From Alphaproteobacteria bacterium (lineage in GTDB: Bacteria > Pseudomonadota > Alphaproteobacteria > Bin95), in contig CBDCQY010000002.1 in assembly GCA_965220855.1 (NCBI GenBank), positions 136,001 to 200,000 of the forward strand: 64,000 bases of DNA, written 5' to 3'. A program made the translations under genes and the position numbers. Under the pieces are notes generated by a model. That model searched no databases, was not told the DNA's origin, and worked only from the letters and a program-made list of their open reading frames with translations. This document shows, piece after piece, positions 1 to 64,000 of the stretch; positions within the stretch are counted from its first letter, which is position 1, and the number at the start of each line of letters is the position of its first letter.

Positions 1-571
1 TGATGACCGGCAGGATCAGATGGCGGAGATGCTCCGCGTCCCAGGCCCAGCGGCTGGAGCCGCCCGGCCCCATGCCCATGGCCGGCAGCAGGTTCATTTC
101 CACCGAGAAGACGATCACCAGCACCAGCCCCAGCCAGTAATGCGGCACGCTGACGCCGGCGATGGCGAAGCCGGTGGCCAGCTTGTCGATCCAGGAGCCC
201 TGGAAATAGCCGGCGAGCGCGCCGATCAGGCAGCCCATGGTCATGCCGATCAGGATGGCGCCGACCGCCAGCACCAGCGTGTTGACCACGCCGACGGCGA
301 TGGCGTCCGCCACCGGGCGCCCGGTGGCGAAGGAGATGCCGAAATCGCCTTCGAGCGCGCGGCCGAGCCAGATCAGATATTGCAGCGGGATCGGCTTGTC
401 GAAGCCGTAGGCCTGCTTCAGCAGCTCCACGGTCTCCTTGGGCGCGTCCGGCGGCACCACGGCGTTGAGCGGGTCGCCGGGCGCGATATGCACCAGGCCG
501 AAAATGATGATCGTGACGCCGAGCGAGATCGGCGCGACATAGAGTATGCGTCGGGCGATGTAGGCGAACAT
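1..571 (-). CDS. ABC transporter permease, DppB/OppB family (partial; 3' end lies off the window)
   Basis: Reverse-strand translation from ATG at 571 gives MFAYIARRILYVAPISLGVTIIIFGLVHIAPGDPLNAVV..., the typical N-terminus and first TM segments of peptide-ABC permeases. GGAGAG RBS upstream. It is not in the ORF track because it runs off the window edge. Confidence 0.8.
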   Translation of the reverse strand, partial: MFAYIARRILYVAPISLGVTIIIFGLVHIAPGDPLNAVVPPDAPKETVELLKQAYGFDKPIPLQYLIWLGRALEGDFGISFATGRPVADAIAVGVVNTLVLAVGAILIGMTMGCLIGALAGYFQGSWIDKLATGFAIAGVSVPHYWLGLVLVIVFSVEMNLLPAMGMGPGGSSRWAWDAEHLRHLILPVI

Positions 572-655
572 GCCCTCTCCCCGGGCGCTGGCCGGAGCCG
601 CGCCGTCAGAAGCGGAGATCGGGGCGGCGCGCGCTGGCGCCGCCCGCTCTCCCGG

Positions 656-2287
656 TCACTCTTCGATATAGGTCGAGGTCAGCGACTGGAACCAGTTTCG
701 CGACTGGACATAGCCCTTGACCTTCTGCGCCATGGCGCGCGGCGCCACATCGTGGACCACCCACACGAACGCCGCGTCATCGACCTCGCGGGCGTGGACC
801 TGGGCGAGGAAGCCGTCGCGCTCGGCCGGGTCGAAGGCCGCCGAGGCCGCGTTCAGCAGCTTGTCCATGTCGGGATCGTTGTAGAAGCCCCAGTTGACGC
901 CCTTGGGCGCGTGCAGGTCGCTGCGCAGGAAGCGCGTGAACGAGCTGTAGGGGTCCTGGGTGGTGTAGCTGACATTGATGGCGTGCGCGCCCTTGGCCTG
1001 GGGCGATTTGGCCCCGGCCCGCCACAGGTCGATGAGCGCGTTCCACTCCGTCACCTCGAACTCCACCTCGATGCCGACCTCGGCCAGGTTCTGCTGCATA
1101 TATTCGTTCATCGGCAGGGGCAGCATCTGGCCGGAGCCGCTGGCGGAGATCATCACCTTGACCTTGACCGGATTGTCCGGCCCGAAGCCGGCCTCGGCCA
1201 GCAGCGCGCGGGCGGCGTCGGGATCGTGGCGAAGCTCGAAGGTCGGCTTGCCGTACCAGGGGTCCTGGGGCGTGACATGGCCCGAGGCCTTGATGGCGTA
1301 GCCGCCCAGCAGCGCCACGATGCCGTCGCGGTCGATGGCGAGGTTGGCGGCCTTGCGCACCCGGATGTCGTTCCAGGGCGAGCCTTCGACGCGGCTCAGA
1401 TGCCAGGACCAGACATGCGGATAGACATTGGAGACCACCTGGAAGCCGCGCTCCTTGATACGCTCCAGCGCATCCGGGGCCGGCGCCTCGATCCAGTCCA
1501 CCTGGCCCGAGAGCAGCGCGGCGGTGCGCGCGTTCGGGTCGGGGATCGGGATGGTGATGACCCGGTCGAGCTTCGGCACGCGGTTCGCGTCCCAATGCTC
1601 CTTGTTGGGCACGAACTCCGCCCGCTCGCGCGCCGCCAGCGCCTCGAGCTTCCAGGGGCCGGTGCCCGAGGGGTCCTTGGCGAACTCGTTCCAGTCGCGC
1701 CCGGTCTTCTCCCACTGGGCGGGGCTCGCCATCAGGATGTAGCAGACCTGGTAGGGCACGAAGGAGTCCGGCGTGTGGGTGGTGAACTCGACCGTATGGT
1801 CGTCGATCTTGCGATAGGCCTTGATCGCCGGGATGCGGAAATTCACCAGCGAGGCCTGCCGGGCGCTGAACTGCGGCGAGTCCTGTTTCAGCAGCTTGTC
1901 GAAGTTGAAGACCACCGCGTCGGCGTTGAAGTCGCTGCCGTCATGGAACTTGACGCCCTGGCGGAGCTTGAAGATCCACTTGGTCGGGTCGTCCGGGCTG
2001 ACCGCCCAGCTCTCGGCGAGGCCGGGAATGAGGCCGGAGGCCTTGTCGTCCGAGGTCATGTCCCAGTTGATGAGCGCGTCATAGAGCATCAGCCCCATGA
2101 AGCGGAAACCCTCGAAGCCCTGGTCGGGCTGGCCGAAGGACACCGGGATGTCGGCGAGCGTCATGCCGACGCGCAAAGTGCCCTGGGCTTCGGCTTTGGG
2201 CGCCAGCCCCGGCGCGAGCGCCAGCGCAAGGAGCGCCAGCGCGCCTGCGAACGCCGCGACGAGGCGGCGGGACAGAATATGCAGCAT
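656..2287 (-). CDS. ABC transporter substrate-binding protein, family 5 (peptide/nickel/opine type), with signal peptide
   Basis: ORF 656..2845(-). The likely true start is M187 (MLHILSRRLVAAFAGALALLALALAPGLAPKAEAQG, a signal peptide), preceded by an AGGAGGA RBS. The body has SBP_bac_5 hallmarks. It lies upstream of the permease on the same strand. Confidence 0.85.
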   Translation of the reverse strand: MLHILSRRLVAAFAGALALLALALAPGLAPKAEAQGTLRVGMTLADIPVSFGQPDQGFEGFRFMGLMLYDALINWDMTSDDKASGLIPGLAESWAVSPDDPTKWIFKLRQGVKFHDGSDFNADAVVFNFDKLLKQDSPQFSARQASLVNFRIPAIKAYRKIDDHTVEFTTHTPDSFVPYQVCYILMASPAQWEKTGRDWNEFAKDPSGTGPWKLEALAARERAEFVPNKEHWDANRVPKLDRVITIPIPDPNARTAALLSGQVDWIEAPAPDALERIKERGFQVVSNVYPHVWSWHLSRVEGSPWNDIRVRKAANLAIDRDGIVALLGGYAIKASGHVTPQDPWYGKPTFELRHDPDAARALLAEAGFGPDNPVKVKVMISASGSGQMLPLPMNEYMQQNLAEVGIEVEFEVTEWNALIDLWRAGAKSPQAKGAHAINVSYTTQDPYSSFTRFLRSDLHAPKGVNWGFYNDPDMDKLLNAASAAFDPAERDGFLAQVHAREVDDAAFVWVVHDVAPRAMAQKVKGYVQSRNWFQSLTSTYIEE

Positions 2288-2525
2288 GGGGGATGTTCCT
2301 CCTCTTTGGCGGTTGCCTCTCCGGTCGGACCGCAGCCCGCGCCGCCCCCTCCCGGGCGGCCGGAAGACGCATCCTCGCGGCAATAGTCCCGGTCTGCAAG
2401 CCTCATGCCAGCGCCGGAAGGGCCGCGAGCGCCGGAGCGCCGCCGCTTTCGCGCCCGCCCGTCCGCCTGCATATTGGGCAGAAGCCGCAATTTCGCCACC
2501 GCCGGGCGACGAGAGGAGCGGAGCC

Positions 2526-3344
2526 ATGACCGGACTGCGATGGGCGATTCTGCTGTTGGCGTTGACTTTCGGCGCGGAGGCGCGGGCCGGAGAGGCGTTT
2601 CGCGATTGCGCGGAGTGTCCGGAAATGGTCGCGGTGCCGGCGGGCAGCTTCGCCATGGGCTCGCCGCCGGGCGAGAAAGGCCGGACGGAGGCCGAGGGGC
2701 CGGTGCGTCGGGTGACGATCGCCCGGCCCTTCGCGATCGGCAAATATGAGGTGACATTCGCGGAGTGGGACGCCTGCCTGCGCGCCGGGGGCTGCGAGCA
2801 CCGGCCGGACGACGAAGGCTGGGGTCGGGGTCGCCAGCCGGTCATGAATGTGAGCTGGCAGGATGCGCAGGCCTATCTGCGCTGGCTTTCGGCAAAGACC
2901 GGCGAGGACTATCGCCTGCCGAGCGAGGCGGAGTGGGAATATGCCGCCCGCGCCGGGACCACGGGTCCGTTCCATTTCGGGCGCGCGATCTCGCCAGAGC
3001 TTGCGAACTATGGCGGCAACGCCGCCCATGGGCCGGGCGCGAAGGGCGCCTGGCGCGAGCGGACGGCGCCGGTCGGCAGCTACCCGCCGAACGCCTTCGG
3101 CCTGCACGATGCGCACGGCAATGTGTCGGAGTGGGTGCAGGACTGCTGGAACCGCAGCCATGCAGGCGCGCCGTCGGACGGGAGCGCCCGGCTCGACGGC
3201 GACTGTTCGCTCCGCGTGCTGCGCGGCGGCTCCTGGTATGTCAAGGCGCGCTTCCTGCGCTCGGCCTACCGCATCTGGAACGCGCCCGACTTCCGCCTCC
3301 GCTTCCTGATCGGCTTCCGCGTTGCCCGCCCGCTCGCCCCGTGA
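2526..3344 (+). CDS. Formylglycine-generating-enzyme (FGE/SUMF1) family protein, secreted
   Basis: Start at M144 of ORF 2097..3344 (MTGLRWAILLLALTFGAEARA signal peptide). The body (RLPSEAEWEYAARAG, HGNVSEWVQDCW, GGSWY) matches the FGE-sulfatase fold. Confidence 0.75.
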   Translation: MTGLRWAILLLALTFGAEARAGEAFRDCAECPEMVAVPAGSFAMGSPPGEKGRTEAEGPVRRVTIARPFAIGKYEVTFAEWDACLRAGGCEHRPDDEGWGRGRQPVMNVSWQDAQAYLRWLSAKTGEDYRLPSEAEWEYAARAGTTGPFHFGRAISPELANYGGNAAHGPGAKGAWRERTAPVGSYPPNAFGLHDAHGNVSEWVQDCWNRSHAGAPSDGSARLDGDCSLRVLRGGSWYVKARFLRSAYRIWNAPDFRLRFLIGFRVARPLAP

Positions 3345-3447
3345 GTCCCTCGCCGCCTCCCTTGCGGGGCGCATCGCCGGCGCGCGCGTTGAACCGGGGC
3401 GTGGGGCGGGCTACAAGGCGCGGAGCGGCACGAGGGGAGCGCGCGCG

Positions 3448-3642
3448 ATGTGGGACGGCGGACTGGGCAAATATCTCTACGGCATCACCATGATCCTTTG
3501 CGCGGCGGGCTTTCTGTTCGTCGCCAGCCGGATGCACGGGCCGGCGGCCTGGATCTGCTGGGCCGGCTTCCTCGCCTGCGTCGGCTATGTCTTCCGGCTG
3601 ATCGCGCACTACACCCGCCCGGCCCCGCGCGGCGAGGGCTGA
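3448..3642 (+). CDS. Hypothetical small membrane protein (two predicted TM helices)
   Basis: Start at M43 of ORF 3322..3642 (MWDGGLGKYLYGITMILCAAGFLFVASRMHGPAAWICWAGFLACVGYVF). GAGGGGAG RBS about 9 nt upstream. GC-rich third codon positions. Stops 1 nt before the SDR gene. Confidence 0.35.
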   Translation: MWDGGLGKYLYGITMILCAAGFLFVASRMHGPAAWICWAGFLACVGYVFRLIAHYTRPAPRGEG

Positions 3643-3643
3643 G

Positions 3644-4414
3644 ATGGCCGGCTCGCCCGGCTATTTCCAGGGCCGCGTCATCGTCATCACCGGGGCGGCG
3701 AGCGGCATCGGCAAGGCGACGGCGGCAATCTTCGCGCGCGAGGGCGCGCATGTGGTCGCCTGCGACATCGACGCGGACGGCGGCGAACGCACCGTGAAGG
3801 CCATCCGGCAGACCGGCGGGCGGGCGCTCGCGGTCGCCACCGACGTCACGCGCCGCGAGGATGTCGAGGCGGCGGTCGCGGCGGCGCTGGCGGAGTTCGG
3901 GCGCATCGACTTCCTGTTCAACTGCGCCGGCGCGGCCGTGCGCCGCTCCGCCTTTCTCGACATCGACGACGAGCTCTGGCGGCGCAGCTGGCAAATCAAT
4001 GTCGATGGCCCCTTCTACGGCATGCAGGCCGTGCTGCCGCACATGCTGGAGCGCGGCAAGGGCGTGATCGTCAATGTCGCCTCCATGTCGCACAAGCGCG
4101 GCGGACCGGGCGCATCGGTGCATTACGCCTCCGCCAAGGGCGCGGTGCTGACCATGACCTTGGGCGTCGCGCGAGAGTTTGCGAGCCGGGGCATCCGCTG
4201 CCTCTCGATCTCGCCGGGGCCGGTGGAGACGCCTTTCCAGGCCGCGGCCGCCACCGCGCCGGAAACCATGGCGACCTTCCTTGCGGATGTGCCCATGGGT
4301 CGCTTCGGCAAGCCGGAGGAGATCGGCGAGCTGGTGCTGTTTCTCTGCTCCGACGCCTGCGAGTTCATGACCGCCGACACCGTCTATGTGAGCGGCGGCG
4401 GCGGCTGGCGCTGA
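3644..4414 (+). CDS. SDR family NAD(P)-dependent oxidoreductase
   Basis: TGAASGIGKA Rossmann motif. Catalytic S and Y(ASAKGAV) in canonical spacing. Confidence 0.9.
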   Translation: MAGSPGYFQGRVIVITGAASGIGKATAAIFAREGAHVVACDIDADGGERTVKAIRQTGGRALAVATDVTRREDVEAAVAAALAEFGRIDFLFNCAGAAVRRSAFLDIDDELWRRSWQINVDGPFYGMQAVLPHMLERGKGVIVNVASMSHKRGGPGASVHYASAKGAVLTMTLGVAREFASRGIRCLSISPGPVETPFQAAAATAPETMATFLADVPMGRFGKPEEIGELVLFLCSDACEFMTADTVYVSGGGGWR

Positions 4415-4521
4415 GAGGCGGGAGACTGCTTGGCTGTGCTGGAGCGGAATACGAATCTTTGAGTTGACGACGGAAATCCGGACAGATCATCAGCAACATC
4501 GACCGGACGGGAGGAAGCCTC

Positions 4522-4809
4522 TTGATACGATCCTTTGCCGATCGGCATACGGCGAATGTTTTCAATGGAGTGAGCGAGCGGTCTTTCCCGACTGATATTC
4601 TCAAGCGAGCGCGTAGCAAGCTGGATCGTATCAACGATGCTGCACATATTGACGATCTGCGGCACCCGCCCGGCAACCGGCTCGAGCGCCTGGTCGGCGA
4701 TCGCCACGGGCAATACAGTATTCGAGTATCCCGAGGCTGGCGGATTTGCTTCGCGTGGCGGAACGGAGACGCCTTTGACGTCGAGCTGACCAACCATTAT
4801 GAACACTAG
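4522..4809 (+). CDS. higB: Type II toxin HigB (RelE/ParE superfamily, plasmid-maintenance killer type)
   Basis: MIRSFADRHTANVFNG...LRHPPGNRLERLVGDRHGQYSIRVSRGWRICF is a classic HigB sequence. TTG start with a GGGAGGAAG RBS. The gene sits in a lower-GC patch. Confidence 0.8.
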   Translation: MIRSFADRHTANVFNGVSERSFPTDILKRARSKLDRINDAAHIDDLRHPPGNRLERLVGDRHGQYSIRVSRGWRICFAWRNGDAFDVELTNHYEH

Positions 4810-4823
4810 AATGGAGGATCACG

Positions 4824-5144
4824 ATGGCTGCTATACCGACACACCGGATTACGACCCACCCCGGCGCGCTGCTGCGCGAGCAGATCGAGGAGCTGGGGCT
4901 GTCCGTCCGCCGGGTGGCCGAGGATACCGACCTGCCGGAGACGCGCTTGCGCGAGATCGTGCATGAGCGGCGGGGAGTGAGCGCCGAAACCGCGATCGCG
5001 CTCGGCGAATATTTCGGGCAGACGCCGCAGTTCTGGCTCAACGCCCAGCGGACCTTCGATCTCAGCCGCGCCCTGGTCGAGAACGGTCCGGCGATTCGCG
5101 CCCGAGTCCGGCGCCGCGCGGCGGATCGCGCCGCGGCCGGTTGA
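4824..5144 (+). CDS. higA: HigA antitoxin (HTH-XRE, addiction-module antidote)
   Basis: ITTHPGALLREQIEELGLSVRRVAEDTDLPETRLREIVHERRGVSAETAIALGEYFGQTPQFWLNAQRTFDL is an HTH_XRE domain. It lies 14 nt downstream of higB (toxin-first order, as usual for HigBA). Confidence 0.8.
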   Translation: MAAIPTHRITTHPGALLREQIEELGLSVRRVAEDTDLPETRLREIVHERRGVSAETAIALGEYFGQTPQFWLNAQRTFDLSRALVENGPAIRARVRRRAADRAAAG

Positions 5145-5153
5145 TCCGGCGCG

Positions 5154-5720
5154 CTACTGCCCGAAGCGGTTGTCCGGGTCGGCGGCGAAGGCTTCCTCTT
5201 CCGGGGTCGAGGGGCGGCCCAGGGCGGCGTTGCGGTGGGGGAAGCGTCCGAAGCGGCGGATGATCTCGCGGTGGCGGAGCGACGCCTCGCGGCTCTTCGG
5301 ATTGCCGGTCGCGCCCAGCAATTCCACCGACAGGTCCTGGTCCGCCAGATGCTCGCTATGCTCCAGCGGCAGATAGAAGAAGGTGCGCAGCGCCGCCGGC
5401 AGCGTCCGGTCGAAGCCCCGCTCCAGCGCGAAGCGGGTAAGCGCGCGGGCGCGCGCGTCGCCCGCAAAGGCCCGCGCCCGGCCGCGATGGAGATTGCGCG
5501 GAAACTGGTCCAGCAGCAGGATCAGCGCGAGGCAGGAGCGGGCCTCTTCGCGCCACTCCTCGAAGCCGCCGGCGAGCGCCGCCTCCACCTCCGGCTCGAA
5601 CCGCCGGCAGGCCTCGTCGAAGGCCGGGCCGCCCCGGAACCACTCCTCGCGCGGCTCGCCATAGCCGGGATCGTCCGGCGCGCCGAACCAGAATTCCAGC
5701 ACCGTCTCGGGGTCGCTCAT
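5154..5720 (-). CDS. DUF924 family protein
   Basis: The C-terminal 188 aa of ORF 5154..6746(-) start at MSDPETVLEFWFG. The start overlaps the lpxK stop by 4 nt (ATGA). Confidence 0.7.
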   Translation of the reverse strand: MSDPETVLEFWFGAPDDPGYGEPREEWFRGGPAFDEACRRFEPEVEAALAGGFEEWREEARSCLALILLLDQFPRNLHRGRARAFAGDARARALTRFALERGFDRTLPAALRTFFYLPLEHSEHLADQDLSVELLGATGNPKSREASLRHREIIRRFGRFPHRNAALGRPSTPEEEAFAADPDNRFGQ

Positions 5721-6685
5721 GCGATCGGTCCCTTCGCTTGCAGCAGGCGGTCGAGCGCGTCCGGGTCGCGCCATTCGAGCGCGACGCCCACGGTCTCGAC
5801 CGCCGGGCGGATGTCCGGCGGCAGCCGGAGCGCGTCCTTCTCCGTCGTCACGCAGCGCGCGTCCAGCGCCCGCGCCTCCTCCAGCAGCGCCATCGCCTCC
5901 TCCGGGCGGTAGCGGTGATGGTCCGGAAAGGCGCGGAAGCCGGCAAGCTCCGCGCCGAGCTCCCGAAGCGTCTCGGCGAACTTGCCCGGCCGCCCGATGC
6001 CGGCGAAGCCGAACACCGCTTCGCCGGCAAGCCGCTCCGCCCCCGGCTCCGGCGCGAGCCGGGCGTGGAGGCGCGGCAGCCCGTTCGGCAGCGGCCGGGC
6101 CTCGCGCCCGATCACCACGAGCGCGTCGGCGCGCGCATGGGCCGCCGCCGCCGGCTCGCGCAGCGGCCCGGCCGGAAACACCCGCCCATTGCCGTAGCCG
6201 ACCGCCCCGTCCGCGACCAGCAGCGCCAGGTCGAGCATGAGGCCGCCGCTCTGGAAGCCGTCGTCCAGCACCAGCGCGTCCGCCCCGGCCTCGGCCGCCG
6301 CCAGCGCCCCGGCATGGCGGTCGCGCGCGACCCAGGTGGGCGCGGCGCGGGCCAGCAGCAGCGGCTCGTCGCCGACCGCGCCCGCATCGTGGCGCGCCGG
6401 ATCGACCCGGAGCGGCCCCCGGAGCCTGCCGCCATAGCCGCGCGTCAGGAAATGCGGGCGCTTGCCGGCGGCGGCGAGCCGCGCGCCCAGCGCCAGCGCC
6501 ACCGGCGTCTTGCCGGCCCCGCCCAGCACCGCATTGCCGACGCAGAGCACCGGCAGCGGCGCCGGGCGCGCGCGCTTGCGGGCCAGCGGCGCGAGCGCGC
6601 CGTAGAGCCGCCCGGCCGGGGCCAGCAGCCGCCCGGCGGGCGCGGCGGCGTCGTCCCAGAAGGCGGGCGCGCGCCAGCCGCTCAC
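5717..6685 (-). CDS. lpxK: Tetraacyldisaccharide 4'-kinase
   Basis: CVGNAVLGGAGKTP P-loop and overall LpxK similarity. Lies in an lpxK-waaA-msbA cluster. Confidence 0.9.
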   Translation of the reverse strand: MSGWRAPAFWDDAAAPAGRLLAPAGRLYGALAPLARKRARPAPLPVLCVGNAVLGGAGKTPVALALGARLAAAGKRPHFLTRGYGGRLRGPLRVDPARHDAGAVGDEPLLLARAAPTWVARDRHAGALAAAEAGADALVLDDGFQSGGLMLDLALLVADGAVGYGNGRVFPAGPLREPAAAAHARADALVVIGREARPLPNGLPRLHARLAPEPGAERLAGEAVFGFAGIGRPGKFAETLRELGAELAGFRAFPDHHRYRPEEAMALLEEARALDARCVTTEKDALRLPPDIRPAVETVGVALEWRDPDALDRLLQAKGPIA

Positions 6686-7950
6686 AGACGGTCGATGAAC
6701 GGGCGGAGCGCGCCCAGCACATCCTCCAGCACATCGCCATGCGCATTGGCCACCGCCGCCGCCCGCGCCGCCTGTTCGCGCCGCCGGTCGCGGTCGGCGA
6801 GCAGCAGGTCGATGGCGTCCACCAGCTCCTCGCGGTCCGCGACCCGGCGCATGGCGTCCGCCGCCATGAGCTCGCCCGCGATCTCGGCGAAGTTGAACAT
6901 GTGCGGGCCGGTCACCAGCGCCGCGCCCAGCCGGGCCGGCTCCAGCGGGTTCTGCCCGCCATGCGGCACCAGCGAGCCGCCGACGAAGGCCGCGTCCGCC
7001 ACGCGGTAGAGAAGGCCGAGCTCGCCCAGCGTATCGGCCAGATAGACCTCGGTCGCCGCGCCCGGCAGTTCGCCGCGCGAGCGCCGGGCCACGGCCAGGC
7101 CCATCCGGCCCGCCAGCAGCGCCTCGATCTCGTCGCCGCGCGCCGGATGGCGGGGCGCGAGCAGGGTAAGCACGCCGGCATGGCGGTGGCGGAGCGCCTC
7201 ATGCGCCTCGGCGACCGCCCCCTCCTCGCCCGGATGGGTGGAGGCCGCGAGCCAGACCGGCCGGTCCGCCACCGCGTCCAGCAGGCTCTCCAGGCGCTCC
7301 TCGTCCGCGCCGAGCGGCGGGGCTGCGTATTTCAGATTGCCGAGCGCGGCCACCGGGTCCGCGCCGAGCGCCCGGAAGCGTTCCGCATGCTCGCCGTCCT
7401 GGGCGAGCGTCAGCCGGAAGCCGCCGACCAGCCGGCGCGCGAGGCCCGGCAGGCGTCGCCAGCGCCGGAAGGACGCCGCCGACATGCGCGCGTTCAGCAG
7501 CAGCGCCGGCACGCCGCGCGCGCCCAGCTCGCGCAGCATGTTGGGCCAGAGCTCCGACTCGATCCACAGCGCGAGGTCGGGGCGCCAATGGTCCAGGAAG
7601 CGGCGCACCCAGGCGGTGCGGTCGAGGGGGTAATATTGGTGGATGGCCTCCGGCGGCAGGCGGCGCGCCAGCAGGGTGGCGGCGGTGCGCGTGACCGAGG
7701 TGGAGAGCAGGGTGGCGTCCGGGCGGAGCGCCGTCAGCCGCGCGATCAGCGGCAGCGCCGAGCCGGTCTCGCCGATGCTCGCGCCGTGGAACCAGATGAG
7801 CGGCCCGTCGGGGCGGGGCCGGCCGGCGAGGCCGCGCCGCTCGCCGCGCCTTTGCGGATCCTCCAGCCCGCGCCGCTGCCGCCAGGCCAGATAGGCCGGC
7901 AGCGCCGGAGCCAGCAGGTCGGTCGCGGCGCGGTAGGCGAGATGGATCAT
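6682..7950 (-). CDS. waaA: 3-deoxy-D-manno-octulosonic acid transferase
   Basis: 422-aa protein starting MIHLAYRAATDLL...WFHGASIGE (the KdtA N-terminal motif). 4-nt overlaps with both neighbours. Confidence 0.9.
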   Translation of the reverse strand: MIHLAYRAATDLLAPALPAYLAWRQRRGLEDPQRRGERRGLAGRPRPDGPLIWFHGASIGETGSALPLIARLTALRPDATLLSTSVTRTAATLLARRLPPEAIHQYYPLDRTAWVRRFLDHWRPDLALWIESELWPNMLRELGARGVPALLLNARMSAASFRRWRRLPGLARRLVGGFRLTLAQDGEHAERFRALGADPVAALGNLKYAAPPLGADEERLESLLDAVADRPVWLAASTHPGEEGAVAEAHEALRHRHAGVLTLLAPRHPARGDEIEALLAGRMGLAVARRSRGELPGAATEVYLADTLGELGLLYRVADAAFVGGSLVPHGGQNPLEPARLGAALVTGPHMFNFAEIAGELMAADAMRRVADREELVDAIDLLLADRDRRREQAARAAAVANAHGDVLEDVLGALRPFIDRL

Positions 7951-8654
7951 GGCTCGCCGGCGGAGGGCGACGGCTCGTGGCCGCAGAGCCGGTCGGCGCG
8001 CTCGGTCAGCCGGTCGAGCGCCTGCCTGAGCCGCTCGGGCGCCTCGTCGTCGGAGACCGGCAGCGGCTCGCCGAACAGATAGACGCCGCGATTGGCGGGC
8101 AGCGGCAGCAGCAGCCGGTCCCAGGTCGGCAGCAGGATGCGCCGGCGCACCGACCAGGCGATCGGCAGGATGCGCACCCGGCCGAGCCGGGCGAGCGCCA
8201 CCGCGCCAGGATGCGGCGCGCCGCGCGGGCCTCTCGGCCCGTCCGGGGCGAGCGCCACGATATTGCCCGCGCGCACCAGGCCGACCAGACGGCGGAGCGC
8301 CCGCGCGCCGCCATGGCGCGTCGAGCCCGCCACCAGGCCGAGGCCTAGGCTCTCCGGAAAGGCGCCGGCCAGCTGCCCGTCGGCATGGGGCGAGACCAGC
8401 GCATAGGTGCGATCCGGGTAGGGCCACTCGGCGCCGGCCAGCATCAACCGGCTGTGCCAGAAGCACACCACCGTCGCCCCGTCCTCGCCGAGCGCCGTCT
8501 CCAGATGCTCCCGCCCCTCGATGCGCCAGCGCGTGGTGCCGGCGACCAGGTGGACATAGCCGATGGCGAGGCGCCGCGCGAGGCGGCGCGCCGCCCGCGA
8601 GCGCAGCAGCCGCTTGAGCGGTCGTCTGGCCCGCTTGAAGAAGCGCCTAGACAA
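7947..8654 (-). CDS. DUF374 / lysophospholipid acyltransferase-like protein
   Basis: Conserved member of the lipid A gene cluster. The probable TTG start (LSRRFFKRARRPLKRLL...) overlaps the msbA stop. The upstream ATG (MARCWRR...) would overlap msbA heavily and was not used. Confidence 0.65.
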   Translation of the reverse strand: MSRRFFKRARRPLKRLLRSRAARRLARRLAIGYVHLVAGTTRWRIEGREHLETALGEDGATVVCFWHSRLMLAGAEWPYPDRTYALVSPHADGQLAGAFPESLGLGLVAGSTRHGGARALRRLVGLVRAGNIVALAPDGPRGPRGAPHPGAVALARLGRVRILPIAWSVRRRILLPTWDRLLLPLPANRGVYLFGEPLPVSDDEAPERLRQALDRLTERADRLCGHEPSPSAGEP

Positions 8655-10416
8655 CGCCGACGCGCCGCTCGGCGAACTGCAGCGCGTGCAGGCGGGCGTA
8701 GAGGCCGCTCTCCGCCAGCAGCGCGCCATGCGCGCCCGACTCCACCACCCGGCCGCGGTCGATCACATGGATCAGGTCGGCATTGGCGACGGTGGCGAGG
8801 CGATGGGCGATGACGATGGTGGTGCGGCCCCGCTTCAGCCGCTCCAGCGCCGCCTGCACCAGGCGCTCGGTCTCGGCGTCGAGCGCCGAGGTCGCCTCGT
8901 CCAGCAGCAGGATGGGCGCGTCCTTCAGCATGGCGCGCGCGATGGCGATCCGCTGGCGCTGGCCGCCGGACAGCCGCACGCCGAACTCGCCGACGCGGGT
9001 GTCGTAGCCTTCCGGCATGGCGGCGATGAACTCGTGCGCGCCCGCGCCCTCGGCCGCGGCCACGATCTCCGCCTCGCTCGCGCCGGGCCGCCCGCAGGCG
9101 ATGTTGGCGCGCACGCTGTCGTCGAACAGCGACACATCCTGGCTGACCAGCGCCATGCCGGCGCGCAGCGAGGCGAGCGTGACGCCGCGCACATCCTGCC
9201 CGTCTATGACAACCCGCCCGGCGCCGGGGTCGTAGAAGCGCGGGATCAGGTTGAGGATGGTCGATTTGCCTGCGCCCGAGGGGCCGACCAGGGCGGAGGT
9301 CAGCCCGGCCGGCATGGTGAGCGTCAGCCCGTCGAGCGCCGCCGGGCCGCCGGCATAGGCGAAGGAGACCGCCTCGAAGCGGATCTCGCCCCGGCCGATG
9401 TCGAGCGGGCGGGCGTCCGGCGCGTCGGCGATCTCGGGCTTGCGGTCCAGCAGCTCGAAGCAGCGCCGCGCGCCGACCAGACCCTGCTGCAGCGCGGCGT
9501 TGACGCCGACCAGGTTCTTGACCGGCCGGTAGGCGATGATGAAGGCCAGCAGGAAGGCGACGATGGTGCCGGGCGTGATCGCCCCGGCCGCCACCTGCGC
9601 GCCGCCATAGAAGATGGCGCCGGCGATCGCCACCGCGCCCAGCGTCTCCATGATCGGGCGCGAGAGCGCCTGCACGCGCACCGCCTTGATCGCGAGGCCC
9701 CGGATGCGCTCGATGGCGGCGTCGGCCTCGCGGCGCTCGCGCTCCTCTAGCCCGTAGGCCTTGATATGGCGGATGCCGGTGAAGGTCTGCTCGAGGATCG
9801 CGGTGAGCTCGCCCAAGCTGGTCTGCGAGCGCTCCGAGATGCGCCGGATGCGCCGCCCGATGCGCAGCACCAGCACCAGCGCCGTCGGGAAGACGAACAG
9901 CACCACCAGAGTGAGCAGCCAGTCTTCGTAGAACAGCTTGCCGAGCAGGAAGACCACGGTGAGGCTGTCGCGCACCAGCGCCACCAGCGCGGTCGACAGC
10001 GACTGGCGCATGAGGTTGACATCGTTGGTGAAGCGCGAGATCAGCACGCCGGTGCGGCTCGCGTCGAAATAGGCGAGGTCGGCGCGCACCAGATGGCCGA
10101 ACATGGCCGACTGGAAGGAGGCGATTACCCCCTGGCCGACCCGGGCCAGCACCACGGCGGAGAAATAGGCCGAGAGGCCCTGCACCAGGCCGAGCGCCAC
10201 GATGGCGAGCGGCACCGCCACCAGCAGCGCATCGTCGCCCGCCACCAGCACGTCATCGACGACGTTTTGCACCAGATGGACATAGCCGACGGTCGCAGCC
10301 GCCCCGGCCGCCATGGCCAGCATGGCGGCCAGCAGGCTCGGCAGGCTCGCCCGGACATGGTCCCGCCAGAGGCGGGCAAGCAGGGCGCGGGCGGGGAAAT
10401 CCCTGGAGGAGGCCAT
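8647..10416 (-). CDS. msbA: Lipid A export ABC transporter, fused permease/ATPase
   Basis: 589 aa, MASSRDFPARALL... with six TM segments followed by Walker A (GPSGAGKST), the LSGGQRQR signature and Walker B (ILLLDEATSALD). The ORF-track entry 8647..12471 is extended upstream by antisense read-through. Confidence 0.85.
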   Translation of the reverse strand: MASSRDFPARALLARLWRDHVRASLPSLLAAMLAMAAGAAATVGYVHLVQNVVDDVLVAGDDALLVAVPLAIVALGLVQGLSAYFSAVVLARVGQGVIASFQSAMFGHLVRADLAYFDASRTGVLISRFTNDVNLMRQSLSTALVALVRDSLTVVFLLGKLFYEDWLLTLVVLFVFPTALVLVLRIGRRIRRISERSQTSLGELTAILEQTFTGIRHIKAYGLEERERREADAAIERIRGLAIKAVRVQALSRPIMETLGAVAIAGAIFYGGAQVAAGAITPGTIVAFLLAFIIAYRPVKNLVGVNAALQQGLVGARRCFELLDRKPEIADAPDARPLDIGRGEIRFEAVSFAYAGGPAALDGLTLTMPAGLTSALVGPSGAGKSTILNLIPRFYDPGAGRVVIDGQDVRGVTLASLRAGMALVSQDVSLFDDSVRANIACGRPGASEAEIVAAAEGAGAHEFIAAMPEGYDTRVGEFGVRLSGGQRQRIAIARAMLKDAPILLLDEATSALDAETERLVQAALERLKRGRTTIVIAHRLATVANADLIHVIDRGRVVESGAHGALLAESGLYARLHALQFAERRVGVV

Positions 10417-10579
10417 CGGCGCGCTACATAGCACGCGCGCGGCCCCGGCGGGAGCGGGCGGCGCGTTTTGGGCTGGCGGCGCGCGCGGTTTGGGGGTAGA
10501 GTGCGCCCCCGTCCGAACATGCCGACCTTGTCCCCGCCGGGCGCGCCCGCCCGGCCGCTCCCCGTGAGGTGCCCTGCCC

Positions 10580-10885
10580 GTGATCAATGTGGCCCTTGTG
10601 CTCCATGTGCTGATCTGCATCGCGCTGGTCGCGGTGGTCCTGCTGCAACGCAGCGAGGGCGGCGGCCTCGGCATCGGCGGCGGCGGCGGGGCCGGCGGCG
10701 GGCTGATGACCGGTCGCGGCGCCGGCAACATGCTCACCACCATCACCATGTGGCTGGCGGCGGCGTTCTTCGCGGTCAGCCTGTTCCTGGCGATCATGAT
10801 GTCCACGACGCGCGAACCCGCCTCCATCCTGGACCGTCCGGCCCAGCAGGCGCCGGCCGGCCCGGCCGCGCCGCTCGGCCAGTGA
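10580..10885 (+). CDS. secG: Preprotein translocase subunit SecG
   Basis: [31 protein letters not shown]...Gly-rich loop...[26 protein letters not shown] start. Confidence 0.85.
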
Positions 10886-12524
10886 GCCGGGAGCGCTCCC
10901 CGCGCTTCATCTTCGTCACGGGCGGGGTGTCGTCGTCGCTCGGCAAGGGGCTGGCCGCCGCCGCGCTCGGCGCGCTGCTGCAGGAGCGGGGCTATCGGGT
11001 GCGGATGCGCAAGCTCGACCCCTATCTGAATGTCGATCCCGGCACCATGAGCCCCTATCAGCATGGCGAGGTGTTCGTGACCGCCGACGGCGCCGAGACC
11101 GATCTCGACCTCGGCCATTACGAGCGCTTCACCGGCAACGACGCCACCCGCGACGACAGCGTGACCACCGGCAAGGTCTATAAGCAGGTGCTCGACCGCG
11201 AGCGCGCCGGCGACTATCTGGGCGCGACCGTGCAGGTCATCCCGCATGTCACCGACATGATCAAGCAGCATATCCAGGCGGGTCTGGACGGCGAGGATTT
11301 CGTGCTGGTCGAGATCGGCGGCACGGTCGGCGATATCGAGGGCCTGCCCTTCCTGGAGGCCATCCGCCAGCTGCGCCAGGAGCTGGGGCCGGAGCGCACC
11401 CTGTTCGTGCATCTCACGCTCGTGCCCTATATCCGCTCCGCCGGCGAGATCAAGACCAAGCCGACGCAGCATTCGGTGAAGGAGCTGCTCGGGCTCGGCA
11501 TCCAGCCGGACCTGCTGCTCTGCCGCTGCGAGGAACCGCTGCCGGACGAGGCGCGGCGCAAGATCGCGCTGTTCTGCAATATCCGCGACGCCCGGGTGAT
11601 CTCGGCCCATGACGCGGACCCGATCTACGCCGTGCCGGCGGCCTATCACCAGCAGGGCTTCGACGACGAGGTGCTGGCGAGCTTCGGCCTGTCCGCCAGC
11701 CCGGAGCCGGACCTCGCCCGCTGGCGCAAGATCGTCCGCCGGGTCCACGCGCCGGAGGGCGGGGTGCGCATCGCCATCGTCGGCAAATACACCGACCTCC
11801 GCGACGCCTACAAATCGCTCTCCGAGGCGCTCCGCCATGGCGGCATCGCCAACAATGTCGAGGTCGAGGAGGACTGGGTGGAGGCCGAGGCCTTCGACGG
11901 CGACGGCATCGTCGCGCGTCTCGGCGGCGTGCACGGCATCCTGGTGCCGGGCGGCTTCGGCGAGCGCGGCGCGGAGGGCAAGATCGGCGCGGCGCGCTTC
12001 GCCCGCGAGCGCCGCGTGCCCTATTTCGGCATCTGCTTCGGAATGCAGATGGCGGTGATCGAGGCGGCGCGCGCGCTCGCCGGGCTGCCGCTCGCCAACT
12101 CCAGCGAGTTCGGCCCGACGTCGGAGCCGGTGGTCGGCCTGCTGGAGGAATGGACCGAGGGCGGGCGCACCGAGCACCGCTCCGCCGCCGACGACAAGGG
12201 CGGCACCATGCGGCTCGGCAATCACGCGGCGCTGCTCGCCCCCGGCAGCCGCGTCGCCGACATCTATGGCGCCGGCCGCATCGAGGAGCGCCACCGCCAC
12301 CGCTATGAGGTCAATATCCGCTACCGGGAGCGGCTGGAGGCGGCGGGGCTTTGCTTCTCCGGCCTCTCGCCCGATGGCGCGCTGCCGGAAATCGTCGAGC
12401 TCGCCGGCCACCCCTGGTTCATCGGCGTGCAGTTCCATCCCGAACTGCGCTCCCGGCCCTTCGAACCGCACCCGCTGTTCCGCTCCTTCGTGGAAGCGGC
12501 GGTGGCCCAGTCGCGGCTGGTCTG

Positions 12525-12525
<1 letters not shown>
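10882..12525 (+). CDS. pyrG: CTP synthase
   Basis: [16 protein letters not shown]...GICFGMQ...HRHRYEVN is canonical PyrG. The GTG start overlaps the secG stop. Confidence 0.9.
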
Positions 12526-14623
<2,098 letters not shown>

Positions 14624-14635
14624 GGGGCGGGCCTC

Positions 14636-16590
14636 GTGGCGACCCTGCTCTGGGAGCCCTCCGGGGAGCGCAAGGCGGCGAGCAACCTCGCCGCCTTCCT
14701 GGCCCGCGCCAACGCCGAAAAGGGCGCGGGCGCGACGGATTACGCCGCCCTGCACCGCTGGTCGGTCGAGCGCCCGGAAGCCTTCTGGGAGCTGTTCTGG
14801 GACGAGGCCGGCATTCTGGGCGAGAAGGGCGCGCCGCCCTTCCTCGAAGACGCGGAGCGGATGCCGGGGGCGCGCTTCTTCCCGCGCGCGCGGCTCAACT
14901 ACGCCGAGAACCTGCTGCGGTTGCGGGGCGAGGCGCCGGCCATCGTCTTCCGCCGCGAGGACGGGCTCCGGCGGGTCTGGTCGCGCGACCGGCTGCACGA
15001 TACCGCCTCGCGCGTCTGGCAAGCGCTCGGCGCGCATGGCGTCCGGTCGGGCGACCGGGTGGCGGCGCTGCTGCCCAACATGCCGGAGTCGATCGCGGTC
15101 ATGGCCGGGGCGACGGCCATGGGCGCGGTCTTCTCCTCCTGCTCGCCCGATTTCGGCGCGGACGGCGTGGTGGACCGCTTCGGGCAGATCGAACCCCGGC
15201 TGCTGTTCGCGGTCGATGGCTACAAATATGCCGGGCGCGACCATGACATCCGCGCCCGGCTGGCCGAGATCGCCGCCCGGCTGCCGAGCGTCGAGAAGGT
15301 GGTCGTCATCCCCTATCTGGAGGACGCGCCCGACATCGCCGCCGTCCCGAAGGCGGTGTCCTTCGAGTCGTTCCTCGCCGGCTTCGAGCCGGGGCCGATC
15401 GCCTGGACGCGCACCGCCTTCGACCATCCGGCCTTCATCCTCTACTCCTCCGGCACCACCGGCCGGCCGAAATGCATCGTGCATGGCGCGGGCGGCGCGC
15501 TGCTCACCAATCTGAAGGAGCACCGCCTGCACGCCGACATGCGGGACGGCGACCGGGTGTTCTACTTCACCACGCTCGGCTGGATGATGTGGAACTGGCT
15601 GCTGGGCGGGCTGGCCTGCGGGGCGGCGCTGATGCTCTATGACGGCTCGCCCTTCCACCCCTCGGCCGACGCGCTCTGGGATTTCGCCGCCGAGGAGGGC
15701 ATCGCCGTGCTCGGCCTTTCGGCCAAATATGTCGATGCGATCCGCAAGCAGGGCTTGAAGCCGGGCGAAGGGCGCGATCTGGGCGCGCTGCGCACTGTCC
15801 TCTCCACCGGCTCGGTGCTGGCCCCGGAGAATTACGACTATCTCTACCGCGATGCGAAGGCCGACCTGCTGCTCGCCTCCATGTCCGGCGGCACCGACCT
15901 GTTCGGCTGCTTCGTCGGCGCGAACCCGCTGGGCGGCGTCTATCGCGGCGAAATTCAGGCCCCGCAGCTGGCCATGCAGGTGGAGGTGTTCGACGATGCG
16001 GGCCGCTCGGTGACCGACGCGCGCGGCGAGCTGGTCTGCACCCGGCCCTTCCCCTCCATGCCGGTCATGTTCTGGAACGACCCGGACGGGGCGCGCTATC
16101 GCGAGGCCTATTTCGACCGCTACCCCAATGTCTGGCGGCAGGGCGATTTCGCCTCGATCTCCTCCGTCACCGGCGGCATGACCATTTACGGGCGCTCGGA
16201 CGCGACGCTCAATCCGGGCGGCGTGCGCATCGGCACGGCCGAGATCTACCGCCAGGTGGAGCAGTTGGACGAGGTGCTGGAAGGGCTGGTCATCGGCCAG
16301 GAATGGCAGGGCGACACGCGCATCGTGCTGTTCGTGCGCCTCGCCGAGGGCGCGGTGCTGGACGAGGCGCTCCGGGCGCGCATCCGCCGGCGCATCCGCG
16401 AAAACGCCTCGCCGCGCCACATGCCGGCCGTGATCGCGGCCGTCGCCGACATCCCGCGCACGCGCTCCGGCAAGATCGTCGAGCTCGCGGTGCGCGATGT
16501 GGTGCACGGCCGGCCGGTCGCCAATGTCGAGGCGCTGAAAACCCGGCGGCGCTCGACCTGTTTCGCGGCCTGCCCGAGCTGGAGGCGTAG
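14636..16590 (+). CDS. aacS: Acetoacetyl-CoA synthetase (acetoacetate-CoA ligase). An apparent 1-nt deletion in an A-run near 16538-16541 shifts the frame; as written the ORF reads through to 16648
   Basis: The N-terminus and body are typical AacS. The canonical C-terminus ([17 protein letters not shown], stop at 16588-16590) is encoded in the next frame, which is the end of ORF 16303..16590. GTG start. Confidence 0.8.
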
Positions 16591-16665
16591 CCCGGCTTGC
16601 CGCAGGCGGCGAACTGGCGGTAGCGTTGCCCGAGATTGGCGGACATGACGCCGGGAGGGGCGGCC

Positions 16666-18285
16666 ATGGAGCACTGGTATCCGAAACGCCGCCTGGGCGA
16701 CCTGTATGACGAGGCGGCGGCGCGCTGGCCCGACCGCGAGGCGCTGCTGTTCGAGGGCCGGCGCTATACCTTCGCGGAAGTCGCGGCGAAGGTCGATGAG
16801 GCGGCGCGCGCGCTGATCCGGCTCGGGGTCGGCCCCGGCGAGCATGTCTCGATCTGGCTGGTCAATTGCGACGACTGGATCTTCATCCATTTCGCGCTGG
16901 CGAAGATCGGCGCCGTCAGCGTGCCGATCAACACCCGCTTCCGCTCGCGCGATCTGGCCTATGTGCTGAAGCAGTCCGACAGCGCGATGCTGATCGCGCA
17001 CGACGTCTCGGGGCCGGTCGATTATCTGGCCATGCTGCGCGAGCTGGACCGGGCGGAGTTCCCCTGCCTGCGCGACATCCTGCTGGTCTCGGAGCGCGCG
17101 CATGAAGGCTTCGGCCACTGGCCGGAGGCGCTCGAGGCCGGGCGCGCCACGCCGGAGGCGGCGCTCGCGCGGCGCGCGGAGGAGGTCGCGCCCGACGCGG
17201 TCGCCTTCATCATGTACACCTCCGGCACCACCGGCTTCCCCAAGGGGGCGATGCACAGCCACAAGATCATCCGCAACAATGAGGAGCGCGGCTTCAAGCT
17301 GGGCTTCACCGCGCGCGACACGGTGCTGAACTATCTGCCGCTGTTCCACGCCTTCGGCTATTCCGAGGGCGCGGTGATGTCGCCCTTGTTCGGGATGCGC
17401 CAGATTCTGACCGCGACCTTCGATCCCGACGCCTGCCTGGACCTGGTCGAGGCCGAAGGGGTGAGCGTCATGCATGGCTTCGAGGCGCACATGATGGGGC
17501 TGACCGAAGCGCAGCTGGCCCGTCCGCGCGACCTCTCGACCCTGCGTACCGGCCTCTTCGCCGCCGGCATGAAGAGCGCGACGCCGGTCGGCCGGCGCGG
17601 CGCGGAGGTGCTGGCGCCGTTCCGCTCCGTTTCCGGCTTCGGCATGACCGAGGTCTGGCTCGGCGTCGCGGTCGGCTCGGTCGATGACGATCTGGAGCAT
17701 CGCATCGAGACTTCGGGCTATCCCGCGCCCGGCTACGAATCGCGCATCGTCGATCCCGAGACCGGCGCGCTCTGCCCGCCCGATGCGGCGGGCGAGCTGC
17801 AGGTGCGCGGCTTCAGCCTGATGCTGGGCTACTACAAGAAGCCGAAGGAGACCGCCGAGAGCTACACGCCCGACGGCTGGTTCCGCACCGGCGACATGGC
17901 GCTCTGGCGCGAGGACGGTTATCTGCGCTTTCTCGGGCGCTACAAGGACATGCTCAAGGTCGGCGGCGAGAATGTCGATCCGATGGAGGTCGAGGGACTG
18001 CTGCTCGACCATCCCGAGATCGCCCAGGCGGCGGTGGTGGGCGCGCCGGATGGGCGCCTCGCCGAGGTCGCCGTCGCCTTCGTCGAGCGCGCGCCCGGCG
18101 GGCGGCTGGACGCCGCCGGCGTCATCGCCTGGTGCCGGGGCAAGGTGGCGAGCTTCAAGATTCCGGCGCATATAGAGTTCATCGACGCCTTCCCGATGAC
18201 GGCGTCCGGCAAGATTCGCAAGGTGGAGCTGCGCGAGCGGGCCAGGTTGGCGCTCGCGGCGCGAGGAGACGAGGCCGCATGTTGA
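16666..18285 (+). CDS. AMP-dependent synthetase/ligase (acyl-CoA synthetase family)
   Basis: YTSGTTGFPKGAMHSH AMP-binding motif, GYGMTE-like motif and a C-terminal GKIRK motif. Confidence 0.85.
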   Translation: MEHWYPKRRLGDLYDEAAARWPDREALLFEGRRYTFAEVAAKVDEAARALIRLGVGPGEHVSIWLVNCDDWIFIHFALAKIGAVSVPINTRFRSRDLAYVLKQSDSAMLIAHDVSGPVDYLAMLRELDRAEFPCLRDILLVSERAHEGFGHWPEALEAGRATPEAALARRAEEVAPDAVAFIMYTSGTTGFPKGAMHSHKIIRNNEERGFKLGFTARDTVLNYLPLFHAFGYSEGAVMSPLFGMRQILTATFDPDACLDLVEAEGVSVMHGFEAHMMGLTEAQLARPRDLSTLRTGLFAAGMKSATPVGRRGAEVLAPFRSVSGFGMTEVWLGVAVGSVDDDLEHRIETSGYPAPGYESRIVDPETGALCPPDAAGELQVRGFSLMLGYYKKPKETAESYTPDGWFRTGDMALWREDGYLRFLGRYKDMLKVGGENVDPMEVEGLLLDHPEIAQAAVVGAPDGRLAEVAVAFVERAPGGRLDAAGVIAWCRGKVASFKIPAHIEFIDAFPMTASGKIRKVELRERARLALAARGDEAAC

Positions 18286-19409
18286 AATCGCCGATCTGCG
18301 AGCTGTTCGGCATCGACTATCCGATTTTGCTGGCCGGCATGGGCGGGGCGAGCACGCCCGAACTGGCGGCGGCGGTGTCCAACGCCGGCGGGCTCGGCGT
18401 GATGGGCGCGGCGTCGCTCGGGCCGGGGATGCTGCGGGAGTGGATCGCGCGCTGCCGCGACCTGACCGACAAGCCCTTCGGCGTCGATACGCTGCTGCCG
18501 GCCTCGGTGCGGCGCGGGACGCATCTGAAGCGCCCCGCCAACGGCCCGCTGCCGGAGGACCTGCTGCCCGAATATCGGGACTTCGCGCGCGCCTTCCTGG
18601 CGGAAGAGGGCATTGCGGAAGCGCCGCCGGCGGCCGTCTGGCCGCAGCAGGACGGGCCGGCGCCCTTCTCGAAGGAGTTTTTCGAGGCGCAGATGGAGGT
18701 GGTGATCGAGGAGGCGGTGCCGGTCTATGCCTCCGGCCTCGGCAGCCCGGCCGCCTGGCTGCCGCGCCTGCGCGAGAAGGGCACGAAGGTGCTGGCGGTC
18801 ATCGGCACGGTGCGCCACGCCCGCCAGCTGCTCCCGGACGGGCTGGATGCGCTGGTCGCCCAGGGGCATGACGGCGGCGGGCACAATTCGCCGGTCGGCG
18901 CCATGGCGCTGATCCCGCAGGTGGTGGATGCGGTCGAGGGCCGGGTGCCGGTGCTGGGCGCGGGCGGCATCGCCGACGGGCGCGGCGTGGCGGCGGCGAT
19001 GATGCTGGGCGCGGACGGCGCCTGGGTCGGCTCGGCCTTCCTGGCCTCGGAGGAGGCCGGCATCGAGCCCGGCCAGAAGCAGGCGATCGTCGAGGCGAGC
19101 GAGGAGGGCACCACCGTCTCGCGCGCGGTCACCGGCAAGCCGGCGCGCATCATCCGCTCGAAATGGACCGAGCTCTGGGCGCGAGACCCCGAGCGCGAGC
19201 CGCTGCCCATGCCCTTCCAGGGCCAGCTGTCGCGCCCGGTGATGGTGGCGGCCAATCTCGCCGGGCGGGCGGATGTCAATCCGGGCTTCGCCGGCCAGGG
19301 CATCGGCATGATCCGCGCCGTGCGCCCGGCGGCGGAGATCGTGGCCGATCTGGTCGCCGGCGCCGAGGCGGCGCTGCGGACCCGCGCGGGCGCGGCACTG
19401 GGCGGCTGA
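18279..19409 (+). CDS. Nitronate monooxygenase (NMO / 2-nitropropane dioxygenase family)
   Basis: MLKSPICELFGIDYPILLAGMGG...GGIADGRGVAAAMMLGADG. The start overlaps the upstream stop (ATGTTGA). Confidence 0.85.
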   Translation: MLKSPICELFGIDYPILLAGMGGASTPELAAAVSNAGGLGVMGAASLGPGMLREWIARCRDLTDKPFGVDTLLPASVRRGTHLKRPANGPLPEDLLPEYRDFARAFLAEEGIAEAPPAAVWPQQDGPAPFSKEFFEAQMEVVIEEAVPVYASGLGSPAAWLPRLREKGTKVLAVIGTVRHARQLLPDGLDALVAQGHDGGGHNSPVGAMALIPQVVDAVEGRVPVLGAGGIADGRGVAAAMMLGADGAWVGSAFLASEEAGIEPGQKQAIVEASEEGTTVSRAVTGKPARIIRSKWTELWARDPEREPLPMPFQGQLSRPVMVAANLAGRADVNPGFAGQGIGMIRAVRPAAEIVADLVAGAEAALRTRAGAALGG

Positions 19410-19413
19410 CGCG

Positions 19414-20460
19414 GTGCAGTTCGGCCTCTTTCTGGAGTTCGGCGTTCGCGACGGGCGCGCGCCGGCGGACATCTTCCGCGAGGGCTTCCGGCTGGTCGAT
19501 CTGGCCGAGGCGCTCGGGCTGCATTCGGTCTGGCTGGCGGAGTTCCACTTCATGCCGGACCGCTCGGTGCTCTCCTCGCCGATCGCGGTGGCGGCGGCGC
19601 TGGCGGCGCGCACCCGGCGGGTGCGCATCGGCATGGCGGTCTATGTGCTGCCGCTCGCCCATCCGCTGCGCATCGCGGAGGAGGTGGCGACGGTCGATCA
19701 GATCAGCGGCGGGCGCTTCGATTTCGGCGTCGGGCGCAGCGGCTTCGTGGCGCAATATCGCGGCTACGACATCGACTACGGCGAGAGCGAGGCGCGCTTC
19801 GACGAGGCGCTGGCGGTGCTGCGCGGCGCGTTCGCCGGCGGGCGCTTCTCCTTCGAGGGGCGCCATTACCGCGTGCGCGAGGCGGAGCTCATGCCGCCCG
19901 TGCACCAGAAGCCCCATCCGCCGATCTATATGGCGGCGACCTCGCCCGGCACTTTCGTCAAGGTCGGCGAGCTGGGGCTGCCGCTGTTCGTCGGCCTGCG
20001 CGGCGACGGGCTGGAGCCGCTGGCCGCCAATATCCGCATCTATCGCGAGGCCTGGACGGCGGCGGGCCATCCCGGCCGGCCGACCGTGCATCTGCGCGCG
20101 CCGGTCTATGCGGGCGCGACGCCGGAAGCCGCCGAGCGCGAGGCGCGGGAGACGCTGGTGCACTATTTCGACCGCCAGGCCAAGCTGGTGGCGAGCCAGG
20201 GCGCGCGGGAGGGCCTCGGGCGCGGCGGCGCCTCGGCGACGGCCGCGCGCCTCGCCGCGCTCACCTGGGAGGACATCCGCGCCCACTATGTCGCCGTCGG
20301 CTCTCCGACGCAGCTGGTGGACACGCTCGGGCGCTGGCGCGAGACGCTCGACATCGACGGCGTGATGATCGAGACCAACGCCGGCAACCTGCTGACCGAG
20401 GACCAGGCCGCCGACAGCGTGAGCCGCATCGCCGAGGAGGTCGTCCCGGCCCTCGGCTGA
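19414..20460 (+). CDS. LLM-class flavin-dependent oxidoreductase (luciferase-like monooxygenase family; could be F420- or FMN-dependent)
   Basis: MQFGLFLEFG...WLAEFHF...ISGGRFDFGVGRSGF is a typical bacterial luciferase-like TIM-barrel. GTG start. Confidence 0.85.
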   Translation: MQFGLFLEFGVRDGRAPADIFREGFRLVDLAEALGLHSVWLAEFHFMPDRSVLSSPIAVAAALAARTRRVRIGMAVYVLPLAHPLRIAEEVATVDQISGGRFDFGVGRSGFVAQYRGYDIDYGESEARFDEALAVLRGAFAGGRFSFEGRHYRVREAELMPPVHQKPHPPIYMAATSPGTFVKVGELGLPLFVGLRGDGLEPLAANIRIYREAWTAAGHPGRPTVHLRAPVYAGATPEAAEREARETLVHYFDRQAKLVASQGAREGLGRGGASATAARLAALTWEDIRAHYVAVGSPTQLVDTLGRWRETLDIDGVMIETNAGNLLTEDQAADSVSRIAEEVVPALG

Positions 20461-20479
20461 GTCCCGCTCAGGGAAGCGA

Positions 20480-20710
20480 TTACAGGATATGGGCGAGGAC
20501 GATCGCCTGGATTGCGACGAAGATGCCCAAGCCCCATTTGAGCGTCCGAAGCTCCCGCCGCAAATCAGCCAGCCCCTGCTGCACCCTGCCCAGTTCCGTC
20601 GCCGTCGCCAGCGTCGGCAGCACCGCCTGCGCGTCGGCGATTTCCGCCGACGTGATCAATGTCGCCAGGTCGCTGTTGGTAGCGAGCCGGTCGCTGTCGA
20701 TGAGCACCAC
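20480..20710 (-). CDS. Hypothetical small protein (coiled-coil region plus C-terminal TM helix)
   Basis: 76-aa ORF directly downstream of the giant fusion gene on the same strand. GC-rich third codon positions. GTG start. No recognisable family. Confidence 0.3.
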   Translation of the reverse strand: MVLIDSDRLATNSDLATLITSAEIADAQAVLPTLATATELGRVQQGLADLRRELRTLKWGLGIFVAIQAIVLAHIL

Positions 20711-20779
20711 TGCGGCATCGATCTTCCGGCCTTGTTCACATTCCGCTGCCCGGTGGCGGAATATGTGTCAGGCGGCGGC

Positions 20780-23700
20780 TCAGTCCGGCGAGAATAGCGA
20801 CGCGGCCAGGCGGAACGCGTTGCGGCCGATGCGCTCGCCGATCAGGCGGCCCGGAATGTCGTCCGCCGGCGGGTGAATGCCGCCCCAGATGCGCGACAGG
20901 CTGCACTGGTCGGCGGCGTCGCGATAGGTGGCCCATTGCAGGACCATCGGGCGCGAGGGGCCGCGCTCGAAGGTCAGGAAATCGTCCGCCGGAATGCGGA
21001 AGTCGCTCATGCCGCCGGGAAAGAAGGCGTCGCCGGTAAGCGCGGTCAGCACCTCCGCCGCCGCGCGCGAGAAGGTCGAGTGGCCGGAGACATAGCCTGC
21101 GAAAGGCGGCGTCACGAAAGACGGGCGCTGATAGGGCCACCAGTTCTCGGCCAGAATCCAGCCGACGCCGGCCACATCCCGGTCCGGGTCGCGCACGAAT
21201 TGCGGGCCGCGCCAGGCGCGCAGCTTGATCTTGCCGACATGATCGCCGTACTCGCCCGCCAGCGAGTCGCCGGCCTGGATGAGTTCGATCAGGCCCTCCT
21301 CCAGCGCGATGCCGTCGGCGGAGAAGGACGGCAGCGCCGGATCGCTGGACTGCCCGCGCTCCGCCATGACGCGCAGCGCCGAGATCGGCCGCACATAATC
21401 GTACCAGCCCTTGATGCTCCAGGCGGCGATGGCGGCGTCGTGCAGGGCGCCGCCAAGGGCGAAATAGGCCTTCGCGTCCCACTCCAGCGGATCGAGCGCC
21501 GGACCGCGGCCGGCAAAGCGCGGCTCGAACAGCGCATGGTCGCGAACGGCGTTCAGGATCAGGAACCAGTGGCCGGGCGGGGTTTCCGACTCCGGCCCGT
21601 CGGCCCAGAATTCGGCCAGCACGCGGGCATAGTCGCCCCGCGCCGCCAGCTGCGGCCGGTAGGGCCGGCCGGTGGCGGGATTGACCGCATGGCCCGGACC
21701 GAGCGCGCCATCGCGGTAGAACTCGGGATAGTCCCGGAAGGCGCGCGGCAGCGCCCCCAGATTGCCGATGCCCGACGGCGCGATGTCGAGTTGCACGCCA
21801 TCGTCGGGCGAGAGCTGCGCCGACCAGCGGACCACCAGTCCGAAGCCCCAGCGATAGTCCGCCGGAAACGGGCCGCGCAGCCCCGGCGGCGGCCCCGGAT
21901 CGTCATAGACGGTGAAGGAGGCTCCGTCCCGCTCGCGCACCCTCCGGTCCTCGGGAGCGAGCGCGAAGGGCGTGACGCGGCCCCATTCCGGGGTCACGAA
22001 CGGCGGCTCCTCGCCGACCGAAAACCCCGCCTGATCGACCGACTCGGTGAGCGCCAGCGGCTGCCAGCGATCCGGGTGCTCCATGGTGGGATTGCCGGGC
22101 TCCTCCGGCCAGAGCGACTCGTTGACCGGCTTGTAGGCGAGGCTGCGATAGTCCTCGGCCTCATTGGCGCCGTCCTCGAGGCCGCGCTCGATATAGAAGC
22201 GCCCGAGACAGGCGCCGAAGCGCGCGGCGGCGCTTCGCGCCTCGGTGTCATGGCCGAGCGCGGCCATCAGCGTGTCGGCGTTGCGCGCCGTGGCCAAGGC
22301 GCCGGGCGAGGTGCGGAAGCGGTGGCGGATCAGCCGCCAGGCGGCGTGGCTCACCGCCTCCTCCCGCAGCCGGCGAACATCGCCGCCGACCGGCGGCGTC
22401 CCGCAGGGCGCCTCCGCCTCGCCGAACCGCCACGGCCGCGCCGTGTCGGACCAGGCCGCCCAGGCGTCATACATGGCGGCGGAGAGATGGAAGAGATTGC
22501 GGGCGTGGACGGTCGGGCGGGCGAAATCGTCGCGAATCGCCTGGAGCAGCAGCTCGATCCAGCGCCGCGCCACCGAAACGCCCGCCGCCGGCCCCGGCAG
22601 GAAATGGGCAAACGCCATGGCCGGGCCGTCGGGCATGATGGCGACCGTTTCGGGCGCGCGGGCGTCGCGGAAGCGCACGCCGCCCTCGCCGGTCCAGTGG
22701 CTGAAGCGGTAATGTCCGCGCGCCGGCTCGGCCCGGATCGCGACCGCCTCTCCCGGCCGCTTCGCCCCGCTGCCCTGCCCGCGCGCCACGCTCAGCATGA
22801 CGCCCTCGGGCGGCGGGGCGCGAATCGTGAGCCGGCGGTCGAGCGCGACACGGGCCAGCCGTGTGGCCTGCCCGTCGGGCCAGCGCACCTCCACCGAGGC
22901 CGCCTCGTCCGCGCCCAGCCCGAAATGCAGCACCGGCGGCGCCTGCGAGAGATAGGAGCCGCCGAGGCGCATCTCCTGCAGCTGGCTGCCCGACGCCGAG
23001 CGCACCGTCACCCGCGCGCCGATGCCGGCCGGATTGTCGGGGCCGCCGGCGAGCGCGATCGCCAGCCAGCGATTGTCGTTGTCGAGCGCATTGGCGTAGA
23101 CGGTCGGCGCGGCGGCATGGTTGGCGATGAAGATATCGACCCGTCCGTCGCCGTCATGGTCGGCGCAGATCGCGCCCCGGCCCTGGCCGGTGTGGCGGAT
23201 GCCGAGTTCCGCCGCCCGCTCCGTAAAGCCGCCCGCGCCGTCGGACATGAACAGGCGCGAGGGGTCGATGGCGAATTCGCCCTCGCGTTCGGCGTCGCCG
23301 GGGCCGCTGTCGGCGAGGTCGTGGGGCCAGCCATTGGTCAGGAACAGGTCGGCATGGCCGTCATTGTCGAAATCCGCCCAGCAGGCGCCCCAGCCCCAGC
23401 CGCCGTCGCGCACCCCCGCCGGCCCGGTCGCATTCTCGAAGCGCCCGTCGCCGAGATTGCGATAGAGGCGGTTGCCGGTCGAGCCGAAGGAGGAGCTGCC
23501 GTCCGGGTCGTAGATGCTGGTGACGAACCAGTCGATATCGCCGTCCCGGTCATAGTCGCCGGCGGCCGCGCCCATGCCGTTCTCGTCGTCGATGACGGCG
23601 CCGCCAATGTCCCGGAAAGCCGCGCCGGCCTCGTTGCGCAGCACCTGGCTGGTGCCGAAATCGCCCGCCAGCAGCAGGTCCGGGTCGCCGTCGCCGTCGA

Positions 23701-24409
23701 TGTCGGAGAAGATCGGCGTGAAGGAGAATTCGTAACCCAGGATGCTGTCCGGCAGGATGCCCGGCCGGATCTCCAGCAGGTGGCTCGCATCCTCGAAACG
23801 CCCCTTGCCGTCATTGCGCCAGAGCGCGTGCGCCGGCGGGCGCTGGCCGCTCCACACGCGCATCCAGTGCCCGAAGACGAGATCGAGATCGCCGTCGCCG
23901 TCATAGTCGCCGGCCGCCAGCGAGGTCGCGTGCCGGTGGCGCGGAATGCCGAAGCGCTCGCCGGCGTCCTCGAAGCCCCCCTGCTCGTTCTGGCGGAAAA
24001 TCTGCACGCCGGCCTTCTGGATCGAGATGAATTCCGCCCGCCCGTCCCGGTCGAGATCGAGGAAATAGCCCCCGCCATCCATCGCGGCCGGGCGGATGCC
24101 CCGATTGTCGGCGAGGCGAAGAAAGCGCTCGCCGTTCCAGCCGAACAGCCTGCCGGTTTCGCCCGCGCCATGGGCGACATAGAGTTCGAGGCGCCCGTCC
24201 CTGTCGATATCGACCAGCGCCAGCCCGCCATCCTCCGTCCGGAAGTAAATGTCCCCGTCGATCGCGTCGTCGGCGGGCGGCGGCACATGGTAGGCAAGGC
24301 CGAGGCGTTCGGTGACATTCACGAAGGCGCCCTCGGCCGCCGCCCCGCCGGCGAGCAGGCAGGCGAGCGCCGCAAGGCGGAAGATCGAGGGAGGATTTGC
24401 CGTCAGCAT
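20780..24409 (-). CDS. Secreted multidomain protein: N-terminal CRTAC1-family region (FG-GAP/VCBS repeats + UnbV/ASPIC domain), central InlB-B-repeat-like domain, C-terminal vanadium-dependent haloperoxidase / PAP2-superfamily domain
   Basis: Signal peptide MLTANPPSIFRLAALACLLAGGAAAEGA. Repeated DxDGDGxxD FG-GAP motifs. NRWLAIALAGG...GIGARVTVRSASGSQLQEMRLGGSYLSQAPPVLHFGLG matches UnbV_ASPIC. The C-terminal K-x6-RP (KGWYDYVRP), SGH (YVSGHST) and SRxxxGxHxxxD (SRIWGGIHPPADD) motifs, plus the ARRWIELLLQAIRDD helical start, point to a V-haloperoxidase. Confidence 0.8.
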   Translation of the reverse strand: MLTANPPSIFRLAALACLLAGGAAAEGAFVNVTERLGLAYHVPPPADDAIDGDIYFRTEDGGLALVDIDRDGRLELYVAHGAGETGRLFGWNGERFLRLADNRGIRPAAMDGGGYFLDLDRDGRAEFISIQKAGVQIFRQNEQGGFEDAGERFGIPRHRHATSLAAGDYDGDGDLDLVFGHWMRVWSGQRPPAHALWRNDGKGRFEDASHLLEIRPGILPDSILGYEFSFTPIFSDIDGDGDPDLLLAGDFGTSQVLRNEAGAAFRDIGGAVIDDENGMGAAAGDYDRDGDIDWFVTSIYDPDGSSSFGSTGNRLYRNLGDGRFENATGPAGVRDGGWGWGACWADFDNDGHADLFLTNGWPHDLADSGPGDAEREGEFAIDPSRLFMSDGAGGFTERAAELGIRHTGQGRGAICADHDGDGRVDIFIANHAAAPTVYANALDNDNRWLAIALAGGPDNPAGIGARVTVRSASGSQLQEMRLGGSYLSQAPPVLHFGLGADEAASVEVRWPDGQATRLARVALDRRLTIRAPPPEGVMLSVARGQGSGAKRPGEAVAIRAEPARGHYRFSHWTGEGGVRFRDARAPETVAIMPDGPAMAFAHFLPGPAAGVSVARRWIELLLQAIRDDFARPTVHARNLFHLSAAMYDAWAAWSDTARPWRFGEAEAPCGTPPVGGDVRRLREEAVSHAAWRLIRHRFRTSPGALATARNADTLMAALGHDTEARSAAARFGACLGRFYIERGLEDGANEAEDYRSLAYKPVNESLWPEEPGNPTMEHPDRWQPLALTESVDQAGFSVGEEPPFVTPEWGRVTPFALAPEDRRVRERDGASFTVYDDPGPPPGLRGPFPADYRWGFGLVVRWSAQLSPDDGVQLDIAPSGIGNLGALPRAFRDYPEFYRDGALGPGHAVNPATGRPYRPQLAARGDYARVLAEFWADGPESETPPGHWFLILNAVRDHALFEPRFAGRGPALDPLEWDAKAYFALGGALHDAAIAAWSIKGWYDYVRPISALRVMAERGQSSDPALPSFSADGIALEEGLIELIQAGDSLAGEYGDHVGKIKLRAWRGPQFVRDPDRDVAGVGWILAENWWPYQRPSFVTPPFAGYVSGHSTFSRAAAEVLTALTGDAFFPGGMSDFRIPADDFLTFERGPSRPMVLQWATYRDAADQCSLSRIWGGIHPPADDIPGRLIGERIGRNAFRLAASLFSPD

Positions 24410-24511
24410 GCGCCGGCGGTAAGCCGCCCTGTCTCCCGGCAGTCATTCACCTTGCCGGCTTTATCGAGTGCCGCCCCGATCATTGCGGTAACGTCACCTT
24501 TCCGTTGACAC

Positions 24512-25147
24512 TCAACAAGGTTCGACGCTCAACTCCATGGTGCGTGAGAGGCAGAAGTCCAGATCGTCCGCATGGTAGGAGCGCACCTCCATTTCCACAT
24601 TGGCGCTCTCGCCGTCCCGCTCGCAGGACGCCTCGAAACGGCAACCGGGAGACTCGTGTTCGAACTCCCCGGCCGGCAACACCGAGACCGTCGTCAAGTC
24701 GCAGTAATCGTTCGCGGCGCTCGCCTCGAATCCCGTCCGGCATCTGGCTTCCGTGACGAAGGTAGACTTGTCGCAAATCGAATCGTTGATGTTGCAACAA
24801 TAGATGTCCGCAATCGTGTTGGAGGTCGGAAACACCGTTGTGTTTGTGGGCGTCGCTGCGGTCAGGGTCACTCTCTTGGCCGCGCTGCTTTCGTTTTCCA
24901 TGGTATACAGCAGTTCGACGGTCGCATAGTCGGTGCAGACATTCGTGACCGTCACAGTATGAGTTGTAGGCGGCGTGACCTCGCCGCCATTGAGAGTCTG
25001 CGCGACCGACAAGCAGCCAGCATTATCGTGGTGCGTCGCATTGGGGCATTGGGACGAATCTAGCGCCACGGCCGGATACGCCGCCAGTAGGCCCGCCAGC
25101 GCCGTCGTCGCGATGCGCGTCATTGCGCGCGCGATTGCAAATGTCAT
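24512..25147 (-). CDS. Secreted cysteine-rich protein of unknown function (12 Cys; founding copy of a two-member family in this window)
   Basis: The C-terminal 211 aa of ORF 24512..26485(-). Start MTFAIARAMTRIATTALAGLLAAYPAVALD (signal peptide) preceded by an AAGGGGG RBS. An alternative start lies 13 codons upstream. Its G+C is lower than the flanks. It is a clear paralog of the 60646..61218 protein. Confidence 0.65.
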   Translation of the reverse strand: MTFAIARAMTRIATTALAGLLAAYPAVALDSSQCPNATHHDNAGCLSVAQTLNGGEVTPPTTHTVTVTNVCTDYATVELLYTMENESSAAKRVTLTAATPTNTTVFPTSNTIADIYCCNINDSICDKSTFVTEARCRTGFEASAANDYCDLTTVSVLPAGEFEHESPGCRFEASCERDGESANVEMEVRSYHADDLDFCLSRTMELSVEPC

Positions 25148-25189
25148 GATTGCCCCCTTCACGGCTGTTGAATCGGCCTTTCCCATGAA

Positions 25190-25230
25190 CACGATGATGC
25201 CAGCAATCGCCGGACGCGATGTCAAGCGCT
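25190..25230 (-). promoter_or_regulatory. Putative sigma70-type promoter for the Cys-rich protein gene (perfect -35 TTGACA on the minus strand at about 25221-25226, then a weak -10)
   Basis: Minus-strand reading: agcgcTTGACAtcgcgtccggcgattgcTGGCATCAT, about 50 nt upstream of the RBS/ATG at 25147. It lies in the 207-bp divergent intergenic region shared with the tolC operon. Confidence 0.25.
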
Positions 25231-25354
25231 CATGCGCCCTTATGCCGGTCGCACGGGATTTGCGCGTCGCTCGCGCCGTAGCGCGCCAAGGTCTCGCGTC
25301 GGCGCGCGCATCGGTGCTAGGCTGGCCGGAGGCGGGGTTGAGAGACATGAGGGG

Positions 25355-26752
25355 ATGCGGAACGCCGGCGCGCTGATTCTGGGCTTGATGCTGGGCGCGG
25401 TCGCCGCGCCGGCTGCTGGGCAGACGTCGCCCGACTCCGGTCCGGCGGAGATGGTGCTGACGCTGGACGAGACGATTCGGCTGGCGCTGCAGAACAGCCG
25501 CGCCCTCGTCGGCGCGCGGCTGTCGCGGGCCGAGCAGAAATTCTCGCTCGACATCGCCGAGGACCGCTACCGGCCGCAAGCCAGCATCAGCGCCTCCGCC
25601 AACGCCGCCAACCATGGCGACGAGACCGCCGAGGCCTCTTTCGGCCCCACCCTCAGGGTTCCGACCGGCGGCAATTTCAGCTTGAGCCTGGACAAGCCGC
25701 TCGCCGGCGAGCGGGACCGGTCGAGCGCCTACCGGCTGAGCTTCTCGCAACCGCTGCTGCGGGGCTTCGGCCCCGATATCGACACCGCGCCGCTGCGCAA
25801 GGCGCGGATGCAGGAGCGCATCAACGCCAGCTCCTATCGCAACCGCATCGCCGGCGTGGTGATCTCGGTCATCGGCGCCTACCGGTCGGTCGTCCGGGCG
25901 CAGCGCGCCATCACGATCAGTCGCGGCTCGCTGGAGCGCGCCGCGCGGCAGCTGGAGATCAACCGGGCGCTGATTCGCGCCGGGCGCCTGGCGGCGCGAG
26001 AAATCGTGCAGAGCGAGGCGGAGGTCGCCAACCGCGAACTGTCGCTGATCGAAACCGAGAACAGCCTGCAATCGGCCAGATCCTCCCTCATCAACATTCT
26101 CGACATCGACACGCCGACCCGCATCCGCCTGGAGGAGGCGCTCGACGTGGAGCCGCTGCGCCCCGATCTGGAGGAGAGCATCGAGACGGCCTTCGCGCGG
26201 CGCACCGACCATCTGCAGGCGGTGCTCGGCGTCGATCGCGCCCGGATCGACCTCGGCGTCGCGCGGAACGCCCGGCTCTGGGACCTCCGGCTGAACGCCG
26301 GCATGTCGGGCCGCAGCGACGAGGCGCAGATCGACTATCGCGCCGGCCTGAACCTGACCATCCCGCTCACCGACCGGTCGCCCGACCTCGGCCTGCTGCG
26401 GGCGCAGAACGATCTGCGCCGCGCCGAGATGGCGCTCCAGGAGTCGCGCCAGGCGATTCGGATCGAGGTGCGCCAGGCGGTGCACGATGTCGAGGTGGGG
26501 CTGAGGAAGATCGAGCTGGCCCGAAAGTCCCGCGAGCTCGCGGAGCAGAAGCTCGACATCGAGCAGAAGAAGCTGGCCCAGGGGCTGACCTCGACATTCC
26601 GGCTCACACAGGTGGAAGACGATCTCGTTCGGGCGCAGAATGGTGAACTGGACTCCATTCTGTCCTATCTTAACGCCCTGACCTCGCTGGACAGGACGCT
26701 TGGCACCACGCTCGACCGCTGGGGCGTCGATGTCGAGAGGAGCGGGCAGTGA
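25355..26752 (+). CDS. TolC-family outer-membrane efflux/secretion channel
   Basis: Start at M42 of ORF 25232..26752 (MRNAGALILGLMLGAVAAPAAGQ signal peptide). Two-repeat OEP architecture (TIRLALQNSRAL..., ...LYRAQNDLRRAE...). GAGGGG RBS. Confidence 0.85.
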   Translation: MRNAGALILGLMLGAVAAPAAGQTSPDSGPAEMVLTLDETIRLALQNSRALVGARLSRAEQKFSLDIAEDRYRPQASISASANAANHGDETAEASFGPTLRVPTGGNFSLSLDKPLAGERDRSSAYRLSFSQPLLRGFGPDIDTAPLRKARMQERINASSYRNRIAGVVISVIGAYRSVVRAQRAITISRGSLERAARQLEINRALIRAGRLAAREIVQSEAEVANRELSLIETENSLQSARSSLINILDIDTPTRIRLEEALDVEPLRPDLEESIETAFARRTDHLQAVLGVDRARIDLGVARNARLWDLRLNAGMSGRSDEAQIDYRAGLNLTIPLTDRSPDLGLLRAQNDLRRAEMALQESRQAIRIEVRQAVHDVEVGLRKIELARKSRELAEQKLDIEQKKLAQGLTSTFRLTQVEDDLVRAQNGELDSILSYLNALTSLDRTLGTTLDRWGVDVERSGQ

Positions 26753-28524
26753 CCGACGCAGACGCGCCTTTCGACCGCAATATCCTCGACAACCTCCTGG
26801 ACGGGGTGGTGATCGTCGGGCTGGACGGCGTGCTGCGCACCGTCAATCCGGCGGCCGCCGCCATGTTCGGGCTGGAGCCGGAAGCCGTCGCCGGCAGGAC
26901 CTTCGTCGAGGTCTTCATCGCCATCGAGGGCTTCGACGAATTCACCCAGACGGTGCTGGACGCGGTCGCCGACCGCACCGAGGAGGGCCGGCGGGTCATC
27001 GGCGTGCGGCTCGGCGACGAGGACCGGTCGCTCACCGTGACCATCTCCTACATGGAAGCTCCCGACGGCGCCGCCAGCGTCATCGTGGTGCTGAGCGACA
27101 TCACCGAGATTCGCGAGCTGCGCGAGAGCCAGCTGCGCATGGCCCAGGCGATCGAGGAGCAGAACGCCGAACTGCAGCAGGCCTATCGCGACGTCGAGAA
27201 GACCAATGAGGAGCTGACCTCGACCCTGAAGAAAGTGCAGCTCGCGCGCGTGCTGGCGACGGTGGTGGTGATCGTGCTGTTTCTCGGCGTCGGCGGCTGG
27301 GGCTGGGGCGTATCGGGCCTCTTCGACGATTCGGACGATCCCGACCCCCTGCCGGTGGCGGAGGCCGGCGTTCCCGGCGAAGTGCGCACCGTGACGGTGC
27401 GTCCGCGCGCGTTCGACGCCACCGTTTCGCTGATCGGCCGTCTGGCGCCCTGGCGCCAGGTGCAGGTGGTCGCGCCCATCGCCGGCCATGTGCGCGAGGT
27501 GCTGTTCGACTATGGGCAGCAGGTCGCCGAGGGGGACCGGCTGGTGACGCTCGACACGGCGGCGCTCCGGCTCGAATATCAGCAAAGCGAGGTCGATTAT
27601 CGGAAGGCCCAGAACGCGCTCCGCGATATCGACAATTGGGAGAACGGCGCCGAGGTGTCCAATGCGCTGCGCTCCTACACCAAGGCCAAGATGGCGCTCG
27701 ACCAGCAGGACCACAAGCTCAGGACCTCCGCCTTTCTGCTGAAGGAGGGTCTGATCTCGGTCGAGGAGCACGAGGATCTGAAGCTCCGGCACGAGAACCA
27801 GCTGCTCGACTTCGAGGCCATCGAGCAGGATCTGGCGGCGGCTCGCGCCAGGGGCGGCGCCGAGGCGCGGCGGGTGGCGCAGCTGGAGTACGACAAGGCG
27901 GAGAACCGGTTCCGGACCCTGGAGCGCCAGCTGAAGATCGACAAGGTGACGGCGCCGATCGGCGGCGTCGCCCGGCCGCCGGGCCGCCTCGCCGCCGGGC
28001 TGGCCCCCGGCCAGGAGCTCAAGCAGGGCGACGCGCTGCTGCGGATCGCCGACTTCACCCGCATGTCGGTGGAGGCCCAGGTCGATGAGGTGGAGGTCTC
28101 GACCATCCAGGTCGGCCAGCCGGTGACCGTCACCGGCGACGCCTTTCCCGGCTTGCAGATTCCCGGCGCGATCAGCCAGGTCTCCGCCCAGGCGGTCAAG
28201 GCGTCCGGCCGGGGGCCGGCGCGCTTTGCGATCGTCGCCACGCTCGAACCGCTCGAGGACGAGCACAAGCGGCTGGTGCGCGCCGGCATGTCGGCGCGGA
28301 TGCGCATCGTGACCTACAGCAATCCCTCCGCCCTGATGGTGCCGCTCGACGCCGTGGAGGGCGGCGGCGATGGCAAGGCGTGGCTCCGCGTGCGCGACGC
28401 CGCCACCGGCGAGATCGAGGAGCGGGAGGTCCGGGTCGGGCTGACCACGCAGCGCTCCGTGGAGGTGACCGGCGGCCTCGAAAGCGGCGCCGAGGTGGTG
28501 CTGCCGTCGTCGGCGGACGGATAG
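26749..28524 (+). CDS. HlyD-family periplasmic adaptor (membrane fusion protein) with an N-terminal cytoplasmic PAS domain
   Basis: Residues about 10-130 form a PAS fold (ILDNLLDGVVIVGLDGVLRTVNPAAAAMFGL...), followed by a coiled coil, a TM helix (VLATVVVIVLFLGVGGWGWGV), then MFP lipoyl/beta-barrel segments (VTAPIGGV..., QVGQPVTVTGDAFPG...). GTGA overlap with tolC. Confidence 0.8.
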   Translation: MTDADAPFDRNILDNLLDGVVIVGLDGVLRTVNPAAAAMFGLEPEAVAGRTFVEVFIAIEGFDEFTQTVLDAVADRTEEGRRVIGVRLGDEDRSLTVTISYMEAPDGAASVIVVLSDITEIRELRESQLRMAQAIEEQNAELQQAYRDVEKTNEELTSTLKKVQLARVLATVVVIVLFLGVGGWGWGVSGLFDDSDDPDPLPVAEAGVPGEVRTVTVRPRAFDATVSLIGRLAPWRQVQVVAPIAGHVREVLFDYGQQVAEGDRLVTLDTAALRLEYQQSEVDYRKAQNALRDIDNWENGAEVSNALRSYTKAKMALDQQDHKLRTSAFLLKEGLISVEEHEDLKLRHENQLLDFEAIEQDLAAARARGGAEARRVAQLEYDKAENRFRTLERQLKIDKVTAPIGGVARPPGRLAAGLAPGQELKQGDALLRIADFTRMSVEAQVDEVEVSTIQVGQPVTVTGDAFPGLQIPGAISQVSAQAVKASGRGPARFAIVATLEPLEDEHKRLVRAGMSARMRIVTYSNPSALMVPLDAVEGGGDGKAWLRVRDAATGEIEEREVRVGLTTQRSVEVTGGLESGAEVVLPSSADG

Positions 28525-28531
28525 GCGGGCC

Positions 28532-29215
28532 ATGCTGCAACTGGTCGGTATCGAGAAGTCCTTCATGCTGGGCTCGGTGGAGATCAAGGTCCTGCGGGGC
28601 GTCGATCTCGAAGTGGCGGAAGGCGACTTCCTGTCGATCATGGGGCCGTCCGGCAGCGGCAAGTCCACGCTGATGAACATTATCGGGCTGCTCGGCCGCC
28701 CGACCGCCGGCGCCTATCTGCTGCATGGCAGCGATGTGTGGTCGATGAACGACGATCAGCTGTCGGCCTTTCGCAACCGCCAGATCGGCTTCGTGTTCCA
28801 GTCCTTCAACCTGATGCCCTATCTGACGGCGCTGGAGAATGTCGGCCTGTCGCTGGTCTATCGGGGCGTCGGCGCCCGCGAGGCGAAGCGCCGGTCGATG
28901 GCCATGCTGGAAAAGGTCGGCATGGGAGACCGGACCGACCATCTGCCGGGCCAGCTATCGGGCGGCCAGAAGCAGCGGGTGGCGATCGCGCGGGCGTTGG
29001 TGGGGGAGCCGGCGGTGATTCTCGCCGACGAGCCGACCGGCGCGCTCGACACCGCCACGGCGGGCGAGGTGATGGAGCTGCTGATCCGGCTGAATGAGGA
29101 AGAGCGCATCACCATCGTCATCATCACGCACGATTCGGATGTGGCGGCGCAATGCCGGCGCCGGACGCGCATCAATGACGGCATGCTGGTCGAACCGCCG
29201 CCGCGCGCGGCCTGA
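28532..29215 (+). CDS. ABC transporter ATP-binding protein, MacB/LolD (ABC-type antimicrobial peptide) family
   Basis: GPSGSGKST Walker [16 protein letters not shown] signature, [11 protein letters not shown] Walker B. Confidence 0.9.
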
Positions 29216-29233
29216 GGCGGGGCGGGCGGCGAG

Positions 29234-41017: not shown

Positions 41018-41067
41018 TTTGAAGATTCGTGCGATAGCCGACTTTTTGAAGATTCGTGCGACAGCCG
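41018..41067. repeat. Two tandem copies of a 23-25 bp direct repeat (TTTGAAGATTCGTGCGA[T/C]AGCCG), period 27 bp, in the upstream region of island gene A
   Basis: Copies at about 41018-41040 and 41043-41067, lying 65-115 nt upstream of the gene A start codon at the island/glyA boundary. Confidence 0.6.
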
Positions 41068-41176
41068 GCGCAATGGGCCTCCATAGGGACCTGCCGCCCG
41101 GCCGCCGGCCGCGCGCTGGCGGGAGCGGCGGGATTTGCTAAGGTGGGCGGGCGTTCCTTATCGGAGGTGCTTGCGA

Positions 41177-42433
41177 GTGAGCGACTTCTTTGGCGCCCCG
41201 CTGGCGGCGAGCGATCCCGACCTCGCCGCCGCCATCGATGCGGAACTGGCGCGCCAGCAGGACCAGATCGAGCTGATCGCGTCCGAGAACATCGTCTCGC
41301 GCGCCGTGCTCGAAGCCCAGGGGTCGGTGCTGACCAACAAATATGCCGAGGGCTATCCCGGCCGGCGCTACTACGGAGGCTGCGAGTGGGTCGATCGCGC
41401 CGAGCGGCTGGCCATCGACCGCGCGAAGCAGCTCTTCGGCGCGGCGCATGTCAATGTCCAGCCCCATTCCGGCGCGCAGGCCAACCAGGCCGCCTTCCTG
41501 GCGCTCTGCCAGCCCGGCGACACGGTGCTCGGCATGGCGCTCGCCGCCGGCGGCCATCTCACCCACGGCGCCGCGCCCAACCTCTCCGGCAAGTGGTTCG
41601 ACGCCGCGCAATACGGCGTGCGCCGCCAGGACGGGCGCATCGATCATGACGAGGTGCGGCGCGTGGCCGAGGAGCGCCGCCCGAAGCTGATCATCGCCGG
41701 CGGCTCGGCCTATCCGCGCGAGATCGACTTCGCCCGCTTCCGCGAGACTGCCGACGCGGTGGACGCGCTGTTCATGGTCGATATGGCGCATTTCGCCGGG
41801 CTGGTGGCGGCCGGCGTCCATCCGAGCCCGCTGCCCTGGGCCGATATCGTCACCACCACGACGCACAAGACGCTGCGCGGCCCGCGCGGCGGCATGATCC
41901 TGACCAACGACGCCGCGCTCGGCCGGCGCATCGACTCGGCCGTCTTTCCGGGCCTCCAGGGCGGCCCGCTGATGCATGTCATCGCGGCCAAGGCGGTGGC
42001 CTTCGGCGAGGCGCTGCGGCCCGACTTCCGCGACTATGCCGAGGCGGTGGTGGCCAACGCCCGCGCGCTCGCCCGGACCCTGGCCGAGGGCGGGCTCGAA
42101 ATCGTCTCGGGCGGCACCGACACCCATCTGCTGCTGGTCGATCTGCGCCCGCTCGGGCTCACCGGCGATGTGGCCGAAAAGGCGCTGGAGCGCGCGGGCG
42201 TCACCTGCAACAAGAACGCCATCCCCTTCGATCCCGAACGCCCGGCGGTGACCTCCGGGCTGCGCCTCGGCTCGCCGGCCGCCACCACGCGCGGCTTCGA
42301 CGAGGCGGCCTTCGAGGAGGTCGGGCGGCTGATCGTCGATGTGCTGAAGGGCGGCGAGGCGGCCGAGGCGCCGGCGCGCGAGCGGGTGGCGGCGCTGCTC
42401 GCCCGCTTCCCGATCTACGAGGCGGAAGCCTGA
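41177..42433 (+). CDS. glyA: Serine hydroxymethyltransferase
   Basis: GTG start ([20 protein letters not shown]...) with a GGAGGTG RBS. The [14 protein letters not shown] lysine motif is present. Confidence 0.95.
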
Positions 42434-42437
42434 GCCG

Positions 42438-42896
42438 ATGCGCTGCCCCTTTTGCGCGCATGAGGACACGCAGGTGAAGGACAGCCGGCCGACCGAGGAC
42501 AACGCCGCCATCCGCCGCCGCCGCGCCTGCCCGGCCTGCAATGCGCGCTTCACCACCTTCGAGCGCGTGCAGCTGCGCGAACTCTCCGTCGTCAAGTCCA
42601 ACGGCCGGCGCGAGGCCTTCGACCGCGAGAAGCTCAAGCGCTCGCTGGTGATCGCGCTGCGCAAGCGTCCGGTGGAGGACGAGCGCATCGAGCGGCTGAT
42701 CTCCAGCCTGGTGCGCCAGCTGGAGACCTCCGGCCAGAGCGAGTTTCCCTCCGACAAGCTGGGCGCGCTCGTGATGGAGATGCTGGCGGACCTCGACCAG
42801 GTGGCCTATGTGCGCTTCGCCTCGGTGTACAAGGACTTCCACGAAGCCAGGGACTTCGAGGAATTTGTCGGACAGCTCACCGACCAGGACGACTGA
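42438..42896 (+). CDS. nrdR: Transcriptional repressor NrdR
   Basis: [22 protein letters not shown]...[12 protein letters not shown] zinc ribbon followed by an ATP-cone. Confidence 0.9.
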
Positions 42897-42927
42897 CCGG
42901 CCCGGCCGGGAAGCCGACGCGGCCCAT

Positions 42928-44007
42928 ATGGCGGCCGCGCTCGCGCTCGGCCGGCGCGGCCTCGGCCGGGTCTGGCCCAATCCGGCGGTCGGCTGCGTGC
43001 TGGCGCGGGGCGCGCGGGTCGTCGCGCGGGGCTGGACGCAGCCGGGCGGCCGGCCCCATGCGGAGGCGGAAGCGCTTGCGCGCGCCGGCGCCGCCGCCAG
43101 GGGGGCGGACTGTTTCGTCACGCTGGAGCCCTGCAGCCATGAGGGCCGCACGCCGCCTTGCGCCGACGCGCTCATCCGGGCCGGAATCGCCCGCCTGGTG
43201 GCGGCGACCGGCGATCCCGACCCGCGCGTCGCCGGGGCGGGCTTCGCGCGCCTGGAGGCCGCCGGCGTCACCGTGGAGCGCGGCCTCGGCGAGGACCGGG
43301 CGCGCTTCGACAATGCCGGCTTCTTCATGCGGCTCGCCGCCGGACGGCCGCTGGTCGCGCTCAAGACGGCGACGACGCTCGACGGGCGCATCGCGGCCCG
43401 GACCGGCCGGAGCCGCTGGATCACCGGCGCGGCGGCGCGCGCCGCCGGGCACCGGCTCCGCGCCGCTTACGACGCGGTGATGGTCGGCGCCCGCACCGCG
43501 CTCCTGGACGATCCGGGGCTGGACTGCCGGCTGGACGGCCTCGAAGACCGCTCGCCGCTCCGCATCCTTGTCGACGCCAGGCTCGACCTGCCGGCGACCC
43601 ACCGCCTGGCGGCGGACGGACGGGAGACCTGGGTGCTCTCCGGCGAGGACGCCTGCCCGGACCGCGCCCGCCGGCTGGAGGACGCCGGCTTGCGCATCCT
43701 CCGCCTGCCGGAGGACGGCGACGGCCGGCCGGACCTGGCGGCGGGCCTCGCCCGGCTCGGCGAGGCGGGCCTCACCCGCCTGTTGGTCGAGGGCGGCGGC
43801 GTGCTGGCGGCCGCCCTGCTGAAGGCCGACCTGGTGGACCGCATTCACTGGTTCCGCGCCCCCGCCCTGCTCGGTGGCGACGGGACGCCCGCCATCGCCG
43901 CGCTCGGCCTCGACGAGCCGGGCGCCGCGCCGCGCTTCCATCTGCACGCGCGCCGTCCGCTGGGCGGCGACCTCTGGGAGGTCTATCGGCGATGTTCACC
44001 GGCATAG
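42928..44007 (+). CDS. ribD: Bifunctional diaminohydroxyphosphoribosylaminopyrimidine deaminase / 5-amino-6-(5-phosphoribosylamino)uracil reductase
   Basis: HAEAEAL...LEPCSHEGRTPPC deaminase zinc motif, then a reductase domain. Start at M41 of ORF 42808..44007. Confidence 0.9.
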   Translation: MAAALALGRRGLGRVWPNPAVGCVLARGARVVARGWTQPGGRPHAEAEALARAGAAARGADCFVTLEPCSHEGRTPPCADALIRAGIARLVAATGDPDPRVAGAGFARLEAAGVTVERGLGEDRARFDNAGFFMRLAAGRPLVALKTATTLDGRIAARTGRSRWITGAAARAAGHRLRAAYDAVMVGARTALLDDPGLDCRLDGLEDRSPLRILVDARLDLPATHRLAADGRETWVLSGEDACPDRARRLEDAGLRILRLPEDGDGRPDLAAGLARLGEAGLTRLLVEGGGVLAAALLKADLVDRIHWFRAPALLGGDGTPAIAALGLDEPGAAPRFHLHARRPLGGDLWEVYRRCSPA

Positions 44008-44582
44008 TCACCGACATCGGAGAGATCGCGTCGATCCGCGCGGACGGCGACACGCGCTTCGAGATCCGCACGTCCTACGACACCGCCGGTATCGCGCTCG
44101 GTGCGTCGATCGCCTGCTCCGGGGCCTGCCTCACCGTGGTGGAGACCGCCGCCGGGCGCTTTGCGGTCGAGGCCTCGGCCGAGACGCTCGCCTGCACCAC
44201 GCTCGGCGCGTGGCGCGAAGGGCGGCGGATCAATCTGGAGCGCGCGCTCCGGCTCGGCGACGAGTTCGGCGGCCATATCGTCTCCGGCCATGTCGATGGC
44301 GTGGCGCGGCTCCTCTCGCGCCGGCCGGAAGGGGCGAGCCAGCGCCTGGAGTTCGAGGCGCCCGAGGCGCTGGCGCGCTATGTGGCGCCCAAGGGCTCGG
44401 TCGCCCTCGACGGCGTCTCGCTCACCGTCAACGAGGTCGAGGGCGCGCGCTTCGGCGTCAACATCATCCCCCACACGCTGGCGCACACCACGCTCGGCGC
44501 CTGCCGGCCGGGGGACGGGCTGAACATGGAAATCGACATGCTGGCGCGCTACGTTGCCCGCCAGCTGGAAATGGGGGGCTGA
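43992..44582 (+). CDS. ribE: Riboflavin synthase (alpha subunit)
   Basis: MFTGIVTDIGEI... with duplicated lumazine-binding half-domains. 196 aa. Overlaps the ribD end. Confidence 0.9.
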   Translation: MFTGIVTDIGEIASIRADGDTRFEIRTSYDTAGIALGASIACSGACLTVVETAAGRFAVEASAETLACTTLGAWREGRRINLERALRLGDEFGGHIVSGHVDGVARLLSRRPEGASQRLEFEAPEALARYVAPKGSVALDGVSLTVNEVEGARFGVNIIPHTLAHTTLGACRPGDGLNMEIDMLARYVARQLEMGG

Positions 44583-44585
44583 GCC

Positions 44586-45758
44586 GTGGCAGGCAGGCTT
44601 GAAGGGCTGACCCGCATAGCGACGCCGGAGCGCACGGAAGACGATCTCGGTTATATCTCGCCGATCGAGGATATCATCGAGGAGGCCCGCAACGGTCGCA
44701 TGTTCATCCTGGTGGATGACGAGGGGCGCGAGAACGAGGGCGACCTGGTGATCCCGGCGCAGATGGCCACGCCCGACGCGATCAACTTCATGGCCAAATA
44801 CGGCCGCGGGCTGATCTGCCTGGCGCTGACGCCGGCGCGGGTGAAGGAATTGCGCCTGCCGCTGATGCCGCGCGAGAACGAGCAGCGCCAGTCCACCGCC
44901 TTCACCGTGTCCATCGAGGCCAGAGACGGCGTGACCACCGGCATCTCGGCCCCCGACCGGGCGCGCACCATCGCGGTCGCCATCGACCCCGCGCGCGGCG
45001 GCGACGACCTCTCGACGCCGGGCCATGTCTTTCCGCTGGAGGCGCGCGAGGGCGGCGTGCTGGTGCGCGCCGGCCACACCGAGGCGGCGGTGGATATCGC
45101 GCGCCTCGCCGGCCTCAACCCCTCCGGCGTGATCTGCGAGATCATGAACGACGACGGCACCATGGCGCGGCTGCCGGACCTGATCCCCTTCGCCCAGTTC
45201 CACAATTTCAAGATCGGCGCCATCGAGGACCTGATCGCCTGGCGCCGCCGGCGCGACATCCTGGTCGAGCGGGTGGTCGAGAGCGAGTTCGTCAGCCGCC
45301 ATGGCGGCCATTTCCGGCTGATCGTCTATCGCAACAAGATCGACGGCGTGGAGCATCAGGCGCTGGTCAAGGGCGATCCGGGCGGCGAGGAGCCGGTGCT
45401 GGTGCGCGCCCACGCCTTCAACATCCTGGAGGATTTGCTGGGCGACCAGCATCGCGGGCGCGGCGGCGAACTGCAGCGCTCCATGCAGGCCATCGGCGAG
45501 GAGGGCCGGGGCGTGGTGGTGCTGCTGCGCGAGCGCCACACCTCGATGCTGTCGGCGCGCATCCGGGCGGAGCTGGACAGCCGCGAGACGCGCGGCCGGC
45601 CGCCGCTGCGCGACTATGGCGTCGGCGCGCAGATCCTGCGCGATCTCGGCGTCGTCAACATGGTGCTGCTGTCGAACAGCGACCGGCATGTCGTCGGCCT
45701 GGACGGCTACGACCTGCATATCGTCGGCCGGCGCGCGATCCCCGAGGGAGGCGAGTGA
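44586..45758 (+). CDS. ribBA: Bifunctional 3,4-dihydroxy-2-butanone-4-phosphate synthase / GTP cyclohydrolase II-like protein
   Basis: DEGRENEGDLV DHBPS motif. GCHII-like C-terminal domain. GTG start. Confidence 0.9.
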   Translation: MAGRLEGLTRIATPERTEDDLGYISPIEDIIEEARNGRMFILVDDEGRENEGDLVIPAQMATPDAINFMAKYGRGLICLALTPARVKELRLPLMPRENEQRQSTAFTVSIEARDGVTTGISAPDRARTIAVAIDPARGGDDLSTPGHVFPLEAREGGVLVRAGHTEAAVDIARLAGLNPSGVICEIMNDDGTMARLPDLIPFAQFHNFKIGAIEDLIAWRRRRDILVERVVESEFVSRHGGHFRLIVYRNKIDGVEHQALVKGDPGGEEPVLVRAHAFNILEDLLGDQHRGRGGELQRSMQAIGEEGRGVVVLLRERHTSMLSARIRAELDSRETRGRPPLRDYGVGAQILRDLGVVNMVLLSNSDRHVVGLDGYDLHIVGRRAIPEGGE

Positions 45759-46192
45759 TGGCTCACATCATGATGGTGGTGGCGCCCTATTACGAGGATA
45801 TCTGCGCCGAGCTCACCGCCGGGGCCTCGGCCGTCATCGAGGCCGCCGGCCACAGCTGGGAGCGCCATGAGGTCGCCGGCGCCTTCGAGCTGCCGGTGGC
45901 GATCTCGATCGCGCTCGACTCGCCCAAGCGCTTCGACGGCTTCATCGTCGTCGGCTGCGTCATTCGCGGCGAGACCAGCCATTACGACCATCTCTGCCAG
46001 GAGGTGAGCCGCGCGCTGCAAGCGCTCGCCGTGGAGCGCAAGCTGGCGCTCGGCTTCGGCCTGCTGACCTGCGAGAACGGCGAGCAGGCGCGGGTGCGCG
46101 CCAGCACCGCCGGCAAGAACAAGGGCGCCGAGGCGGCCCGCGCCTGCCTCAAGACCATCGAGCTCAAGCAGGCGCTCGGGCGGGCGCATTGA
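45758..46192 (+). CDS. ribH: 6,7-dimethyl-8-ribityllumazine synthase
   Basis: MAHIMMVVAPYYEDI... The ATG shares a base with the ribBA stop (TGATG). Confidence 0.9.
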   Translation: MAHIMMVVAPYYEDICAELTAGASAVIEAAGHSWERHEVAGAFELPVAISIALDSPKRFDGFIVVGCVIRGETSHYDHLCQEVSRALQALAVERKLALGFGLLTCENGEQARVRASTAGKNKGAEAARACLKTIELKQALGRAH

Positions 46193-46662
46193 CCGGGGAA
46201 GAGGCCGCCGCGCCGCCGCCGGGACGCCGGCGCCTGGCGCGCCTCGCCGCCGTGCAGGCGCTCTACCAGGCGGAGATGAACCGCGAGAGTGCCGAAGCGG
46301 TCTCGGAGCAGTTCCGGCGCTACCGGCTCGGGCGGGAGATCGAGGGCATCCGGCTCGACGCCGACCGCGGCCTGTTCGACCGGCTGCTGCGCGCGGTGGC
46401 GGCGCATCGCCGCGAGATCGACAGGGCGCTCGCGGCCGCGATCTCGCGCGAGGGCGGGCTTGCGCAACTGGAGCCGGTGCTGCGCGCCGCCCTGCGGGTC
46501 GGCGCGGCGGAGCTGCTCCATGAGCCGGGCGTGCCGGCCCCGGTCTCGATCCGGGAATATACCGATCTCGTCGGCGACTTTTTCGGCGAGGCGCAGGCGC
46601 GCTTCGCCACCGCCGTGTTCGACCGCGTCGCGCGGGGGGCGGAGTGCGGGCCGGAGGCATGA
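46189..46662 (+). CDS. nusB: Transcription antitermination factor NusB
   Basis: RRLARLAAVQALYQAEM... TTG start overlapping the ribH stop. Confidence 0.9.
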   Translation: MTGEEAAAPPPGRRRLARLAAVQALYQAEMNRESAEAVSEQFRRYRLGREIEGIRLDADRGLFDRLLRAVAAHRREIDRALAAAISREGGLAQLEPVLRAALRVGAAELLHEPGVPAPVSIREYTDLVGDFFGEAQARFATAVFDRVARGAECGPEA

Positions 46663-47552
46663 GCCGCTCCGGGGAATTCGAGCTGATCCACCGCTTCTTC
46701 CGGCCGCTGGCGAGCGCGCCCGGCGCCGGCGGCCTGGAGGACGACGCCGCGCTGCTGGCCCCGCCGCCGGCGGGCCGCGAGCGCATCGTCACCACCGACA
46801 CCATGGTGGAGGGGGTGCATTTTCCCGAAGGCGGGCCGCCGGGGCCGATCGCGCGCCGGCTGCTGCGCGTCAATCTTTCCGACCTCGCCGCCATGGCCGC
46901 CCGGCCCGAGGGCTATCTGCTGAACCTGGCGCTGCCGGCCTTCGTCGATGACGCCTGGCTGGCGGCGTTCGCCGCCGGCTTGGCCCTCGACCAGGAGGCC
47001 TTCGGCCTTTCGCTGCTCGGCGGCGACACGGTGGCGACGCCCGGCCCGCTGACTCTCACCGTCACCGCCTTCGGCAGCGCGGCGCATCCGGTGCGCCGCT
47101 CGGGCGCGCGGCCGGGCCAGACGGTCTTCGTCACCGGGCCGGTCGGCGACGGCCTGTTCGGGCTGAAGGCGGTGCGGGGCGAGCTCGACGCGCCGCGACT
47201 GGCGGAGCGCTTCTGGCTGCCGACGCCGCGCTTCGGCCTGGCCGAGGGCGCGGCCGCGGCCGCCGACATCTCCGATGGCCTGGTCGCCGATCTCGGCCAT
47301 ATCTGCCGCGCCTCGGGCGTCGGCGCGGAGATCGATCTGGAGGCGGTGCCGCTCTCGCCCGAAGTGGCGGCGCTCGGCCCCGAAGCCCGGCTGGCGGCGC
47401 TCGCCGGCGGCGACGATTACGAACTGGTGCTGGCCGGGGGCGGCGGCCCCGGCGTCCCGGTCGGGCGCATCGTGGCCGGGTCGGGGGTGCGCGTGCTGGA
47501 CGGCGCCGGCCGGCCGGTGGCGCTCGCCCGCCAGGGCTACCGGCATGACTGA
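46659..47552 (+). CDS. thiL: Thiamine-monophosphate kinase
   Basis: MSRSGEFELIHRFF... AIRS-like domain. ATGA overlap with nusB. Confidence 0.85.
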   Translation: MSRSGEFELIHRFFRPLASAPGAGGLEDDAALLAPPPAGRERIVTTDTMVEGVHFPEGGPPGPIARRLLRVNLSDLAAMAARPEGYLLNLALPAFVDDAWLAAFAAGLALDQEAFGLSLLGGDTVATPGPLTLTVTAFGSAAHPVRRSGARPGQTVFVTGPVGDGLFGLKAVRGELDAPRLAERFWLPTPRFGLAEGAAAAADISDGLVADLGHICRASGVGAEIDLEAVPLSPEVAALGPEARLAALAGGDDYELVLAGGGGPGVPVGRIVAGSGVRVLDGAGRPVALARQGYRHD

Positions 47553-48300
47553 CCCGATGGCGCCGGAGACGCTCGCCGTCGCCGCCGCCGCCTTCTTCTT
47601 CGCCGCCTTCGTGAAGGGCGTGACCGGGCTCGGCTTCTCCACCACGGCGCTGCCGCTGCTGGCGCTGGCGCTGGGGATGCGCGAGGCGCTACCGCTGGTG
47701 CTGGCGCCCTCGATCGCCAGCAACCTCATGGTGATGCGCGGCGCGGGGCATTTCCGCGAGACGGTCCGGCGCTTCTGGCCGCTGGCGCTTTCCGCGCTGC
47801 CGGGCGTCGCGCTCGGCGTGGCGCTGCTGGTCTGGGTGGAGCCGCGCCTGGCCGCCGCCGCGCTCGGCCTCGCGCTCGCCGGCTATGCGGTCTTCGCGCT
47901 GGCGCGCCCGCCGCTGCTGCTGCCGGCGGCGCTGGAGCGCCCGCTGCAATGGCCGGCCGGCTTCCTCAACGGGGCGGTCAACGGCCTCACCGGCTCGCAG
48001 GTCATGCCGCTGCTGCCCTATCTGCTGGCGCTCCGGCTGGACTCCGAGCGCTTCGTGCAGGCGATCAACTGCGTCTTCACCCTATCCAGCCTCGCCATGG
48101 CGCTGGCGCTGGCCGAGGCCGGGCTGCTGACCGGCCCGGCGGCGGCGGTCTCCGCGCTCGGCCTCGTCCCGGTCTGGCTGGGCGTGACGCTCGGCGCGCG
48201 CATCCGGCGGCGCCTCGCGCCCGAGACCTTCCGCAAGGCGGTGCTGCTGCTGCTGCTCGCGCTCGGCGCCGTGCTGACGGTCCGCCTGCCGCTCGGCTGA
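47545..48300 (+). CDS. Sulfite exporter TauE/SafE family membrane protein (DUF81)
   Basis: 251 aa with eight or more TM helices. The ATG overlaps the thiL stop. Confidence 0.8.
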   Translation: MTDPMAPETLAVAAAAFFFAAFVKGVTGLGFSTTALPLLALALGMREALPLVLAPSIASNLMVMRGAGHFRETVRRFWPLALSALPGVALGVALLVWVEPRLAAAALGLALAGYAVFALARPPLLLPAALERPLQWPAGFLNGAVNGLTGSQVMPLLPYLLALRLDSERFVQAINCVFTLSSLAMALALAEAGLLTGPAAAVSALGLVPVWLGVTLGARIRRRLAPETFRKAVLLLLLALGAVLTVRLPLG

Positions 48301-48339
48301 ACCTCGCCTTTACAGCAGCCCCTTCGCGCGAAGGCGGTC

Positions 48340-49347
48340 TCAGCCGTCGGCCAGCTTGCGCACTCTGGCGAGCAGGGCGTCATCGACGGCGATGCCCTCG
48401 GTTTGCGTTCGGGCGCGGGCGCGGCGGCGGCGGTCGCCGGGCAGGCGGGCTTCGCCATTGGCGAGCACGCGCTGGAGCAGCGTCTCCACATGCGCCCGGA
48501 AGCCTGGGCCGGCGAGCCGCTCGGGATCGATGGCGATGAAGGATTGCGCGGTGTTGGACGGCCCGCCGTCGCCCTTGTAGTCGGCCCGGCTCTCATGGGC
48601 GAAGAGGCCGCCGGCGAGCCCGCCGGTCATCAGCTCCACCATGAGCGCGATCGCCGAGCCCTTGTAGCCGCCGAAGGGCAGCTGCACGCCGGCCAGGATC
48701 GCCGCCGGATCCTGTGTCGGCCGGCCGTCGGCGTCGAGGCCGGCGCCGGGCGGGGCCTCATGGCCGTCGCGCGCCGCCAGCATCAGCTCGCCGCGCGCCA
48801 CCGCCGCCGAGGCCTGATCGAAGACCATCGGCGGCCGGCCCTCGCCGCGCGGGCACGCAAAGGCCATCGGATTGGTGCCGAACAGCGCCTCCACGCCGCC
48901 GAAGGGCGCGACATAGCTCTGCGAGTTGACGAAGGTGAAGGCCACCAGCCCCTCTTCGGCCAGCGGCTCGATATCCGGCCAGAGCGCGGCGAAGTTGAAG
49001 GAGTTGCGGATCGCCATGCAGGCCACGCCCTGGCTGCGCGCCTTGCGGGCGAGCAAGGGCCGCCCGCGCGCGATATTGAGCGGCGCGAACCCGCAGCGCC
49101 CATCGACCGCCACCAGGCCGGGCGCGGCGTCCACGACCTCCGGCTCGGCCTCGGGGTCCGCGCCGCCGCTTCCCGCCGACGCGACATAGCCCGGCAGGCG
49201 GAACAGGCCGTGGCTCGGGCAGCCGTCGGCCTCCGCGCGCGTGACATGGTCGGCCACCGCCTCGGCGTGGGCCGCCGAGACGCCCGCCTTCAGCAGCGCC
49301 CCGGTCGCGAGCGTCCGGCATTCGTCGAGCGAGATGATGGTCGCCAT
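48340..49347 (-). CDS. Ldh family oxidoreductase (malate/L-lactate dehydrogenase-2 family)
   Basis: Start at M29 (MATIISLDECRTLATGALLKAG). Typical Ldh_2 fold motifs. Confidence 0.8.
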   Translation of the reverse strand: MATIISLDECRTLATGALLKAGVSAAHAEAVADHVTRAEADGCPSHGLFRLPGYVASAGSGGADPEAEPEVVDAAPGLVAVDGRCGFAPLNIARGRPLLARKARSQGVACMAIRNSFNFAALWPDIEPLAEEGLVAFTFVNSQSYVAPFGGVEALFGTNPMAFACPRGEGRPPMVFDQASAAVARGELMLAARDGHEAPPGAGLDADGRPTQDPAAILAGVQLPFGGYKGSAIALMVELMTGGLAGGLFAHESRADYKGDGGPSNTAQSFIAIDPERLAGPGFRAHVETLLQRVLANGEARLPGDRRRRARARTQTEGIAVDDALLARVRKLADG

Positions 49348-49423
49348 GGTCGCCAGCCTCCGGCAGTTCCCGATCCGCGCCCGGCAGCATAGACTTGGCG
49401 GCGCGGAGGAAGGAAGCGGGGCC

Positions 49424-50176
49424 ATGCGCATTCACTCGGAAGATCTGGGCGGGCATGTGGCCCTGGTGCGGATCGAGAACGAGCCGCGCCGCAACGCCAT
49501 GACGCGCGCCATGATGGCCCGCCTGGCGGCGCTCTGGGACGAGCTGGAGGCGGGGCCGGCGCGCGCCATCGTGCTGACCGGGGCCGGCGAGCGGGCCTTT
49601 TGCAGCGGCGCGGACCTCTCCGGGGACCTGTCCGCGCCGCCGGAGGCCGCGGCTGCGGTCGCGCGGGCGCTGCTCAAGACCGCGCGCTACCGCAAGCCGA
49701 TCGTCGCGGCGGTCAATGGCGATTGCGTCGCCGGCGGCCTGGAGCTGCTGATCTCGACCGACCTGCGCGCCGCCGCCGCCCATGCCCGCTTCGGCCTGCC
49801 GGAAGTGAAGTGGGGCATCTATCCCTTCGGCGGCGCCGCCACCAAGCTCGTGCGCCAGATCGGCTATGCGCATCTCATGGATCTGATCCTGACCGGCCGG
49901 CTGATCGATGCGGAGGAAGCGCGCGCCATCGGCCTGGTGAGCGCCGTGCTGCCCGCCGGCGAGCTGCTCGACTGGGCGGTCGGGCGCGCAAGGCTGATCG
50001 CCGCCAACAGTCCGGCGGCGGTGCAGGCGGTGAAGGAGCAGATCGCCGCCGGCCTCGCGGAATGGACGCTCTCGCAGGAGCCGCGCGACCAGGCCCTCGG
50101 CGACCGCGTGCGCGCCTCCCCCGACTTCCGGGAAGGCGTCGCCGCCTTCCTGGAGAAGCGCCAGCCGGACTATTGA
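49424..50176 (+). CDS. Enoyl-CoA hydratase/isomerase family protein
   Basis: Start at M62 of ORF 49241..50176 with a GGAGGAAGGAAG RBS. Crotonase-fold motifs (AVNGDCVAGGLEL). Confidence 0.85.
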   Translation: MRIHSEDLGGHVALVRIENEPRRNAMTRAMMARLAALWDELEAGPARAIVLTGAGERAFCSGADLSGDLSAPPEAAAAVARALLKTARYRKPIVAAVNGDCVAGGLELLISTDLRAAAAHARFGLPEVKWGIYPFGGAATKLVRQIGYAHLMDLILTGRLIDAEEARAIGLVSAVLPAGELLDWAVGRARLIAANSPAAVQAVKEQIAAGLAEWTLSQEPRDQALGDRVRASPDFREGVAAFLEKRQPDY

Positions 50177-50255
50177 CGCGGGTCCCCATGGACCCGAGGC
50201 CCCTTTGCGTCATATGCTTGGGGGAACGGGCAGTCCGCCGCGAGGGTCGCGCGCC

Positions 50256-52676
50256 ATGGAAGTCTCCGCCTTCATCGATCGACGCCCGGACGCCGGCGAG
50301 GCGCTGGCGCTGGCCGACAGCGGCGATCTCGCGGGCCTCATGGCGGCGGCGGCGGAATTGCGGGACCGGCTCCACGGGCCGCGCGTCAGTTTTTCGCGCA
50401 AGGTGTTCATTCCGCTCACCCATCTCTGCCGGGATGTCTGCCATTACTGCACCTTCGCGCACCCGCCGCGCCGGGGCGAGCGCGCCTACATGACGCCGGA
50501 CCGGGTGCTGGAAGTCGCGCGCGCGGGCGCGGCGGCCGGCTGCAAGGAGGCGCTGTTCACGCTCGGCGACAAGCCGGAGCGGCGCTACCGCGCGGCGCGC
50601 GAGGCGCTGGCGGAACTCGGCCATAAGACGACGCTCGACTATCTGGGCGCCATGGCGAAGCTGGTCTTCGAGGAGACCGGCCTCTTGCCGCATCTCAATC
50701 CGGGGCTGATGAGCGCGGCGGAACTGGCGGCGCTCCGCCCGGTCGCGGCCTCCATGGGCATCATGCTGGAAAGCGCCTCCGACCGGCTCTGCGAGAAGGG
50801 CATGGCGCATTACGGCTCGCCGGACAAGCGCCCGGCGCGCCGGCTGGAGACCATCCGCCTGGCGGGCGAGGCGAAGATTCCCTTCACCTCCGGCATCCTG
50901 ATCGGCATCGGCGAAACCCGGCGCGAGCGCATCGAGGCGCTGCTGGCGCTCCGCGACATCGACGACGCGACCGGCGCGGTGCAGGAGATCATCGTCCAGA
51001 ATTTCCGCGCCAAGCCGGGCACCAAGATGGCCGGCGCGCCCGAACCCGGCCTCGACGAGCTGCTCTGGACCATCGCCGCCGCCCGGCTGATCTTCGGCCC
51101 GGCCGCCTCCATCCAGGCCCCGCCCAATCTCTCGCCGGGCGCGCTCGGCCCGATCGTGGCGGCGGGCATCGACGACTGGGGCGGCGTCTCGCCGGTGACG
51201 CCGGATTTCGTCAATCCCGAAGCGCCCTGGCCGCATCTGGAGGCGCTGGCGCGCGAGACGGCCGCGGCCGGCAAGCAGCTGGTCGAGCGCCTGACCGCCT
51301 ATCCGCGCTATCTCGACGCCGAATGGCTGGCTCCGCCGATGCTGACCCGGGCCTTGCAGCTCTCCGACGCCGAAGGGCTGGCGCGGCCGGACGACTGGTC
51401 GCCGGGCGCGCTCAAGGCTCCGGAGCCGATGCCGAGGCGGGGCGCGGCGAGCGCCGATATCGCGGACATGCTGGAAGAGACCCTGGCCGGCGCGCCGCTC
51501 GACGAGGCGCGCATCGTGTGCCTGTTCGGGGCGCGCGACGACGACTTCCACGCCGTGGCGGCGGCGGCCGACCGGCTGCGCGCGCGGCTTGCCGGCGATA
51601 CGGTCACCTATGTGGTGAACCGCAATATCAACTACACCAATGTCTGCTACTTCAAATGCCAGTTCTGCGCCTTCTCCAAGGGCAAGCTCTCGGAGAATCT
51701 GCGCGGGCGGCCCTACGACCTGGACCTGGACGAGATCCGCCGGCGCGTCCGCGAGGCCTGGGAACGCGGCGCCACCGAGGTCTGTATGCAGGGCGGCATC
51801 CACCCGGACTATACCGGGCGGACCTATCTGGATGTGCTCGACGCGGTGAAGTCGGCCGCCCCGGACATCCACATCCACGCCTTCACGCCGCTCGAAGTGT
51901 TCCAGGGCGCGCATACGCTGGGCCTGTCCGTCGAGGCCTTTCTGCGCGACCTGAAGGCCGCCGGCCTCGGCACCCTGCCGGGCACGGCGGCGGAGATACT
52001 CGACGACGAGGTGCGGCGCATCATCTGCCCGGACAAGATCGACACCCGCCAGTGGCTCGACGTAATGGAGACGGCGCACGGCCTCGGCATCCGCTCGACC
52101 GCGACCGTCATGTACGGCCATGTCGAGCGGCCGGTCCATTGGGCGCGCCATTTGCTGCGGCTCCGCGACTTGCAGGCGCGGACCGGCGGCTTCACCGAAT
52201 TCGTGCCGCTGCCCTTCGTGCATATGGAGGCGCCGATCTATCTCAAGGGCCGGGCGCGCAAGGGGCCGACCTTCCGCGAGGCGGTGCTGATGCACGCCGT
52301 TGCGAGGCTGGCGCTCGCGCCGCATTTCATCAACATCCAGACCTCCTGGGTCAAGATGGGGCCGGAGGGCGTGGCGGCGGCGCTCGCTGCGGGCGCCAAC
52401 GATCTGGGCGGCACGCTGATGAACGAAAGCATCACCCGCGCCGCCGGCACGCTGCACGGGCAGGAAATGCCGCCGCACCGCATGGAGGAGGCGATCCGCG
52501 CCGCCGGCCGGCGGCCGGCCCAGCGCACCACGCCCTATGGGCGCCCGCCCGAGACGCAGACCCGCCGCTCGCGCCAGGCCCCGCCGCTCGCCCCTGCGGT
52601 CGAGACGCCGGCGCGCAAATATGAGCGCACCGGCCCCCGCAGCCTCTACCGCCCGGGCCTGACCGCGGCGGAATAG
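50256..52676 (+). CDS. fbiC: Bifunctional FO synthase FbiC (fused CofG + CofH radical-SAM domains; 7,8-didemethyl-8-hydroxy-5-deazariboflavin synthase of F420 biosynthesis)
   Basis: 806 aa with two CxxxCxxC radical-SAM motifs (CRDVCHYCTF and CYFKCQFCAF), each followed by CofG/CofH-type domains. Start at M18 of ORF 50205..52676. Confidence 0.85.
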   Translation: MEVSAFIDRRPDAGEALALADSGDLAGLMAAAAELRDRLHGPRVSFSRKVFIPLTHLCRDVCHYCTFAHPPRRGERAYMTPDRVLEVARAGAAAGCKEALFTLGDKPERRYRAAREALAELGHKTTLDYLGAMAKLVFEETGLLPHLNPGLMSAAELAALRPVAASMGIMLESASDRLCEKGMAHYGSPDKRPARRLETIRLAGEAKIPFTSGILIGIGETRRERIEALLALRDIDDATGAVQEIIVQNFRAKPGTKMAGAPEPGLDELLWTIAAARLIFGPAASIQAPPNLSPGALGPIVAAGIDDWGGVSPVTPDFVNPEAPWPHLEALARETAAAGKQLVERLTAYPRYLDAEWLAPPMLTRALQLSDAEGLARPDDWSPGALKAPEPMPRRGAASADIADMLEETLAGAPLDEARIVCLFGARDDDFHAVAAAADRLRARLAGDTVTYVVNRNINYTNVCYFKCQFCAFSKGKLSENLRGRPYDLDLDEIRRRVREAWERGATEVCMQGGIHPDYTGRTYLDVLDAVKSAAPDIHIHAFTPLEVFQGAHTLGLSVEAFLRDLKAAGLGTLPGTAAEILDDEVRRIICPDKIDTRQWLDVMETAHGLGIRSTATVMYGHVERPVHWARHLLRLRDLQARTGGFTEFVPLPFVHMEAPIYLKGRARKGPTFREAVLMHAVARLALAPHFINIQTSWVKMGPEGVAAALAAGANDLGGTLMNESITRAAGTLHGQEMPPHRMEEAIRAAGRRPAQRTTPYGRPPETQTRRSRQAPPLAPAVETPARKYERTGPRSLYRPGLTAAE

Positions 52677-52748
52677 CGAACCGGCCTTGCGCCGTTCGCA
52701 AATCCATGTGTATATTGGAGCGGTGCGGGCGAGCCCGTTGTCTTCGAT

Positions 52749-53003
52749 GTGGAGGATTATGTGTTGAGCGCGGAACTGATCGCCATTCTGGGCGTCGGCG
52801 TGGCCCTGGCGGGATTTATCTGGCAAGGACTGCGAAGCCTTCGCGCCGATCTGGTCGGCCGGATGGACCGTATGGAGGGCCGGTCGGACTCTCGGATGGA
52901 TCGGATCGAGGACAGGATGACGGAATTGGGCGACCGCGTATCGCGGATCGAGGGAATGCTGCACCAGCATTTCGGCCGCAACGAGCCGCCGGCGGCGGAA
53001 TAG
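52749..53003 (+). CDS. Hypothetical small protein: N-terminal TM helix + coiled coil (RMDR[M/I]E motifs); tandem paralog 1
   Basis: 84 aa. A possible TTG/GTG start a few codons in would give MSAELIAILG, matching its paralog. Lower-GC patch with a TATATT -10-like element upstream. Confidence 0.4.
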   Translation: MEDYVLSAELIAILGVGVALAGFIWQGLRSLRADLVGRMDRMEGRSDSRMDRIEDRMTELGDRVSRIEGMLHQHFGRNEPPAAE

Positions 53004-53021
53004 CGGCGAAAAGGCTATGCC

Positions 53022-53285
53022 ATGAGCGCGGAACTGATCGCCATTGTGGGCGTCGGCTTGGCCTTGGCGGGTCTGTTCTGGCATGGGCAGCGCGGTATCC
53101 GCGCCGAACAGCGGCAATTCCAGGTCGAACTGCAGCAAGTGCGTGCGGAGCTTGGCGGCCGGATGGACCGCATCGAGGACAGAATGACCGAACTGTGCGC
53201 CTCGGTGTCGCGGATCGAGCGGATGCTGCGCCGGCATCTCGGCCCGGCCGCAACGCCGCCGGCGGACCGGGCGCCTACCCCATAA
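53022..53285 (+). CDS. Hypothetical small protein: N-terminal TM helix + coiled coil; tandem paralog 2
   Basis: 87 aa. MSAELIAIVGVGLALAGLFW...GRMDRIEDRMTEL...VSRIERML. About 50% identical to the preceding ORF. Confidence 0.4.
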   Translation: MSAELIAIVGVGLALAGLFWHGQRGIRAEQRQFQVELQQVRAELGGRMDRIEDRMTELCASVSRIERMLRRHLGPAATPPADRAPTP

Positions 53286-53607
53286 GCTCCACCGGCTCGT
53301 CGAGCGGGTGGCGGCCTTCGCGGTCTTCGATTTCCAGCACCCAGAGGTCGGGGTCGCGGGCCGCCTCGCGGGCGATTTCGGCGTCGGCTTCGGCTTCCGG
53401 CGCGGGCGGGCGGGCGAGCCAGCGGCGGCTGTCGCCCTCCCGCCAGGCCGGGCGCAGCAATTGCGCCGTGCCGTCGAGGCGATTCAGCTTGAGCAGCACC
53501 GCGCCCGCGCCGTCGAAGCCGCGCCTCGCCACCTGCGCCGCGCAGCCGCGCGCCGAAGCCGCCCGCACGCAGGCCTGGATGTAGAGACGCGGCGTCAGCG
53601 CCGGCAC
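53275..53607 (-). CDS. Conserved alphaproteobacterial hypothetical protein (probably DUF1491 family)
   Basis: 110 aa. ...GAVLLKLNRLDGTAQLLRP... pattern. The family call is from memory. Confidence 0.45.
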   Translation of the reverse strand: MPALTPRLYIQACVRAASARGCAAQVARRGFDGAGAVLLKLNRLDGTAQLLRPAWREGDSRRWLARPPAPEAEADAEIAREAARDPDLWVLEIEDREGRHPLDEPVELMG

Positions 53608-53615
53608 GGGAGGCC

Positions 53616-54482
53616 TCAGGCGTGGCCGGGCACGATGTGGCGCGCCGGCGAGGGGCGGAAGGTCGCCCGCTTCAGCCAGCGGTTCTGCGCCGGGTCGAAG
53701 TCGTCGCGCTTGTGCAGCAGGAAGCCATTGTCCCAGAGCACCGTGTCGCCGACCCGCCAGTCGTGGCGATAGACGAAGCGCGCCTCGGTGGCGTGCGCGA
53801 TCAGCCGGTCGAGCAGCGCGCGGCCTTCCGCCGCCTCCATGCCCTCGACGCCGGCCATGGTTCCGGGATCGAGATAGAGCGCCTTGCGCCCGCTCGCGGG
53901 ATGGGTGTGCACCAGCGGGTGGGTCACATCCGGGGTGCGCCGGCGGATTTCCGCCTCGGCCAGCTTGTCGATCTCACCGTAGCCGGCCACGCGCACGGCG
54001 TAGCTGAAGACGCCGCGCCGGGTCTCGATCTCGGCCTTGGTGTCGTCGTCCAGCGCCGCCCAGGCGGCTTCCAGATTGGCCCAGCAGGTGGGCGCGCCGT
54101 CGGCCGGCGTCTCGACGCAATAGAGCAGCGAGCCGGTGGCCGGCCGGGCCATGTAGGACTGGTCGGTGTGCCAGGCGAGCTCGCCCTGGCCGACGCCGCC
54201 GATCGTGTCGCCGTCGGGGCCGCGCATGTTGGAGATATAGGTGATCTCCGGCACGGATTTGGACGCCCAGTCGGCGCGCACGATCCGCTCCAGCGCGCCG
54301 AACCAGCCGGCCGCCACCGCCAGTTCCGTCTCGGAGAGCGCCTGGCGGCGGAACACCAGCACGCCATGCTCCGCGAGCGCGGCGTCGAGTGCGGCGCGCA
54401 CGTCCGGTCCGGGCGCCTCATGCAGCGCGACGCCCTCGACGATGCGCGCGAAGCCGTTGTCGGCGGGAGTGAGCGTGAACAT
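53616..54482 (-). CDS. TauD/TfdA family Fe(II)/2-oxoglutarate-dependent dioxygenase
   Basis: WHTDQSY iron-binding HxD motif. C-terminal H and R motifs in typical spacing. Confidence 0.85.
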   Translation of the reverse strand: MFTLTPADNGFARIVEGVALHEAPGPDVRAALDAALAEHGVLVFRRQALSETELAVAAGWFGALERIVRADWASKSVPEITYISNMRGPDGDTIGGVGQGELAWHTDQSYMARPATGSLLYCVETPADGAPTCWANLEAAWAALDDDTKAEIETRRGVFSYAVRVAGYGEIDKLAEAEIRRRTPDVTHPLVHTHPASGRKALYLDPGTMAGVEGMEAAEGRALLDRLIAHATEARFVYRHDWRVGDTVLWDNGFLLHKRDDFDPAQNRWLKRATFRPSPARHIVPGHA

Positions 54483-55423
54483 CAGAGCTCCTTCAGCAGC
54501 GCCTCGATATCGTCCGGTCCCTGCACGGCCACGCCCGACATGTTGCGGTCGATGCGCCGCACCAGCCCGGAGAGCACCTTGCCGCTGCCGAGCTCGACCA
54601 GCTTGTCCACGTCATTGTCGCGCATGAAGAGCATGCTCTCGCGCCAGCGCACCGTCGCCGTGACCTGGCGCACCAGCAGGTCGGGCAGTTCGCTCGCATC
54701 CTCGACCGGCAGCGCGGTGACATTGGCGACCGGCGGCGCGGCGGGCGCGGCGATCTCTACCTCGGCCAGCGCCTCGGCCATGGCGTCGGCGGCCGGGCGC
54801 AGCAGGGCGGAGTGGAAGGGCGCGCTCACATCGAGCAGGATCGCGCGGCGCGCGCCAAGCCCGCGCGCGATCTCGACCGCGCGCTCGACCGCCTCCCGGT
54901 CGCCGCTCACCACCACCTGCCCCGGCGCATTGTCGTTGGCGACATCGCAGACCTGGCCCTCGGCGGCCTGGCTCGCCACCTCCGTCACCTGGTCGATCTC
55001 GAGCCCCAGCAGCGCCGCCATGGCGCCCGCGCCCACCGGCGCGGCCGCCTGCATCGACCGGCCGCGCAGCCGGAGCAGCCGCGCGGCGTCCGCCAGGCGG
55101 AAAGCGCCGACGGCGGTGAGCGCGGAATATTCGCCGAGCGAATGGCCGGCGACGAAGCGCGCGGCCGCCGGCAGCGCCACGCCGCCCTCGCGCTCCAGCA
55201 CGCGCAGCGCCGCCATGCTGTGCGCCATCAGCGCCGGCTGGGCGTTCTCGGTGAGCGTCAGCGTCTCCGCCGGGCCCTCGAACATCAGCCGCGAGAGATT
55301 CTGCCCGAGCGCCTCATCGACCTCCTCGAACACCTCGCGCGCCGCGAGCGAGGCCTCGGCCAGCGCCCGACCCATGCCGACGGCCTGCGATCCCTGTCCC
55401 GGAAAGACGAACGCCCGCGCCAC
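54482..55423 (-). CDS. fabD: ACP S-malonyltransferase
   Basis: FVFPGQGSQ and GHSLGEYSAL active-site motifs. GTG start with a GGGAGGGGA RBS chosen over the upstream GTG at 55447. Confidence 0.9.
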   Translation of the reverse strand: MARAFVFPGQGSQAVGMGRALAEASLAAREVFEEVDEALGQNLSRLMFEGPAETLTLTENAQPALMAHSMAALRVLEREGGVALPAAARFVAGHSLGEYSALTAVGAFRLADAARLLRLRGRSMQAAAPVGAGAMAALLGLEIDQVTEVASQAAEGQVCDVANDNAPGQVVVSGDREAVERAVEIARGLGARRAILLDVSAPFHSALLRPAADAMAEALAEVEIAAPAAPPVANVTALPVEDASELPDLLVRQVTATVRWRESMLFMRDNDVDKLVELGSGKVLSGLVRRIDRNMSGVAVQGPDDIEALLKEL

Positions 55424-55569
55424 TGGTCCCCTCCCGCTGGCTGTCACCGAAGCGCAATCAAGGCGCGCCGGCGGAAACTGTCAAGGCCGCGCGCGGCGGC
55501 TTGCGCCCGCCGCCGGGTCGTGTATAACCGCGCGTCGCACCATAACAGCCGGGACGAAGCCGACGAGCC

Positions 55570-56013
55570 ATGGCTCTTTACGAGAATGTCTTCATCGCCC
55601 GCCAGGACATGTCTCCCGCGCAGGTGGAGAACCTGGCGGACGACTATGTCTCCGTCATGGAGTCGCTGGGCGGCACGGTAGCCAAGCGCGAGCATTGGGG
55701 CCTCAAGACGCTCGCCTACCGCATCAAGAAGAACCGCAAGGGCCATTATGTGCTCTTCAATTTCGACGCCTCCGGCGACGCGATCGCGGAGCTGGAGCGC
55801 CGGATGCGCCTCTCCGAGGATGTGTTGCGCTATCTCACCGTGCGCATCGACGCCGTGGACGAGCGCCCCTCGGTGATGCTGCAGGCGCGCCCGCGCGACG
55901 ATCGCGGCCGGCGCGATGCGCGCCCGCGCCGCGAGTCCCGGGGAGAGCCTCGCGAGGCCGCGCCCGCGCCGGAGTCCGCGCCTGAAGCCGCCGCCCAGGA
56001 GGCCGCCCAATGA
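55570..56013 (+). CDS. rpsF: 30S ribosomal protein S6
   Basis: [20 protein letters not shown]... with an acidic/Arg-rich C-terminal tail. Confidence 0.95.
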
Positions 56014-56249
56014 ACGCCGCCGCCCCCCGCCGCCCGTTCTTCCGCCGGCGCAAGAGCTGCCCGTTTTCCGGCCCCAACGCGCCGGAGATCGACTACAAGG
56101 ATGTGAAGCTGCTGCAGCGCTTCCTGTCGGAGCGCGGCAAGATCGTGCCGAGCCGGATTACCGCCGTGTCGGCGAAGAAGCAGCGCGAACTCGCCCGCGC
56201 CATCAAGCGGGCGCGCTTTCTGGGCCTCCTGCCCTATGTCGTGAAATAG
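56010..56249 (+). CDS. rpsR: 30S ribosomal protein S18
   Basis: ...[55 protein letters not shown]... Confidence 0.95.
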
Positions 56250-56254
56250 GGTCG

Positions 56255-56274
56255 GGGGAGCTCCGGCTCTCCCC
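56255..56274 (+). terminator. Possible weak intrinsic terminator or RNA hairpin after rpsR (GGGGAG-loop-CTCCCC followed by GCTTAT)
   Basis: 6-bp GC stem directly after the rpsR stop. The U-tract is poor. Confidence 0.25.
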
Positions 56275-56283
56275 GCTTATGGG

Positions 56284-57225
56284 ATGGGCAAGGACCTCAT
56301 CCTGCTGGTCGTCGGCGGCCTGACCGCCGGCCTCCTGTTCGGCTCCATTTCGACCGGCTCGCTGGCCGCAGCCTTCCTGCTCTATTTCGCCGCCGCGCCG
56401 CTCTTCCTGGTGGGCCTGTCGCTCGGCTGGCTGCCGGCGGCTGCCGCCGCCCTGGTGGGCGCGGCTGTGGTGACCGTCATGCTGGGGCTGCTGGCGGCGG
56501 GCAATTTCGCGCTCGCGGTCGGCTTGCCCGCCGCGCTGCTCTGCCGCCAGGCGCTGCTGAGCCGCCCGGACGGGCAGGGCGGCGCGGAATGGTATCCGCC
56601 GGGCCGGCTGGCGGCCCTGCTCGCCGGCCTGGCGGCGGCGATCCTTGCCGGCATGTGCGTCTTCGCCCTGCTCCGGGGCGTCGATCCGCGCGAGGCGGTG
56701 CAGCAGGCGGTCGAGGCGGTGCTGAATGCGGGTCTGCCGCCGGAAGTCGCCGAGCGCGCCGCCGAACAGGGGCTGGCGGGGCAGATCGGCAGCGTGCTGC
56801 CGGGCGTCTCGGCGGCCATGATCTATATCGCGCTGGCCTTCGATGGCGTGCTGGCGCAGGGGATCGCCGCGCGGCTCGGCATCGCGCGCCGCCCGACGCC
56901 CGCCTGGCGCGCGATCGCGCTGCCGTCCTGGCTCACGGTGGCGCTCGGCGTCTGCTGTCTCGGGGCGATTGCCGGCGGCGGGCTGCTGGAGTATATCGCC
57001 CGCAATCTGGCGGTGGTGCTGGCCGTTCCGTTCCTGTTGCAGGGTCTGGCCGTGGTCCACAGCCTGGCGAGCCGGCTGCCGGGGCGCGCGGTCTGGCTGG
57101 TCGGGTTCTACCTGCTGGCGATCGTCATGGCCTGGCCGTTCCTGCTGGTGGCGGCGCTTGGCCTCGCCGAACCCTATGCCGCGCTGCGCACCCGTTTCGG
57201 GGGCGGCGCGAAGGAGAACGAGTGA
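56284..57225 (+). CDS. DUF2232-type polytopic membrane protein (conserved between rpsR and rplI in Rhizobiales)
   Basis: 313 aa with multiple TM helices. Conserved synteny position. Confidence 0.7.
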
Positions 57226-57824
57226 TGGAACTGGTGCTGCTCGAACGGGTCGAGAGCCTCGGCCTGATGGGCGATGTGGTCACGGTCAAGCCGGGCTATG
57301 CGCGCAACTATCTTCTGCCGCAGAAGAAGGCGCTCCGGGCGACGCCGGAGAACATGGCCGCCTTCGAGGCGCGCCGGGCGGAGCTGGAGGCGCGCAATCT
57401 GGAGCGCAAGGGCGAGGCCGAGGCGGTCGCCGCCAGGCTGGAGGGCTTCAGCGTCACGGTGATTCGCCGCGCCGGCGACACCGGCCACCTCTACGGCTCG
57501 GTCACCGTGCGCGACATCGCCGAGGCCGCGCATGAGGCGGGCGTCGAGCTCGACCGCCGGCAGCTGCGGCTGGCCCAGCCGATCAAGGCGCTCGGGCTGC
57601 ACGAGATCGCGGTGCAGCTGCACCCCGAGGTGCAGGTCGGGATCGCCGCCAATGTCGCCCGCACGCTCGACGAGGCCGAGGCGCAGGCGCGCGGCGAGGA
57701 TGTGCTGGCGGCCGAGGAGGAGGACGCCTATCGTTTCGAGGGCGGCATGTCGGAGTTCTTCGAGGGCGGCGAGGCGCCCGACGCCGGGGCGGAGCCGGAA
57801 GAGGGCGAGGAAGGGAGCGGCTAG
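57225..57824 (+). CDS. rplI: 50S ribosomal protein L9
   Basis: [32 protein letters not shown]... with an acidic C-terminal extension. AAGGAGAA RBS. Confidence 0.95.
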
Positions 57825-57867
57825 CGCGCCGCTCGCCGCCCGCCGACGGGAAGGGAGCGCGGGTTCG

Positions 57868-59070
57868 ATGCTGTATCTGCCGTTTCTGCGCCGGCTGATC
57901 GCGTTCGGCGCGCTGACGGTGATCGACCACCGTGGAACCGTGCATCGGCTGGAAGGCGAGGGCGGCCCGTCGGCGACGATTCGCATCCATGACGCCTCGG
58001 TCGGGCGCGCCATGCTGCGCAGCGCCGCGCTCGCCGTCGGCGAGGCCTATATGGACGGCCGGCTGACGATCGAGGAAGGCACGCTGTTCGACTTCCTCGC
58101 CATCGCGCTGGAAAATCAGCGCCGCGCCAGACTCCGGGGGGATTTTCGGCTGGCGGCGCTGGCGCACAAGCTGCTCGGCCGCGCCCGCAGCCGCAATCCG
58201 GTCGGCGCGGCCCGGCGCAAGGTCTCGCATCATTACGACCTGAAACCGGAACTGTTCGACCTCTTCCTGGACAGCGACCGGCAATATTCCTGCGCCTATT
58301 TCGCCTCCGACGATGACGATCTGGAAAGCGCGCAGCGGCGCAAGAAGACCCATCTGGCCGCCAAGCTGCTGCTGCGACCGGGCGACCGGGTGCTCGATAT
58401 CGGCTCCGGCTGGGGCGGGCTCGGCCTTTATCTGGCCGGGCTGGAAGAGGTCGATGTGACCGGCGTGACCTTGAGCCACGAGCAGCATGAGATGTCCAAC
58501 CGGCGCGCGGCCGAGCAGGGGCTGGAAGACCGGGTGCGCTTCAAGCTGCTCGACTACCGCGAGGAGGACGGGCGCTATGAGCGCATCGTCTCGGTCGGGA
58601 TGCTGGAGCATGTCGGCGTGCAGCATTACCGCGAGTTCTTCCGCAAGCTGCGCGAACTGCTGACCGATGATGGCGTGGCGCTGGTGCACACCATCGGCTG
58701 CCCGGATTCGCCGGGGCCGGTCAATCCCTGGATCACGCGCTACATCTTCCCCGGCGGCTATCTGCCGACGCTCTCCGAGCTCACGCCGGCGATCGAGGAG
58801 CAGTTCCTGACCGTCACCGACATCGAGGTGCTGAAGCGCCATTACGCGCGCACGCTCAACGCCTGGCGGCGGGGTTTCATGGCCAACTGGGACAAGGCGC
58901 GCGCCATGTATGACGAGCGCTTCTGCCGCATGTGGGAGTTCTATCTGACCTCCTGCGAGGTCAGCTTCCTCGCCGGCATCGTGGCCGTCTATCAGATCCA
59001 GCTCGCGCGCAACGGCGCTTCGGTGCCCGAGACGCGTGACTATATCCACGCTTTCGAAGCCGCCCATTGA
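57868..59070 (+). CDS. cfa: Cyclopropane-fatty-acyl-phospholipid synthase family methyltransferase
   Basis: Start at M113 of ORF 57532..59070 (MLYLPFLRRL). VLDIGSGWGG SAM motif. YIFPGGYLP motif. Confidence 0.9.
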   Translation: MLYLPFLRRLIAFGALTVIDHRGTVHRLEGEGGPSATIRIHDASVGRAMLRSAALAVGEAYMDGRLTIEEGTLFDFLAIALENQRRARLRGDFRLAALAHKLLGRARSRNPVGAARRKVSHHYDLKPELFDLFLDSDRQYSCAYFASDDDDLESAQRRKKTHLAAKLLLRPGDRVLDIGSGWGGLGLYLAGLEEVDVTGVTLSHEQHEMSNRRAAEQGLEDRVRFKLLDYREEDGRYERIVSVGMLEHVGVQHYREFFRKLRELLTDDGVALVHTIGCPDSPGPVNPWITRYIFPGGYLPTLSELTPAIEEQFLTVTDIEVLKRHYARTLNAWRRGFMANWDKARAMYDERFCRMWEFYLTSCEVSFLAGIVAVYQIQLARNGASVPETRDYIHAFEAAH

Positions 59071-59513
59071 TGCAGGACGGTGCGCCGGCAGAGTCCGGCG
59101 ACGCGCTCGCCCGGCGCGTCGCGGCCGCGATGTATGAAGAGGACGCCGCCTCGCGCGGCCTCGGCATCCGGCTGGAGGAAGTGGGCGAAGGCTGGGCGCG
59201 CCTCTCGATGCGGGTCGGGGAGCAGATGCTGAACGGCCACCGGGTCTGCCATGGCGGCTATATCTTCTCGCTGGCGGATTCGGCCATGGCGTTCGCCAGC
59301 AACAGCCGCAACCGGGTTTCGGTGGCGCAGTTCTGCTCCATCTCCTTCCTGCGTCCGGGCCGGGCCGGCCGGCTGCTGCTGGCGGAGGCGCGCGAGCAGA
59401 CGGTCGCCGGGCGGAGCGCCGCCTACCGGGTCGAGGTGCGCGAGGCCGAGGGCGAGGTGGTCGCCGTCTTCTCCGGCGTCGTGCGTCGTCTCGGCGAGCA
59501 GACCATCGTCTGA
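59070..59513 (+). CDS. PaaI-family hotdog-fold thioesterase
   Basis: HGGYIFSLADSAMAFA hotdog motif. The ATG shares a base with the cfa stop (TGATG). Confidence 0.8.
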   Translation: MQDGAPAESGDALARRVAAAMYEEDAASRGLGIRLEEVGEGWARLSMRVGEQMLNGHRVCHGGYIFSLADSAMAFASNSRNRVSVAQFCSISFLRPGRAGRLLLAEAREQTVAGRSAAYRVEVREAEGEVVAVFSGVVRRLGEQTIV

Positions 59514-59608
59514 GCGCGCCCTTCAGCCGCCGCTCGGCAATATCGGCCCGTTCCTGTGATACACAGGCCGGCCGATTCGGATCGTAGCTGGACAGGGGAG
59601 GCGAGGCG

Positions 59609-64000: not shown

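Follow-up and report, generated by a model that had tools for sequence, protein, structure and literature searches.

Locus and domain architecture of the fusion protein

The window that we analysed, the whole stretch of 64,000 nucleotides, carries on its minus strand a gene (20780..24409) that, according to the list of open reading frames and their translation, starts with ATG and encodes 1209 amino acids followed by a stop codon. An antisense open reading frame of 1211 amino acids on the plus strand (20873..24508) overlaps this fusion gene, and the GC3 values were 0.89 for the minus-strand frame versus 0.72 for the plus-strand frame, which is a high-GC shadow of the fusion gene. The same 1209-amino acid product resulted from an independent gene call on the 99%-identical ENA contig ERZ26695471:contig_42. 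As the earlier note had stated, the fusion gene lies directly downstream of a gene for a Cys-rich protein, which is located on the same strand (24512..25147, minus strand) at a distance of 102 bp and encodes a secreted, signal-bearing protein of 211 amino acids with 12 cysteines. This neighbour had no Pfam match, and no terminator-like site was found between the two genes.

The N-terminus of the fusion protein reads as a predicted Sec signal peptide (24335..24409, minus strand; residues 1-25, MLTANPPSIFRLAALACLLAGGAAA, followed by EG), which was recognized by eye and agrees with the signal peptide noticed previously. Homologues carry an SPI signal, a lipoprotein signal (…C-GGGG) or SPI plus T9SS signals in the same N-terminal place; the gammaproteobacterial copies of the family are lipoproteins, and the flavobacterial copies have T9SS tails. 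Family members are predicted always to be exported, and an extracytoplasmic location is supported by SPI signals, lipoboxes or T9SS tails.

The signal peptide is followed by a CRTAC1-like seven-bladed FG-GAP beta-propeller (23030..24334, minus strand; residues ~26-460), for which the Pfam scan returned five FG-GAP_3 matches above the cut-off (E 7.6e-40). Seven DxDxDG loops of the Ca2+ type are located at residues 67, 118, 168, 236, 285, 346 and 417, and their Asp residues are conserved in a family alignment (A2). A UnbV_ASPIC domain (22805..23026, minus strand; residues ~462-535) completes the CRTAC1-like module; the Pfam match (PF07593, residues 462-528) reached 74 bits versus a cut-off of 23.4 (E 7.6e-21). 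Murine CRTAC1 (9etn) matched the N-terminal half in phmmer (E 3.6e-24) and, as chain 9etn_A, in Foldseek (E 1e-24, 22% identity, 570 columns). CRTAC1/ASPIC and the fusion protein have in common the FG-GAP propeller with DxDxDG Ca2+ loops and the UnbV_ASPIC domain that follows it, but vertebrate CRTAC1 ends in an EGF-like domain, whereas the fusion protein, in whose 1209 residues the Pfam scan detected no EGF-like domain, continues with a beta-sandwich and a vanadium haloperoxidase (V-HPO)-like domain. Unlike in CRTAC1 or the bacterial CRTAC1-like proteins, the module here is fused to an enzyme and makes up the N-terminal half of the protein. The next Foldseek matches to this half after CRTAC1 were fungal GlcNAc-binding FG-GAP lectins, among them the seven-bladed PVL of Psathyrella velutina and AAL2 of Agrocybe (E about 1e-8 to the modelled propeller). 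This likeness is a structural resemblance only, to lectins that have no catalytic partner domain, and it suggests a possible sugar-binding role for the propeller.

Between the two halves lies a small beta-sandwich of a putative InlB B-repeat-like type (22592..22792, minus strand; residues ~540-606). The Flg_new_2 match (PF18998, residues 546-604) scored 22.3 bits, below the cut-off of 23.6, and homologues scored 41-42 bits; in the AF2 model, the linker forms a six-strand sandwich with high pLDDT. Flavobacterial members have a PKD-like domain in this position. Pfam, AF2 and Foldseek together confirmed the previously proposed order of a CRTAC1-like part, a small beta-sandwich and a V-HPO-like part. 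Because the full-length AF2 model reached a pLDDT of 84 and a pTM of 0.82, the domains are predicted to adopt a defined arrangement relative to each other.

Fold and active-site motifs of the C-terminal domain

The C-terminal catalytic domain (20783..22576, minus strand; residues ~612-1209, roughly 600 amino acids) consists of two helical bundles, resembling DUF6851 and VCPO_2nd, with beta insertions. The V-HPO match expected from the earlier reading was found, with domain HMMs just below threshold and strong structural matches. DUF6851 (PF21167, residues 643-784) scored 24.5 bits and VCPO_2nd (PF22778, residues 1105-1179) 26.0 bits, both below the Pfam cut-off of 27, and homologues scored 28-53 and 28-35 bits, respectively; Pfam PAP2 remained at 16.9 bits in the fusion protein, under its cut-off of 27.2. 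The AF2 model of the domain (pLDDT 86, pTM 0.91) matched NapH1 best in Foldseek (E 2e-16, TM 0.75 normalised to the target) and also vanadate-bound XhnO11 (9l8x), NapH3, Zobellia VIPO and Curvularia VCPO (E 1e-11), and acid phosphatases of the PAP2 type appeared only at E>1. In PDB sequence and family-profile searches, only chains of the V-HPO family (V-HPOs and the homologue NapH3) were significant, and the family profile found no phosphatase in PDB at E<=10. The model shows a two-helical-bundle V-HPO fold, with a core of two four-helix bundles, not a plain PAP2 fold; identity to solved V-HPOs was only 15-19%.

The two-helical-bundle fold is shared, at TM 0.66-0.75 (target-normalised), with NapH1, XhnO11 and esVHPO (3w35/3w36, 9l8x, 9ptr) and with the VIPO of Zobellia galactanivorans (4cit/4usz), whose K-x6-RP, SGH and SR-x5-H motifs align with those of the fusion protein. 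These enzymes have a length of ~460 amino acids, whereas the catalytic domain comprises 606 and thus about 140 extra residues, mostly in beta insertions. In contrast to them, it is joined to a CRTAC1-like propeller and exported, and its gene adjoins transporter genes rather than lying in a natural-product cluster. The VCPO of Curvularia inaequalis (1vnc/1vni) has the same fold, but this fungal, single-domain enzyme reached a TM of only about 0.5 at 14% identity. Class A non-specific acid phosphatases and other PAP2 proteins are single-bundle proteins of about 200-250 amino acids and gave no significant sequence, profile or structure match here.

Three motifs, all on the minus strand, line the putative active site: W997-x2-K1000-x6-R1007-P1008 (AWSIKGWYDYVRP; 21386..21421), in which KGWYDYVRP spans residues 1000-1008; F1103-x4-S1108-G1109-H1110 (PPFAGYVSGH; 21080..21103), which contains YVSGHST; and S1172-R1173-x5-H1179-x3-D1183 (SRIWGGIHPPAD; 20861..20896), quoted earlier as SRIWGGIHPPADD. 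In an alignment of 77 family members from four phyla with 37-69% identity, K1000, R1007, S1108, G1109, H1110, R1173, H1179 and D1183 were invariant in 76-77 sequences; K, R and P of motif 1 and the whole of motif 2, including F1103, were invariant in 77/77, and motif 3 in 76-77/77. W997 (W394 of the domain) was invariant in a separate alignment of 42 sequences (A1), and all three motifs were kept in 126 of 134 full-domain representatives at 50% identity. The claim that the vanadate/phosphate-binding motifs (KGWYDYVRP, SGH and SRIWGGIHPPADD) are intact therefore holds, with their key residues invariant in the 77 aligned members.

Motifs 1 and 2 align to W-x2-K-x6-RP and PPFPEYTSGH of Zobellia VIPO (4cit), respectively, which places W997 and F1103 on the Trp and Phe of that enzyme at putative halide-pocket positions. 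SR…GG(I/V)H of motif 3 aligns to 9l8x, 9ptr, NapH1, NapH3 and 4cit. The Asp at His+4 (D1183, HPPAD) is invariant in the family and absent from all five of these closest solved V-HPO homologues; it is part of the KX6RP/PSGH/SRX5HX3D signature of PAP2 acid phosphatases, which is present in the fusion protein. Equivalents of Lys353, Arg360, Ser402, Gly403, His404, Arg490 and His496 of Curvularia VCPO, which form its vanadate-binding set, all occur in the fusion protein. Trp350 and Phe397 of the same enzyme are putatively part of the halide pocket (PMC9144378), and their equivalents are likewise invariant in the fusion family.

Distribution of the fusion and its genomic context

The fusion had been regarded as unusual, which our comparison did not bear out. 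Almost all of the top 120 protein clusters at 90% identity agreed in their Pfam set and were covered over the full length, and among the 80 best loci from species-representative genomes, about 75 had both halves in one open reading frame. The loci with the fusion come from several phyla (Alpha- and Gammaproteobacteria, Flavobacteriia and Chloroflexi-labelled bins), and the taxa at the 80 loci are almost all marine, sponge- or seaweed-associated. The fusion is a real but common design of an extensive bacterial protein family with mostly marine members. Whether it was already a named architecture had also been raised: it is common, but its name at NCBI is only the generic "FG-GAP-like repeat-containing protein", and a literature search found no paper on a propeller–V-HPO-like fusion family.

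Among the best 150 catalytic-domain representatives at 50% identity, 29 bore a CRTAC1-like N-terminus, and elsewhere the domain has adhesin-like and sugar-binding partners (SdrD-B, MopE motifs, F5/8-C). The halves are split into adjacent genes in three genomes, presumably each with an export signal of its own, and the second gene has a lipoprotein signal; these split forms have no linker beta-sandwich, and their CRTAC1-like half stops exactly after UnbV_ASPIC. A form with a doubled CRTAC1 part also exists. Because the same fusion recurs in many lineages, next to the doubled form and the adjacent split genes, the two halves are probably functionally coupled. In the nearest genome, an IS66 element has inserted into the orthologue and disrupted it, indicating that the gene is dispensable there.

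In Gammaproteobacteria, the fusion gene directly follows one conserved subfamily of TonB-dependent receptors and sometimes overlaps a sulfatase gene at start and stop, and in Flavobacteriia it lies near SusC/SusD pairs. The recurrent neighbours of the family (TonB-dependent receptors, SusC/SusD, sulfatase, amidohydrolase) have the look of nutrient uptake, and no H2O2-producing enzyme recurs among the neighbours at the family loci. Relatives of the Cys-rich gene are located beside a PAS-HlyD/MacB/TolC-like (MacAB–TolC-like) pump at three loci (L001, L019 and L003); outside the lineage of the fusion gene (L001), it is this pump that they adjoin, and at L003 the relative lies 6 kb from the fusion gene. 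The Cys-rich gene travels with this divergent pump, outside the conserved context of the fusion family, and its link to the fusion gene is local only.

Candidate activities of the exported protein

With moderate confidence, we infer that the fusion protein works outside the cytoplasm as a vanadate-dependent haloperoxidase with a binding propeller attached. His1179 would hold vanadate as the axial ligand in a pocket formed by Lys1000, Arg1007, Ser1108, Gly1109 and Arg1173, and peroxovanadate would form from H2O2, aided by His1110 and Lys1000. Oxidation of a halide nearing the Trp997/Phe1103 pocket would then yield hypohalous acid or an equivalent that stays on the enzyme, and this species could halogenate or oxidise organic matter in its vicinity outside the cytoplasm. 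The propeller, which resembles both CRTAC1 and the fungal FG-GAP sugar lectins, may serve for binding or positioning and would pack against the enzyme in a fixed geometry. The best structural matches, all V-HPOs and including vanadate-bound XhnO11, argue for this reading, as do the invariance of the whole vanadate-binding set and of the Trp/Phe halide-pocket equivalents and the mostly marine, sponge and seaweed habitats, where halides and vanadate are available. However, the low identity to solved V-HPOs, the VCPO_2nd and DUF6851 scores just under their cut-offs, the PAP2-phosphatase form of motif 3, the existence of V-HPO homologues without halogenase activity such as NapH3, neighbours that point to nutrient uptake with no recurrent source of H2O2, and the dispensability of the gene in the nearest genome weigh against it.

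A more far-reaching version of the haloperoxidase reading, which we regard as distinctly improbable, is that the family comprises widespread cell-surface vanadium haloperoxidases coupled to TonB-dependent/SusCD-type uptake in marine bacteria. The propeller would attach to a polymer or to the surface of a host, and the enzyme would draw on ambient H2O2 and halide to halogenate recalcitrant or sulfated organic matter or to loosen it by oxidation, after which the products would be imported. If so, these bacterial proteins would contribute, so far unrecognised, to the formation of organohalogens in the sea and to symbiosis with sponges and seaweeds.

The main rival is a phosphoesterase with a histidine nucleophile, that is, PAP2-type chemistry on the V-HPO scaffold, which would serve nutrient acquisition by releasing phosphate or by dephosphorylating a substrate, either on the cell surface or in the periplasm, while the propeller binds the substrate. 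We consider this a tentative, somewhat unlikely alternative. The full PAP2 signature (KX6RP/SGH/SRX5HX3D) with its invariant Asp speaks for it, as does the receptor, sulfatase and SusC/SusD context, a genomic signature of uptake systems and not of halogenation. However, the fold and every significant sequence, profile and structure match belong to the V-HPO family, dedicated PAP2 phosphatases went undetected in the Pfam, profile and Foldseek comparisons, and the halide-pocket Trp and Phe show no variation. We know of no two-bundle V-HPO-fold protein that is a dedicated phosphatase. Apo-VCPO itself is nevertheless able to dephosphorylate (PMC9144378; also the title of PDB 3bb0), which favours the phosphoesterase.

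We judge it unlikely that the domain performs another chemistry or only binds a ligand, either through a NapH3-like non-halogenating reaction or by capturing an oxyanion or a ligand with sulfate or phosphate groups for delivery to the TonB-dependent transporter. NapH3 exemplifies reuse of the V-HPO fold for vanadium-independent chemistry, the catalytic domain is highly modular in its partners, and a TonB-dependent receptor next to a lipoprotein is reminiscent of pairs of receptor and capture protein. In contrast, the strict invariance of every catalytic residue over four phyla, including the acid-base His1110 and Lys1000, points to canonical catalysis and away from binding alone, and the closest structural matches include a vanadate-bound halogenase (9l8x).

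Finally, an artificial origin of the fusion, be it through chimeric assembly, through an overlooked stop codon or frameshift that merges two genes, or through a spurious long frame in GC-rich DNA, is extremely improbable. GC-rich DNA does yield long spurious frames such as the antisense one, and the halves are separate genes in three genomes, but the codon-position GC pattern fits a real minus-strand gene. The artefact reading is refuted by the same architecture in >100 protein clusters and ~75 loci of independently assembled genomes, complete chromosomes among them, by a full-length AF2 model that is confident across the junctions, and by the independent call of the same gene on ERZ26695471:contig_42.

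An exported protein of three modules

We found that the fusion protein is exported and consists of three modules, encoded by an uninterrupted frame of 1209 codons on the minus strand (20780..24409); a plus-strand reading of the same interval was rejected because its translation is broken by stops. An antisense ORF of 1211 aa (20873..24508, plus strand) overlaps the fusion gene. Because its GC3 is 0.72 versus 0.89 for the minus-strand ORF, we regard it as a shadow of the high GC content (~70% in the window) rather than a gene. For P0001, a 99%-identical protein on a 154-kb ENA contig, an independent caller gives the same 1209-aa product and the same neighbours. The N-terminus (MLTANPPSIFRLAALACLLAGGAAA, followed by EG) looks like a Sec signal peptide, as judged from the sequence by eye, and a scan around the gene detected no promoter or terminator.

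Two Pfam assignments scored above cut-off, namely FG-GAP_3 in five stretches (7.6e-40) and UnbV_ASPIC at residues 462-528 (7.6e-21). Flg_new_2, which is InlB B-repeat-like (residues 546-604, 22.3 bits, below 23.6), DUF6851 (residues 643-784, 24.5 bits, below 27), VCPO_2nd (residues 1105-1179, 26.0 bits, below 27) and PAP2 (16.9 bits, below 27.2) remained below their cut-offs, and the first three of these score above them in homologues. The NCBIfam scan of the protein gave no matching model. Seven DxDxDG loops, with Asp residues conserved across the family, mark seven FG-GAP blades.

Against PDB sequences, the N-terminal half matched CRTAC1 (9etn, 3.6e-24), and the C-terminal half matched only chains of the vanadium-dependent haloperoxidase (V-HPO) family (9l8x, 6e-11; Zobellia VIPO 4cit, 7e-7; further, esVHPO 9ptr, NapH3 and NapH1). 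The significant PDB matches of a profile built from 41 diverse family members were likewise V-HPO-family chains only. An AlphaFold2 model of residues 604-1209 (41 homologues, pLDDT 86.3, pTM 0.91) had NapH1 as its top Foldseek match in the PDB (E 2e-16, TM 0.75 on target), followed by vanadate-bound XhnO11, NapH3, Zobellia VIPO and Curvularia VCPO (E ~1e-11), and algal bromoperoxidases were weaker (E ~1e-3). Because sequence, profile and Foldseek matches agree, they show a predicted V-HPO fold for the C-terminal domain, in which beta insertions account for ~140 residues more than in NapH1.

For the mature full-length protein (1184 aa), the model reached a pLDDT of 84 and a pTM of 0.82, which predicts a defined mutual arrangement of the three modules. 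For the N-terminal half of this model, the top match was murine CRTAC1 (E 1e-24), followed by FG-GAP lectins of fungi that bind GlcNAc and by the alpha propellers of integrins; among the Foldseek PDB matches of the full-length model, there was no solved chain covering both halves.

Distribution, split forms and neighbourhoods of the family

A search of 5.8 billion proteins yielded 6130 matches, and architecture was judged on the best 120 clusters. These proteins are 50-69% identical, ~1150-1350 aa long, mostly with ≥95% coverage, and nearly all have the same Pfam combination; NCBI labels them "FG-GAP-like repeat-containing protein". Scanning a single genome for each species confirmed at least 584 stretches encoding relatives, some of which may be single-domain relatives. 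The best 80 loci (those numbered L below) contain 76 ORFs of more than 1100 aa whose alignment with the query runs from end to end. The earlier note had called the fusion unusual and proposed looking for it in databases; the same architecture in the best 120 clusters and in these 76 ORFs does not bear this out. The window copy is an ordinary family member and not a unique invention, the locus itself is unexceptional, and the widespread family is a variant within a known enzyme kind that carries generic database names only.

Carriers among the best 80 loci are Alphaproteobacteria/Rhodospirillales MAGs, many Gammaproteobacteria (Pseudomonadales, Azotimanducaceae, Halioglobus, Cognaticolwellia and Gilvimarinus), Flavobacteriaceae/Cyclobacteriaceae (among the Flavobacteriaceae, Polaribacter, Wenyingzhuangia, Seonamhaeicola, Flavivirga and Psychroserpens) and Chloroflexi-labelled sponge bins. 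Almost all are marine, many are sponge symbionts, and several genomes hold two or three copies. Export signals differ by taxon: alphaproteobacterial members, including the window copy, have SPI signals, gammaproteobacterial members are lipoproteins whose tether is rich in Gly and Pro, and flavobacterial members combine SPI signals with T9SS tails.

With only the catalytic domain as query, an exhaustive HMMER search returned 746 representatives, clustered at 50% identity, at E≤1e-30. The CRTAC1-like module is N-terminal in 29 and C-terminal in 2 of the best 150, a further 33 have fewer than 800 aa and 86 have other extensions; among the latter are sorting tails of the T9SS, metal motifs of the MopE type, SdrD-B repeats and sugar-binding F5/8-C domains. 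Further variants have a doubled CRTAC1 module (1759 aa) or a PKD-like domain replacing the InlB-like sandwich. Together, these searches show a large, modular and mostly marine family.

Members from Cognaticolwellia mytili, Gilvimarinus sp. and a Steroidobacteraceae MAG are split into gene pairs (L035:7680-11447; L047:7761-11483; L051:4509-8216). The first gene encodes a CRTAC1-like protein that stops directly past UnbV_ASPIC, and the adjacent second gene encodes the V-HPO-like domain with its own lipoprotein signal (…C-GGG…) and without the InlB-like sandwich. Because fused and split forms both occur, we take the two halves to act jointly and to be functionally coupled.

One homologous subfamily of TonB-dependent receptors is encoded near the fusion gene in 17 of the 80 loci. 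In approximately ten gammaproteobacterial loci, the gene for this receptor directly precedes the fusion gene on the same strand, separated from it by 2-171 bp, and flavobacterial loci have SusC/SusD pairs as neighbours. The start of a sulfatase gene overlaps the fusion-gene stop codon in five loci (L022, L024, L025, L028 and L076), and amidohydrolases and beta-lactamase-like hydrolases are further recurrent neighbours. In several gammaproteobacterial loci, such sulfatases have no obvious signal peptide and a TonB-dependent receptor nearby.

Active site and probable activity

The three motifs quoted in the earlier note are all present: KGWYDYVRP (residues 1000-1008), YVSGHST (S1108-G1109-H1110) and SRIWGGIHPPADD (R1173, H1179 and D1183). 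When the query is aligned with 76 full-length relatives, the residues K1000, R1007, P1008, F1103, S1108, G1109, H1110, R1173, H1179 and D1183 each remain unchanged in 76-77 of the 77 sequences, and W997 is likewise invariant in a separate alignment. W997 and F1103 align with a Trp and a Phe of Zobellia VIPO and are the counterparts of Trp350 and Phe397 of Curvularia VCPO, which are putative halide-pocket residues; the Phe397 position is occupied by His in Corallina VBPO and by Phe in Zobellia VIPO (PMC9144378). At the level of sequence conservation, the predicted oxyanion and putative halide-pocket residues are thus shown to be an invariant set in the family, which supports a catalytically competent site of the haloperoxidase type. 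The earlier view of the domain as probably competent stands; the best Foldseek matches of the AlphaFold2 model are V-HPO-family proteins, and the catalytic His and Arg are kept in the alignment.

The most probable activity, to which we give an even chance, would be the vanadate-dependent oxidation of halides at an extracytoplasmic site, where the propeller would serve for binding or for positioning the enzyme; surface-directed chemistry is plausible. The motif-3 Asp points away from a haloperoxidase because the invariant H-x3-D of the family is the form found in PAP2 phosphatases, and NapH1, NapH3, XhnO11, esVHPO and Zobellia VIPO all lack this Asp. This HX3D motif and the transporter and sulfatase neighbourhoods favour the main rival, PAP2-type phosphoester hydrolysis serving nutrient uptake. 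In the Foldseek search, classical PAP2 acid phosphatases appeared only at E>1, and phosphatases were absent at E≤10 from the PDB matches of the family profile; we consider this rival rather unlikely. With the residue set conserved as described, some other chemistry, or ligand capture, by the catalytic domain is improbable. Given the end-to-end relatives and the same product called independently, an artefactual fusion is excluded.

Characterised bacterial V-HPOs are mainly known for natural-product or quorum-signal modification. If the family consists of active V-HPOs, hundreds more bacterial species, including many sponge symbionts and seaweed-associated Flavobacteriia, would be reactive-halogen producers, and haloperoxidase chemistry would be tied to nutrient-uptake loci and to lipoprotein and T9SS secretion. 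Should the domain instead be a phosphoesterase, it would be the first known case of the two-bundle V-HPO scaffold in a dedicated phosphatase. To our knowledge, bacterial CRTAC1-like propellers have no known function; on either reading they would gain a defined enzymatic partner, backed by fused and split gene forms. Literature searches for haloperoxidase with FG-GAP/ASPIC, for DUF6851/XhnO11/PF21167/PF22778 and for UnbV with TonB found no paper on the fusion or the V-HPO-like subfamily, a paper on alkyl-quinolone V-HPOs does not mention such fusions, and literature on CRTAC1 structure offered no functional lead.

The Cys-rich gene, the pump and the rest of the window

As the earlier note had stated, the fusion gene lies directly downstream of a Cys-rich gene (24512-25147, minus strand; secreted, 211 aa, 12 Cys), with a gap of 102 bp. 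Beyond it lies a divergent operon for a TolC-like OEP, an HlyD-family adaptor and a MacB-type ATPase and permease. Among the 80 loci, only the sister genome, L001, has the Cys-rich ORF at the same position. Distant relatives adjoin the same kind of pump in related loci of Alphaproteobacteria, namely in L019 (1991-2599, minus strand), in L001 as a second copy (61-708, plus strand) and in L003 (17895-18812, minus strand), where the gene is first in the pump operon and 6 kb from the fusion gene. The proteins are secreted and 200-300 aa long with 12-20 Cys; they share a C-terminal Cys and, mid-protein, a CC pair, and match one another at pairwise E-values between 1e-5 and 1e-17. Because these relatives sit beside pump operons, we assign the Cys-rich gene to the pump; a conserved operon with the fusion gene was rejected, since that association is limited to L001. 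By analogy with the Cys-rich enterotoxin STII and MacAB-TolC, the Cys-rich proteins may be cargo of the MacAB-TolC-like pump. The HlyD-family membrane-fusion protein (26749-28524, plus strand) has an N-terminal PAS domain (PAS_4 5e-11, HlyD_3 1.6e-14), an unusual sensor-adaptor fusion that is conserved in L001, L003 and L019.

In L001 (10623-13054), from the nearest genome (OZ244893.1, an Alphaproteobacteria MAG), a 2.4-kb insertion interrupts the 90%-identical fusion-gene orthologue at residue ~874 and inactivates it. The inserted DNA encodes a transposase of the IS66 type (532 aa) and has a TnpB-like ORF (121 aa).

In the window, the fusion gene is convergent with a plus-strand housekeeping block encoding a KDO8P-synthase-like protein, enolase, two acyl-CoA synthetases, an NMO and a luciferase-like monooxygenase. 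A conserved link with the downstream monooxygenase or acyl-CoA synthetase genes was rejected, as co-occurrence is absent in the 80 loci. The 64-kb window contains no tRNA genes and no Rfam families at gathering score. Its segment 38600-41130 has a low GC content (0.61-0.64 versus ~0.71), lies between SAICAR-synthase-like and glyA-like genes (both identified by eye from translation) and contains two minus-strand ORFs of atypical composition (39383-40393, 336 aa; 40363-41073, 236 aa); it may be a small acquired island.

Follow-up and report, generated by a model that had tools for sequence, protein, structure and literature searches.

The operon and the adaptor gene

The window, a stretch of 64,000 nucleotides, contains a four-gene operon on its forward strand in which a TolC-like outer-membrane factor (OEP) is followed by a membrane-fusion protein with an N-terminal PAS domain (PAS-MFP), an ABC ATPase and a MacB-type permease. 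This order is kept in 28 of 28 related loci, each with the OEP directly upstream of the MFP, and it also appears in the public gene calls. The longest reading frame of the OEP gene begins at position 25,232. Its likely true start is at 25,355 (25,355 to 26,752; Pfam OEP, E = 2.8e-38), which gives a product of 465 aa with the signal peptide MRNAGALILGLMLGAVAAPAAG; the public call is also 465 aa long, and the match to the TolC family profile TIGR01844 is weak. The ATPase (28,532 to 29,215; ABC_tran, E = 2e-32) is a separate polypeptide of 227 aa with profile matches to LolD, MacB and DarD. Its Walker motif and Walker B sequence (ILADE) are intact, which supports the competence of the pump. The permease (29,234 to 30,436) has 400 aa, belongs to the MacB type (type VII ABC) and includes the periplasmic core domain (MacB_PCD, E = 1.5e-33; FtsX, E = 9e-21), and it aligns to residues 258-647 of E. 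coli MacB. A permease with MacB_PCD and FtsX, an intact ATPase and a TolC-family OEP are what we require of a MacAB-TolC-type pump, and the operon supplies all three.

A divergent gene on the reverse strand (24,512 to 25,147), also present in the public gene calls, encodes a secreted protein of 211 aa with 12 cysteines that has no Pfam match and is weakly similar to a Cys-rich family beside the operon in other loci. Homology of the window's Cys-rich proteins with this family, which is found in tandem elsewhere, is at best tentative (hmmsearch gave E = 0.002 and 0.012, and hhalign a probability of 17%). The 211-aa protein is tentatively a cargo of the pump, and more generally the small secreted Calx-beta and Cys-rich proteins encoded beside the operon are candidate cargo; these neighbors bear Sec signal peptides. 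An Rfam search at the gathering threshold over positions 20,000 to 34,000 and promoter and terminator scans across the operon returned nothing.

The PAS-MFP gene occupies positions 26,749 to 28,524 of the forward strand. It has a GTG start that overlaps the OEP stop codon by 4 nt (GTGA), encodes, in 591 uninterrupted codons, a periplasmic adaptor that starts with a cytoplasmic sensor module, and has a GC3 of 0.92 over its full length. A sequencing error that joins two genes, or a misassigned start, could in principle create such an architecture. Split and frameshifted copies do exist elsewhere: at one locus (L037), a 190-aa PAS reading frame overlaps a 403-aa MFP frame by 19 nt, and at another (L038) only a remnant of the operon is left. 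The frame in the window is unbroken, however, and public gene calls give an identical 591-aa product on independent contigs (P0001 and L029). In addition, more than 110 full-length homologues (580-615 aa, 38-95% identity) align with it from end to end, and a separate MFP half would have neither a membrane anchor nor a signal peptide. The end-to-end alignments and the identical product on independent contigs led us to reject an artefact, whose probability we consider negligible. PAS-MFP is a single intact gene, and the unnoticed frameshift that the original prediction had allowed for is not there. A natural two-protein version was rejected as well, since the short PAS-only matches proved to be frameshifted or decayed copies of the operon wherever they were checked.

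Architecture of the adaptor

The original prediction placed a PAS fold at about residues 10-130, and a PAS domain is indeed found at residues 7-118 (26,767 to 27,102). We count as PAS a region that scores above a profile cutoff and folds into a five-stranded antiparallel sheet with flanking helices. Pfam PAS_4 matches residues 13-122 (E = 5e-11; 43.2 bits against a cutoff of 23.1), PAS (37.6 against 22.6), PAS_9 (32.5 against 27) and PAS_8 also exceed their cutoffs, and so does the NCBIfam profile TIGR00229 sensory_box (41.8 against 22.9). In the AF2 models residues 7-117 adopt a canonical PAS fold (pLDDT about 90), with strands at 19-24, 28-32, 80-88, 91-104 and 107-117. Its conserved residues are L13, D18, G19, V20, G27, N33, A35, G49, E54, F56, E60-G61-F-D-E-F65, R81, R93, S100, V114 and S116. 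The domain ends in a D-I-T-E motif, which is typical of signaling PAS domains; among 114 homologues D117 is invariant and I118, T119 and E120 are at least 90% conserved.

The nature of the putative ligand is constrained mainly by what the domain lacks. The PAS of the window contains no His, Cys or Trp, and none of these residues occurs in the PAS columns with at least 90% identity among the 114 homologues. Of the residues by which a ligand class would be recognized (His for heme, Cys for LOV and PYP, Trp or Asn for FAD), His, Cys and Trp are missing, and since none of these three is conserved, we rejected heme-, LOV- and PYP-type hypotheses. Structure comparison of the PAS model with Foldseek returns WalK PAS-cyt, FixL, short LOV proteins and PYP (E about 1e-7), with heme, LOV, PYP and Zn-PAS structures matching about equally, so that no ligand class can be assigned from it. 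A search of the PDB with the single N-terminal sequence gave no match, and one with a profile of the N-terminal region gave generic PAS matches only, from which no ligand follows. Of the cytoplasmic ligand, redox or light signal that had been proposed, redox or light sensing of the heme, LOV or PYP type is unlikely because conserved His, Cys and Trp residues are absent.

The PAS domain continues directly into a cytoplasmic coiled coil (residues 119-165; 27,103 to 27,243). In both AF2 models, residues 119-181 form one continuous helix that comprises the coiled coil and the membrane segment, in keeping with the coiled coil predicted at first. Its hydrophobic residues recur with a period of 3.5 (power 52.8; the other non-helical periods that were tried reach 0.5-18), and its core carries the conserved polar residues E128 and Q138. 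A juxtamembrane motif, ELQxAYRxxExxNxxLxxxLKK (about residues 141-162), is common to the PAS, GAF and cNMP variants described below. Linker lengths counted from hmmalign alignments vary in whole heptads: the distance from D117 to K161 is 45 residues in 77 clusters, 38 in 37, 31 in two and 47 in two, so that 116 of 118 clusters fit steps of seven (45/38/31), and clean deletions of 7 and 14 residues are visible in the alignment of the linker helix. The distance from Y146 to K161 is nearly fixed (16 residues in 135 of 136 clusters). Control segments in the PAS core and the periplasmic tether, unlike the helix from the DIT motif to the membrane, vary continuously in length. The DIT motif, the heptad periodicity and the conservation of length modulo seven are all found here, and at the level of sequence the heptad-step length is a signature of a signaling helix.

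The same conservation would also be expected of a purely structural oligomerization stalk. The PAS domain and coil might simply stabilize adaptor dimers or hexamers, or tether the separate ATPase, with no switching by a ligand. Heptad-preserving linkers are expected of any coiled coil, PAS, GAF and cNMP domains all dimerize and are linked to coiled coils, the cofactor residues of the PAS are not conserved, and extra tethering could help where the ATPase is a separate protein rather than fused to the permease as in E. coli MacB. Against this stand the DIT motif and the polar core residues E128 and Q138, which, following the PAS and S-helix literature, we take to be features of switching helices. 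The variants discussed in the next section also argue against a mere scaffold, and we regard it as an unlikely explanation, though one with a real chance of being correct.

A single transmembrane segment (about residues 163/166-187; 27,244 to 27,309) follows the coil. The hydrophobic peak at residues 163-187 is the only one in the Kyte-Doolittle profile of PAS-MFP and contains the segment VLATVVVIVLFLGVGGWGWG that had been singled out originally. Among 114 homologues the eight residues before it hold 2.4 K/R on average and those after it 0.29, and PAS-MFP has no N-terminal signal peptide. This positive-inside bias and the lack of a signal peptide place the PAS domain in the cytoplasm, as had been proposed, together with the coil (about 165 residues in all). 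On the other side of the membrane, an acidic, disordered tether (residues 188-213; 27,310 to 27,387) is marked by pLDDT values below 50 over residues 180-200, weak conservation (mean column identity 0.44) and a length that varies smoothly from 44 to 58.

The remainder of the protein is the standard periplasmic MFP body that the original prediction described (residues 214-585; 27,388 to 28,503), with a lipoyl domain, a long alpha-hairpin, a beta-barrel and a membrane-proximal domain. It scores above the cutoffs of TIGR01730 RND_mfp (121.8 against 94.9), HlyD_3 (54.9 against 22.2) and HlyD_D23 (50.3 against 30), and AF2 models the four-domain fold with a pLDDT of at least 95 over residues 214-585. 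Foldseek matches this body to MacA, AcrA, MexA and EmrA (E from 1e-25 to 1e-17); the best match is MacA in MacAB-TolC (9qgy_G, E = 1.9e-25), and 5nik_D, 4dk0 and 3fpp are also found. The hairpin (residues 271-395; 27,559-27,933, forward strand) has an invariant G334 at its tip, which is conserved as FLLxxG(L/I)(I/V). The hairpin-tip pattern R-x3-L-x6-S has no match in the PAS-MFP of the window.

Sensor exchange and a possible inside-out signal

Other MFPs with an N-terminal PAS domain are numerous: the full architecture recurs in at least 112 clusters formed at 50% identity, a count that reflects common descent and not independent events. In a census of the best 150 clusters at this identity level, 113 match the N-terminal PAS region, 18 carry GAF and one carries cNMP_binding. 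The 113 include two GAF+PAS tandems (P0219 and P0229) and a 4,799-aa multi-PAS protein that is not an MFP (P0165). The architecture had been called uncommon. This holds for the literature, where our search for PAS domains combined with MFP, MacB or HlyD, which took in part of a large Chem Rev review, found no description; it does not hold for the databases, where the family is large in metagenomes, not rare, and only uncharacterized. None of 72,556 plasmids was matched by the first 270 aa in a tblastn search. Many of the related loci come from MAGs with names that point to sponge symbionts. A claim of cross-phylum distribution was rejected because the taxon labels of the MAGs conflict: contigs labeled Gammaproteobacteria and Gemmatimonadetes are 99.7% identical, and modules labeled Binatia and Paracoccaceae are 94% identical.

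Conservation of the N-terminal module matches that of the rest of the protein. Mean column identity among the 114 homologues is 0.63 for the PAS domain, 0.71 for the coiled coil and 0.61 for the adaptor body; purifying selection thus acts on the module as strongly as on the body. In close relatives, GAF, cNMP-binding or GAF+PAS domains take the place of PAS on the same chassis of coiled coil, membrane segment and adaptor. Two of the three sensor-swap variants with readable surroundings lie in the same type of operon: a GAF variant (P0245) has the identical order of OEP, MFP, ABC and permease genes, and the OEP, ABC and permease genes adjoin the cNMP variant (P0221). The third, another GAF variant, has no adjoining ABC transporter. 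The cNMP variant retains an intact phosphate-binding cassette (FGE...PRSA). Relatives without any sensor (P0225 and P0252) keep the juxtamembrane motif, so that the chassis can evidently function without one.

This exchange of sensors, together with the heptad-quantised linker helix, supports a sensor role. A scaffold would not need a phosphate-binding cassette, and the exchange of three unrelated ligand-binding folds and the GAF+PAS tandems, like those of bona fide signaling proteins, also speak against one; the sensor-less relatives indicate that the module is dispensable for assembly. The proposed direct response of the pump to a cytoplasmic signal has gained support since it was first put forward, from purifying selection, the sensor swaps, the DIT(E) motif and the heptad linker, and it is still something that we infer. 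On balance we lean, with modest confidence, towards PAS-MFP being both the periplasmic adaptor of a MacAB-TolC-like exporter and a one-component inside-out transducer. The PAS domain, probably cofactor-less and neither of the heme nor of the LOV type, would bind a small-molecule or metabolic signal in the cytoplasm. The DIT motif and a parallel coiled-coil signaling helix would couple it rigidly to the adaptor's own membrane helix, and the ligand could cause this helix to rotate, to move as a piston or to re-pair. Altered packing of the juxtamembrane and membrane helices on the ABC ATPase and permease may then gate ATPase activity, or altered assembly of the adaptor hexamer may change its engagement of the OEP; in both cases the internal state of the cell would switch export at the post-translational level. 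The cargo might be the small Cys-rich or Calx-beta proteins that are exported by Sec; the pump would then pick them up in the periplasm, just as enterotoxin STII is picked up by E. coli MacAB. The binding of a ligand by the PAS, the direction of the signal and its target (ATPase or assembly) are, like the cargo, inferred parts of this proposal.

Two other readings assign the PAS domain a protein partner. In the first, it would recognize a cytoplasmic protein (a cargo, chaperone or regulator) and so trigger recruitment of the outer-membrane factor, much as the N-terminal cytoplasmic domain of HlyD binds substrate and allows its direct sensing according to the review PMC13328181. The protein interface might be the conserved acidic motif E60-G-F-D-E-F65 on the surface of the domain. 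The transporter is nevertheless of the MacB type (MacB_PCD and FtsX), the HlyD profile TIGR01843 does not recognize the adaptor, the neighboring candidate cargo has Sec signal peptides, and replacement by a cNMP-binding domain favors a small-molecule input. Transporters of the MacB type, moreover, draw their substrates from the periplasm and not from the cytoplasm. We judge this reading improbable. The second, which we consider more improbable still, reverses the signal: the adaptor would report pump load or the state of the envelope, and the PAS would be an output that contacts a cytoplasmic effector. A helix could carry a signal either way, no enzymatic output is necessary if the PAS binds a partner, and the same PAS and coil module is also joined to STAS, a partner-switching domain (P0281). 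PAS, GAF and cNMP domains are, however, overwhelmingly input modules, and a survey of 28 loci shows no gene for a cytoplasmic partner that is conserved beside the operon.

Control of tripartite efflux and secretion pumps is usually assumed to lie in transcription, and the adaptors of these pumps are portrayed as connectors that are passive or coupled mechanically. A large conserved family of adaptors with exchangeable PAS, GAF or cNMP sensors on a register-preserving helix runs contrary to this view. It suggests that second messengers or metabolites control an envelope-spanning machine directly and post-translationally, and that signals cross the inner membrane from the inside to the outside, an unusual direction. 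The idea is open to a direct test, and the ligand of the cNMP-binding homologue is predictable. Such control would also offer a natural design for ligand-switchable export systems. More speculatively, and to our minds possible without being probable, these proteins may constitute an unrecognized class of ligand-gated tripartite exporters in which interchangeable sensors act through a heptad-registered signaling helix on the adaptor's membrane helix and so switch the ATPase cycle or duct engagement of a MacB-type pump. In host-associated bacteria this would determine when small Calx-beta or Cys-rich host-interaction proteins, exported by Sec and encoded beside the operon, are released. If the neighboring small secreted proteins are the cargo, the release of symbiont effectors would be linked to cell physiology.

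Comparison with known systems

MacA of the E. coli MacAB-TolC pump (PDB 5NIK, 9QGY, 3FPP) is the best structural match. It shares with PAS-MFP the four-domain periplasmic body, a single N-terminal membrane anchor, and a MacB-type permease, an ABC ATPase and a TolC-like duct as partners. It differs in having no cytoplasmic domain, as PMC13328181 states explicitly, against about 165 cytoplasmic residues here. The ATPase and permease are encoded by separate genes in the window but fused in E. coli MacB, sequence identity to MacA is about 20%, and the score against the MacA equivalog NF008606 is 58.1 bits where 342 are required. PAS-MFP is MacA-like in fold and partners and is not a MacA orthologue. 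HlyD of type I secretion also has a cytoplasmic segment before its membrane helix and is a precedent for inside-out signaling via an adaptor. This segment is small and not a PAS domain, however, and HlyD works with an HlyB-type ABC exporter, whereas PAS-MFP has a MacB-type partner and scores 47 against the 208.65 bits of TIGR01843.

The split ABC exporters DevBCA and DarCDE resemble the operon in having an MFP and separate genes for the ATPase and a MacB-like permease, and the ATPase of the window scores well against DarD and DevA. The adaptor falls below the thresholds for DevB (TIGR02971; 38.9 against 129) and DarC (NF038010; 41.5 against 450), and to our knowledge no sensor domain has been described in adaptors of this type.

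Among sensor proteins, PAS-histidine kinases and short LOV proteins have the same succession of a PAS domain, DIT(E) and a continuous coiled coil with heptad-step length, and among the top fold matches are WalK PAS-cyt, FixL and PpSB1-LOV, each with its C-terminal helix or helices. PAS-MFP has no flavin, heme or Cys signature, unlike those proteins, and its output is a membrane helix and periplasmic adaptor in place of the DHp/kinase of the histidine kinases. A further comparison is with GAF-HlyD-biotin_lipoyl proteins, for which a 2015 comparative study proposed a regulatory or sensory role (PMC4452313). These proteins, compared here by their description, likewise join a cytoplasmic sensor domain to an MFP; they differ in having GAF instead of PAS and in lying in a Peptidase_M50/SecA_DEAD module instead of a MacB-type operon, and the present comparison, unlike that study, includes an analysis of the linker.

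The PAS adaptor and its operon

The open reading frame at 26749..28524 (+) begins with GTG and encodes a 591-aa product. Its start codon shares four nucleotides (GTGA) with the stop of the gene upstream, and its GC3 (0.92) is usual for genes of this window, which has ~70% GC. The original prediction had described the product as a membrane-fusion protein (MFP) with an N-terminal PAS sensor, and profile searches confirm both halves of this architecture. Pfam PAS_4 matches residues 13-122 at 43.2 bits (cutoff 23.1; E = 5e-11), the Pfam PAS, PAS_9, and PAS_8 models likewise exceed their cutoffs, and so does NCBIfam TIGR00229 sensory_box (41.8 against 22.9). The C-terminal part matches Pfam HlyD_3 (400-498) and HlyD_D23 (236-486), and the protein also passes NCBIfam TIGR01730 RND_mfp (121.8 against 94.9). 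An identical 591-aa product is present in public gene calls on other contigs (protein P0001; contig L029). Frameshifted or decayed copies of this PAS-MFP do exist in other genomes, but the homologue data exclude an artefact here, a reading to which we give practically no weight. Two degraded copies of the system were seen. In one (L037:5001-6766) the gene has broken into two ORFs with a 19-nt overlap, one for the PAS part (190 aa) and one for the MFP part (403 aa); in the other (L038:3847-5513) all that is left is an incomplete OEP and a PAS fragment of 170 aa.

The PAS-MFP is encoded between a TolC-like outer-membrane factor (OEP; 25355..26752, Pfam OEP E = 2.8e-38) and an ABC ATPase with intact Walker A, LSGGQ, and Walker B motifs (28532..29215), which is followed by a permease with MacB_PCD and FtsX domain matches (29234..30436). 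This set of four genes occurs in unchanged order at all 28 related loci of the genome collection, and the order recurs in independent public gene calls. The longest OEP ORF begins at 25232, 41 codons 5' of the likely true start; the extension (25232..25354 (+)) is Arg-rich and does not occur in the public gene call (465 aa). Elsewhere the window carries ordinary chromosomal genes (enolase, rpsD, purL/purQ, M32 carboxypeptidase). An Rfam scan of 20000-34000 and scans of the operon for promoters and terminators added nothing. A 1209-aa protein (20780..24409 (-)) contains FG-GAP_3 repeats, UnbV_ASPIC, Flg_new_2, DUF6851, and a weak VCPO_2nd match, and its like adjoins the pump operon in contigs L001 (82% identity) and L037. 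Convergent on the permease gene is a 302-aa ORF (30441..31349 (-)) with coding-type GC3 (0.91). It matches no Pfam family, and its only counterpart among the related loci is a 43-aa remnant in L001.

An AlphaFold2 model built from a 75-sequence family alignment (mean pLDDT 87.5) comprises a PAS fold (residues 7-117), a single unbroken helix (119-181), a disordered stretch (182-213), and an adaptor body modelled with very high confidence (214-585), from which a long hairpin (271-395) is formed. A second model of residues 1-160 alone again gives PAS plus helix (pLDDT 87.8). By Foldseek, the adaptor body is nearest to MacA in MacAB-TolC (9qgy_G, E = 1.9e-25; 5nik_D; 4dk0; 3fpp), followed by AcrA, MexA, and EmrA. 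The N-terminal model matches many PAS ligand classes about equally (E ~1e-7 each), including WalK PAS-cyt, FixL, PYP, and short LOV proteins with a C-terminal helix. The PAS domain and coiled coil are predicted to be cytoplasmic and the adaptor body periplasmic, because residues 163-187 form the sole hydrophobic peak, Lys/Arg number 2.4 in the eight residues before this peak and 0.29 after it (114 homologues), and an N-terminal signal peptide is absent. These features bear out the topology that was originally proposed.

Family conservation and exchange of sensor domains

A word-indexed search with the PAS-MFP returns 148 hits; among the 120 matches listed, 114 have lengths of 575-620 aa, almost all of them with PAS and MFP Pfam domains. 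An exhaustive HMMER search covered 1.84 billion cluster representatives, the best 150 of which (all >374 bits) were analyzed; 6,503 clusters reach an E value of 1e-30 or better. From the N-terminal PAS region on, 113 of these match the profile, one of them (P0165) being a 4,799-aa multi-PAS protein that is not an MFP. Other MFPs with an N-terminal PAS thus make up a large family. Across 114 members, mean column identity is 0.63 in the PAS domain, 0.71 in the coiled coil, 0.63 in the TM segment, 0.61 in the adaptor body, and 0.44 in the periplasmic tether; G19, N33, D117, and L142 are invariant. As judged from sequence, selection acts on the N-terminal module. His, Cys, and Trp are absent from the PAS domain of the window protein and from all family columns of at least 90% identity, which speaks against chemistry of the heme, LOV, or PYP type.

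In about 20 of the best 150 representatives the profile match begins only at the coiled coil, and the N-terminal region (120-220 aa) differs. Among ten such variants tested, Pfam finds GAF in nine and cNMP_binding in one, and local phmmer classification of the variants gives 18 GAF and 1 cNMP. Proteins P0219 and P0229 are GAF+PAS tandems, P0250 has another PAS, and P0281 joins a STAS domain to the same PAS+coil module, while P0225 and P0252 are apparently sensor-less and retain the juxtamembrane motif. The operon of GAF variant P0245 is identical (OEP>MFP>ABC>permease), and one GAF variant stands alone. The cNMP variant (P0221), which retains the phosphate-binding cassette FGE...PRSA, adjoins OEP, ABC, and permease genes. 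This pattern resembles that of signalling proteins, in which canonical input domains are swapped and stacked while the chassis stays constant.

Directly 5' of the adaptor gene at the cNMP variant's locus (L031:890-2572 (+)) is an apolipoprotein N-acyltransferase gene (Lnt-like: LNT_N + CN_hydrolase). This arrangement recalls the Aat dispersin exporter, a MacB-like pump that is paired with an Lnt-like acyltransferase.

The linker helix and a possible route for the signal

The PAS domain ends at D117-I-T-E, and the hydrophobic power of residues 119-162 is 52.8 at a period of 3.5, compared with 1.1 at 3.0, 0.5 at 4.0, and 18.4 at 2.5. In the coiled coil, residues 121, 135, 142, 149, 156, and 163 occupy a positions and residues 124, 131, 145, and 159 occupy d positions; E128 and Q138 are conserved polar residues at core positions. 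Segment lengths were taken from hmmalign output for the 150 representatives. The span D117..K161 has 45 residues in 77 clusters, 38 in 37, 31 in two, and 47 in two, although the clusters are kin by descent and these lengths are not 118 independent events. The span D117..Y146 has 30 residues in 78 clusters, 23 in 37, 16 in one, and 32 in one, whereas Y146..K161 has 16 in 135 of 136 clusters, GAF and cNMP variants among them. In the alignment, the linker deletions stand out as clean 7- or 14-residue gaps, and the juxtamembrane motif ELQxAYRxxExxNxxLxxxLKK is common to all sensor types. As controls, the PAS core (92-119) and the periplasmic tether (44-72) vary smoothly in length. At least three length classes at exact heptads, set against these smooth controls, are a strong sequence-level signature of register-dependent coupling.

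A coiled coil of this kind could also belong to a constitutive oligomerisation or tethering stalk, which we regard as an unlikely role for the PAS and coiled coil together. We lean instead towards an adaptor that doubles as an inside-out transducer, with a cytoplasmic PAS signal modulating the pump. The PAS domain would sense a signal in the cytoplasm, presumably by binding a ligand, and the coiled coil would carry it to the TM and juxtamembrane helix. This helix might then modulate the ATPase/permease, or else adaptor assembly and OEP engagement. The opposite direction, with outside-in signalling via the adaptor, seems very improbable. The inside-out reading has as its observed basis the architecture and topology of the protein, its operon, the selection on the module, the exchange of domains, and the heptad rule; ligand binding, direction, and target we infer. 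The original suggestion that the pump answers a cytoplasmic signal is strengthened by the selection, domain exchange, and heptad rule, but heme-, LOV-, or PYP-type sensing loses ground with the missing His, Cys, and Trp.

Flanking secreted proteins and known systems

At 20 of the 28 related loci (L005, L006, L008-L016, L018, L020-L024, L026-L028; for example L005:3650-4216 (-) and L006:12562-13188 (-)), the operon is flanked by genes for small (~190 aa) Calx-beta proteins that carry signal peptides, also in clusters whose adaptors share only ~45% identity. Tandem Cys-rich secreted proteins (280-308 aa) are encoded 3' of the permease gene at 10-11 loci, and the N-terminal leader MRQDSNGKTARTAWR..ALAGVVL is common to both groups. 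These flanking proteins are possible candidates for the pump cargo. In their place, the window encodes a secreted protein of 211 aa with 12 Cys (24512..25147 (-)), whose gene sits divergently beside the pump operon in DNA of lower GC (0.63 versus ~0.70), and a small, secreted, Cys-rich paralogue with 30% identity (60646..61218 (+)). Neither has a Pfam family. The motifs C..A[WF]..S.A...C and, at the C terminus, L.NC.G.LKTS.C are common to this pair and the tandem proteins with weak statistical support. Of 540 window ORFs, these two score best and second best against an HMM built from the tandem family. Because the E values are weak (0.002 and 0.012) and hhalign gives 17% probability, a link between the pair and this family is suggestive only. 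In the closest relative (L001:3767-4399 (-); adaptor 95% identical) the counterpart of the 211-aa gene has decayed to a pseudogene, with its start codon lost and three in-frame stops.

Many related loci carry sponge-symbiont MAG names (Poriferihabitaceae, Porisulfidus; bins SB06xx, CAR1, RHO3, jk18). Porisulfidus and Spongiihabitans are known sponge symbionts (PMC12988363), and Calx-beta proteins are reported to be enriched in such symbionts (PMC11706023). MAG taxon labels are at odds with sequence identity, and we therefore do not claim cross-phylum spread; the conflict may reflect either mis-binning or mislabelling, or else recent module transfer. Contigs L003 and L004 share 99.7% identity across 5.9 kb, yet one was assigned to a 'Gammaproteobacteria' bin and the other to a 'Gemmatimonadetes' bin. 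'Binatia' and 'Paracoccaceae' genomes (L006 and L021) share a ~9 kb module at ~94% nucleotide identity with unrelated upstream flanks.

Sequences of this kind are already on record, since automated annotation labels them 'PAS domain S-box protein', but we found no paper on the biology of PAS-MFPs. PAS goes unmentioned in a 2026 review (PMC13328181) and in the part covered of a 2021 Chem Rev review. According to the 2026 review, MacA has no cytoplasmic domain and that of HlyD is only small and senses substrate (PMC13328181). A HlyD-like role, in which the PAS domain recognises a cytoplasmic partner, strikes us as improbable beside inside-out transduction. A 2015 paper suggested a sensory role, without further analysis, for GAF+HlyD+biotin_lipoyl proteins (PMC4452313), whose gene module differs from that of the PAS-MFP. 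The PAS-MFP belongs to none of the HlyD, DevB, and DarC families by NCBIfam profiles. Although it is not a MacA orthologue (NF008606, 58 versus 342 bits), it resembles MacA structurally and probably works like it.
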